Positions 1 through 63,976 are shown, counted from the whole stretch's first letter. The stretch is 63,976 nt of DNA, filler included, from Neolecta irregularis DAH-3 (GCA_001929475.1; 21 parts of 21 records of this genome joined end to end with filler, not necessarily neighbours in it), one strand, 5' to 3'. The notes: generated from the letters alone by a model not told the origin. A program made the numbers and translations.

Positions 1-799
1 ATGCAGCAGACATAGTGTTGAAGGCTGTGAAGTTGGCTTCAGTGTAGGCAATGAATAATAAATCAAACTAGCTAGGCGTTAATTACTGAAACTGACGGTA
101 TATGGAAGAGATCTCAAGTCCGAGGGAATCTGTGCAATTGTAAAACTTTACAAACTCCTGAACTCATGCATTTCCGATCTGCATCATTATATGCTTTATT
201 GATATCAATGTGTTGATAACCAGCATCTCACTCATGGTTAAAGAATCCGGGGATGAAGCTTAGCGTAGTGCCTGCCTCGCTGATTCGACGAAGATTCAGA
301 TCGACAGCTTTTAGAAAATGGACAATGAAGCTCGATTATCAGTTAAACTGACGAAACGAATAATGCGCAATGACTCACCGATCATTTGTAATCGTATGTG
401 TTGGTATGCAGATATATAGAAACCCATATATTCCTTCGGCGGGAATGGTAAATTCGAAGACCCCAATGAGAATCCCTGAATATGATTCGATGGGATATTA
501 ATGGATTTGCTTCAGTGAAGAGCGACCAGAGAGCGCTTGATCGAGAAAAGAGTCTAGGACTTTTCGCTCATCTAATGCCCTGCGTCTGGAATGGGCGAAT
601 GCAGCTACTAGAGATCGTGTTCATGGCACCTACACTTACACATGAATTTTCCTATACAATCATTTATAGACTATTGGAATATATTCGAACCTATATTCGG
701 GCTAACCTTGAAGATTGACTTTCTCGCAGTAAACCTCTGCATGTCTCCATATTCGAGATAGCCCCATTTGACTCTCTTTATTCAACCCGCTCACTCACA

Positions 800-3090
800 A
801 TGACCCGTCCCCAGAAATCGCATGCCGCTCAAAACGCCCGCGCGTTGCGGAGACGGATGGATGGAGACGGCGATCTCAAAATGTTGGGCGAAGGTCCCGG
901 GCTCGCTGCGAGATTGTATTAATCACCTTTCTCTGCTACTAGTGTCTCAGTTTTCAGTGCTCCATACTCTGGCAAAGGCAAACGTAGTGGTGGAAAGGCA
1001 CCTCCCATGTTGAATCAGGTTGATCTGGTTGTACGTCTGAATTCTACAAGAACAAGTATTCAAATTTCAGGTCACTGGTCACGAAGGAGCACCCGAAGAC
1101 GACTTTCGAAAATTCATCTTTCGAAAATCACAAGCGAGAATTTCAAATGTATCGCATGTTTGTTCTGATCGATTGATTCTGACTATAATTAGCTTCGAAC
1201 CGAGGGTTCACGACTTATTTTCTCAGTTTCAGAATCAAATAAAGGTCGAGTTTTAACACTCAACGGTGTGAAATTCGCTGGTGATACAGTAATCCCGCCT
1301 TGTTGCAGGAATTGAAGTAGCAAGATAACCGTTAGATCACAATCGTTCCAAACACTCCATACACTACAACCACTCCTGAACAAGCTGCTAAAACTCTTGA
1401 CTTAAAGGCTACTTTTGAAGCGTTTCTTGCTTCGAGATATCACCCCGAGACCAAGTTTCTGAATCTCTCGGCACTGAGTCAGGAGGCAGGGTTGAGAGAA
1501 AAGGGGTTATTTACTACAATGGAGAAAAGTAGTAAGATGTTTCTGGCAATGATGACCATTGCGGAGAAACATCTTGGAGATGTACGCATACACATATCAG
1601 TTAGGGCTATTCATTTATTTCCCAGGTTCATTCAGTCGACTTATCCAACAATGGACTCGTTGAACTTCGTGGCATCTCAATACTCTCTCAGTCCTACCCT
1701 TCTCTCAAAAATCTGAGTTTAGAGAACAATAAACTCGATGCTGTAGAGAAACTAGATGTTTGGTTCTCTCGTTCCAAGTTTCCTGCTTTAGTAGAACTAG
1801 TGCTTCGAGGAAACCCATTTGTTGGAAAGATGTCTGGAGAAGAGTATCAAAAGTAATTTTCTTTCTTGAAAATCTCTTTGATTTTTCTAGATCTATTCTG
1901 AAACGATTCCCAAGTTTGATCTTGCTCGATGGAATCACAATTCAGACAGATGATATCGGTCCCAATCAGCCAAGTATGTTTGAATCGGAGGAACTTCAAA
2001 CTCAAGTCATGGCCTTTCTTGGAGCGCATGGTTTGTCGATTGCATTCGCTGATTAGTAGATACTTTTCTGCATTTGATAATAATCGCGAAAATGTCCATG
2101 AGATATATACTCCCGAAGCGTGTTTCAGCATCTCTGTGAATACTTCAACAAGATCACGGGATACTGGAAATTTTCATTCCAAAGGCAACTGGTATAAATG
2201 GACACGGTCGAGTAGAAATTTGGACAAAGTTGTGAAAGATGGTATGTTGAATTTCTCTTCTTGTGAATCAAGAGAATTGGTGCACGCTGCAATCTGATCG
2301 GAATGTTTGTGTCTCAACGGCATTGGCCGACAATGTTTGAAATCACTTCAACTCTGCTCTTTCGACTAATCGAACCATATTGACTGCATTCGTTTATTCT
2401 TTGTGGTGCCACCTTTTTTTCGCATACGATTACTAAGAGTAGTGTTATTATTTCACAAACAGGAATACATCAATCTTGTTTATGCCCGTACAAGGAGCAA
2501 ACTTACCGTTGCCGAAGACAAATATTTTGGTTAAAGATATTGTCATCTGCGTCAATTTCTGTCTTTTTTTATCAAATTGCACTAATATTTTTATAGATCA
2601 TCGAATCACCAAGCTAAACACGACGCCAGACCAAATCTCTCGGATATTCAAATTATTGCCGAAGACTATTCATGATTTATCTAATCCTCATCTTTTTTCA
2701 ATACAGGCTTGGACGATCAATGAGGGCGTCCATGTCACAATATCTGGAGAATTCACTGATCCTGAGTACAATATAAAACGCAGTTTTGATCGGTCATTGC
2801 TTCTTGTTGGCCCGACTCCTCAGTGTACTGCACTGGGAGTTGCCGCAGCCATTCGAAATGATCTACTTACCGTCCGAAGTTACTCTGGGAATCTTTACCT
2901 TGAGTATATCCAGAAACTCAAGAGTCAGACTAAACTGAACGATTTATGGGCGAAATTGTGCTTGGAACAAAGTCAGTGGCAATTCCATGTTGCTGTTGAG
3001 AATTTTAATCGGGAACGGGTATGTAAAAATTTTGGATTTGAAGAGTTTACTCATTAGCCGAATATCCCGGTTGACGCATTTACCGACTGA
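800..3090 (+). CDS. MEX67: mRNA export factor Mex67/NXF1 (LRR, NTF2-like and TAP-C/UBA domains), multi-intron
   Basis: The spliced reading gives MTRPQKS..., an LRR (SKMFLAMM, ELVLRGNP, KRFPSLILLDG), an NTF2-like domain (YFSAFDNNRE..YTPEACFSISVN, SGEFTDP..RSFDRSLLLV) and TAP-C (LKSQTKLNDLWAKLCLEQSQW..PVDAF). Confidence 0.92.
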
Positions 3091-3858
3091 TTACGATTTA
3101 TTTTTTCCCTTGTATATACGTGGTTTGGGTATTTAGATGAAACTGCGTCTGGTCAAGTGTAAGATGTTCGATTTATAATGTGTTGCGATATCTATCCATG
3201 TGAAACGTATCATCAGGGCAATATAAGGTATAGCGCATGGGTTACTCTCCGCATTAGAGTAGACCTCAAACGCCGAATGGATAAGCGGCTGGGTGGTATA
3301 GTTCGATCCAATGCGTCTAATCACATCAACACACAGTCGATACGACTGGTTGTTGGTTCGGATTGTCCCTTCCCCTACAAATAGACCTATGGAGGGGTCT
3401 AGAACACACATTTTCCCTGGTTCGATCTCGGTTTGTTAGGTCTAGGTATTATACATGCCGATTTAGCAAAAATATATATTTTAAAAGAAGTTTTAATTGG
3501 GTGTGTGCTGGAATGGCAAAGTGAAAGTGTGTTTGTGATATGCTGGTAAGAGATAATTGACGTCGATCGATTACGTGGACATATGGGAGGGCGAGGCGAA
3601 AGCTGGGCGTGGCGGCCGGCAGTGAGCCAGTTAGTTTTAATGGACTGGGTACGGCTGGGCGGCCTTCTGTGTGTATGGTGGTGAGCGGTGTTTCATGGAG
3701 CGGTGTAGCTAGAGACGGGACGGCTTGGGAAAAAGAGGACTGGGTCCGGCGGCGGGGGAAGCTCTGGGGGAAGGGCGGGCTGCCAGGACTGGCGGGGGGC
3801 AGCAGGGCGCGGCGTGTTTGGGTCAACACCGCCGCCGCTCACCACCTGGGCTCCCGCT

Positions 3859-3958
3859 NNNNNNNNNNNNNNNNNNNNNNNNNNNNNNNNNNNNNNNNNN
3901 NNTTAATTAATTAANNNNNNNNNNNNNNNNNNNNNNNNNNNNNNNNNNNNNNNNNNNN
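3859..3958. other. Artificial contig linker N44-TTAATTAATTAA-N44. This is the first of 20; the others start at 6049, 7800, 10026, 11345, 12559, 19543, 23119, 26263, 29393, 35269, 37464, 41996, 45191, 52804, 53988, 56542, 57780, 59461 and 62677.
   Basis: An identical 100-nt spacer with stop codons in all six frames separates unrelated sequences. Confidence 0.98.
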
Positions 3959-4185
3959 CCCCAGCCACCATAAAAGATATCATATTCTTTCATAGTGGCT
4001 GGTGAAGTTACCCTCAAGAGTTTTGGAACAAATATTTGGATATTTGGATGAAAATGGTGGCTACTGAGCACAAAGAAAACGTTGGAATTGAACGTGGCGC
4101 AAAACGCCACGTTCAATTGAAATTTGTCAAAATTACCTAATATCATGATATTTGGGTCAAAATGGTGGCTGGCAAAGGCACCCTA
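3959..4185 (-). mobile_element. hAT-like DNA transposon terminus with CCAGCCACCAT subterminal motifs
   Basis: The reverse complement TAGGGTGCCTTTGCCAGCCACCATTTTGACCCAAATATCATG matches CAGGGTGGGTTCGCCAGCCACCATATTCGCCCAAATATCATG at 42451. A YAGGG start is typical of hAT TIRs. Confidence 0.55.
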
Positions 4186-4302
4186 AATGTTACACAGCTC
4201 CAGTCGCTCAGATAACTACCGCACGAAGTGCGAATGAGGGACGACATCTGTTCAGCAGGAAGCATAAATAATTCCAACCTCATCCACCATCTTGTTGCCA
4301 CC

Positions 4303-5019
4303 ATGGCGTTTCAATTCTCTAAACTCTGGTTCAGTCTTTCCATCGAAATGAGATGGAAAATTCTCAGTAACCTCTCTCGTAATGAGATTTTTGCAATCCC
4401 TGATCCAATCACGATTAGACAATATATTGTGTATCAAGAAAGAACTTACGAGATTTTCAATAAGGAACTATACACAAAATTTGCCAAGAATGACCATCAA
4501 TGGGTTTATAATAACCTTTCAAGGCTCAACAAGTGTCTTATTATGGCTGAAAGACTGGGCTTTCGGGGGTTCTTGACCGCTCGTGTCATGGATTATTTGT
4601 GGAATCACGGCAAACGAATTCTCATCAACGGGAACAAAAGTCTTCCAGATGAAGTCTTTCATATCCTACTCCGCCTACCAATGGTAGTCTCAAGAACTTT
4701 TGATATTCATCTTATTGGGGTTATCGGTCTGCTTGTCGATGCAGGTTCATTGACACAAGCCAATCTCTTATTGCATGCATGCTACGAAAACTGGGCACCG
4801 GAAGATTGGCGAAGAGGTTTTCAATATACCCTTCAAGAATGTGTGGTTACAAGTATCCAGAAAAACCACAAAAGTGCAGACGTTGCCGCAGTTGAGATGC
4901 TGGAGGAGATGCAAGGTATTCTACGAGATGTCACGCCTGCTCGTTGTTCAGTAGACGGACGTGTAAATGTGTTTGTAGGACTACCTATATGGATGAAACG
5001 GGTCCAGGTTCCTGTATAA
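4303..5019 (+). CDS. Intronless hypothetical protein with an F-box-like N-terminus
   Basis: ATG in GCCACCATGG context. FSKLWFSLSIEMRWKILSNL resembles the F-box LxxLPxE..xI..L pattern. Confidence 0.5.
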   Translation: MAFQFSKLWFSLSIEMRWKILSNLSRNEIFAIPDPITIRQYIVYQERTYEIFNKELYTKFAKNDHQWVYNNLSRLNKCLIMAERLGFRGFLTARVMDYLWNHGKRILINGNKSLPDEVFHILLRLPMVVSRTFDIHLIGVIGLLVDAGSLTQANLLLHACYENWAPEDWRRGFQYTLQECVVTSIQKNHKSADVAAVEMLEEMQGILRDVTPARCSVDGRVNVFVGLPIWMKRVQVPV

Positions 5020-5200
5020 AAGTGTTTTGGTAAAAAAAGAGTATATGTTGAGCATACAGCCAAGGGTTCGGTGCAGCCGCCTTCGGCAATTCGTCTGCCG
5101 CAGCCGAAGCCGCACGCCGAAATCTAGACCGCCACCGACGCCCAGCCCCGGGTCTGGGCCGCCTTCAAAAACGCCTCTATCGCTGCTGCTTGGCGCCATC

Positions 5201-5779
5201 ATGCCCACCGACCGCCCTGCCTTCATGGGTGCTTTTCCGCGATTTTCCCAGGTTCGCTACTCCATCCTGCAGGCCGGAAGTCTAGCATCCGCCGCCGCAG
5301 AAAATGCCTTTCGTTTCCATAAACACTTGATCCGGGGCGAGCTGGACAAAGCGGTTCTCGAATGTCACCCCGATTTCGTGGTCGAGGAATCTCCGGGACT
5401 TCCATACGATAAACAGTACTACGAAGGGCTTGCTGGTTTGCAGGAGCTGCTGCTAAACATGGCGGCCTGCATGGAAATGAATGATACGCGCGTCGAAGTC
5501 TTCCCCGTTAGTGAAGAACTTGTATTCATTGCCTGGAACGCGAAATGTACGACAAAGCAAACGAATCAAACATTCAATCTTGATCTCATCAACAAGCTCG
5601 ACTTCAGAGACAATAAAATCATCAAGATCAAAAGCTACTATTTAAATCAAAGTGAACTTCTTTTGGACGAAATGGTTGCGCGCCAAGGCATGACACCTCT
5701 CATACAGGCCAAAATGAAGCATTGCCGTGAGAAGATCGAAGAGGGTAAAACCTATCTCCAAAATCTTGCTACGGAATAA
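5201..5779 (+). CDS. SnoaL-like/ketosteroid-isomerase-like (NTF2 fold) protein, intronless
   Basis: RGELDKAVLECHPDFVVEESPGLPY..YEGLAGL and LDFRDNKIIKIKSYY follow the SnoaL_2 pattern. The start codon is uncertain. Confidence 0.7.
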   Translation: MPTDRPAFMGAFPRFSQVRYSILQAGSLASAAAENAFRFHKHLIRGELDKAVLECHPDFVVEESPGLPYDKQYYEGLAGLQELLLNMAACMEMNDTRVEVFPVSEELVFIAWNAKCTTKQTNQTFNLDLINKLDFRDNKIIKIKSYYLNQSELLLDEMVARQGMTPLIQAKMKHCREKIEEGKTYLQNLATE

Positions 5780-5884
5780 TTTTTATTCATATGATCTGGC
5801 GTTCTGTATTCTTTTCGGAGCAGACTCGTTCAAAAAGTTATTATTGTGTATCATTTTCATATTTTCTTTTCGTACTTTTGTATT

Positions 5885-6048
5885 GTAAGTATTGAAGCCC
5901 AGATACGAATAAGACTAGGTTATATTGTTTCTAGCCTAAGTATTGGTGACTTTCGCAGGACATACCTAGCCTAAGTATTGGTGACTTGGCTAGGTATGAA
6001 CCGCCTATCTATATTATATAATACAATTTTAATTGCCGCAATATTATT
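5885..6048 (-). mobile_element. LTR remnant, family C (related to the LTR of the gypsy element at 59561)
   Basis: The reverse complement contains TATAACCTAGTCTTATT and ends CAATACTTACA, as at 51720-51763 and 59585-59625. It has an internal duplication of CTAGCCTAAGTATTGGTGACTT. Confidence 0.55.
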
Positions 6049-6329
6049 NNNNNNNNNNNNNNNNNNNNNNNNNNNNNNNNNNNNNNNNNNNNTTAATTAA
6101 TTAANNNNNNNNNNNNNNNNNNNNNNNNNNNNNNNNNNNNNNNNNNNNACTGACTTTGTTTATTAATCTCAACATATCACATGAATAGAAAGCATACATC
6201 AGAAACAACCAAACAATGATGCCTGAAATACCTGATAGATTTTCCCAACACAACGAAGTCACTTAGACAACATGTGTCCTTTGTAAAGCTACATGTATCA
6301 AGCAACTTGCACCAGCTTTTGATTCAACT

Positions 6330-7799
6330 TACTCAACAGGTTGACTGGACGATGTCCGATATCAGCCATTGAGCATCCTCAGTCCCAGAAATTTCCATCT
6401 CCGCACAGAATTCGTGAGACAAATGGGCGAGTAACGGCAAAGAAAGAAATCAACAGAAATTATTTTGCCTGATCGTTGCCTTGAAGAATTGCCGATATTG
6501 TGTAGAATAGTCGTAATATTTGCCTGTGAGCTTGCGTTTTCGATGATGGGAGGTGAAACGTTAAATACGTCTCCGCATTGTAATCGCGAGACAAATGGGC
6601 ACGGAGTCGTTGACCCACAATGTGGGCGTAGTAAACTGCAGGCACTTGAGGGTAAGATAGGCAGCAATAATGGATGAAAGATACCGATGGAGACTGTAGT
6701 TGTGGAACGTTCAAAATTGTAACACATGTTGTGACACATTTCTTGAAACTCAGCGACTGTGATATTAATCTTGTTATCAATCACATCTAGGATTTGAGAA
6801 GATTGATAGAACAATGACATACGGTAATGAGCCGGGCGAGCAGTTCCCTGAAGAGCATGATGCGCTTGAACAACTGTACCATCAACAGGAATCATATTCA
6901 ACTGGGTCAGTAATAACAGAGTCGACAATAAGGTCGGACATTGCCATTTTTATCCGCATTTGCACTACCCGGGAAAAGACGAGTATGATGTTTGTTAACA
7001 ACACAAACCATTATGGCTGGACGATATTTGGCGCTGTGTGAAGTACAGGCCCTTTGAATTACACCAAGTTCGTCTTGTTTTAATCACAAAAATGGTCCTT
7101 CTGAGACGTCGTCTCGAAAGCATCTAACCAACCGTAAGAAAAAGTGACCTTTTAGAAGAGAACAATGCATGATATTTTGAGATACCTTCAAAACATTTAT
7201 TGTCAGAGCAACTTGGCACGCAACTCCAAGGTCTATATCACAGGATCCCTTGATTCTATTATACAATTCGGTATTTCTAAAGGAGTAAAGGCAAAGAAAG
7301 AAATCAACAGAGGCCTTTTTGCCTGATCGTTGCCTTGCAGAATTGCCGATATTGTATAGAACAGTCGTAATATTTGTCTGTGCGTTTGGGTTTTCGATGA
7401 TGGGAGTTGTAACGTTAAATATCATGCCGCACTCTCGGTCGCAGTGAGTCAACTGGTCAACAAATTGACGGAGCTGTTCTGCGTTGCAATGACGTTGACT
7501 GTCAAAGATTACAATAGCCCTTTTGTTATGACTTTAGACTGGATTGATTAGGATAACTCAAGGGCTGTAGGAACATACTTTGATGAATCTGTTATTTTTG
7601 AGATCCCATTGTGCATTATCCCGGATCTGGGCGCATTTGTTGCCAAACTGAACGTCAGGTTTGGGTAAAAGTCCTCCATGGACAAGAGATCATTTTCGTG
7701 TCGACTTGCAAGCCATAGTGGCGAAGCATGGATTCTCTAGACCAATCGAGTGAGTCGACATTTCTAGAAATCTGGGCTTTTCGATCATTAGGCCTCATT
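6330..7799 (-). pseudogene. Rearranged Argonaute pseudogene (L2, MID and PIWI remnants)
   Basis: GGLLPKPDVQFG..QWDLKNNRF (L2); ELYNRIKGSCDIDLGVACQ (MID); FRDDVSEG, VVNKHHTRLFP, QAHHALQGTARPAHY, MCYNFERSTTTVS and PAVYYAH (PIWI). It has a large deletion and internal duplications. Confidence 0.88.
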
Positions 7800-7899
7800 N
7801 NNNNNNNNNNNNNNNNNNNNNNNNNNNNNNNNNNNNNNNNNNNTTAATTAATTAANNNNNNNNNNNNNNNNNNNNNNNNNNNNNNNNNNNNNNNNNNNN

Positions 7900-8152
7900 A
7901 GCCCCCTATTCCTAGGAGTTCACCTAAAGTCTGGTATAGGAGTTCTAGCCCTCAAGGCATACACATAGAGAGCTCCCACAGATACATGAACCTTGCTCAA
8001 AATACTTCCCTGAGTATCTCCCATCCCTACTGAGTAGTTTACCACAGTTAGGGTATAGGTCCAGCCATCCAGATAACTCTCCTCATTAATTCCTCCTCTT
8101 TCTCTATCTATTATACATGATTATATACCTGTCCTTCCATTAACATATCACA
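7900..8152 (+). mobile_element. 3' part of LTR, family B (a second degraded copy lies at about 8540-8682)
   Basis: The end TCTCTATCTATTATACATGATTATATACC...TAACATATCACA recurs at 8622-8682 and 62777-62837. The 5' continuation overlaps the reverse complement of the start of the contig at 35369. Confidence 0.7.
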
Positions 8153-9049
8153 CCATCAGAATCGAATTCTTGCTCAACTTTTGTTAGTTTTTCTTAGTTA
8201 AGAAAAGAAGGACCAGAACCTTACTCATGGTATTAGTATTGGGAATCGACCATAGTATCAAGTTTACCTGAACTTTATTGGGACAGTCCCTATTATACTA
8301 AGTTCAGTAAGTTTTGGTAACTTCACATAACTCGGTTAGTCGTTATATCACATTTGTGTTATCTTGCCTATAATATCCAAGTAGAGCATCTCGAGTCTTT
8401 TCTTTTCACTGTATTATTGCTCATACAAATTGTTATTGTATCTGGAGTTATCATCCATTAGCTGTCGTATATTGAACTTAGAATTTTCCCTCAAGATAGA
8501 GCATTTCTGGGAAATATATGGAATCTGTCCCAAGTACTTCCCTTACCTCAGATACCCCCTACTGAGTATTTTCCAATGCTTATTAGTATAGGCTCAGCAT
8601 TTCTAATAACTCCTTATTACTCCCTCCTCTTTCTCTATATATTATACATAATTATATACCCTTCCACCTCTAACATACCACAATGTCATTCAGTACATTT
8701 ATAGAATCACTGTCTGCTCGAAGCAGGTCTGCTTGTAGATTATAGTCTGTCAGCTTGTGGGCTACTATATATTCAACCAGTATATAAAGATGTGGCTTGA
8801 CCCTGTAAACGTATTTTGCGGTTATGCTTATCAGTGTTATGTGAAGTTAACCAAACTTGCTGAATACTGAGTGGGACTGATTTTCATAAGTTTCTTTCTG
8901 ATTTATCAACTGCCCTGTTATTAGGGACTTAATCCAATATAATGACAATCAGGAAGACCAAGTACTCATGACTTGTGAAATCTTAAGTGTCGAGAGACCA
9001 AGAATATACAGATATCCTGCTGACTTGTACTTTGTCATAATAACTTGAT

Positions 9050-10025
9050 ATAAAACTGTAAGATACCATGTATCAGATAGGGCTGACTTGTCAGTACTCT
9101 TGGTTGAAGACCTGTATTGCTATGTACCTGACTCGTCAGTACTCTTGGTTGAAAACAAGAGTACTGCCATCATCAGCCTATCTACTTATAGTACAATAAT
9201 GCCGCTAATTAGTGGCTACAGAATATACTGGAAGGTTCTGGTATCTTCCGGGACCTTCTGCCACAAGACCGCATCTGGTGTTCATACTAACCACCAGTGC
9301 ACACTCCTTACAGTCCCCCCCTTGACACGTGAGAGGAGTTCCAATCACTTAGTAATTTCGGTGCGGTTTTGCTCAACTCTGACTTCCGAACCCACCAATC
9401 GTCCTCGGGACTGTATCCTTTCCATCGGACAAGGTACTTATAGCCATTCCCAACTCTTTTCTGGTCGAGAATGGCTTCTAATTCATACTCCCCAGACCCA
9501 TCGGTATAGATTTTCGATGGTCCTGGGACAGGCAGTTCTCACTTAACTGATTCTGCCATTTCGATTTTTCGTTTCAGCCGACTGATGTGGACAACAGGGT
9601 GGATGAGTGATGAAGGTGGTAACTCCAATTCGTAATTAAGATCTGATATTTTTCTTGAGATCTTGAATGGTCCTTCATAACGTACCTGCAGTTTCGGTGG
9701 CAACATTTGCTGTTTCCCATCTGGAATCACCCTTAAGTTTTCTGTTGATAGAAAGACTTTGTCCCCCTCCTGGAATCTGTCCTCTCTCCTATGTTTATCG
9801 GCTTGCACTTTCTGCAAGTCTTGTGCTTTGGAAAGTGCTGCCTGCTCATCTTCAAATATTTTTTGACATGCCGAGGAGAAGTCAGATACCGATGGAGTGG
9901 AACCTCTGTATTTGAGATCTTTCGGTGCCCGTAGGTTATAACCTAAATCCACTTCAAACGGGGTGAAACCTAGGGATGCCGAAACTGAACTGTTGTATGC
10001 AAACTCTGCCATTCCCAGCAAAGTT
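9050..10025 (-). mobile_element. Ty3/gypsy chromovirus 3' end (integrase C-terminus, chromodomain, PPT, start of 3' LTR), family A, degenerate
   Basis: AEFAYNSS..GFTPFE, GPFKI and HPVVHIS (integrase); YELEAILDQKRVGNGYKYLVRWKGYSPEDDWW (chromodomain); PPT AAGGGGGGGAC followed by LTR start TGTAAGGAGTG at 9312; premature TGA at 9539-9541. The lower LTR boundary is uncertain. Confidence 0.9.
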
Positions 10026-11444
10026 NNNNNNNNNNNNNNNNNNNNNNNNNNNNNNNNNNNNNNNNNNNNTTAATTAATTAANNNNNNNNNNNNNNNNNNN
10101 NNNNNNNNNNNNNNNNNNNNNNNNNCAACAAAGAACTAACCACAACAGCAAATCTGATACTGCCACTGCTTGATCTGAACAGAAGAACCAAAATCAAAAA
10201 GCTAAGTCTGGGGGTTACCAGTGTTAAAACTATCCGTCTCCGCGCGGACACTGAGGTAAAAGTTTTTCAGAGATGACTCCGGGTGGGTGGCAACACGGAG
10301 GTTTGTTCCAGGCATTCTTGTCCCAGCAACCTCCCACTACCACAAATGGGCAGGACAGAGCTAGTACTATGGATAAGATAGTGATTTGAGTGTTCATGTT
10401 TGATTATTTGAAGTGAAATGTGTAACACGCAGGGTGTAGCTAGATGTTGCAAGCGTTTATAAGATTATAATAGATTGTTGATTGTTGATAGGTGAGCGCG
10501 GTGGTATTGGCTTTCAGTCGCTTGGGTCGTCAAGACTTAGAAACGGAAATAAGTTAATACAATTGGCTAAACTATAGAGAAGAAAGACCGCCCATATTTA
10601 TAGCTGCCAGCAGCAGGCTGGTAACAAACGGAAAGAGCAGAGCGACAAAATAAGAGAACGCGAAAACACAGGATTTTACAGAGGTAGAAAACCGGGAGCG
10701 GTCAAATGGCTGCACAGCAGTGTACCAACCTCCCCGGAAGTAGAGATAAAATAGATAACTGAGATAAGAAAAGGAAATACCCGCCATCATCATCCTGGAT
10801 CCGGTCAAAGAGGAAAACGGACAGGTGAGCGGGTTGACTGACTTTGAGTTGAAATTTGGTGTGGCAGTCAATATCTCGTCCGCTGTGCCACAAATGAAAG
10901 GACAATATGCAAGAAATTCCCATGATGAGCAGATCTCAGACTTACAAATTACAGGTTTCCTGGGCAATGGTAGGGTTTATATTCAACTATCTGATAAATT
11001 AATTTCCCGAGTTGGTGGGGAAATAGTGTTGCAGATAATACTGCTGATGCACATGGTACGCCGTTGGATAAAATTCGCCCAAGGGGATATTTTGGGCCCA
11101 GTTCTTGGTAGATGGCTTCGAAATTGATATTATGTTAGTTTTTATTTTGGTCACATGCATTGACAGAGCATCTCAAGGCAGGCGAGGCATCTCAGCTACG
11201 CACTTGGACAAGGTGTACTCGCTGGACAGGAAATAAACGCGGTTGGCCTCACCTCAGACCCCCTCCGACCCCGCGCAACCTGCCATGGCGACACCCGACC
11301 CGGAGATGCCGCGCACGCTGCTGCTGCTGCCGCTGCCGTCAGACNNNNNNNNNNNNNNNNNNNNNNNNNNNNNNNNNNNNNNNNNNNNTTAATTAATTAA
11401 NNNNNNNNNNNNNNNNNNNNNNNNNNNNNNNNNNNNNNNNNNNN

Positions 11445-12558
11445 CCCGATGCCGAAGAGGTTTCGCTGAAAGCTTTGGATTGGGGGTATAACCTAAGACA
11501 AACCTTTGACTAATGAGAAAAGACAATTGAATTTCATTCATACCACTGACACACATGGTAATGTTTTGTATTCGAAAGCCATTAATCGTAAGGCTGGTTA
11601 GAAGGTCATTTGAAAGAAAAGTTCTACAGCGCAGACTGGGGAGATTTTGGATCTTTCGTGACTACCATGAAAGAAACCGCAGCATTCAAAAAGGCAGATT
11701 TATTGTTAATTGATACCGGTGATCTTAATGATGGTGCAATAATATCGCTGGCTGAACTGACTCTTTAGGAAATGGTATGAGCGATGCAACCGAAGTGGGT
11801 GGAGAACGGATACGACCATTATACACTGCACGGTCTTATCAAATTAGGTTTGCTAACTTGAAGGAACTTCCCTACGACATCTTAACCATCGGCAATCACG
11901 AACTCTACAAGCCGGAGATTGCGCTCGACGTATATCAGAACTTTGCGCCGTTTTGGGGAGATCGTTACCTTACCTCTAACGTGCAGATATATGATCCTAA
12001 AACAGGGGATTTGAACTACATTGGGCAACGATACCGCCATTTTCAAACGAAAATGGGCAAGTAGTCTTTATGAAGTCTGACTAATGAAAGGCCTAAATAT
12101 AATGGCTTTTGGTTTTCTCTTCGATTTTAAAAGAGGCGCGAATAACACTGTGGTTACCAACGTCCGCGATTCTGTCAAGGAGCAGTGGTTCCTTGACGCC
12201 CTCGCAAAAGACAATGTGGATGTATGTTCATATGCTGTAGTGGTCTAAGTGAAAGCTCTTCCTTCTAGCCGGTCACATACCTGTTCGAGGCTCAAGTGAA
12301 TGGACCAGTGCTATCGCAGCAATTCGAGCGGTTCATCCAAATACTCCGATTCAAATTTTTGGAGGCCACTATCACGTATGTTTGTGGTCCCTAGCTCTGC
12401 CAAACCAAGCAGGTCCGTGATTTCGTTGCTTATGATGCCCGAGCTGTGGGCCTTTCTTCAGGACGATATTGTGAAACTGTTGGTTGGGTCTCTCTAAACG
12501 GTTTAAACAACACATTATCATTGGATTCGGGGACTGGTCGTCCAGCTTTGAACAAATC
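11445..12558 (+). CDS. Calcineurin-like metallophosphoesterase, fungal 5'-nucleotidase family (YHR202W-like), partial at both ends
   Basis: Spliced motifs [51 protein letters not shown] and [10 protein letters not shown]. Confidence 0.88.
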
Positions 12559-12667
12559 NNNNNNNNNNNNNNNNNNNNNNNNNNNNNNNNNNNNNNNNNN
12601 NNTTAATTAATTAANNNNNNNNNNNNNNNNNNNNNNNNNNNNNNNNNNNNNNNNNNNNACCGCCCGC

Positions 12668-14147
12668 ATGTCGCCCTGCTACTCGGACTCTGAAGATGAA
12701 GTCCTGTCTCTGTCTGACCCGCTGCCTGACCCGCTGCCTGACCCGCTGCCTGACCCGCTGCCTGACCCGCTGCCTGACCCGTCTCTACCCTATGACCCGT
12801 CTCTGTCCATCCCCTCCTGGGGCCGCTCAAAGAAATCATACTACCACGACGACCCTGCCGACCCTGCCCACGCCCGCGAAGCACTCGCCCTCCAGCGCGC
12901 CCGCTCCCGCGCCCTCTCAGACGCAGACTACTTGCTGGACCCCGCCCTCGCAGACGCAGACTACCTGCTGGACCCCGCAGATCCCCCCGCCCTCTCGCCA
13001 GAACTGCCCCACTTCTCCAGAGAGCTCCTTCTTCTGCACCCGCTCCTCGCCCCTCTCGCCCTCGTCGCCCACTCTCACCCCCTCCTCACCCTCAAACACG
13101 CCGTCCTCTCAGCCTACCTTGCCTCCCTCGTCGCTTACTTTGCCCTAAAGTCTGCCTCCTCGCTCTCCCTGGCAGACCACCCCGTCATGCTTACCCTCTT
13201 GCACTCCCGTTCCGCTTGGCAAAAGGTCAACATCCAAGACGACCTCTACCTTGCCCCAGATACGACTCTGGCGTCGATCCCTGGAAATCTCGAGCGAACG
13301 ATCCCCGACAACCTCCCCAACCGATCGATCCCCGACAACCTCCCCAACCGATCGATCCCCGACAAACTATTCAACCGATCGATCCCCGAACCCTCCCGAA
13401 AACGCAATGCACCTCTACTCGATTCAGACTCTTCAGACACACCCTTCATCCCCCTGAAAAACTCCCAAACTAAAAAACAAAAAATAAACCACTACGCTGA
13501 ATCAACATACCTAAACGACATTGACGCCCAAGAAAAAGCATCAAGAAAGAAGTCCCTCCGTTTTTATGCCTCCAGGATAATACAGGTATGCATCTACATG
13601 ATCCATAGTTTATCTTTAGAAATCTGCAAAGAGAGTGAATCCGGGCTTGCATGGAGACCTCGACATTCCTTTGCGAAAAATGGAAATGAGAAATTTCCAG
13701 AAAAAGTGTGATATCGATGGCGGTAGCGATGGCGATGGCGATGGCGATGGCGATATCGATGGCGATGGCGATGGCGATATCAATATCGATGGCGATGGCG
13801 ATATCGATGGCGATATCGATGTTGACGATATCACCCATTCCACGTATTACAATCAAATATCCACATCTCGATCTAAAAAACAACCACAACCACAACCCCT
13901 CGACCAACCATCCCCTCAAGTCCAAGGAAAACGCGCAATTTCATACCAAATAGCCAAAAACAAGGGCTTGAAAACTAGAAAACCAAAAGAAAATAGAAAC
14001 CCCAGACTGAAAAAACGGATTAAATTCGATCAGGCTAAAAAGAAATTGGCTACTAGACAGGCCGTGTATAAAGGACTGACCGGATCTTATCCCGGTGAAC
14101 AAAGTGGCATTAATACCGCTATTGTAAAGAGCGTGCGATTTAAATAG
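12668..14147 (+). CDS. SAS10: SSU processome subunit Sas10/Utp3 (intron 13586-13619)
   Basis: DHPVMLTL (Sas10/Utp3 domain), RKKSLRFY and GDLDIP; C-terminal KRAISYQIAKNKGL..NRNPRLKKRIKF..YPGEQSGINTAIVKSVRF. Confidence 0.92.
12714..12781 (+). repeat. Coding tandem repeat (CTGACCCGCTGC)n, encoding PDPL
   Basis: About 5.5 copies of a 12-nt unit. Confidence 0.9.
13297..13390 (+). repeat. Coding 27-nt tandem repeat, encoding RSIPDNLPN
   Basis: About 3.5 copies of CGATCGATCCCCGACAACCTCCCCAAC. Confidence 0.88.
13710..13830 (+). repeat. Coding (GATGGC/GATATC)n microsatellite, encoding DG/DI
   Basis: Hexamer array seen directly. Confidence 0.9.
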
Positions 14148-14179
14148 ATGAGATATAGATGTCGTAGACTGATTATAGA

Positions 14180-16147
14180 CTATCCCTCTTTACCCCCCTT
14201 GTCAAACACTTTATCCAATCGATTAATTTCACGCTCTGCAAAATCTCCCCAGATATCAGATTCCGCAATTCTAGTTCTCGGGTCTATTATAAATTTATGC
14301 GGTTTAAACAAACTTAGTGTTTTAGCATTAAGATGCACATGAGGCACTTTTGGTTTCTCTAGATCACGTCGAAGCAAGTCATCCAACGGCTCATCCAGTT
14401 TTTTCGCATGCTAAAGTGAGAAATCAATATAGAAAGAGATTACCTCAAATTGCGTACGAACCCACCATCGCGAATTCTCTTCAGTAAGGGCTTGCGCGAT
14501 TGTTTCATACGCGGGATGTTCAGACGAGACCCTGCCTGCCAGTGTTTGAGCTTCTTTTTCTAACCCGATACACCTCAAATCTCGAATAAAAGAAGCATAC
14601 ACGCATACCGGGAATGGATTCTTCTTCATAGTCTCGAATCTTTGGAATTGCTCAAGTGCTTCGTCGACACGATTGGCCATGACTAGATTAGACAGGTAAT
14701 GCGAAAACCCCATATTCTTTAATAAATGGTTCTTTGAAAGAAGAAATTCAATCACTGTTTGAGCTTTTTCAAGTTCACGCTTTCGATTAAGAGAGAATAA
14801 GAGGTCGTTCGTTGCGTCGTTTACTGCTTTTCGGCTGGTGCTAGCTAAAGTCCACAGTGACCACGCCGCTTCAGTATTATTATTATAAGCCAACGTTCCC
14901 AATATCTTGCCAAAAAGACTTCGTTGCGGTTCGTGAGAATTGTCACGGAGCCAACAATACCACTCCAGCGCCTCGGAAATATTCCCGTCGTCAATTAACC
15001 CTACGAGTAAATTCCCCGCGGTGGAAGGCTGAATCGGTAATGAGTGTTCAGCTAGTCGTTTAAGAAGCGTGACGGCTGCTGCTAAATGGTGATTTCGAAT
15101 ATATCCGTTGATCATCGCGTGGTAAATCGCCACGTTTGGAATATTCGGTGTATATCGTGCGTCAAACTGATCAAACCACCTTTGCGCCTGTGGTAGTTTA
15201 TTATGCATAATCAGACCACAGACTAACAAAGTATACGCCTGAGGCGAACAATTCCGCCCTTCAACCAAACGAGCCATTAAATCCTCCGCCGCCTCGATTT
15301 TCTCTCCCGAATACGAATAAATCCCGATTTTCTCAGCGAGAAAGCCTCGGTCGTTGTCTAAATGGTCGCCGAGAGGTACTATTGAAAGACCCTTGGCCCA
15401 TTGTTTATGACGACGACACATCGCAAGGATTTTGGTTAAATGAATAGGAATGATCCTGACTTTTTGCTCCACGAGACGTTGCAAAACTGCCACCGCTCGA
15501 TCCAGATCACCCGTATAATAAATTAGCGAAATTAAACCAGCGTAGACATAAGACGTCGGTCGACTCAATGCATCAAACATTCGCCGACCAACGCGTATAT
15601 TGTCGAGTCGGGCATTATTCAAATATAACCCAACCAAAGAATTCGAATAACGATGCATATTTACATCTATTTTCAACGAACGAAGAAACTTTTGACGTTC
15701 CCCGAGCGTGGAAATCGATGATGCTAATTGTCTTGCTTGGATGAATTTAATTTGAGCTAGTGTTGCATGCAAGACGGACGTAGCAGGAGGATTAGAATCC
15801 TCTATAATAACTCTCGCAAGAGCATAATTGCCAGATTGAAGATGTCCCTGCGCTTTATTAAAAATTTCTTCCTCAATGGGACAAGTGGGCGCGGTATTCG
15901 GTCGTATCGCCACGCCCTCGTTTTTTTCGGTTTCGCTTGGTTTGGGAGGGGGCGATGATATAGGATCAGTTGGATCAGAGAGGTATGCCGGTATTTCGAA
16001 ATCAAGGTTTGGCGCCTCGGCAGTGGTATACCGCCGTTGTACCGACGCAACAAACGCTGACGTTGACCGTACCTTTTTAGAATGTAAAACCGTGATAGTC
16101 CGACGACGAGTAACTTGATTTATTCCACTTCGTAGAGCATGGTTCAT
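14180..16147 (-). CDS. Pentatricopeptide repeat protein, probably mitochondrial (intron 14411-14443)
   Basis: PPR motifs PTSYVYAGLISL, QAYTLLVCGL and PNVAIYHAMINGYIR; Arg/Ser-rich presequence-like N-terminus. Confidence 0.85.
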
Positions 16148-17061
16148 TTTATCGTATACGAAATACAGGTCAAAGTGACGGGTGTGGTTGAAGGTTTCAA
16201 AAATGTTCCATCGGCAGAATTAAAACTTGGCAATTAAAAATTACCGAGTTTGTATCGACTAGGTTATATTGTCGACGACTACGCAATCTGGTAATGTCCA
16301 TGAACCAACCTTCCATCTATACTCGATCAAGCTGTCACAACCGGAACAATAATCAATACTGTTCAAGGATCAGGAAGAGATGGATCTAACCCTAACCCTA
16401 ACCCAAATCAGGTTCATGATAATTGGAATCCAGAGCTGGGTCTTGAGTCGAACCCTAACGATAGTAACACAACCAATCCTTGCAATTCTGCTCTAACGAA
16501 CTTGAGCAATATCTTCACCTTTCATGACCCCCGGATACTCACTGGATGAGTTTGCCCAGAGTTAAAAGGGTCTAAAACCAAAGCGATCTGGTCTCTCCCG
16601 AAAACTAAGACTGAGAACATGGCATAATTACAGAGGATGGAGATAGTGATAGAAGAGAACGACTGGGGAATGATACCAGCAAAGAGACTTGAGGTAGGCG
16701 GCCGTCCAGAATTGAAGATGATTCGAGGGACGTAATAAGGGAATGTTTGACGCTTATTCTCATATGCTCTACACTTCTTTCCGACATCGCAGAAGCTACT
16801 ACTTGGCGTGTATTACCCGAAGCGACTAGCCCTGCAATATAGAGAGATAGATTATTTATACAAGAGAAACTTGATATCATATATTTCAATTTCTTGTGAT
16901 ACTGAGACTGGCTAGCTCCTCAAACTTTCACTTTAATTTTCGAGGAGAATATTTGTTGTATTCAAAAATCAGACAGAAATATCGCCCTGATATGGTCGAT
17001 GATCGAAATAAAATTTCTTTCGCAATCCCAACCCCACTCCAGTGGCTTAATCGCCAACAAT

Positions 17062-19068
17062 ATGTCCAATTCGATAGCAGCAGTCGACTCGCTTTTGGAG
17101 TCCATTCAAAAACCAGAGGGATGGTAAGGATTAAAAATTCTGTTTGCTAAACTTGAAGGACTGGATTGACGGATGAATATACTGGTCAAGATCTCGTTTT
17201 AACAAAGGAAGAACTCGATGTTGTCAGGAGAGTTATACAGGGGGGCATAACAGATGAGCAATATGATCCATATCAGGTATCGATCACGTCCCTTGCTACT
17301 GGTCTCATCCAAAGGATCAAGTGGAGTATTTCTCGGGGGTACTGGAACAAATGCCACTCAGCTCTGCTCCTGAACCGAAAAGGCGGTTTATTCCCTCAAA
17401 ATATGAGGCTAAAATGGTGAACACTGCTGAAATTATTGTCTCTAAAGATATAGGTTATGAAGATTGTTCGTGCGATCAGAGAAGGTCGAATCATTCCAAA
17501 GAAAGCAGAGACTAGCAACACTCCTGTGTTTTTCGATATTTGGGCAGATGACGCTCCTCAACGTCCTAACCATGTTATGCATATTCCTGCTCCAAAACTT
17601 CTATTACCTACGCATGATGAGAGTTACAATCCTCCTGCGGAATACCTCCCTACTGAGGAAAAACGTCTAGCCTGGAAGGAAATGGACCCCGAAGATCGAG
17701 AGCAGGATTACCTACCGCAGAAATACAGTTCCCTGCGGCTGGTTCCTGGTTATGTACCATTTCTGAATGAGAAATTTGAACGCTGTCTTGATCTATATCT
17801 TGCCCCTCGAGTGCGCAGGAAAAAGGTATCTTGCCCTGATTGATAATTTGATGTCGTAGCTCAATATTGATCCAGAGTCACTGGTTCCGAAACTTCCTTC
17901 ACCAAAAGATTTGCGACCATTTCCTACGAGGTGTTCCACAACCTACAAAGGTCACGATGGCAGAGTACGGTCAATCAGTTGTGATCCCAGCGGTATTTGG
18001 CTTGCCACTGGAGGAGATGATGGGACGGTGCGGATATGGGAAATTATCACTGGACGTGAATTATGGAAATGGACTTCACCTACTTCATCTGAAGGAGATG
18101 CTGTTAATGCTGTCGAATGGAGTCCTGTCAAGGATAGCAAAATTCTTGCCGTTGCTGCGTATGCCTCCCTGGGCTCTATCATTTTAATTTTGCAGCGGTG
18201 ATAACGCATACATCATTATACCTCCAGTATTTCATAAGGAGGATGAGGCTGTAGCACGCGAGATCGCCTGTGCCGGTCGAAATGTACCACCACCAGAGAA
18301 GAAAAGGAAATCACCCACAGCGACATGGGTTAACCCTACTACAAAACAAGATATGGAGGGTCTTTGTGCAATAATCAACACTGGACGAGTCATTAAACAA
18401 ATAGCTTGGCATCGTAGGGGTGATTATTTTTCCACTGTCGCCCCTGGAGGTATGTCTTCGGTTTCTATAAGTTATTTACGGATATAGGATCATCCTCCAC
18501 CGTTTTCATCCATCAGCTTTCAAAATACCAATCTCAAGCGCCTTTCCGGAAATCAAAGGGTCCCATTCAGAAGGTTGCTTTCCACCCGATTAAACCTTAC
18601 ATCTACGTCGCTACTCAACGAAATATACGAATTTACAATCTCGCCAAACAGGAACTCATCAAGAATCTTCAATGTGGAGTACGGTGGATTAGCAGTCTCG
18701 ATATACATATAGGAGGAGATAACGTTGTTGTTGGAAGTTACGATAAGCGACTCGTATGGTTCGACACCGATCTCTCGACCAAACCGTACAAAAGTCTACG
18801 ATACCATCAACGAGCAATCAGGGATGTACAGTATCATAAAGGCGGATTGCCTCTCTTCTGCTCAGCAAGTGACGATGGAAGTATACATGTGTTCCACGGG
18901 ATGGTGTACAATGATCTAATGGAGAATCCGCTTATTGTACCGCTGAAAAAGCTGATTGGACATGACGTTGTTGAAAGTCTAGGTGTTTTGAGCATTGACT
19001 GGCATCCTAAACAACCTTGGCTATTCAGCGCCGGTGCCGATGGTATGGGGAGGTTGTGGGTGCACTAA
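17062..19068 (+). CDS. ERB1: Ribosome biogenesis protein Erb1/BOP1 (BOP1NT plus WD40), multi-intron
   Basis: [57 protein letters not shown] and [15 protein letters not shown]. The start is uncertain. Confidence 0.93.
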
Positions 19069-19642
19069 TTCTAACACTTTTGATATTGTATATTAGACTT
19101 GTTATATGGATCCACCGGTATACAATGGGCATGTAATCAAGCTCTGAGCCGCTCGATGAATGCTACACATAAATGGTGTGGAATGGATTGAGATCCTTCC
19201 TAGCTAGAGTGATCCTATGCTTTTCTTGTATGGCTGTCTTCCATGAAGCCTTGTTTGCAGGCTTTCATCCTGATCACCGTGTCACGTGATCCGTGACAAA
19301 TCTTCGAGCCTAACTTTGAGCAACTTGCAATCAATTCACAGTTGAACAACCAACCAACATATTCAAACGAAACAAACATTATCAGGATCAGAATTTAAAG
19401 GCAAAACTAATGGTCTGCCAACAAATTCAATACAAGAAAGTCATAGGGGAACCTATAAGAAGCATCACACGGAGGAAACTACCAAACCGCCATACAACCT
19501 AACAGCCTGCCAGAGCATTCTCCAGGTGGGTGGTTGGATCTCNNNNNNNNNNNNNNNNNNNNNNNNNNNNNNNNNNNNNNNNNNNNTTAATTAATTAANN
19601 NNNNNNNNNNNNNNNNNNNNNNNNNNNNNNNNNNNNNNNNNN

Positions 19643-22409
<2,767 letters not shown>

Positions 22410-22511
22410 GCAGTTTAGTGTTTCTTTCTTTCTTGTATGTATATATAGCTTGCGGGACAACCGCAGGGATGAACGTGGGACTTTTTAATATTTATTATAC
22501 ATTTTGGATAT

Positions 22512-22784
22512 TTACAGGGACTGCGTTTTCTGGCTTTCCTTTGTGCGGCGGAGCTGGGACCTGCGCTGCTTTTTGAGTGCTTTGCGCTGCGACCTGTCGA
22601 CAGGGGGAGGACTGGGTGCGGGGGAGGGGCGCGGCTGGAGATGGGCCAGGATGCGGGCGAGGTCTGCGGGGGGATGAGGGCGGGCCGCGAGGAAGGGGGC
22701 GAGGACGGCGCAGGCGCGGGCGGGCGACAGGGGGCGGGAGGAGAGGAGGGCGATGGGGAGCGGGGAGCAGGGCAGGACGTCCAT
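22512..22784 (-). CDS. Probable RNA polymerase I subunit Rpa14/Ker1-like small protein
   Basis: SSRPLSPARACAVLAPFL..DLARILAHL plus a basic tail VDRSQRKALKKQRR resembles the fungal Rpa14 layout. ATG in GCCATGG context. Confidence 0.45.
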   Translation of the reverse strand: MDVLPCSPLPIALLSSRPLSPARACAVLAPFLAARPHPPADLARILAHLQPRPSPAPSPPPVDRSQRKALKKQRRSQLRRTKESQKTQSL

Positions 22785-22869
22785 GGCGGAGGCCAGCCGG
22801 GTGCAGCCGGTGGCGGGCAGAGGGCGCGGCACGAGGGGCGCCGGGATGCACGGGGCTACGGAAAAGAAG

Positions 22870-22972
22870 GGCAGGCTAGCAAACAAACAGGGCGGGCGAG
22901 CAAACAAACAACCAGGGCGGGCTAGCAAACAAACAACCAGGGCGGGCGAGCAAACAAACAACCAGGGCGGGG
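22870..22972 (+). repeat. Tandem repeat GGGCGGGC(T/G)AGCAAACAAACAACCA
   Basis: About 4 imperfect copies between two divergent starts. Confidence 0.85.
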
Positions 22973-22976
22973 TTCC

Positions 22977-23118
22977 ATGACGGGGGGCGGGCTGCGGCTG
23001 TGGACGGGCCGAGGTGCCCGGGGTTTCGCTGTTCCTGGGCGGCGGTGGCTGCTGGGGGCGGTGGCTGCTGGGGCGGTGGCTGCAGCTGCTGCGGCGCGCG
23101 GCGGCGGCGGGCGAGACG
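22977..23118 (+). CDS. 5' fragment of an unidentified gene with a mitochondrial-presequence-like start
   Basis: MTGGGLRLWTGRGARGF..RRWLLGAVAAG, cut by the contig end. Confidence 0.35.
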
Positions 23119-23223
23119 NNNNNNNNNNNNNNNNNNNNNNNNNNNNNNNNNNNNNNNNNNNNTTAATTAATTAANNNNNNNNNNNNNNNNNNNNNNNNNN
23201 NNNNNNNNNNNNNNNNNNGGATT

Positions 23224-24347
<1,124 letters not shown>

Positions 24348-24968
24348 CTTGTGTGGAGCTTTGTTGATTTACAGAAAGTATCAAATTGAGGACTACGGAA
24401 AAAAGATGAGGCTGTGTGTAGTCCACTACGAATATCATGAAATTCTGAAAAGGGAAACACCAAATTTACAAAACTAAGCTGGGCGGCGATGAAACGGCCA
24501 CCACCGTGAACCGGCCACCCAAAAAAAAAATCGCGCCTCATATATTCGTCTCCCCAACGTTCTATTCAAAGTTTGACTGCCATTCAAACATGCAGCTATC
24601 AATACTAGCTCTTTCCAATGCCTTTGCCATTTTTTTAGCTTCTAATTCTGGTGCTCTAGCTACTAATTTCGAGGGAGGCGGGAGACGGGAAAGGGGCGGG
24701 AAGCCAGAAATCTGCCTGCCTGCCTACCATTGAAGCATTTCAAGAAGGCCAATGTTATTCTCCCTGATATATATGAAATGGGTTTCTTGTGTGCTACTCA
24801 GATGTCCATTAGTAACGGTTGGTTTTTTACATCAACTTCAAGCCAACTCGTCAATTTTTGGATGCTTAGTTAAAATATTTTAAAACCTGTCAGGAGTCGA
24901 AATCCCGATTTCACTTGACCTTTTTAAATCGTAGACCCTTCCAACCCTTGTTCCACGATCAAGTCGAT

Positions 24969-26262
24969 ATGACTACCAAAGAACCTGGTGTAATTAACCC
25001 GGATAGCCATATTCTCATTGACCAATCTCTAATTCGCCTTCCATACGAAACATTACGAAAGAATTTTCGAAATTCACAGAGGATCACGGAAAAGGAAATC
25101 CAGATTGTTACAGCCACTCTAGCAGAATTATCGGACTTTGCGCCGGCTGAACAGCAAGCCGAAAAGATCGATGGGTTGATGACTAGATTAAGGAACTTGA
25201 GAGGCAAGGTATTGATCGTTCCCTGGGAACTAACTGAACTCATAGTTAGTCAGTATTCAGAAATCAGACGACCTCATGCTCTCACGTACTGAGGCTCGTT
25301 TGAGTCACCTGCATGAAACTGAGAGTTTTGAGGGTGTACAAGACAAGAAATACGAACGGTGGAGTGAGACAAGGTTGGACCGACTTATCGTAGATTATAT
25401 GATGCGGGCGGGTATGAAAGAATCCGGGCGACAGCTAGCCAGTACCAGGGGTCTCGAGGTGAACAACAAATTGGCTAGATGATCCTGAATAATTTGTAGG
25501 CCTTGGTTGATTTGGAGATCTTTGGACAATGTAAGGTAATTGAGGACTCCTTACGAAACGGGAATACGGCCAAATGTCTGGAGTGGTGCGCAGAAAACAA
25601 GCAGATGTTGAGGAAATCACGGGTATATTTTCCTATCTGACCGAGGTAAGAACAATTAGAGCAGTCTTGAATTCGAACTTCGGCTGCAAGAGTATATCGA
25701 ACTCGTTAGGAAATCCCAACACTTGAAAGCAATTGAACACTCCAAAAAGTATCTTATCTCACAAGTCGACATGCATCTTGAGGAAATTCTACAAGCTGCT
25801 GCACTTCTCGCATTCTCCCCCGAGACAGCGTTTCAGCCATACAAGGTATAGCCTCATTGCGTTGTTGTTTTGTAACAAATCTTCCAGTCGTTCTATTCAT
25901 CGTCTCGATGGTCTCATCTTGCTGAGGCCTTTCTCGAAACTTTTCATTCTTTATACTCTCTTCCAACCGATCCACTTCTTCACATCGCGATGTCTGCAGG
26001 TCTTTCTGCCCTTAAAACACCAATATGTTATTCTCAAACGAAATCTGATGAACCCGCTCATCACTGTCCCATTTGCTCGACTGAATTCAACAAACTAGCC
26101 CAGAAGCTCCCATTCGCTCATCATTTACGAAGTCACATCGACAACGACCCAGTTAAATTGCCAAATGGTCGTATCTTTGGAGTGAATCGATTACTCGAAT
26201 ATGCTCAAAAGATGGGCTTACCTGATGGTACATTCCGAGATCCCGGAACTGGCGAAGATTTT
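24969..26262 (+). CDS. FYV10: GID/CTLH complex subunit Fyv10/Gid9 (MAEA-like), 3' truncated
   Basis: LIRLPYETLRKNFR; LisH RLDRLIVDYMMRAG; LEFELRLQEYIELVR; AGLSALKTP..CPICSTE..LPFAHH. Confidence 0.92.
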
Positions 26263-26451
26263 NNNNNNNNNNNNNNNNNNNNNNNNNNNNNNNNNNNNNN
26301 NNNNNNTTAATTAATTAANNNNNNNNNNNNNNNNNNNNNNNNNNNNNNNNNNNNNNNNNNNNAACAGATGTTATATACTAGACTCCTGCGGAAGTCGCCA
26401 ATACTAAATACAACGTCTTATTCGTATTATGCCAGATACGAATAATCGCCG

Positions 26452-27179
26452 CTAAAAAGGCCAAGACGTGGACATTTCGGCGGTATTGATCAAACTATCC
26501 AGGGAGGGCAATTGAGGCCGTTCGGTTCTGGGCGAATCGTGTTGCAATAAAGGATCTGACGCGGGAGTGATTTTCCGAATGGAAGAGGGTGTGTTTGTTG
26601 TATCGTGTTGTTTAAGGCCGGCAGCTGTATATTTTTCTGGAAAAGCGTGGCGGAAACTAGAGTATTAGAAGCTATGGTATTGGGTATGGACGTACTGGTC
26701 TCGAAGATCGGTGCTTTTTCGATGTGATAAACTGAACGAAGCGTCACGCTGAATTTTGGCCCAGGCGGGTCCATACTGTTGTGAATATCTGAAGAGGTAG
26801 GGGATACCAAGTCGAAAGCCTTGAGCAGTCTGTCGTCTTCGGCAGCAGTGAAAAGGCGCTTTCGGCGTCGTTGGGTCGGGGTATCTCCAAATAAAGGCAG
26901 GCGCTTTGGATTCCGTATGAAGGACCGATGACTAGGATAAATCCAGGAAGAAAATATCCATACCGATCTTTGAGATCAACTGCACTTCTATTATTGAAAC
27001 TGAAACTTTTATAAGCGGCGTTGCGGGGGAGAGTACGTTGGATCGTCTAGGATTTTCTTCCAGTTGCCGACGCCGTGCTATTTGAAAGAGAGGTCAAGGG
27101 ACGACGGTACCTTTTCACAGCCAGCCAGCATATGCATTGTTTCTTCGCGAGACCAGATTGTGCGTTTTTTGCGTGGCAT
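26452..27179 (-). CDS. Double telobox-Myb protein, Teb1/Tay1-like
   Basis: Spliced: RTIWSREE..GCEKHGVGNWKKILDDPTFSFNNRSAVDLKDR, then RLFTAAEDDRLLKAFDLYGPAWAKIQRD..HRKSTDLRD. Confidence 0.85.
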
Positions 27180-27209
27180 GACCGTCGCATGGTAATGTCC
27201 TCGTACTCA

Positions 27210-27342
27210 ACATGTATATGTATATTATATTATATTTATATTGATGTATATGTATATCTTATTGATGTATATGTATATCTTATTGATGTATATGTATATT
27301 ATATGTATATGTATATTATATGTATATGTATATTAATATATA
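27210..27342. repeat. AT-rich microsatellite (TATGTA / ATTGATGTATATGTATATCTT) filling a divergent promoter
   Basis: Seen directly between the Myb gene and CMS1. Confidence 0.9.
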
Positions 27343-27364
27343 GATTGACGATGATTTTCTCAAC

Positions 27365-28197
27365 ATGTCGGATGTAGAAGGCAACGTCGCCTACGAGCAA
27401 ACGGAGAATGTGCCTGACAAAGCCGCGAAACGGAAGCGGAGGAGAGAGGAGCTGAAGCAAAAGGTACTCAAGGTGTATCCTTTCTCACTGCAGAAACGGC
27501 AAAAACGGGAACAGGATGAGGCGAGGAATATTGCGATAATGGTGCCTGCTTTGCAAGCGGATTATATCTGCGGCAAGATCGGGGTTTATTATAACGAGAT
27601 TTCGACTCTTGAGCGTCAAGACCGATATATTCCCGGTATGCAAGATTTGTCGCGCGCTGATGTTTAGAAACGGTGTTCACGGACACGTCATTGTTTGGAG
27701 AACGGAGTTTAACTACGATTTCGACATTTCTAAGTAAAAGTATACGAAGCCATTACCTTTCTTACTCTAGCAATATCAAAAGTGGAAAAGGGTTGCGAGG
27801 AAATGGGGAGGCCGCATACGATTGTGGTTTCGGCCGCGGCAATACGAGTGGCGGAGTTGACTCGGGAGATGCGCAAGATGAATGCACACGTATTGAAGCT
27901 TTTTGCACGCCATATAAAAGTGGAGCAACAAATCCGGATGTTGAAGAGTCAACCTGTGGCAATTGCAGTTGGGACGCCGGGGCGGTTGATGGCGTTGGTC
28001 GAACAGGGTATGGCAGATGGTGTATGGGTTGACATTTAGATGCGCTTTTACTTGATGGGATTGAGAATGTGGTGGTTGATACAAGTCATCTTGACGCAAA
28101 GCGACGTAGTATTTTTGATATTCCTGAATGTGGAAAGGATTTACTAGATTTGCTTTACAAGATGAAGCCATATAAAATGAAGATTATATTATTTTAA
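27365..28197 (+). CDS. CMS1: Cms1 (U3-containing 90S pre-ribosome, DEAD-like)
   Basis: PHTIVVSAAAIRVAEL, KLFARHIKVEQQI, IAVGTPGRL and VVDTSHLDAKRRSIFDIPE. Confidence 0.9.
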
Positions 28198-28260
28198 TTT
28201 ATGATTATCATCAATCATATCATTCAACTCTGTATCAATCATTCTTATCAATCATTCTTA

Positions 28261-29392
28261 TCAATCATTCTTATCAACCATCTCTGTTGATACACCCACT
28301 TTTTCCAGTTGATACCCCACTTTTTCCAGTTGATACCCCACTTTTTCAGTTGATACCCCGACTTTTTCCAGTTGATAACCCCACTTTTTCCAACTACCCT
28401 TTCCAAACCGACGGCCGTCGTTATTTCTATTCTTCTCGGCTCTAAAGGCCTTTGACAATTTAACCAGCTCGTCTTTTTGGGACTTTTTATTATAGAATTC
28501 TGACATTTGCAGGAGACTATTGTTCCAGGAGTAGGAAGGAATGGCGAGGGAGGAGTTTGGGAATACTACGAGGGAGGAAGGAAGGGCGATGGAGGAGTTT
28601 GGGAATACTACGAGAGAGTTTACGAGGGAGTTTAGCGGGGTGAATGGAAAAGGCGCGGATTGGCGGAAGAGAGTGTTTATGACGGTCTGGGGTTAACAAG
28701 GACGAGGGGCGACGTACCGAGTCTGAGAGGGGGAGATTGTGTTCCTTGAGGAGCGCGGCAGCAGCGATCAGGCGCTGGTGGAGATGGTCGTCTGGCCTGA
28801 TGACCATGAGGGAGCCGGCAATGTCTGTGGGGAGCAGGGGATCTGGATCAGCAGCAAAGGTGTATCTGCAGGATTTGGAGCGGGGGTCTAGGGAGGTGGG
28901 CGGGGGGCAGATTTTCAGCGGGGTGTCGAAGAGGGCGTCTATGTTTCCGAGGACAAGGAGACGGGGGTCGAGGAAGACTACGGGTCAGAGGGCGGGCTGG
29001 GGGGCGCACCGAGGCGGGAGAACTCGCCCTGCTGCCAGAGATTGACTTTGAGGAGGTTGCCGTCGCCAAAGGACTGGGCGCCGGAAAAGTCAGCGGGCAG
29101 GATCTGCTTGACGACTGCGCCCTCGCGGCGCAGCTGGTCGACTTGCTTGGGGTCGACGGCGTGGGTGACGAAGACGGTGACGGGGTAGCGGGAGCGGGAG
29201 GCGGGGTTCCACAGGAGGGAGTAGACGAGCAGGCGGACGGCGTGGAAGAGGGGCGCGGGGTCTGGGGCGTGCTGCAGCAGGGTGGCATAGGCGTAGGGGT
29301 TGAGGGCGGGGTAGTTTTTTGCGTTTGCGTTGAAGAGATCCTTGGGGGAGGGGTGCTGGGGGGGGACGAGGGCGGGATCGAAGAGCGAGGCG
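28261..29392 (-). CDS. Glycosyltransferase family 8 protein, 5' truncated
   Basis: YAYATLL..VRLLVYSLLW..YPVTVFVT..LRREGAVV..LLKVNLWQQGEFSRLVFLD..NIDALFD..LMVIRPD. The C-terminus has (YQLEKVG) repeats. Confidence 0.8.
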
Positions 29393-29678
29393 NNNNNNNN
29401 NNNNNNNNNNNNNNNNNNNNNNNNNNNNNNNNNNNNTTAATTAATTAANNNNNNNNNNNNNNNNNNNNNNNNNNNNNNNNNNNNNNNNNNNNGGCATGTT
29501 TCAAAACTATCAATTAGGCCACCTATTCTGCTTTTTTAGTTCGTCCTGGTCGACTAAAGAAGCATCGCATTTGACCGACAGTGCCTGTCTGGTGGGAAAA
29601 TCTTATTCGGCTTTGAAGATCCGTTCTTGCGGCCATAAGAAGCCTACTCCGCTGCTTCTTTTCTTTGCAATTTTCCTT

Positions 29679-30958
29679 ATGTATCCATTTCTTATCGCAT
29701 CACTGCTACCAATAGCTGCTGGGCATAGTTTTCTTTTTGGCACGAACGCCGCTGGTTTCGAGTTCGGCCAAGCGATTCCGGGACTCCTGGGCTCTGACTA
29801 TTTCGCACCTCTGCCAACCACGACTCAGTTTTTCGTGGACAAGGGAATGCCAATATTTAGGTATGAGGACTAATTGATTGGATTAACGCGATAGACTACC
29901 ATTCATGATGGAACGGTTCTGTCAGAATAAGTTACTTGATTGTCCTTCGCTTGAGCCCATTTATCTCAATGAAGTGAAAGAGGCTGTTAAAGACATAACC
30001 GGAAGAGGTGGGATAGTCATCCTAGACAACCATAATTAGTATCCAGCCCTTGTCAATTTTGTTTGCTAATTGGATAGTGCTCTCCATTTCAAGCAGGTGA
30101 TTGGAGAATCGGCCGTTACTATTGAAAATTTCGCAAGGTTTTGGGCTACCCTTGCGAAAGAATTCTGTGATAATCCTAATGTAATGTTTGAGATCATGAA
30201 CGATCCGCACGGTCTCAGTGAGATAAATCTCGTCTGTTTTTGCTGAAGCGGATAGGAACTGAAACCGTATTCGCTTTTAACGAAGCGGTTATGAAGGCAA
30301 TCCGCGACATAGGTTGCACAAAACAAAAGATTCTCGCAGCACATATGAGTTCATGTGTCAACGTTTGACTTACGGATAGTGAATGGCTATGGTACAGCAG
30401 GCGACTTTAATAAAGATTACTACGGAACAAAGAATAGCGTGGCTATGGTCGGACTAACAGATCCTGGGAATAATTTCAGTCTGGGTTTTCTTCCTCACAA
30501 TTTATGATTGACATCTAGCAATGCATCAGTTTTTTAATGCGGATTCTTCAGGCTCGGAAACCTGTCTCAGTCCCAAAATTGGGAGAGAGAGGCTAGAATT
30601 CGTTACTGACTGGATGGCAGAGCACGGTATGACGGGATTCCTGACAGAATTTGGCATCGGCGACAGTGATATTTGTGTAGCAGCTTTGAAGGACATGCTT
30701 GAGTATATGTTAGAGAATGAAGTATGGACCGGTGGTGCAGCCTGGGCTGCTGGTATGTTATCTTTGATCTAATGGGCTGACCTAGTAGGTCCTGCCTGGG
30801 GGGCGGACTATTATTTGAGCATGGAGCCTCCCAGTGGTAAGGCTCTGAGTCGTACTTTGGCGGTATTGGAGCCTTTTATCGCAAAGCACGGCCCTCCTGG
30901 TTCGGGTTCGGGTTCGGGTTCGGGTACCTGTAAACATCACCAGGCTCGTCGCCGTTGA
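29679..30958 (+). CDS. Secreted GH5 (subfamily 5-like) endoglucanase
   Basis: Signal peptide, GTNAAGFEFG, FRLPFMMER, ILDNHNY, FEIMNDPH, MHQFFNADSSG, GFLTEFG and WAAGPAW. Confidence 0.9.
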
Positions 30959-32156
30959 TGCTCTTTTGGTATGTGGAGGCTTTCGACTCTGGTTGAAATC
31001 CCGGTTAGATTATTGCACCATGTAGCGAGAAGTTTTCAAAATCGCGTTCTTTGCTCTACTGAATCATTGGCTATGTAAGGGTATCGTTTGGTATACCTTA
31101 TCAATACCACAGTTGGCGGGCAATAGTATTGCGGCCTTTTAATATACATGTAAAGAAGGGGAATAGTTATACCTAGCCCAAGTTCACTTGTCTTATGATA
31201 GAAATAAAACATTCCTATTTGTACTTCAGGTTCTACAGGCTGCTTTCATGATTTCAAAATATTGAATATGTCCTAGGGAAGGTTATTCAAAAGATCTTCA
31301 TTGGAGATAGCTATGAGCCTATGACGCATCTGCATTAATATGGCGTTTCTGCTGTCCTTATGGCCCTATCATACCTTGGCGCATTTTCTGAACCCAAAAT
31401 TATGGAGAGTATCAAAGAATGGGAAGAATTTTCTTAAAATCCTTTGCCGCCATTTTGTTAAATTTTCTCGATATATTCTGCCCTCATATTCATCCAGACA
31501 TAACGACACTTTACGATCCAACAGAGAAGGTGGTTTTCATTAATGGAGATAATGTACATATAATCGTCGCTTCATTCGGGCCTGATGATTATGGAATAGT
31601 TCGTGTTCAAATAAGATTTTCGTATTTGTAACGAACCCTGAATGAGCTGATAAGACGAAAACTGGAAAGCCCGCGCAACTGTTTCAACGAGCAATGCCGA
31701 CTCCCTCGCAGTATTCAGAGCATTTCTTATGAAGCAGCCGACTACCAAGAAATAGCTATACATGTATTGACCAACGTTCTAACGTATCTTCTCAAAACTT
31801 TTGTGTTTGTCTATCCTCTTCCAGATTGGATTTCGTGAGTATTCTATAGAGACCTGGTAATAGCTGTGCTCGCTAGCATTTATAGACACTCAAAAAGCTC
31901 AGTTTCTTCCAAAGTTACATACGAAATTGGCATCAAGTTTAATGATTTCTCAGTCATTACAAACCAGAAATTATGTAATAAAGGTCTGATGTGTCTTGGT
32001 TTGTTTCAGATTGTTATGTATGTTTTGAATATATCGTGTGCTGAGAGAAAAATTGAAAGACTTGTGAATTCAGGCATTGTTTGTTCGTTGCAATGAGGGA
32101 ATCCAGGTTGTTACCAAGTATGTTTTAAGTTATAGTGGGTAATGCAACATGAAGAT

Positions 32157-32190
32157 TTAGGGTTAGGGTTAACCCTAACCCTAACCCTAA
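32157..32190. repeat. Head-to-head telomeric repeats (TTAGGG)n/(CCCTAA)n
   Basis: TTAGGGTTAGGGTTAACCCTAACCCTAACCCTAA seen directly. Confidence 0.9.
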
Positions 32191-32355
32191 GTAATGTAAA
32201 GCACGTCAATAAGGATACTTTGTCATCCACATGTAACAAATGGCCGGTCAATAATAAGGCGAATGGTCGGTCAATATATAGGAGCTCTGATCCTTGTGTC
32301 ACAACCTAATTGTGCGACATGTTTATTCATATGTAACGATTCAAGAACTAGATAT

Positions 32356-32894
32356 CTACTTTAGAGGAATGAAACGTGAAGAGTGAGTAGCACCAATACC
32401 GGGTCGGCCTGACCATTAGATTTTTCCGATAACAGGACTCGTACCATGCTTCACAGGCTTATAGGAGATTGAGAACTCGGCCAGATAATGAGCGACCATC
32501 TCTGGCTTAATTTCGACCTGGTTGAAGGTTTTTCCATTGTAAATTCCAATGACGCTTCCAATCATTTCTGGGACGATGATCATATCACGCAAGTGGGTTT
32601 TCACCGTCTCTGGTTTGGATCCCGGTGCAGCTGCACTCTTGGCCTTCCGGAGTTTCTTGATCAGGCCCATTGGCTTTCTCTTGAGACCTCTCTGGAAACG
32701 CCGTCGTGCTCGGCAGTGAACGAGGGAGGTTAGTTGTTCAGCAGACATATCGAGCAGATTGTCGAGTGGAACGCCTCGATAGGAGAATTTCCTGAAGGTT
32801 CTGGATTTCTTGAGCTCGGCAGCTCGTAGCAAGTCTTGTTCACTCTGTGTTTTTAGCTAATTAAAGAAGCGACGGGTGTTTATACGTCGGCCAT
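32356..32894 (-). CDS. RPS15: 40S ribosomal protein S15 (uS19), two introns
   Basis: [27 protein letters not shown] and [21 protein letters not shown]. Confidence 0.98.
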
Positions 32895-33071
32895 GGTGTT
32901 TCGTAATGAGGTGAGATGAGCAAAGCCACGGTTTGGATCAGGTGGCAAGTCACTTTTCTGCCGCTAATTAGCCTTTTTCGAGCTAAGAGGCAGTCCGACA
33001 TCGATGCTTCTCACAAAGCAACAGTCTCTCCCCGACTTTGGAGTTAAATCGATTCTGCTATCTGATCCAAA

Positions 33072-33492
33072 ATGCGTTATCTCGCCGCTTATTTACTTCT
33101 CAGTCTGGGAGGAAACTCCAGTCCTTCTGCTGCAGACATTAAAAAGCTTCTCGCTACGGTCGGAATTGAAGCAGACGACGAAAGACTTATTTTACTGCTC
33201 AAGGAACTCAAGGACAAAGATATCAACGAGGTGCTACTCCTCATCAATCACTTTTCATTAAAAAAAATAGCTAGTCAAGCAGGGATCTGAGAAACTGGCT
33301 TCGGTTCCCTCAGGTGGTGCCTTTGCTTCTTCTAGTGCTGCACCCGCCTCAGGTGGTGCTGCTGCAAATGAAGAGAAAAAGGAGGAGAAGAAGGCTGAAG
33401 CAGAAGAGGAATCTGATGATGATGTATACATCCTTTGCCTAAATGTTTAAACTGACTTTTCTTTTAAGATGGGCTTCGGTCTTTTCGATTAG
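33072..33492 (+). CDS. RPP2: 60S acidic ribosomal protein P2, two introns
   Basis: [36 protein letters not shown]. Confidence 0.98.
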
Positions 33493-33723
33493 AGGTTTTG
33501 TTTGTACAAAGCATAGCCAGAAATACCTGCCATCCACATATGACCATGTTGTGTCATGTTGTAAATATCTTATCATAGACATTTTGATGCTGAACAAGCT
33601 CCCCTCGATCCATCGGTCTTCTTTGCATCCAGTATCTTGTAGCAATCTTTTGCCAACTTTAACTTTTGCAATTTATTCTACAATGAGCCTCATTTTCACA
33701 GAACATTGCAGTTGGGTCATGAT

Positions 33724-34327
33724 TTACACTGATACTGACATATCTTCCGCCATGGTCAGTTCTGAGATTTCGGCATTGATTTCCATCAAGATTTCGTTGA
33801 TCTTCCCGATCAATACAGTCCGTCTATATTAAATCATAATTCTTAAACACATCATACTCTTTCTCGAGACGGTCCAATTCCGCTTGCCATCCATCAAGTT
33901 TGCCCTGCTGTTGAATCTGCAACTGGACCGTCTAAAGATTAGATCTCACCTCTCTAATGGAGAGGATAACCAATTGTAGCTTTTCCCTTTCTCTCTCTTG
34001 TAATTGTCTCGTCAATGCCGCAATACTATCCTGATCCATCATTTGCAATGCATTTTCGATTCCGTTTATTCTTAACGAAACTTGATTAAACCCATCGGTC
34101 GTAATCCCAACAATCAAAGATAACTCTTCCGCCTGAATTTTTCCATCCAGATATTCTTCAAATGCGAGCTCGTATTCGTGGTAAAGCTCGGCACGCGTAG
34201 ACTGAGACTGCACAACTTGCTAAAGGGTAAAGACTTGGCAGAAAAGGTAACTGATTACTTTGAGAAGAGACAACGGACCGACAGTATTATCTTCGTTTGA
34301 CTGCAACTGATTCTGGGAGGTGACCAT
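33724..34327 (-). CDS. REX1-B (required for excision 1-B) domain protein
   Basis: QSTRAELYHEYELAFEEYL..ITTDGFNQVSLRINGIE..LTRQLQEREREKLQLTVQLQ..INEILMEI. Confidence 0.72.
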
Positions 34328-35368
34328 ACCGGTAAGAAATCTCAAGATAACAACACTATCCATATATTGCTCGGAGACTATCTTACAACTATATTTATTT
34401 CTGTTTATTTCTGTTTTATCGAGAAGAAGCGATTCTCTGTTACTAATGTCAAAGAATATAGCAACAATCGTTGAATATCACTCTGTTACCTCGTAAGATT
34501 TTACCAAAAAAGCATATTTGCGAATGGAAAGCAGTTCATGCGATTTTTTAAAAACTGAACTGTATGGATAAATACATAGTTCATCTGTGTTTCATGGAGA
34601 TAAATGGTAATTATACCGATGGTGCATTGATACAAAACTCAATTATAGTTGACCAAGCGACAAATATAGATGACCATCATACTACTACATTGTGTTTTGC
34701 CCAGTGACTCTTTCGATTACGCAGAATATCCTGTCGTTTTATTTGTTTCGCGCGAAATGTAAAATAGGTGAAACGTAAAGGGAAACAACCACCGCCACCA
34801 CACCCACTCAGAACTAACTACCTCGAAGTTTAAGTACCTTACCGATAGTCTGCAAACATTGTGATATGATCTATGTCACAGAAGGATCCGTACGACTCGC
34901 CGTTGAAGCAAGCCCATATATCTGATTTTAGCGTGTTTACAAAATTTCACTAACAATAAGAACATTTACATGGACGAAATGTCTGTTCGATTCTCAAACC
35001 CAGATTCATCTCTAAAGCAAGGAAACTCCTTCACAAGGTTTTCGATGAATGATATTGTAGACCCATTTGCTTATTTGAGAAAGTTCACAAACAATCCTTT
35101 GTATCTTTTTGGAATTAGCAATGGTAGTGAATCTTAGATCACACCTTACATAGGACTGACCCAGTTTGCTGCAGGCATTCCACCTGTTCTTTCATTCCAA
35201 TTAGTTGTTAGGGCAACCATGGTTCTTACAGCATGGGAATGGGCTCTGTTGAGTCACTTCTAAATATTNNNNNNNNNNNNNNNNNNNNNNNNNNNNNNNN
35301 NNNNNNNNNNNNTTAATTAATTAANNNNNNNNNNNNNNNNNNNNNNNNNNNNNNNNNNNNNNNNNNNN

Positions 35369-35560
35369 TAGGAATAGGGGGCTAGTCACTTAGGAAGTAA
35401 CTAAGTCTATTCAAGCTGTTGGTTAAAAGCCTGCTCTCCTAGTTGCTACTTGTAGTGAAAAGAAAAGCCTTTTTTCTCCTCCTAATTTTCTGTCTGAGAC
35501 TTTCAAGTAATTGTCCTTGAGTCAGGGGGTCTCAGATCATTTTAGCCTGCTCAATTTGAG
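35369..35560 (-). mobile_element. LTR family B, upstream portion (boundary approximate)
   Basis: The reverse complement ends AGCCCCCTATTCCTA, identical to the start of the contig at 7900. The stretch is nearly free of CpG. Confidence 0.55.
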
Positions 35561-35860
35561 TCAGTGTGGTTGAGTTATAGCTGTTTTACTTGCTGTGCCA
35601 TGTGGTGGTTGTCTGTAGTAGTTGCGCCGCAAGCCACGCAAGTCACATGACGTGTGTCTTGCCAAAAAGGCTGTGGGAACAACATTTACCCATATTGTTG
35701 ATAACTCCAGCTGTAGAAGCTTGTTTTCAACTCTGTTTGAAGATTTGGGTTTCTGTTAGGTTCCTCTAGCTTCTGGGGGTATGTTGGTGAGTTTGGTGAA
35801 AATATTGTGAGTAGCCCTTTGGGTACTTGCAGCTGCCTCTTGTCATTTCATATCAGCTCA

Positions 35861-36409
<549 letters not shown>

Positions 36410-36949
36410 AGGCGATGTTTGCAACGAGATGGACAGAGTGCAGCGGGCATGGCTGGGTGGCAGCTAGACAAGCACTGGGAGCGTGAGGACAGCAGCGAGG
36501 CGGGCAAGTAGACGAGTGTAGCGAGAATAGCAAGGAGGGAGTTTTGACGAGGGGGCGGAGGTGGTCAGGGCCTGGATGACACGATAATGCTCGCACTGCA
36601 AGGGAGCAGGAGGCAGATGGGGCTGAGGATGAAGATGCGGCAGGAGTGCAGGCAGGCGTTGATGACTGCCTTGTGCAAGAGGGCTGTCCAGGGCTGTCGG
36701 TGCTTTCCGAGGGCAGCGCCGACGGAATGCAATGGCAGCAGAAGCGCGAGATCCCAGGCGTGAGCGGGTGTCTGGAGGCCTAAGCTGGCCGCCATCGAGT
36801 AGATAGGCAGGAAATAGTCAATACTCAAAATTGACATTAATTGAATTACAATATTATGTTGAATTACATCCTTTACGTGTGGCATTAGCTTTGAGTAATG
36901 ACATCAATATCTGCAAGAGACTCGCTGAATTTACTTTGTGCCTAAAACA

Positions 36950-37338
36950 TCAGATGACTTTTAAATCCCAAATAACCCTAATCCTGTAGTACGCTATCGC
37001 GTAGGTAGTCGGGTAATCGTCATGGTCCATTGGCGTAAGGATCACACCCGATCTTTTATTAAATAGGTAGCATTTTTTGTCCTTTGCCCAGTCAGGATCA
37101 TAAAACCTTCTAACCAGAAGGAAAGAACCACACGAAGAGTCCGTGATGCAGTGTTCAGCACAGGCTTCAGCCAATTGGTTAATCGTGTCATGTTCATTGA
37201 GACGGATAATATGAGACGGTTCCAAGAGTTCGGTATCTATTTGTTGCTCGGGGATCGAATCATTAACAAATTGTCAAGAGCCGACATTGCAAAGGCAAAC
37301 TTTCCACACAAGGTGATGAACAAAAAGATCGACAACAT
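36950..37338 (-). pseudogene. Small secreted Cys-containing (PAN/apple-like) protein; signal peptide out of frame with the domain
   Basis: The MLSIFLFITLCGKFAFA signal lies in a different frame from ACAEHC..SCGSF..KCYLF. Confidence 0.4.
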
Positions 37339-38142
37339 GGTTCGCGATAAATTGAAATTAGGGCGGGCACGTCGCCCTTAAATAATATTTTACAATCCGA
37401 AAAGAGCAAATGGCTGACTCTTCTTGAAACCAAATGCTTCTGAATGCGGACATTGCAAGAAATNNNNNNNNNNNNNNNNNNNNNNNNNNNNNNNNNNNNN
37501 NNNNNNNTTAATTAATTAANNNNNNNNNNNNNNNNNNNNNNNNNNNNNNNNNNNNNNNNNNNNAGGCCTATGTGGGTCTTGTCTGCTTCGCTCTAGTTAC
37601 CGAATGAATACAAGTAGACGTCAGAGAACAATGTGTAGTACACTCCGATTTTGTATATAAATCAGAGAATGGTTTCTGTTACCAAGTGTTTATCTCTGTT
37701 TAGCCTCTATAGCAACTGAACAAGGAAATGCAAACCAATATCCAACTGTAAGCAACCAGCTTATACAAGCTGAAGAGTAGCGAATATAATTTATCAATGA
37801 AAACAAGCGTGTTTCTGTGGGTCTACGATTCGAGAGATATCAAAGGGGAATATAGTTTACTTTTCTACAACTGAGCTTGTTTTAATCACGTATGAACCAC
37901 TTGTACCTATCTACTCAATGAACCTGCACAATGCATATATATTTCCCGGCTTGTGTACGAATAATATATCAGAGTGATATTGATGACCGAGTTGAGGGGT
38001 GGTTATACTTTGCTGTATGAAATACAGAGATGCAACGAGGTATTTGAGATGGTTATTAAAGGGAGCGGAAGACTAGAATATACTTTATATGAAGAGTACA
38101 AAGATAACGGTGACCAGATAGATGGATCGAATAGTGGTCTGG

Positions 38143-38596
38143 TCACCATACGGATGGACCGAAATACCCGTTTACAGGGGGTTTATTCAACACGGCATTT
38201 TGAGCGTCTGCGGTATTTTTAGCAACTGAATTACCCCACCAAACTGGCTGTTTTATTGAAGCGGCGGTAGAAGAGGGCGGCGTGGACGGGCAGGGCGGCC
38301 ATGCTGGCAAAGGCCAGGCTGTAGCTGAGGGCAAAAAGACGTGGGCAGAAACAGCGGGCTGTACGAGCGGTAGGCGTCGGTGTCGGTGTCGGTGTCGAGG
38401 GCGAGGCCGCGGGCGAGGATGCGGGAGACGATGAAGGGCGCCTGGTGCATGGGCAGGGCCACGGGGAGCAGATACGCCGATGTTGTCGTAGGCGGAGTAT
38501 CTGGCAGCGGAAGGAGATTGAAGAGAAGAAGAAGCGTAAGGCGCGGGAGGGACGAGCCAGAACCAGAACACCGTCGCCGCGAGCACGTAACAGGGC
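38143..38596 (-). pseudogene. OPT oligopeptide transporter remnant (middle region fused to C-terminus)
   Basis: VFWFWLVPP, YDNIG, IVSRIL, AYRSYSPLFLPTSF and ALSYSLAFASMAA..HAALFY, followed directly by VWWGNSV..FGPSVW*. Confidence 0.8.
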
Positions 38597-39083
38597 NNNN
38601 NNNNNNAACTCGATCACAGTGCTACTTAAAGTGTCTTTTGTGTATCATTATTGGTGTTTGGTAAGTTCTAGATTTTTAGCCCAGACCGTGGTTGCCAGTG
38701 TTTCTATGAGTTTGTAGTATCCCGCTTTGTATCGAATAACGCCTACTATGGCTTATTGTCTTTGCAATTCCTTTATTGTTAATGTGTCGCTTGGGTTAAG
38801 AATAAGACTCTTCGGCCTACCGCCTGTCACCCAGACTCAAAATGCCTTTATGGCAGTTGTAGTATTTCCGAACTCCTGGAACATTCTGGGGAAATGACAA
38901 AAATTGTCATTTTGTGCAAAGTTTCCTGCTACACCAAGCTTGTATAAAAACACAAGTTCCGGTAGAAGGGTAAGCAGCTGTGCAATGCCATTGTATCGTG
39001 TCCGGCCAATTTCGTCACCGCCAAAGACTCAATTGCGGCGTTCCCCTGTTGTAAACCTCCCCTCATCTCCTCCATCATCGTCA

Positions 39084-41305
39084 ATGAACGCAATCAAACT
39101 CCAGGTACATCTTCAGGTAAATGCCTTGTGTTTCTAATATTCTAGAGGAAATACCCGCAGTTTAGCCAGGAGGAAATCTTTGGCTTGATCAACAGTTTTA
39201 AGTGCGTCATCGTTTCGTGCTTTCATTAGCTAATCCTACCAAGCAAATTAGACGTCGAGGAGAAAGGTTACATCGTGCAGCAAACTGCTGTAAAGTCTTT
39301 CGAATCTACAGGATCTTCATATGACGATATCAGAGCTACATTGAAGGAGTGTAATGTTGATGCGTCTGGAAGAATCGAGATTGATGATTATGTTGAGGTA
39401 TGGCCATTCCTGCCGACCGTAATATAATCCCTTACAGCTGAGCGCCAAGCTAAGGGATGGGAAATCAAAGAAATCATATCAAGTCTCTGCTCACAAAATC
39501 AAAGTTACCGGCTCCTCGGCGAACGTGTCGCATACAATCAATGAAGATGAACGAACAGAGTTTACAAGGCATATAAACTCGGCATTAGCTGGAGACAAAG
39601 ACATCGGCGAACGCTTGCCATTTCCAACCGATACAATGCAGATTTTTGATGAATGCAAGGGTATGAGTATTCCGAAGAGATTGAACTAAGGTGCAGATGG
39701 TCTTGTATTGTCCAAATTAATCAACGATGCTGTTTCCGATGTATTTTGTAGATGCAAGAGGCTTACTGATTGCTTCAGACCATCGATGATCGAGTTCTCA
39801 ACAAAGCCAAGGGAAAGCCAATTAACAGTTTTCAAATGACAGAAAACAACAATATTGTCGTCATGTCCGCCAAAGCAATTGGCTGCAGCGTCGTCAATAT
39901 TGGGTACATGAAAGTCATTTTCTTATTTCTGATCGTTCAGGGCTCAAGATATTATTGAAGGAAGGGAAATTCTTATACTTGGCCTTATCTGGCAAATCAT
40001 TCGGCGTGGACTCCTCTCAAAGATTGATATTAAAGTGCACCCGGAGCTCTATCGACTTCTTCTCGAAGATGAAACTCTGGACCAATTTCTTCGTCTTCCA
40101 CCTGAACAAATTCTTCTTCGATGGTTTAACTATCATCTTACTAGAGCAGGATGGCATCGTAAAGTCACCAATTTCAGCAAAGATGTTAGCGACGCAGAAA
40201 ACTATACTGTCCTTTTAAATCAGCTCGATTCTGCCCAGTGTTCTTTATCTCCTCTTCAAAATAGAGATATACTCAGTCGAGCAGAACAAGTTTGTTCTTG
40301 TTTATAGGATTTTAGTTCACAATGCAGGTTCTCCAAAACGCAGATTTGTTAGGCTGCCGAAAATACCTTACTCCGTCTTCTCTCGTAGCTGGAAATCCAA
40401 AACTTAATCTTGCATTTGTTGCTCATCTTTTCAACACCCACCCCTGCCTTGCCCCACTTGAAGAAAATGAGAGGCCTGTAATCGAAGATTTCGACGCAGA
40501 AGGAGAACGAGAAGCCCGTGTGTTCACGCTGTGGTTAAATTCCCTTGATGTCCAGCCCGGCGTCCATTCTCTCTTTGATGATCTAAGAGATGGAACAATT
40601 CTGCTTCAAGCCTTTGATAAAGTCCTTCCTGGTAGCGTAAACTGGAAATACGTAAACCAGCCATCTGGTAAACCTATCTACGACTCGGAAGGTGAACTCA
40701 GTCCACTCGAGATGTCACGATTCAAAGCAGTCGAAAATTCAAACTACGTCGTCTCCTTAGGAAAGCAGTATCATTTCTCACTCGTTGGAATCCAAGGCGC
40801 CGATATAACCGATGGCCAGAAGACTCTCACGCTTGCTCTTGTCTGGCAGCTCATGAGAACTAATATTGTTAAAACACTTCAAAGTCTATCTCGAGGAGGG
40901 AGAGATATTACAGATACCGATATTCTCAAATGGGCCAACGACCAAGTGAGGAAAGGCGGGAAATCTACTACAGCGAGAAGTTTCAAAGATGCTAGTTTGA
41001 AGACTGGGGTATTTTTGCTGGATTGTTTGAACGGGATTAAAAAGGGATATGTTGATTATGATCTTGTTGCTACAGGACGGAACGATGAGGAGGCGTATAA
41101 CAATGGTATCTTCTTTTGCTCTGGTCTGGCTTAAAGAAAGCGAAATTAGCGATATCGATTGCGAGAAAACTTGGTGCTGCGATTTTCTTGGTGCCTGAAG
41201 ATATCGTTCAAGTCAGATCTCGTCTGGTAAGCATCTCTTTCTTCAGGCTCTTTATTGATGACATAGATCCTCACCTTTGTCGGAAGTTTGATGGCTGTTG
41301 CATAG
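39084..41305 (+). CDS. SAC6: Fimbrin (EF-hand plus four CH domains)
   Basis: SHTINEDERTEFTRHIN, HPELYRLL..LRLPPEQILLRWFNYHL, GNPKLNLAFVAHLFN and FDAEGEREARVFTLWLNSL. Confidence 0.97.
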
Positions 41306-41536
41306 TGTATGATTCTGGGGAGCGGTGGCTCTGGGTCGGCAGTCTTTTATGCCTTCCTGATTGGCCTTGGTGTGTAATAGCTTGTGACTATATTTCATCC
41401 CGGATCGTCTTTCACTGTATGCAGCCGTGCCATGTAAAAGAAAAAGTCGAATTACCATTTTGAAGTCTCGAGGCCTATGTGGGTCTTGTCTGCTTCGCTC
41501 TAGTTACCGAATGAATACAAGTAGACGTCAGAGAAC

Positions 41537-41995
41537 GAGGGCGAGGCCGCGGGCGAGGATGCGGGAGACGATGAAGGGCGCCTGGTGCATGGGCAGGGCC
41601 GCGGGGAGCAGATACGCCGGTGTTGTCGTAGGCGGAGTATCTGGCAGCGGAAGGAGATTGAAGAGAAGAGGAAGCGTAAGGCGCGGGAGGGACGAGCCAG
41701 AACCAGAACACCGTCGCCGCGAGCACGTAACAGGGCAACCTCTGACGCTGAATGGAATGGGATTGAGCGTAAAGAAGCGAAGGCCAACGCCAAAAGACTG
41801 CACAGGCATCCACAACCCCCACGCTTTGCCCAGCGGCCATGCTACAAGTTGCGTATACGGAACTGCAAGAGTAATAGACGGCGAGGGGAGAGAAAGGAGC
41901 TGGAATTTAGTGGTGATTCAGATGTTGCAGCAGAATGTTCATCGCCGATCCAGCGACCGTGATAAACAGACCATGCGTCTACATCTGGACTGTGC
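41537..41995 (-). pseudogene. OPT oligopeptide transporter remnant (N-terminal region fused to middle region)
   Basis: FITVAGSAMNIL and QLVAWPLGKAWGLWMP..FTLNPIPFSVR, followed directly by VFWFWLVPP..YDNTG..IVSRIL. Confidence 0.78.
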
Positions 41996-42450
41996 NNNNN
42001 NNNNNNNNNNNNNNNNNNNNNNNNNNNNNNNNNNNNNNNTTAATTAATTAANNNNNNNNNNNNNNNNNNNNNNNNNNNNNNNNNNNNNNNNNNNNGTGTG
42101 ACTGCTATAAATGAATGAACTATATTAAATAGCTGCTTCTTGTGCGTTGTCGCATACCTCTATCGTGTCCCAGCTGAGAATCTAACAGTGGGTTATTTTC
42201 CCAAGCTATGTCATCTCTTGAAAACTCTACAATCATAACGTGTGTGTTAATACACATGCAATTCTGCATTTCCATGTTATATTTGAGACACTCATAGCAA
42301 GAAGAATATCTTCAAATGGTCTGAAGAGAGTGGGATGTCGTGACCAGATGCATATTGAGGTAGTTAGTACACCTGGAAGGAAAGATAGCATTTCAACCAT
42401 GTGGTTTTGGGATAGTTTGGACCGAATATTTTCTATTTGACAATGATATT

Positions 42451-42530
42451 CAGGGTGGGTTCGCCAGCCACCATATTCGCCCAAATATCATGCATGATAT
42501 TCGCCAATTTAACATGCCTATTCGGCGCAC
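42451..42530 (+). mobile_element. hAT-like transposon terminus, same family as the one ending at 4185
   Basis: CAGGGTGGGTTCGCCAGCCACCATATTCGCCCAAATATCATG. Confidence 0.55.
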
Positions 42531-43494
42531 CGCAAATTCCGAAATAGTTTTGAGATATTCCTACTGTGATCTTAAAAACACTTCAATCAAAACATCAACT
42601 TTATTTCAATCACAGGCCATTATTAAGAAATACTTCTATAAGCAAAGACTATACTACTTATTTGCATAGAACACAAAAAATGCCCATCATAGCCTGAAGA
42701 TTGCACTACTCCCTGCGAATAATTCCGTTATTAGAAAGCAGCCTACTTGCCACTGTGAGCCGGCCGGGTGCATGGTCCCAGCTCTTTTCAGCATAGGGGG
42801 CATCTGCAGGCGAGAGGGGGCGCGGCGCGGGAGCAGGCGGGCATCTACTTGAGTGCTTGACTGCGACGGCACTCGTGTTGCTGTCGCCAAGGCGCGGGGC
42901 TCGCACTGTTCAAGTAGAACAGCACGACCCACGCCGCAATCGGTAGGAAAAGCAGAAAGAACTGCACGATCAGGAGTACAGTAAGCGCAACCAGGAGCAC
43001 GCAGGCGACGACACCCGGCCACTCGATGACGCAAAGAGCAAAGACCACAACCGCAGCGAGGAGAGCCAACCTGGCTCATGCCGGGCACAGCGCCGCCAGA
43101 GAGCAGCTGCGTGATGCGCGTAAATGCCTGCTGCGCCGTTGTGAGGCACTCGAGCTTGCGCTCATCGCTGGTTAGGGAAGGACATGTCGTAGGTGTGGAG
43201 GGAGGAAGGTGGCCGAACGCGTTTTGTGGAAATATCATCAAAAAATATGATGAAATCGAAATTTCCCAAAAGAAATAATCATATTTCCATTTTTGTACTC
43301 CAAGCGAACCACTGACACCCGTCCTCGTCGCCTGCCCTCCGCCCTCGTCGCCTGCCCATGTCGCCCGCCCTTGTCGCCCACCGGCTGTGCAGTAAGGAGC
43401 AGTGCCGTTGCGTGGGCCAGCGACCCCCGGCAGTTGATCAGGCCCACGCGGGTCCCGAAGGCTGCCACAGCTGGCCGTAGGCTATGGAATACAT

Positions 43495-43653
43495 TGTAGA
43501 CTATTATACATATTGACAAAGAGTATAGAGGGGCAGTTATTGCCGCAATAACTGCCGCTCTATAATCTGCTACTATAAAGCCTATATAGTATCTCAATTT
43601 GTAACACTTCGGGGTCTTGAAACCCCGATTGGCCGGGCTTTGGCCTGTCCACA
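43495..43653. mobile_element. Solo-LTR-like element with internal palindromes
   Basis: TGTAGAC...GTCCACA termini and a 41-bp inverted repeat at 43524-43564. No clear target-site duplication. Confidence 0.45.
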
Positions 43654-44012
43654 ACACTGCACCAAATTTCTCCCAGCTTCAGACCAATCAACGCATTTCA
43701 GGATGAGGAAAGACTCAAGATAAGGCTTGACACCATCTCGCAGGGAATGCTATTCTCAACGCGCTGCTCCTCAGGCTATGCCCGCAGGTTGGAGAAACAA
43801 GTTCTATAAATGTATTTATTGAAAAATCCTTCAGTTGATAAAACTAACTCGAGCATACATAAAAGTTTAAACAAAAACAAGACACTTCTGACCTTTGATA
43901 ACATACATTTGAGTATTATTGCTTGTTGAATGAGATGTCATTAAACTGCTTCCTGTTGACTTTTGCATGCAAACTGGATCTAAGTCTAACGGTAGCTATC
44001 TCACCATTTTCA

Positions 44013-44247
<235 letters not shown>

Positions 44248-46235
44248 GTTTTCAGGTTAATGAGTATTGACTATCTCTCGACTCTTTCAATTTATAACGG
44301 TTTACAAAACTACCTCGCTGACGAGTCGTCTGATATTAGTGGCTATGATCAGTGCATCTAACGGCGAAAAGATTGTTGAAGCACTGAAGACGGAGCACTC
44401 AAAGGTTTTCTTTTCGCAAGCTTTGCATCCTCGATGGTTGTAGCAAGACCTTCATCATAATGATGCTATCGATAGGCAGTACATTGGTCAAATAGTGAAG
44501 CGAAATTCGTGGCAACCCCGGGCTCTGTGAATACCCTTACAGCCATCTACCTTATCGCGCCTATCTCTTGGTGGCTGGTGCTGCCCCAGTACTCACGTTA
44601 GCCAGCTGTCAGTTAGCTATTGCCCACTGTCAATCAACCACCACCCACAGTCAGTCAACTACCATCTTTCAGGGCTTTATTCGCCCCGCTCAACTCTCAG
44701 TGGCTGCTGTAGATGGCGCGCTACCTGGGCATAGTCTTCGAGGCCGGCCAGTGCAGTTGCTCCTGCTTGGCACCAAACTCATCAATATTCTCTGCCCATC
44801 CGAGCTCTATGACGTTTTCTTCTACTTGCACTGCCCTTCTCCGAATCTGGATGCCCTCAAACATATTCGCGTCTCCAGAACTAGATCATGCGTCGCATAG
44901 GGTGAGGAATTAATTAAGATAGAGTGCTAGTTAATCCAATAACTTCCCTTTTCAGTGAACCGCTTCCATATTTTGTCATCCTATAATTAAAACCTACCTG
45001 CATCCAGCCATATAGTTGCCGCTGGAATTCCAAGGGTTGTGCTGTGTCAAATGCTGGATGGGGTGGTGGTTCATATTTCTGACGTCGGATGGGTACATCT
45101 GTACTTGAAACGCTGAATCCGGAATCTCTCTGACCAGCCACCCTGTCTCAGTATTGTCTTTCCTTGTTTCGCCCGGATGCAGGCCTGCCANNNNNNNNNN
45201 NNNNNNNNNNNNNNNNNNNNNNNNNNNNNNNNNNTTAATTAATTAANNNNNNNNNNNNNNNNNNNNNNNNNNNNNNNNNNNNNNNNNNNNTCTTTGTACA
45301 GGTGTTCACACCACAGGTATAATGTAATGGTCTTTGTACAGGTGTTCACACCACAGTGCCTTACAGTGTCGGAAGACTAGTACCAACGTTGGAGACCGGC
45401 AGAAGCAACCAATGTCTGGATGAGGGCATTTGTCAGCACGCGATCTTGGCGTGGGTGCTGGTATGGACTTAGCTTGGGTATTCTGCCGTAGGTACCTCAA
45501 GTAAAGTAACTACGTGTATTAGATATCGGGTTTAAGTCTAGTCAGTTAGTCTCGCTAGACACTACTTATATACCGACTCGGCACATGTGCTTGCTACCGT
45601 CATCTGCATGTTTGCCTCCCTATTGACTTGCTCGGTGGCGATGCCGCGATAGGCCAGAATGGGATGGGCTCACCCCTTGCTGCTCCCTGTGCTCCTCCTC
45701 CCGACGATTGGGTGGTGAGATGGTTGTACTTGCCATAATGGGGTAGAATCCAGCCCCCATAGTATTGGTGGACCGCACAGCCAATTCCGGTGGAGATGAA
45801 ACCAGAGGAGCAGATTGAGTCAAAGTCCGTATTATATATATCCGCCGCTCGATGAGAATCCAATATTCCGGATGATGCTCGTCTGCAAGATGTTTCATGC
45901 ACTTTCCGAATGTAATCTCTACCAATTCCCCGTTCTCAATCGACAATTGTGGCTAGAAAGATTTTCCCATACGATTAGTAAACGCGAGGACTTGGCGAGT
46001 TGTATTCGGGATGTTTTGTTTCTATGTTTGAAGCGAACGGTGGGAATTTCAAAGAGCGCGGGGATGAGGGTGATGGTTATGGAGACTATAGGGTTATTGC
46101 ATAATTCGGGAGATGTTCGCATGATTACTGAGACTGCAGATGAGAGTTGTTGTAGGTGAATTGATAATGATTTGACGGGGATTGGTGGATAAATGGTTAT
46201 TTATAGATATTATCATTACGAGTTGGAGATTAGTA

Positions 46236-48135
46236 TTATTTTAAAGTTGACAATATTTTTTTAACGCCTAATCCGAGATTGAACCATTTTTTGAGATCAT
46301 CGATTATACCGACGTCGAACCCAACGCGTCTCGTTTGACCACCGCTCATGCCGGCATCAACTTTGTGATTTTTCAAGGCGAGTCCATCAACGTTATACTC
46401 CATCCCCTTGATATATTTCAAACCAGTGAACAGAAAAGTTTGAGAATTAATATTTAAAATCGGTGGAGTGTAGAATGATTTATCGCAACATGGATTTAAC
46501 TGGGATCTTTCAAGATATTCGTCAACCGATGTCGGATCAAGTAATTTCGCCTTTGTAGAGACGATTCTTAAATCAGCAAATCTAGTCATCAGTGCTAATC
46601 ATTCCGGGTATATACAAATTCGGGAATAAAATATCCCAAACTTGTCTTTTTGTAATTTGAGTGAGGGTGATATGCCGGCGGCCAGTTTCCTTATCGACTT
46701 CAAACTCTAGTTCCAGGGGGTCGAGCTTGGTAGTATTCGACCATGGACAAGGAGTAAATGAAAGCTTGAATGAGTAAGTAAATACATCGTGAGATCCCTG
46801 GAGATTGGTGGGAATCACTGGGTGGAGGGTGTGTGTCAATTGGTTGATACGTGGGATACTTTACTGTTAGCAGAAGGCACAAGACATCAAGGCATGCTTT
46901 GAATAAAATGTTCGAGGAAGACGAAAGAGTTGCGCAATTTGCGGAGATGAATCTTGTGACCATTCAAACAACGAGAATCCAAATCTAATGAATTAGACAT
47001 AGTAACAGGGTATCACACGTCGCTTCGACATTGCTTCCTATAATATCTTGAAACATTTCGTTCCAGCTCTTCTTTTCCTCACCAACGATGAATAAAGTGT
47101 CTTCATTAAATTCAACATCTGTGTCCTTATCTTTGATGACAGATTTCTCTTCTCTCCATCTTACAAGATCTTTATTCCGATGTTTCCAGGACCAGGAATC
47201 AATATCGCTAACGGGGAAAAAGGTAGTTTTCCTTGACGAGGGGAGAATGTGTGTTTTTGGTGGGAGATCGTTGTAACAAGTTAAGAGTAACCGTTTGGCG
47301 ACTGCAATGTTTTCTGGGGAATGCCGTTGTGAAGTGATACGTACCTGGGGTCAATATCGTCTTCAAAAAGTAAATTTACTGTTGGTACAGGACTATTCAA
47401 AGGTTCAATAAAGGTAGAAGAAAGGCGTGCCACAGAGGGCAGAGTGCCTTGAGGAACAGGCGGGAGAATGGAAATATCCACTAATTCTGACATGAGGGTC
47501 TGCGGTTAGATTGGGATAAAGAAGAAATAAATACACTGATGATAGATTGGATTTTTTCTTCGAGAGCCGTGATGTTGTGCTTCTCGGCCTCAATGAGCAA
47601 AATTCCCTTTTTTGAATCGATAGTGATTTTTGCGTGAAAGGTATCGGCCAAGGCTCGAAGATTTTTCGCATCTAGGATATGAGCGGAAACCGCTGATCGA
47701 TTACTTGCCATCTTGAATCAGGAAGAAGATATCTCTCTTTGAGACTTGAATTTCTCTGACATCGAATTGTGTCTCGAAGACGCGCAGGCCCCAAACCTCT
47801 TTGAATATCCGAGCGATCAGGTTTGATTTGGTGGAACCGCCGAATCTTGTAAGACCCGAGATTTTTGCGTATTCGCGGAGCTGTGGTAGCAAATAGGATT
47901 TGCTCAAGGAGCGAACTAGGGACGAATAGGCGCGCGATGAGAGGAGCGAGTGCTCAGGTTTACAGGATTCTATTTCTGCAATGAGCGGTTTTAGTTCGGG
48001 TTCTTTGATAAGTGCATCCGAGTCTGTAGTGATATCTGGGAAAGGCGACGGAAGAGGCTGGGGCAGAGGAGCCTGCTTTCTGGAAAGCGGCAAAACAATG
48101 ATCCGGCGGGCAAATTGCGATACGGATAACGGCAT
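46236..48135 (-). CDS. SLS1: Probable Sls1 mitochondrial inner-membrane/nucleoid translation regulator, multi-intron
   Basis: LSKSYLLPQLREY..TKSNLIARIFKEVWGLRV..VSKRDIFFLI..LADTFHAKITID matches the fungal Sls1 N-terminal pattern. Confidence 0.6.
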
Positions 48136-48314
48136 ATACGTTGTGATGGAACTATATGCTGTGGTGGATTTATAACTTGTGACGGATGTTTAATAATTTT
48201 ATTGGCGAAGAAGGGAAAAGTGATCTGGATCCGTCGAGTTTCATCCCCGTTCCACTACAGCTCATATTCCAGCCCATATTTTCCATATATTCCAAATCTT
48301 CCCATTCCCAATCC

Positions 48315-50982
48315 ATGGCTGCTCCACTTGCCATGTGCCAGTCAAAACATGCCAAATTGATACTCAAAGTGTATCCGCGCTCCCGCCGCCTTGATTCGCA
48401 GCCAAACTCGTCTGAACTCGCATATCTAACATATTATGCCTCAACCCGCCCCGGAAAACTGCGCAAGGTCGGCGGATTTCTTGAGCGCAAGTCTGTTTCT
48501 GATCTCTGGCGCCGCCGCCACGGGTGCGCCTGTGGATATTGCTGCTGCTGAGCCTGCAGCGATGTGCTGGTCACAATCGACATTTTGTCCGCCCTCATCG
48601 ACAAATGCCATCTGCGCCTGAATCTGTTTGCCCACAATGTCGTCAATATCCTCGTAATGGTGCTTGGCTGCCGCGACCTGGTGCTGGTGGAACACACCGC
48701 CGCAATGGTATATTCTCCTTACTAGTCTCCTGATTTTTGCCAGTGGAAACAGTTTTGCGCTCACCATGACGGATCCATCATCGGCACCGACAAGGACTAT
48801 GCGCATGCGTTTGAGGAGGTTGTGCAGCAATATGCAGAACTCGCAATCACCGCGTGCCATACAGAGAGCCTGCGGTATATCAATTTGCCTTTTTATACCC
48901 TGATCACAGGATGAACTTGGTCGGCCAGGAGGCGATCCAGAGCATCACCCAGTCCGAAGCCCTTAATGCCTCAAACTCTCATACCCAGCTGTGTCTCATT
49001 GTCCCCTCCATCCTGCAAAACTTGTGTTATGACGACCTCCAGGAACTCCACAATCTCAAACGCAAACTCTCCCACCCGGGCATCCATCCTGCTCACAAAC
49101 ACCATCTCTCCACGGTCACCACCATCGACAACTCTTCAATGACTAGAGACATTCATCATTTAGCATACCAGAGCCTGAAACGTATCTTTGAACAGTCAAG
49201 TGCAACCCACATTCGCGCAGCAACATCCTCAGCCATTTCTTTTCTGAATGCAAAGAAACCAGATCTCGACTGGATCACAGAAATTTTCATTTATGCAGCT
49301 ACATGGACCGGCGTGCAGTATCGATTCTATATCATCACCGTACTACTTTCCGCATTCACCAACGACGATGGCAAATCCACTCCGAACGGATCTCCAAAGC
49401 ACCTTGTCGCGATAATGAGTTCGTTGCTCAGCTCAGAGGTTAATATGATGGGACTCGCCGTCATGGATGTCTTGGATTCCGTCATCCATCAGGTCATCTC
49501 AAAAACCCTCAAACTCGCCGCTAATGATTCCCCCTCCCAAGACGACGAAATCGTAGATGTCTTGATCAATTGCATATCCAGTCTTGCCACTCATGTATAC
49601 TATCATGATCAAATTATCGATATGACTACTTCTCTCATCGACCGATCGAGCCTGGCCAATAGCAGTCCCACAGGAAGTGTCTCCTCCACCACTGAAAGCG
49701 AAAAAAAAACATCAGACACAGCTAGAATCGCAGGTCTCAAAGCCGTTGAAAAGATATTTGTGGTTGCAAATTCGGGGAAAACCAGTCCGGTTCCAAGAAA
49801 TCATCTGCAGTTATCTGCCTGGGACAATGCAGTCTCCTTATTAACTTCTGGAGAACACGGTATTGTATTGGTTATGCGAGACTGACAATAGCTTGTCGAG
49901 TTGCATTTTTCAAAACTTTTGTCTCGTATCTTGAATTGGAGTATGTGACTGCAGCGGAAACACCAACCGACGTATTCAAAACCGCTCCTTGCGCCACTAA
50001 TCAACAGGCTCAAGAAACATTAACCTCTAGATTCCTTCAGAAACTCGTTGCATCATTATATGAATGCGCCTGCTCACCAAGTGCAACTATTTCAGATTAC
50101 ATTGGTCTCCATCTTGTTCTTTCCACCTTACTCGACAAAGTGGGATTCGTGAAAACGATAATGTATTTACCCATGATGTTCAAGCTCCAAGAATTGCAAA
50201 GTACCGCTTCGTGTACTCTGGTGGCCGCCTATCTGAGAAACCTTGCTACTTCTCTGCAAGCTGAAAAGTGGCTCGCAAGCATTGATCAAGAAGTTGAACA
50301 ACGAAAGAGAGACAGAGTTTGGGCGGAGTATATCATGTTTCCGCCATTATCGGATTTCGATATACCCTCAGCTTCAGATCTCGTTTCGTCTACCTTGTCA
50401 AATTCTCTGAGATTGGATAGAGCAGCAGTTGTTGAGGAAATAGCATTTCATATGCCTTTGTTCCCTGAAACCCGTCGAGAAATCCTGTTACTTGATTGGA
50501 CCCCAAGTGACGATCCTGCATCCAGTACGTTCCCCCCTTCTTTATATATATTGACTGAATAGACGGGACGAATATGCCCTCAAACAGTGCTTCCTTGCAT
50601 GTGCCAACGGGTAAAGCACCCCGGAAATTCACCTTACCGGAAAGTCTGCCCGAGAGTCCAGCTGTCACCAAAGTCAACGATCTCAAAGATGTTTTAAGTA
50701 TCTCCCCACATTTCTTGTTCCTAGCCTAACTACATTATTGCAGCTCGTCCAACTACCGCCCGGTCCCGTTCCCGAGCAAAGTCTTCCCCTCAAAGGCCAA
50801 GCACCGCAGTTCCCAACGTCCCCAACATCATTTTTGACCAACTAAATGGGGATGTGTCTCCAGAACCCTACCACGAAGCGAAGCGTAAAGTCGATATTGA
50901 AGAGTTGTTGAAGAAACTGGAGCACAGAGAGATGCAAAATCAAGTTTCTGTAGGCGGAGTCATCGAACCTCCGTACACTTGA
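48315..50982 (+). CDS. EFR3: Efr3 (PI4-kinase plasma-membrane scaffold)
   Basis: KHAKLILKVYP..PNSSELAYLTYYASTRPGKLRKVGGFLE, LATHVYYHDQIIDM and C-terminal EPPYT*. Confidence 0.93.
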
Positions 50983-51540
50983 TTTCTGGGCAGAGATGGG
51001 CAAATAGTCAAATTTCCATTCCATTCCATTATCTTTCCTCTTTTTCTTTCCGAGTCTTCGTAATTTTTCTTTTTTCTTTTTTCTTTTTTAATTTATATTC
51101 GGCATCACTATTGTACTTGATCATTCTGCGTTGTCGGTGGGGGATTGGGTTGAAAACGGTTCGGGTTTAAGTTTTTGCTTTGTGATGGAATCAGACTTGC
51201 TAATAAGTAATTCTTTCAAGCCTGGAGAACAAAAATTAGCAAGTAAACAAGTACAAAAATGTAGACTTGCTTGAATAGACTTGATAGACTTGATAGTTTA
51301 AGACTTTTAATGAGACATTGAATTTTTTATTAATACCTCTACCCAAAGTCCATCCTCTACACTGTAAGTACATTTTTCCCACTTCGATTTGCTCCAAATG
51401 ATTGACTTTATATAAGGGAAGGTAGAATAGAGACATGGGATTCCATATGCAGCTGCAGCTGCTTTATTGGAATTAAATCTTCCATTTTCTTAAATCTGTG
51501 ATATCTAATTGTACCACTAGTTTCCATTTTTAATGAGTGG

Positions 51541-51763
51541 TGTTGGAGAAATTTGGGTTTTGGAAATTTATGTTATTTTTGGCAAGGTGTCGGAATGGTG
51601 TCGGAATGATGTCGGTTGATACGCCACTGAGCTTAACGGAAATTGTATTTAGAAAGTATATAGACTTAGCGGGCATACCTTAACCTAAGCTCATAAAGTC
51701 TATAAGCTTAGATTAAAGAATATAACCTAGTCTTATTTGTACACAAGAGCTCAACACGTTACA
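51541..51763 (+). mobile_element. LTR family C copy
   Basis: AAGCTTAGATTAAAGAATATAACCTAGTCTTATT...CAACACGTTACA closely matches 59568-59625. The 5' boundary is approximate. Confidence 0.65.
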
Positions 51764-52351
51764 CATGGTGACTTGTCACACGTCACATACTCCCGGCAAC
51801 GAAGATACTCTTAAGAAAGCAGGAACCAACATAGGAGCAGAACTTGAAATGATATAGATAGGACAGCGGGTAAGTGAGCGAGTGATGTAGATAGCAATAG
51901 ACAACTAGCTGAGGGAGTTTCGGCCAGAATTCCGAGTGGTGTCGAATTTGGTGAAATTCAGATACTCACGATTCTCTACATGTGTTATTGGAACCGGCCG
52001 TTGCCACCTGTCGTCAAAAGTTGGTCCCGTAGTGTTCTATTTTCATCTTCTAGGTTGCAGGCCCGTCTTTATACAGACCATGTTTTCGTCTTGGTCAAGG
52101 TAATGAAAGTACTACTTGCAACTTTGATCCTCATCAAACTCATTCGTGGAGGGCTTGGGATCGGAATTCCTGATACTGAACGACCAAGATGGTACGCAGT
52201 GGATATATCTTCGAGTTACTTAAAGAATAGCCTTTGTTTTGTCGATGGACATCCATGTTGTCTGGAGAATGAATTGAGTTGATGCAATAGAATGCAAGGA
52301 GATGTCAATTCATATTTGTGCTTTACCATTGTGAGGTGTTGATGGGCCGAC

Positions 52352-52803
52352 CAGGGTTCCTAACCGACTGGACCAGACCGACCAAGACTCCTGGTCTGGT
52401 CCGTCTGGACCGCTGGATTCCTTGGTCTGGTCTATCTGAACAGACCATAGACCGGTCCAGTCCGTCTAGACCATCCTATACATTCAGAAAAATATTTCTA
52501 CCAGATATATGTTGCTTGGTTACAATGGGAAATGATGTATCTGTTGTCAACTTATACCTGAAGTCAAAGAGGTGATAGATCAAGGTACCCCACTGCTCCA
52601 ACTACCGCCACTACCACCGCCACTATTTTCTTCACTGCTAAAGCCAACTTCAATTTGCCTCGCCTCTACAAAATTCCCTTAACAAAGTCCCATTTCTCTT
52701 CTACTATTTATTCTTAACTATTAACTATGTATATGACATATTCAGTCTATCAGACCGTCCAGACCGACTTGACCTTTGGTCTGGTCCGTCTGGACCGAAA
52801 TTA
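52352..52803 (+). mobile_element. hAT-like non-autonomous element/MITE with (A/G)GACCG subterminal repeats
   Basis: Starts CAGGGTTCC. It has dense GGTCTGGTCCGTCTGGACCG and CAGACCG motifs in both orientations at 52365-52472 and 52750-52798. Confidence 0.6.
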
Positions 52804-53141
52804 NNNNNNNNNNNNNNNNNNNNNNNNNNNNNNNNNNNNNNNNNNNNTTAATTAATTAANNNNNNNNNNNNNNNNNNNNNNNNNNNNNNNNNNNNNNNNN
52901 NNNTGTGTAATTCTTCTAGTTCAGTCTTGAGTAATATGCAGTCTTTGGAAATTGCACCTGCGATATTGATTCGATTATCAAAGTTGAACGTAATTTTATC
53001 GATTATTGAGATTATTACGGTATTTAAAGGAAATATATTATTCTCAATCTGGCACCCTCTACAAAATGTGCTTCATATAATCTGTTCTCCATCTCGACAA
53101 CCATGATTCAGAGCTAAACCACGATAACAGTCCGTTCTTTA

Positions 53142-53609
53142 TCATTCTTTATATACTCTGGCTTGTATCTGGGTAGGGTCACAATTTTTGAGTTCCGGGA
53201 TTGTGTAAATGAAGCCACCATTACATTCCAAGAAATCTTGCTGACCTCGGACTTCGAGGTAACCCACGCCATCTATCTCAACGACGTGGAATATTTCAAT
53301 AGTTTCGCTGAAGTCGTGCTGTTCGGAATCGGCAAACAAAAAGTAAGCTTCCGTCGGCGGAGTCCCCACAATATGCGCAGATATCTTCTTACTAGTTTTC
53401 GATTTATCGTACTTCACAAGTGAAGAACCCTCAAAGTAAAAGATGTCTCCGGTACCACCCATATCTGCTAACCAGAATGCATCGTGATAATTTGTGTTTT
53501 GAAAAAGACTAAGCTCCGACCAATTATACTCGCGTTTGGAGTATAATTTGTATAATGTCTGGGCCGATTCGACAAAGGGCAATACAACGAGAAGAATGGA
53601 AAACTTCAT
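53142..53609 (-). CDS. Small secreted protein of unknown function (155 aa, intronless)
   Basis: MKFSILLVVLPFVESA signal peptide and two C-terminal cysteines. Confidence 0.7.
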   Translation of the reverse strand: MKFSILLVVLPFVESAQTLYKLYSKREYNWSELSLFQNTNYHDAFWLADMGGTGDIFYFEGSSLVKYDKSKTSKKISAHIVGTPPTEAYFLFADSEQHDFSETIEIFHVVEIDGVGYLEVRGQQDFLECNGGFIYTIPELKNCDPTQIQARVYKE

Positions 53610-53724
53610 TGGTGACGAGAAAAATGCTAGCCAAAGGTGTTTTATCATGATGGCAACACAAACAACCTTATGTAATAACCCTCAGGTCCGACATCGTTCA
53701 GTTTGCAGAGATCGCAAGTTTTGA

Positions 53725-53825
53725 TACTCAAGTACAAATAAGACCAGGTTTATAGTACTAGCCTAAATGTTGCATCTAGGGAAAGTATCTAGCCTAAATG
53801 TTATATTTTAGGCTTCTAATTACAT
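53725..53825 (-). mobile_element. Degenerate LTR family C remnant
   Basis: GTACAAATAAGACCAGGTTTATA plus a duplicated CTAGCCTAAATGTT, as at 5900-5990. Confidence 0.45.
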
Positions 53826-54087
53826 CATGTTTTATCCATAAAGGCCTATTCCACGCCTCTTGATTCATTGGTAAGGTGTACACAAGAGGTACATCCCTGC
53901 AATCTCCTGGGTCGCCTGACTAAAGCAGGGACAAAGATGAGGATTAGAAATAAGGATGGTGCAACTGGTTCTCTGGTCATCGGTCTANNNNNNNNNNNNN
54001 NNNNNNNNNNNNNNNNNNNNNNNNNNNNNNNTTAATTAATTAANNNNNNNNNNNNNNNNNNNNNNNNNNNNNNNNNNNNNNNNNNNN

Positions 54088-54863
54088 TGGTGTTGCCTGG
54101 CATTGAGAGTTTTGATTTTCCAGAAAGCTACACTGACCGTTCCTACCTGACCACTACTCAACGAGGTGAGATGGTGGCTAGGAATGATCAGCTTTTCTGG
54201 CCAGATCGTCATATGGTTCCACCTTCAAGCGCCGAAAACGTTCCAGTATTCAACGATCCAAGTCAACCCGCAGGTTATCTGGATATAGACAAGATTCCTC
54301 AAGAAGGCATACCAGTCTGTAATAGCAAGGATTATGGCGATATCCGGAGAATGTACGGGCCCAATTGCTTCCAAATCATTGCTGTTATTCTCGATGGTTG
54401 TGAGGTAATCCGGAGCGTCAATCCGGTTTTGACACGCCCTGGCTATTTTTACCGTCGAAGAAACCTAAGACTATCTGTGCAGTTATTATTTTCCCAGAAA
54501 ACCCCTTCGTCCTTCGAACTCGAGACAATCAATATAATCTCGGAATTTGCCCGAAGAGCGGGATGGAAAGATCCTAAGCGGTGGGCCGAAAAATATCTTG
54601 TGAACCTGGTGCGAAACATTCCCGACAATGAAAATGAACTACGTTCACCCGGAAAAGTAGATTGGCTAAACACCAGCAGATCAATGCAAACCGACAAAAA
54701 CACCGACATCGGTTTACCTACGGGAGAAAATCCAACCCTCTCACCTGTACTGTCCAACACGCTTCAATTTGTTCCTTTCAATTATAAGTACTCCCAAATT
54801 GGCAAGCCTTCGAAAATGACGCAGAGTTTGCTAAAAAAGTCGTCTTTTAATGATATACCCTGA
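54088..54863 (+). CDS. Hypothetical protein, 5' truncated
   Basis: Open frame of about 258 codons from the contig start; no family recognised. Confidence 0.55.
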
Positions 54864-55639
54864 AGCAGTTCTCGGTTTAGGTCTTAGAGCAGAATATCAA
54901 ACAACGAATGTAGATGAAATCAAAATAAACTAGAATTTGTTTTTAGAAGAATGATAGGATTCCTGTTGAAGTGTGGACAAACAGTGGTCTTAAACTTGGT
55001 CTCCTTGGGCGTAGCAAATTTTGAGCCTTCATGTACCCTATAAATGAATCATGGATATTTCATTTATGTCTTCACCTTGATTTCAGCCTGCTATTCGTCA
55101 GGTAGTGGGGCTTGTTATGTGTTATAGCCTTTGAAATTACCATCGTTTATAGTTCGCCTGCGAGTAGAGATATATTCGAGACAAGTCGCTTTGTGGAGGA
55201 TGTTAATGGATCTCTTTTTGTTACTTTTCCTATAATCTTTGTCTGACCGCTATAAATCTTGTGTTGTATTGGTTTTCTAGAAGTCGTACTGCAGCCTCTC
55301 CTTGAAGCCAGACAAGAATCCCTAATTTATTTTATTTTATCCAAGCTGTGTAATAAATTCTACAACCACAGTCTGCATGTTACAGACATCTCGAGTTTTC
55401 CAAGTTAAATTTAGAGTGTACAGATTCTATGAACAGCTGATAACGGGTATGAATATTGATAAGAGTTATCATGATTAGTATTGACTTTCCAGAGCAGGCC
55501 GGTTCAAATTTCTTTCAATAGTTTTATTTAATCTGAGAAAGTTACAACAACGATCCTCCTAATCCAAGTTTTATAAACATACAAATTACTGACGACGAAC
55601 AATCATACCTGTTAAACATTAGATTATTTCATCTTGAAA

Positions 55640-56404
55640 TCAACGAACTGTTACGAATTGAGTTCCCTCGACAACAACCATCTGTTTCTTTGAACTTGAT
55701 CGATTGCTCGGACTACTGAATTGGAAATCCTTCTCTTCATTTTGCAATTTGGCCATCCGTCTGACATAGACGACCGACCAAACAGCAACAACAATCATAA
55801 ACGTCAACTATCCAATTAACTTGCATTCGTACGAGTTGGTTACCTGCAGGCTAACACGAATGATATCAATTATGATGGTATTCGAAATATATTTGACCGG
55901 TGCGAGGCAAAGACCCAGTTGTTTGTGGGCATCAGCTCTATGAGTTTCATTCGACAGTATCGGTTTAAATTGTCGTTTACTTATAGTAGATCGACAAGAC
56001 TGATTTTCAGGCGAGACGTCAGTCAGTAGGTTGATCAAAATAAAGACGAAAGAAATGTAGAATAGCGACAGGATACAGTATGAAGCCGCGAATACGATAG
56101 TGACTATCCGCGCAACCTATCGTATCAGGCTTGGCAATTTCAGGGGACACGTGTACATAAAGTTCCTTCCAAATGATAAACAAAACAGGAGAACTCCAAA
56201 TAAAGAAGACCACGCCGAAAGATAGATCCAAGATTGCAGAAAATGTAGTTTCATCTATCCTGTCAACTTGAGGTTTACAAGGAATGTCTCTTGACCCAGT
56301 AGGCCGGCGATTCCGGTGTAAATTGCAAGACCAGCTTGAATTAAAGAAAGAATCAAAGTAGCTTTAATCAAAATATCACAGAACAAACGGCGTCGAAAAA
56401 CCAT
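55640..56404 (-). CDS. Hypothetical multi-pass membrane protein, spliced
   Basis: Hydrophobic segments ILIKATLILSLIQAGLAIY, LSFGVVFFIWSSPVLFII and LTFMIVVAVWSVVYV, separated by short GT-AG introns. Confidence 0.45.
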
Positions 56405-56641
56405 CTTGAAAGGACACGAATGGAAATCAACGGACCAAAGAATTACCTGAAAATCGTGTGGTGGTATATATAATCAAGAGATGAGGCTATGAAGAGGAAA
56501 GGGTCCAAGAAGGGGAGACTCACGTGAAGGAAGAGAATGGGNNNNNNNNNNNNNNNNNNNNNNNNNNNNNNNNNNNNNNNNNNNNTTAATTAATTAANNN
56601 NNNNNNNNNNNNNNNNNNNNNNNNNNNNNNNNNNNNNNNNN

Positions 56642-57779
56642 TTGATTGTTGATTAAAAGTATTGAAGTATTGAAAACAAAGAATCCATACCACACCACCA
56701 CTATACCGCATTCGGTGTTCATACTAACCACCGAAGCACACTCCTTACAGTCCCCCCCATGAAACGTGAGCGGAGTTCCAATCACTTAGTAATTTGGGAG
56801 CAGTTTTACTCAACTCCGATTTCCTTACCCACGAGTCATCCTCAGTACCATAACCTTTCTACCGAACAAGGTATTTATACCCATTCCCAACTCTTTTCTG
56901 ATTGAGAATGGCCTCTAATTCGTATTCCCCTGAGCCATCACTATAGACTTTTGATGGTCCCGGTGGTGGTAGGTCACGTTTGACTGCCTCCGACATTTCC
57001 GTTTTCCTTTTTAATCATGATACATGTACAACTGGGTGTATACGAGACGAAGGGGGAAGTTCTAGTTCATAGTTTAGCTCTGATAACTTCCTTGATATTT
57101 TGAATGGCCCTTCGTATCTTCCTTGCAGTTTTGGCAGCAATGCTTGCTGTTTCCCATCTGGTATTACTCTCAAGTTCTCTGTTGATAAGAAAACCTCGTC
57201 CCCCTCTTGGAAGCTCTCTTCTCTCCTATGCTTGTCAGCTTGCATCTTCTGAGCTTGTTGGGCTCTCGCCAATGCTGCTTGCGCATCATTGAATATTTTC
57301 TGATATTCCGAAGAGAACTCCATAACTGAGGGGTTCGAACCCCTATATTTGAGGTCCTTGGTTGACTGAGGGTTATAACCTAAGTCAACCTCAAAGGGAG
57401 TATAACCAAGGGATGCCGAAACCGAGCTGTTGTATGCAAATTCTGCTGTCCCCAGCAAGGATAACCAGTCGGCATTCTTTCAGATGAACATTTTTAAATA
57501 ATCTTTGACTACCCTGTTCATCCTTTCCGATAACCCATCTGTCTGTGGGTGATAGGCCGTCAAGAGTTTAATGTCTGTTCCGATTAGTTTCCAAAACTCC
57601 TGCCAGAACTTTGAGTCAAACTGCGGGCCCTGATCCGATATAATTGACTTGGGGATTCCATACAACTAGTAGTACCGGTTAAGGAGTAACTTTGCCAGAT
57701 CTTTTGCTGAACATATTGTTTCCGAAGGCCAAAAGTGACACCTTCGAGTAGCTCTATCCACAACAGTTAAGATCGCATC
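56642..57779 (-). mobile_element. Ty3/gypsy chromovirus 3' end, family A (integrase core, chromodomain, PPT, LTR start at 56749), degenerate
   Basis: GIPKSIISDQGPQF, AYHPQTDGLSERMN and YELEAIL; the same LTR start TGTAAGGAGTG as at 9312; several in-frame stops. Confidence 0.92.
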
Positions 57780-57980
57780 NNNNNNNNNNNNNNNNNNNNN
57801 NNNNNNNNNNNNNNNNNNNNNNNTTAATTAATTAANNNNNNNNNNNNNNNNNNNNNNNNNNNNNNNNNNNNNNNNNNNNGTCTCGCCCGACCGTCTCTGC
57901 TGCCTCTCGCCTGTCTCTCCCGACTATCTCTCCCGCCTCGCGCCTCTCTCCCCCGACTCGCTCTCCCGCCTGTTCCGCCC

Positions 57981-58163
57981 ACTTCGCTCCCCTTGCTCGT
58001 CCGGCCTGCCTCGCTCCCCTTGCTAGTCCCACCCGCCTCGCTCCCCTTGCTCGTCCCGCCTGCCTTGCTCCCCTTGCTAGTCCAGCCCACCTCGCTCCCC
58101 TTGCTCGTCCCGCCCACCTCGCTCCCCTTGCTCGTCCTGCCAGCCTCGCTCCCCTTGCTCGTC
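57981..58163. repeat. 27-nt minisatellite CCTCGCTCCCCTTGCTCGTCCCGCCCA
   Basis: About 6.8 imperfect copies, abutting a PRP8 fragment. Confidence 0.9.
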
Positions 58164-58310
58164 TCAAGCCAATCTTGACTCTCACCTTCGTTTCACATCG
58201 AACAAGAAGATCAAGCAACTTGGGAATTGTAATAAGGCCTGTGGATAATAAGTCAATAGTAAGAGATACCTTGGAGTTCAAATCAATGTTGACTCTCGTT
58301 TGAACCTTCC
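58164..58310 (-). pseudogene. PRP8: Second PRP8 fragment, internally duplicated
   Basis: KVQTRVNIDLNSK+gtatctcttact, then ITIPKLLDLLVRCETKVRVKIGL. The DNA is homologous to 35952-36070. Confidence 0.85.
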
Positions 58311-58844
58311 TTTTCCATATAATGGAAGCGGGATTTGTTTGTTATCAGATCCGGGCGAAATTGGTGGCTGTCGTCCGGGTTGGGAGAGCCGAACCCGATA
58401 GGGACAGCGGAACCAAATAAGGGTCGCGGAACCGGCTGTTAGATCCGGAGGAAATTACGGGGCTCAGGCTGGGAGACACACGCACATAGAGACGATACTC
58501 CCCTGCACGTAGCTGCCCCTGATTACGACGACCACTGCGACCCCTTGCGAAAGCACTTTCATCACCCTCATCCGCATACCCATAGTGCCTGCTGGTTCTG
58601 CTTTTTGGCGTCTGCGAGGTAGGACTGGAGGAGGGTTAGGGTTGACCCTCCGGCGGCGGCGGGCGGGCGGGTGCCCGCCCACCATTCTCCCCTCTTGTGC
58701 GCCCCTTTGACCTGTTTGACCCATCCACATTGCCAACCTGCCTGTCAGTTTCCTTGCCAATATTTAGATAGATATAAAGAGTTATATACATAATATAACA
58801 ATTTCTACTTGCTTTTTAGCATATTCCTGCCCTGCCCATCTCTG

Positions 58845-58918
58845 CACTGCAAACCCAGTCCATGGGTTAAAAGCCCATGGGTTAACTGGGCTAAGCCCAT
58901 AGCCCGTCCCCAACACTG
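58845..58918 (-). mobile_element. hAT-like transposon terminus (CAGTGTTGGGG... on the minus strand, CCATGGG subterminal motifs)
   Basis: CAGTGTT start and repeated CCATGGGTTAA. Confidence 0.45.
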
Positions 58919-59560
58919 CACTGGCCCACTGAGTGCTTCTGTAACAGCTAGATCCTTTTCCTGGGGAAAACCTTCCCTTGCATCTCATGATGTCTCTTCA
59001 AGGCTTTCCCAAACACTGCAAAGAAGACATATGCCATAACTGTCAAGATATGACCAAAGTACTAAAGCATCAGTTGCAAACCACAATTGCAGCCTACGAA
59101 AACCCGTCCCAAGACGATCATGATGGCTCGTGGGTAGATCAAGAGATGTGGCCCAGTTACATAGGGCATCAATATCTGTATATTGAAAATACAGAGGCCG
59201 GTGTAGATCATCATTGAATTCTTTGCAGATCCATCTTTGCTCAAGAAGAATGGCCGGATACACTGTCGAAACCCTTCAGAGTCAACAAAACGAAAAGTAT
59301 TGGACACTTACTCCCAGAAAGCCATTGCACCGATGTAACAGTAGCAAACATGATGAAAGATCCAACATTAGCCCCATGCCATGCAGCGCTAGCGAAGTAG
59401 GTCGCGCATAAAGCCTCGATGCCTGGTTTCTTCCATGGTGTTATACGGGTGTAAATGTAGNNNNNNNNNNNNNNNNNNNNNNNNNNNNNNNNNNNNNNNN
59501 NNNNTTAATTAATTAANNNNNNNNNNNNNNNNNNNNNNNNNNNNNNNNNNNNNNNNNNNN

Positions 59561-62500
59561 CGCCTACAAGCTTAGATTAAGGAAATATAACCTGATCTTA
59601 TTGTACTCGAGCTCCAACACTTACATTTTTTTTACAATCGATCGTAAAAAAGTTTCTACGAAGAAACAGGAAAATATAGTATATTTTCAATAGCACCGAT
59701 ACTAGTGCAGCAAAAGCAACGCAGTAAAGCAACGCAGTATTAGCAACGCAGCAATGTCCACTAAAGTGGAAAGCGAGGCAGAAAGTAGTGAAGCAAGGCC
59801 TTATAGGAGCCTCCCGACACTACCCAAGTTCACAGGAAAAGAGAAATCAATCAAAGTAGCCCAAGCATGGTTGAGCCTGACTCGACGAATAGTGCAACTA
59901 CGTTGCGAAGTTGGGCAGGAATCAAAGACAGCGCTATACTATGAAGTAGCCTGCACACTCACTGACGATGCAACCATTTGGTTCGATACGCAGGCAAAGA
60001 CCATTATTGACCTGGACGATTTTTTCACAAAATTTTCACAAAAATATTTGCGCCACCAGAATGTCGCAGTTACTAGAACCAAATTCGAGGCACTGAAACA
60101 GGGCATAAAAACTGTTTCAGAATATGCGGCCGAATTTGAGGAGTTGTGGCAGCAACTAGATATATCAATATATACGGAACCACTAATGGTACGGAAATTC
60201 GCACACGGACTGAAATGGCAAATCGAGAGCACCTTAAGCGCACATTTAGAGAACATGACATACCTTGAGGAAGTAGTCAATGCAGCCCTCAATGGAGAAG
60301 CAGCATTGAGTCGACGCCCAGGACGTGAAAGTGGGGGAAAAAGTAACTCGCAAACCTCCAACAGAGAGAAAGCCAAACGATACGCAAACAATGAGTGTTA
60401 TATTTGCGCATCCCCTGAACATTTGGCACGAGAATGTCCAAAGAATAGGAATAAATCCTCTGGAAACATAGGACAAAAGGACAAAAGGAGAGATGTTATG
60501 TTAGCTAGCTTAGACGAGGACAATAAAGATGAATTAGCCTGCTCATTCGCCACTACTACACAGCCATCTCGAAAAGTGAGTAGAGGCCTCACAGTTACAT
60601 TAAATATCGCTGGATGTGCTGTAGAAGCATTTTTAGATACTGGAGCAGGTTGCAACCTGATAGCCTCAACAGTAACCGATAAGCTGAGAAATAAGATAGC
60701 GATAAAGAAATTACAACCAGTATTACGATTGTCACAGGCATTGTACGGACATACAGAAGTGATCAAAGAGTATATTGAAGTGCAAGTTTCGATTCCCTCA
60801 ATAAAATTCATATCAAAAGAAAAGATACGATTTCACATTGTTCCTCTCGCCAGATATGAAGCAATTTTAGGAGAACCATTTATGCAAAAGTTTCAAGTGA
60901 AGATATCACCATTTGAAGGTCTCGCAACAATGAACGGTAGTAAAGCAAACATCGTGTCAGCCAGTCCAGGTACGTCAAAAAGCATAGTAGCAAAACCGTC
61001 CCAGCAGATCATATATGTTCAGAACGCAACACCTGAAGGCATTGTCAGTATAGATCAAGATGAAGAGAACCTACAGAAACGGTTCTCAGAATTGGAAAAA
61101 AGCTATCGCAAACGTTTTTCAAAGGTATTTGAAGTAACCGATTCACCCAAGCTACCACCAAAGGATGCACCTAAGCACCATATTAATTTTGTAAAGACTC
61201 CAACAGAGCCAATTAATGGCCGGTTATTCCATATACCTCACAAATGGAAAGATGAATTGAAAGAATTTCTACATAGAGGCGTGGCATCAGGACGAATTAG
61301 ACCATCCTCAAGCCAATATTCATCATCGACATATATGCTATCCAAGAAGGATGATGAAGCAGCTCCAAGAGTGGTTCATGACTATATAAAGATTAATGAT
61401 TACACAGTTAAGGACCGTACACCCATACCAATCCAAAATGATCTGCTTGAGGCAGCAGCAAATGCAAAAATTAAAGGAAAGATAGACTTAAAAGATGCAT
61501 ACTATCAGATACGGGTCCATGAGCCAGACATTTACAAAACCTCATTCAAAACACCATATGGACTTTTTGAGTGGGTTGTTATGCCACAGGGACTTTGTAA
61601 CGCCCCAGCAACATTTCAACGGTATATGAACTACTTGTTGAGATCATATAATGGATCCTGTTGCTATGTATATCTTGATGATATCATAGTATTTTCAGAC
61701 TCAGTGGAAGATCACAAAACTAATATATCTAATATATTAAACGTATTACAAGACGCCGAGATCACAGTAAGTCCAAAAAAGTCAGTTCTCTTTGCATCAG
61801 AGATTGACTTCTTGGGCCACAGACTTACTAAAAGAGGTCTTGAACCAGATATAACCAAAACGGACAAAATCGAACATTGGAAACGTCCAACAACAGGCAA
61901 AGCAGTATCAAGATTCTTAGGATTAATTAACTATTTGGCACCATTTATACCAGGATTAGCAGAACATGCAGTAGTATTATCAAGGCTAACAAAGAAAAAC
62001 GTTCCCTTTCGATGGACCAGTGTGGAAAGTAATGCATTCAGTAACCTGAAGCAACTAGTATCGCAAATGAACTACCTAAGGCCTGTAGACCATCGTCGAT
62101 TGAACCAGGGCGAGACAATATGGGTAGTTTGCGATGCAAGTGATCATGGAAGCGGCGCTGTCATATCTCAAGGAGTAAAGTGGCAGGAAGCACAACCAGC
62201 ATCCTTCTACTCCAAATCATTCAGTGAGGCTGAATCAAAATATGCAATATATGATAGAGAGATGTTAGCAGTAGTTCGAGCATTACGGAAATGGCGACAC
62301 CTACTCTTGGGCTACAAATTCACAGTTCTGACGGACCATGAGCCACTAAAACACTGGCATAAACAGAAGAGCCTATCCAACCGCCAAACCCGATGGCTAT
62401 TAGAACTCACTGACTATGATTTCGAGATTGTGTATATCCCAGGATCAAGCAACACATTCGCGGATGCCCTATCACGAACAGAGGCATCAATAGCAACGGC

Positions 62501-62676
62501 AACCATAACAGAGACTATTTTAACAGAAGACGAAATAGTCTTATTAACAGAAGAATATACACAGGACACATTTATACAGAAGATCCGAGACAATCCAGAA
62601 AGATATAAATTCTTTGAAACCAAAGATAGCTACGTTTACTACAGAGATCGCATATTAATCCCAAAAGGAACCTTTC
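59561..62676 (+). mobile_element. Ty3/gypsy LTR retrotransposon, family C: 5' LTR end (to 59625) plus an uninterrupted gag-pol ORF
   Basis: The LTR ends CAACACTTACA and a single ORF follows. Confidence 0.95.
59754..62676 (+). CDS. Gag-Pol polyprotein (capsid, CCHC knuckle, protease, RT, RNase H), 3' truncated
   Basis: LKQGIKTVSEYAAEF, CYICASPEHLAREC, AFLDTGAG, MPQGLCNAPATFQ, VYLDDII, CDASDHG and TDHEPL. Confidence 0.97.
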
Positions 62677-62776
62677 NNNNNNNNNNNNNNNNNNNNNNNN
62701 NNNNNNNNNNNNNNNNNNNNTTAATTAATTAANNNNNNNNNNNNNNNNNNNNNNNNNNNNNNNNNNNNNNNNNNNN

Positions 62777-62837
62777 CTTCCTCCTTCTCTATCTATTATA
62801 CATGATTATATACCAGTCCCTCCATTAACATATCACA
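62777..62837 (+). mobile_element. End of LTR family B inserted into another gypsy pol
   Basis: Matches 8091-8152 and abuts TISAPLSELTRK of the interrupted pol. Confidence 0.75.
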
Positions 62838-63905
62838 ACGATCAGCGCACCTTTATCAGAGCTTACTCGGAAAGATATCCCCTGGACATGGGGGGTTGAT
62901 CAAGAACAGGCATTTGAAACTCTAAAGGTTAAGCTTACCTCAACCCCTGTATTTGTGCGACACAACCCTGAGAAACCATCAGTACTCACTTGTGATGCTT
63001 CTGGTATAGGAATTGGTGCTGTACTGTCTCAACTAGGGAAGGATCGTCAAGAACATCCTGTGATGTTTATGTCGAAAAAACTCGGCAAGCATCAATGGAA
63101 TTGGACGACACATGATAAGGAGCTATTCGCGATTAAAAAGGCACTTGAGAAATTTTGACCATACATTCATGGGACGAAATTCAAAATTCGAACTGATCAT
63201 CAAGAGTTACAGTATATACTGAAACAGCCGAAGTTAAACACAAAGCAAATCCGAATCCTAGCGTTTATGGCGGAGTTCCCGGAGTTTGTGGTGGAATACT
63301 TACCAGGGGCACTAAACCTGGTATCAGACGCACTATCGCGCAAGCCGAGCTTTGAATGTCAAGCTATCATACTGCAGGAAGACTCTAAGTAGCTAAGTCA
63401 AGTTAGTCAGGAGTTGAAAGATAGTGAGTGGTCCTCAATACTAATGGAACTTCAAAATGGAAGGATTATCCCGGATTTTGAGTTGGAAGACGAGTTGCTA
63501 CTCTGGAACAATCGAATTTGTGTCCCAAAAGGATGGAGATTAGTATTACTCCAGGCTTACCATGACGATCCATCAAGTGGACATCCAGGCCCCAAGAAAA
63601 TGATTGCATTAATGTTATGATGGTTTTATTGGAAGAAGATGTCAGCACAAGTTACGGACTTCTGCAACTCATGCTCACAATGTGCACGAGTTAAGGCAGA
63701 TACTCGTGGGAAGTTAGGTCTCTTAAATCCATTAGACTTACCCGATTCGCGATGGACTGATATTATGATGGATTTTATCACTGGCCTCCCAGCTAGTGAT
63801 CGCTTTGATGCGATTTGGACGATCGTTGATCGAGGAATGCGGCATTGCCATTTTTGGCCTGCTAAGACAACTTGCACTGCAAAGGAATTAGCGGAGTTAA
63901 TGGTA
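62838..63905 (+). mobile_element. Degenerate Ty3/gypsy pol (RNase H, integrase HHCC and start of core)
   Basis: TCDASGIGIGAVLSQ, KELFAI, HDDPSSGHPG..CSQC and IMMDFITGLP, with in-frame stops. Confidence 0.92.
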
Positions 63906-63976
63906 GGGCAATCTGAGACTATAAATCAGTTATCTTGAAGGATTGGGAAGTTCTGTAAAGTTTACCAGGTTCAGCA

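Follow-up and report, generated by a model that had tools for sequence, protein, structure and literature searches.

Results and discussion

The mex67 locus of Neolecta irregularis

The DNA analyzed here (the window, 63,976 nt) consists of 21 small contigs of Neolecta irregularis DAH-3 separated by N44-TTAATTAATTAA-N44 linkers, and neighbours in the window may not be neighbours in the genome. The first piece spans positions 1-3858 and carries a single gene, whose exons match the Pfam families RRM_9, LRR_NXF1-5, NXF_NTF2 and TAP_C. A public protein (P0001, 479 aa) matched with 100% identity is named mRNA export factor mex67 of N. irregularis DAH-3. Judged by these matches, the gene is the NXF1 orthologue, mex67.

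The structure of the gene was determined using contigs of two sequencing runs from one study, X1 and X2, both recorded as 'DNA?'. The X1 contigs are colinear with the DNA, whereas the X2 contigs skip nine segments with GT/GC..AG ends on the + strand, and none of the nine joints is present in X1. Since its contigs span nine GT/GC..AG introns through joints missing from X1, X2 behaves as cDNA, and it is the only RNA-like data set. The genome paper (PMC5309816) describes the sequencing of both DNA and RNA of fruiting bodies; its main text contains nothing on introns or splicing. The following features were defined:

1007..3090, + strand: mex67 coding region, from RNA contigs; stop codon at 3088-3090
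1031-1070, + strand: intron, 40 nt
1149-1192, + strand: intron, 44 nt
1289-1335, + strand: intron, 47 nt
1582-1625, + strand: intron, 44 nt
1853-1890, + strand: intron, 38 nt
2026-2059, + strand: intron, GC..AG, 34 nt; absent from the public protein model
2242-2596, + strand: long intron, GT..AG, 355 nt, phase 1, within the NTF2-like domain; X2 joint 2240>2596, not in X1; Pfam continuity
2406-2442, + strand: nested intron, GT..AG, 37 nt; joint 2404>2442 (cut +1) in X2 record 5, not in X1
3019-3057, + strand: intron, 39 nt

The mex67 exons are joined at 1030/1071, 1148/1193, 1288/1336, 1581/1626, 1852/1891, 2025/2060, 2241/2597 and 3018/3058. The ATG at 1007 is a tentative start; the annotated start is at position 800. 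The model behind P0001 uses an intron 2031-2596 that fuses ...LGAH to DHRIT... and drops the exon 2060-2241. The public mex67 protein model is therefore wrong: 61 residues are missing from its NTF2-like domain. The error apparently goes back to the GC donor of the true upstream intron (2026-2059).

A 355-nt intron in a gene of very short introns

One X2 contig splices 2241 directly onto 2597, removing an intron with the donor GTATGT (2242-2247), a branch-like ACTAAT (2581-2586) and the terminal TAG (2594-2596). The flanking exons correspond to positions 9-62 and 68-158 of the NXF_NTF2 profile, and since the profile is nearly continuous across the intron, no exon is concealed within it. The upstream exon aligns with residues 289-345 of the 599 of Saccharomyces cerevisiae Mex67, inside the NTF2-like domain.

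The other eight RNA-supported introns of mex67, the nested one included, are 34-47 nt in length, and the long intron is 7.5 to 10 times as long. These results bear out the initial annotation of this DNA, made before the RNA contigs were considered, in which the 355-nt GT..AG segment was described as an oversized MEX67 intron; the coordinates it gave and the sequence features it listed (a hairpin at 2321-2335, the hexamer AAGACA at 2515-2520 and an in-frame TGA at 2295-2297) are likewise all present. A rough census for further long introns, which might have end-to-end stems of their own, compared the remainder of the window with Pfam as 407 stop-to-stop ORFs; the minimum ORF size was 50 aa as far as 22.4 kb and 60 aa from there on. 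Such a census detects only introns splitting recognisable domains. All seven domain-split junctions had gaps of about 24-40 nt (three in BOP1NT and one each in MOZ_SAS, RrnaAD, CTLH and SLS1_C), and no second long intron was found among them.

Retention of the long intron with splicing of a nested intron

A further X2 contig of 377 nt, record 5, matches 2212-2404 joined to 2442-2625. It thus contains the long intron minus 2406-2442 and reaches 30 and 29 letters into the flanking exons, just below the 31-letter threshold for bridging. The corresponding RNA keeps 318 nt of the long intron. Retention, which the initial annotation had supposed, is thus observed in RNA, in one data set, as a contig that covers the intron and enters both neighbouring exons. 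The nested intron does not figure in that annotation; it has a branch-like TACTAAG at 2431-2437. Because the 37 nt missing from record 5 begin with GT and end with AG on the + strand and contain this branch-like site, the record-5 RNA is sense and was processed by the spliceosome.

Record 5 is not DNA contamination, because the nested joint does not occur in X1 and the other introns are without X2 cover. These other mex67 introns are represented in X2 by joined forms only, and the bin depths fit zero cover (for bin 1033-1161, 84.4 = 139.5 x 78/129). In X2 the contig of the retained form had a depth of 160.2 and that of the spliced junction 185.3, while the contigs of the flanks had 139.5 and 270.4; being one figure per contig and non-additive, these depths are unfit for ranking parts of the gene or for a retention fraction. 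Stable excised intron RNA may also add to the cover of the intron. Alternative joints from 2241 into the intron interior, or from the interior to 2597, were not seen among the X2 contigs, which can omit rare forms.

Retention brings a stop codon into frame:

2295..2297, + strand: in-frame TGA, reached after 18 intron-coded codons upon retention

As had been proposed from the DNA, translation of the retained form would truncate the protein at 2295-2297, with loss of two thirds of the NTF2-like domain and of TAP-C. An intron-retaining RNA isoform with a premature stop (X2 record 5, TGA 2295-2297), which is one of the features expected of regulated unproductive splicing or of a detained intron, is present in mex67. 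An open frame also begins at 2370 and continues through the nested joint as far as the downstream exon; the first ATG in it is at 2482, and its approximately 50 stop-free codons are unremarkable.

Predicted fold of the long intron

The fold of the intron and its statistics are predictions. The sense intron has an MFE of -80.1 kcal/mol and folds overall into one long hairpin-like structure, closed by a stem with the following arms:

2275..2320, + strand: 5' arm of the stem, pairing with 2506-2557 in the MFE fold
2506..2557, + strand: 3' arm of the stem in the MFE fold; includes AAGACA at 2515-2520

The stem 2275-2320/2506-2557 contains 42 pairs, 35 Watson-Crick and 7 G-U, with predicted pair probabilities of 0.4-1.0. 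The three end-to-end helices that had been proposed for the intron all occur in the MFE fold, with predicted pair probabilities of 0.4-0.6 for the outer helix (2275-2284/2548-2557, 10 bp), 0.9-1.0 for the core helix (2296-2310/2518-2532) and 0.8-0.9 for the helix 2315-2320/2506-2511. The stem also survives in the predicted fold of the 318-nt retained form, from which the nested intron has been removed; as a whole, this form does not fold significantly better than chance, its energy being matched by 43 of 300 shuffles (z -1.02).

Folding energy against dinucleotide shuffles had been named as a check of the proposed structure, and the outcome was divided. For the whole intron the energy was borderline only: 2 shuffles in a set of 100 did as well (z -1.90), and 13 in a set of 300 (z -1.84). 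On the other hand, the pairing of the two ends held up well: the duplex between the first 100 nt and the last 100 nt reached -46.0 kcal/mol, compared to -29.7 +/- 4.2 kcal/mol in shuffles, and was better than all of them (0 of 1000 as good). Among natural segment pairs of the window with the same spacing and a matched GC content (0.33-0.41), 1 of 288 equalled the end duplex; among all natural segment pairs of the window, 245 of 2132 did so, the excess coming from GC-rich parts.

The stem is specific to the sense strand. The antisense end duplex (-29.6 kcal/mol) is at chance level, and for the stem alone the duplex energies are -32.8 kcal/mol (sense) and -19.4 kcal/mol (antisense), with G-U at 7 of 42 pairs and no A-C mismatch. 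The preference for sense RNA suggested in the initial annotation is supported by the predicted energies. Such a pattern is what selection on the sense RNA would be expected to give, unlike neutral decay of a DNA inverted repeat.

A zipper-stem model for the intron

In S. cerevisiae, zipper stems are defined by geometric limits (minimum distances of 10 nt and 20 nt, and a total linker of 42-85 nt) and also by 6 bp or more for which probing gives a high helix confidence, as given in the available text of PMC12350175. The outer helix of the Neolecta intron satisfies this geometry, position 2275 being 33 nt from 2242 and position 2557 being 28 nt from A2585, for a total of 61 nt; its predicted pair probability, as given above, is just 0.4-0.6. 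Counted from the high-probability core (2296-2310/2518-2532), the linker is 54 + 53 = 107 nt, beyond the 42-85 nt range.

For the effect of the fold on the distance between the outer splice signals, pairing was barred in the donor and branch regions, and the graph distance between the donor and A2585 was then determined. This distance was not shorter than expected by chance, either in the MFE fold (47, compared to 49.0 +/- 8.8 in shuffles, 46-47 of 100 being as short) or as the ensemble mean (34 of 100 shuffles as short). The predicted shortening is not special; any sequence of such size is predicted to bring its ends close. The special feature of this intron is the stability of its predicted closing stem, not the shortening of distance.

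We favor, with about even confidence, the view that this is a long, zipper-stemmed and incompletely spliced intron that holds a nested mini-intron and gives rise to an unproductive mex67 isoform. The stem probably forms in vivo and would then aid outer splicing. By joining the two ends of the intron, it would loop out about 185 nt of the interior and leave about 33 nt between donor and stem and about 28 nt between stem and branch point. With such a zipper, outer splice sites that lie far apart could be paired by a splicing machinery accustomed to introns of about 40 nt. Even so, the long intron is not always removed: part of the RNA keeps it and has lost only the nested intron of normal size (37 nt) from the interior, and inner and outer splicing would probably compete. 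The intron-retaining RNA has a stop 18 codons into the intron, making full Mex67 impossible. Since the retained form is unable to give full Mex67, the intron would lower the yield of productive mex67 mRNA; the retained form is probably unproductive and possibly a regulated valve.

A possible neutral origin of the intron

An unlikely alternative is that the intron is a neutral oddity, created or enlarged by a long insertion, for example of a decayed hairpin-forming or introner-like element. The stem would then be a relic, the nested intron cryptic, and retention splicing noise without function. The borderline energy of the whole intron and a donor-to-branch structural distance no better than that of shuffles fit such an origin, as does the fact that splicing by intron definition would by default retain an intron that is far too long. 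The strand asymmetry of the stem does not fit it, since decay of an inverted repeat should hit both strands alike, which is at odds with 7 G-U pairs, no A-C mismatch and a difference of -32.8 against -19.4 kcal/mol. Nor was a second copy of the intron found when the other approximately 62 kb of the window were searched by blastn (best match 20 nt, E 0.064), and an X1 DNA contig runs unbroken from 37 to 3858 through the intron, which argues against near-identical copies elsewhere. Within the DNA covered, the single copy and the unbroken X1 contig speak against a recent repeated element of the introner or MITE type.

A possible stable RNA within the intron

It is improbable that the intron hosts a stable RNA (snoRNA-like, another ncRNA or a stable excised intron) that is the source of most of its RNA cover. 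The depth of the intron contig (160.2) is not below that of the upstream exon contig (139.5), although per-contig depths cannot rank parts of the gene. The branch point lies just 11 nt from the 3' splice site, and such proximity is characteristic of yeast introns that persist after excision. Against a separate stable RNA, the intron contig runs on into both exons, and the nested intron was spliced from the same RNA. An Rfam search of positions 1-6000 at E<=10 returned four weak matches, none in the intron, and the intron has no C box, a single CTGA and no ACA placed as an H/ACA RNA needs. The absence of an Rfam match and of the boxes rules against a snoRNA host of a recognisable type; a novel RNA is possible.

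Comparison with the NXF1 constitutive transport element

The initial annotation presented the intron as a candidate autoregulatory element resembling the constitutive transport element (CTE) bound by NXF1. The CTE is a stem with internal loops bearing a conserved AAGACA, and each CTE unit binds one Tap-p15 heterodimer (available text of PMC4330393 and PMC4174252). Applied to Neolecta, Mex67, together with its partner, would bind both stem and loop near AAGACA in its own intron-retaining RNA, and the RNA would be exported or its fate changed, resulting in feedback or in a short Mex67, as with intron 10 of mammalian NXF1. We regard this as very improbable.

Several observations agree with it. 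An intron-retaining RNA form exists, the gene is an NXF1 orthologue, and AAGACA adjoins small internal loops of the long stem. Human sNxf1 has 356 residues, of which 18 are intron-derived and 338 are native residues that precede the retained intron (excerpted text of PMC5170612); the 18 intron-coded residues before the Neolecta stop equal this number, probably by coincidence. Other export-factor genes, YRA1 and SUS1, are controlled via introns according to the portions available of PMC2864733 and PMC4691836.

The likeness to the CTE itself is not supported. It comes down to one hexamer, for which 0.07-0.09 occurrences are expected by chance per 355 nt and one is found in the intron (in the window AAGACA occurs 13 and 18 times on the two strands). 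In the MFE fold the hexamer is largely base-paired, A2516 and G2517 being the only two of its six bases left free, and its mean unpaired probability is 0.33. In addition, the intron has no Rfam match at E<=10, although Rfam may lack a CTE model. Truncation would cut the protein within the NTF2-like fold and not before it. As described in the part of PMC4330393 available, yeast Mex67 has an RRM region of low conservation that was unable to bind RNA, and according to the excerpted text of PMC4338338, its authors searched birds, reptiles, C. elegans and Drosophila by BLAST for homology to the CTE and saw none.

The proposal that the Neolecta intron was placed independently, on the other hand, agrees with our results. 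The intron lies inside the NTF2-like domain (the region of S. cerevisiae Mex67 289-345) and not at the site of human intron 10, the NTF2-like fragment of human NXF1 starting at residue 372 (available text of PMC4330393). At most, the parallel with NXF1 would thus be one of function, two genes of one family each retaining an intron; the present results support no likeness of the elements themselves. Feedback by Mex67 is a possible and attractive extension that the present data leave unsupported.

A broader scenario, which we consider improbable, is that Mex67/NXF1 genes evolved self-control via a retained structured intron at least twice and at different positions, in animals with intron 10 and its CTE and in Neolecta, an early-diverging ascomycete, with the stem as sensor. 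With the stem formed or free, the outer splice sites would be brought together, giving productive mRNA. When bound or unwound by Mex67-Mtr2 or by a helicase of the export pathway, the stem would allow removal of the nested 37-nt intron only, and this nested-only splicing would result in an unproductive mRNA or one for a short protein.

Relatives and known systems

When metagenomes were scanned with P0001, 81 stretches matched, but not one of them was confirmed. A protein search at E<=1e-10 returned 12 proteins, the best beyond mex67 itself showing 26-34% identity. In a literature search of limited coverage, no paper was found on intron retention in a fungal MEX67 gene.

Fungal stwintrons also consist of one spliceosomal intron nested in another. 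In the stwintrons described in the available text of PMC6616335 and PMC8469720, a splice signal of the external intron (donor, branch point or acceptor) is split by the nested intron, which must leave first, whereas in Neolecta 164 nt separate the nested intron from the outer donor and 139 nt separate it from the outer branch site. A stwintron was rejected on these grounds: 2406-2442 is in mid-intron and interrupts no outer signal, the outer GT, ACTAAT and AG being intact.

Like intron 10 of NXF1 in mammals and fish (PMC4338338, PMC5170612; excerpted texts), the Neolecta intron belongs to the same gene family and, when retained, would truncate the protein before the part that binds the nuclear pore. 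It differs in that its position is not homologous, being inside the NTF2-like domain in Neolecta and before it in human, and in that the Neolecta AAGACA lies outside any clear internal loop of the predicted fold. If retention is regulated, mex67 would be a second, independent export-receptor gene controlled via its own retained intron, which would suggest that the dosage of the mRNA export receptor is under recurrent selective pressure.

The yeast genes YRA1 and SUS1 offer a further likeness. As reported in the portions of PMC2864733 and PMC4691836 available, these mRNA export genes contain an intron that is atypical or structured, and its inefficient splicing limits protein output. The genes are different, and feedback has been experimentally shown for YRA1 and SUS1 in these sources, whereas in Neolecta it is only a possibility.

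The zipper-stemmed, incompletely spliced intron that we favor would set an extreme clash between 355 nt and a machinery for introns of about 40 nt, with the nested intron of normal size as a built-in competitor. If true, zipper-stem biology would extend from budding yeast to a lineage of very short introns. In contrast to the S. cerevisiae cases, Neolecta belongs to the Taphrinomycotina and the introns of the gene are about 40 nt; its predicted stem, at 42 pairs, far exceeds theirs in length and has within it a nested intron that is spliced. As in the zipper stems of S. cerevisiae (RPS17B and others; available text of PMC2536676 and PMC12350175), the predicted stem would join the segment after the donor to that before the branch point of an unusually long intron, with linkers of 33 + 28 nt that lie within the limits given in PMC12350175.

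Gene structure of mex67

Comparison of the public mex67 protein model (P0001) with the RNA contigs showed that the model lacks the exon at 2060-2241, so that 61 residues of the NTF2-like domain are left out. In the RNA contigs, 2026-2059 is spliced out as a GC..AG intron of 34 nt; P0001 instead places a 566-nt intron at 2031-2596.

The 5' part of the gene was also analyzed. At 1149-1192 an RNA contig is spliced from a donor at 1149 (GTATCG), whereas P0001 implies a donor at 1158, 9 nt downstream; use of 1149 keeps the reading frame with loss of three residues (VSH). This discrepancy may come from a slip in the annotation or from alternative use of 5' splice sites. In X2, the run with cDNA-like contigs, a contig colinear with 690-1030 leaves the annotated first intron (916-956) unspliced; rarer RNA forms can be missed by contigs. 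When 916-956 is kept, the frame opened at the ATG at 800 reaches a stop at 920-922. The true mex67 start may be the ATG at 1007-1009, directly 5' of the RRM.

Sequences flanking mex67 and retrotransposon copies

An X2 joint at 651-689 has CT..AC ends and is therefore a minus-strand intron, indicating a spliced antisense transcript a short distance 5' of mex67. Neither a clear ORF nor a clear Pfam domain was recognized there. At the end of the first contig, 3560-3858 is a tract rich in GC and G-runs, in contrast to about 42% GC in the gene, and an X2 contig reaches through it.

The window is made up of 21 contigs, with linkers (N44-TTAATTAATTAA-N44) at 3859-3958 and 19 further places, across which linkage cannot be inferred from gene order, and has one 10-N gap (38597-38606). 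It contains the following LTR-retrotransposon copies, the further pieces having chromo, integrase SH3 or RNase H domains among them:

59706-62675, + strand, open frame of 990 aa encoding Ty3-type gag, reverse transcriptase and RNase H domains
9311-10024, - strand, further piece
57018-57479, - strand, further piece
62829-63935, + strand, further piece

One copy may be intact across gag-RT-RNase H.

Comparison with human sNxf1

Retention of the 355-nt mex67 intron adds 18 intron-coded residues before a stop (2242-2297). In PMC5170612, an equal number is reported for human sNxf1, the short NXF1 protein made when intron 10 is retained; this match between Neolecta and human is probably a coincidence.
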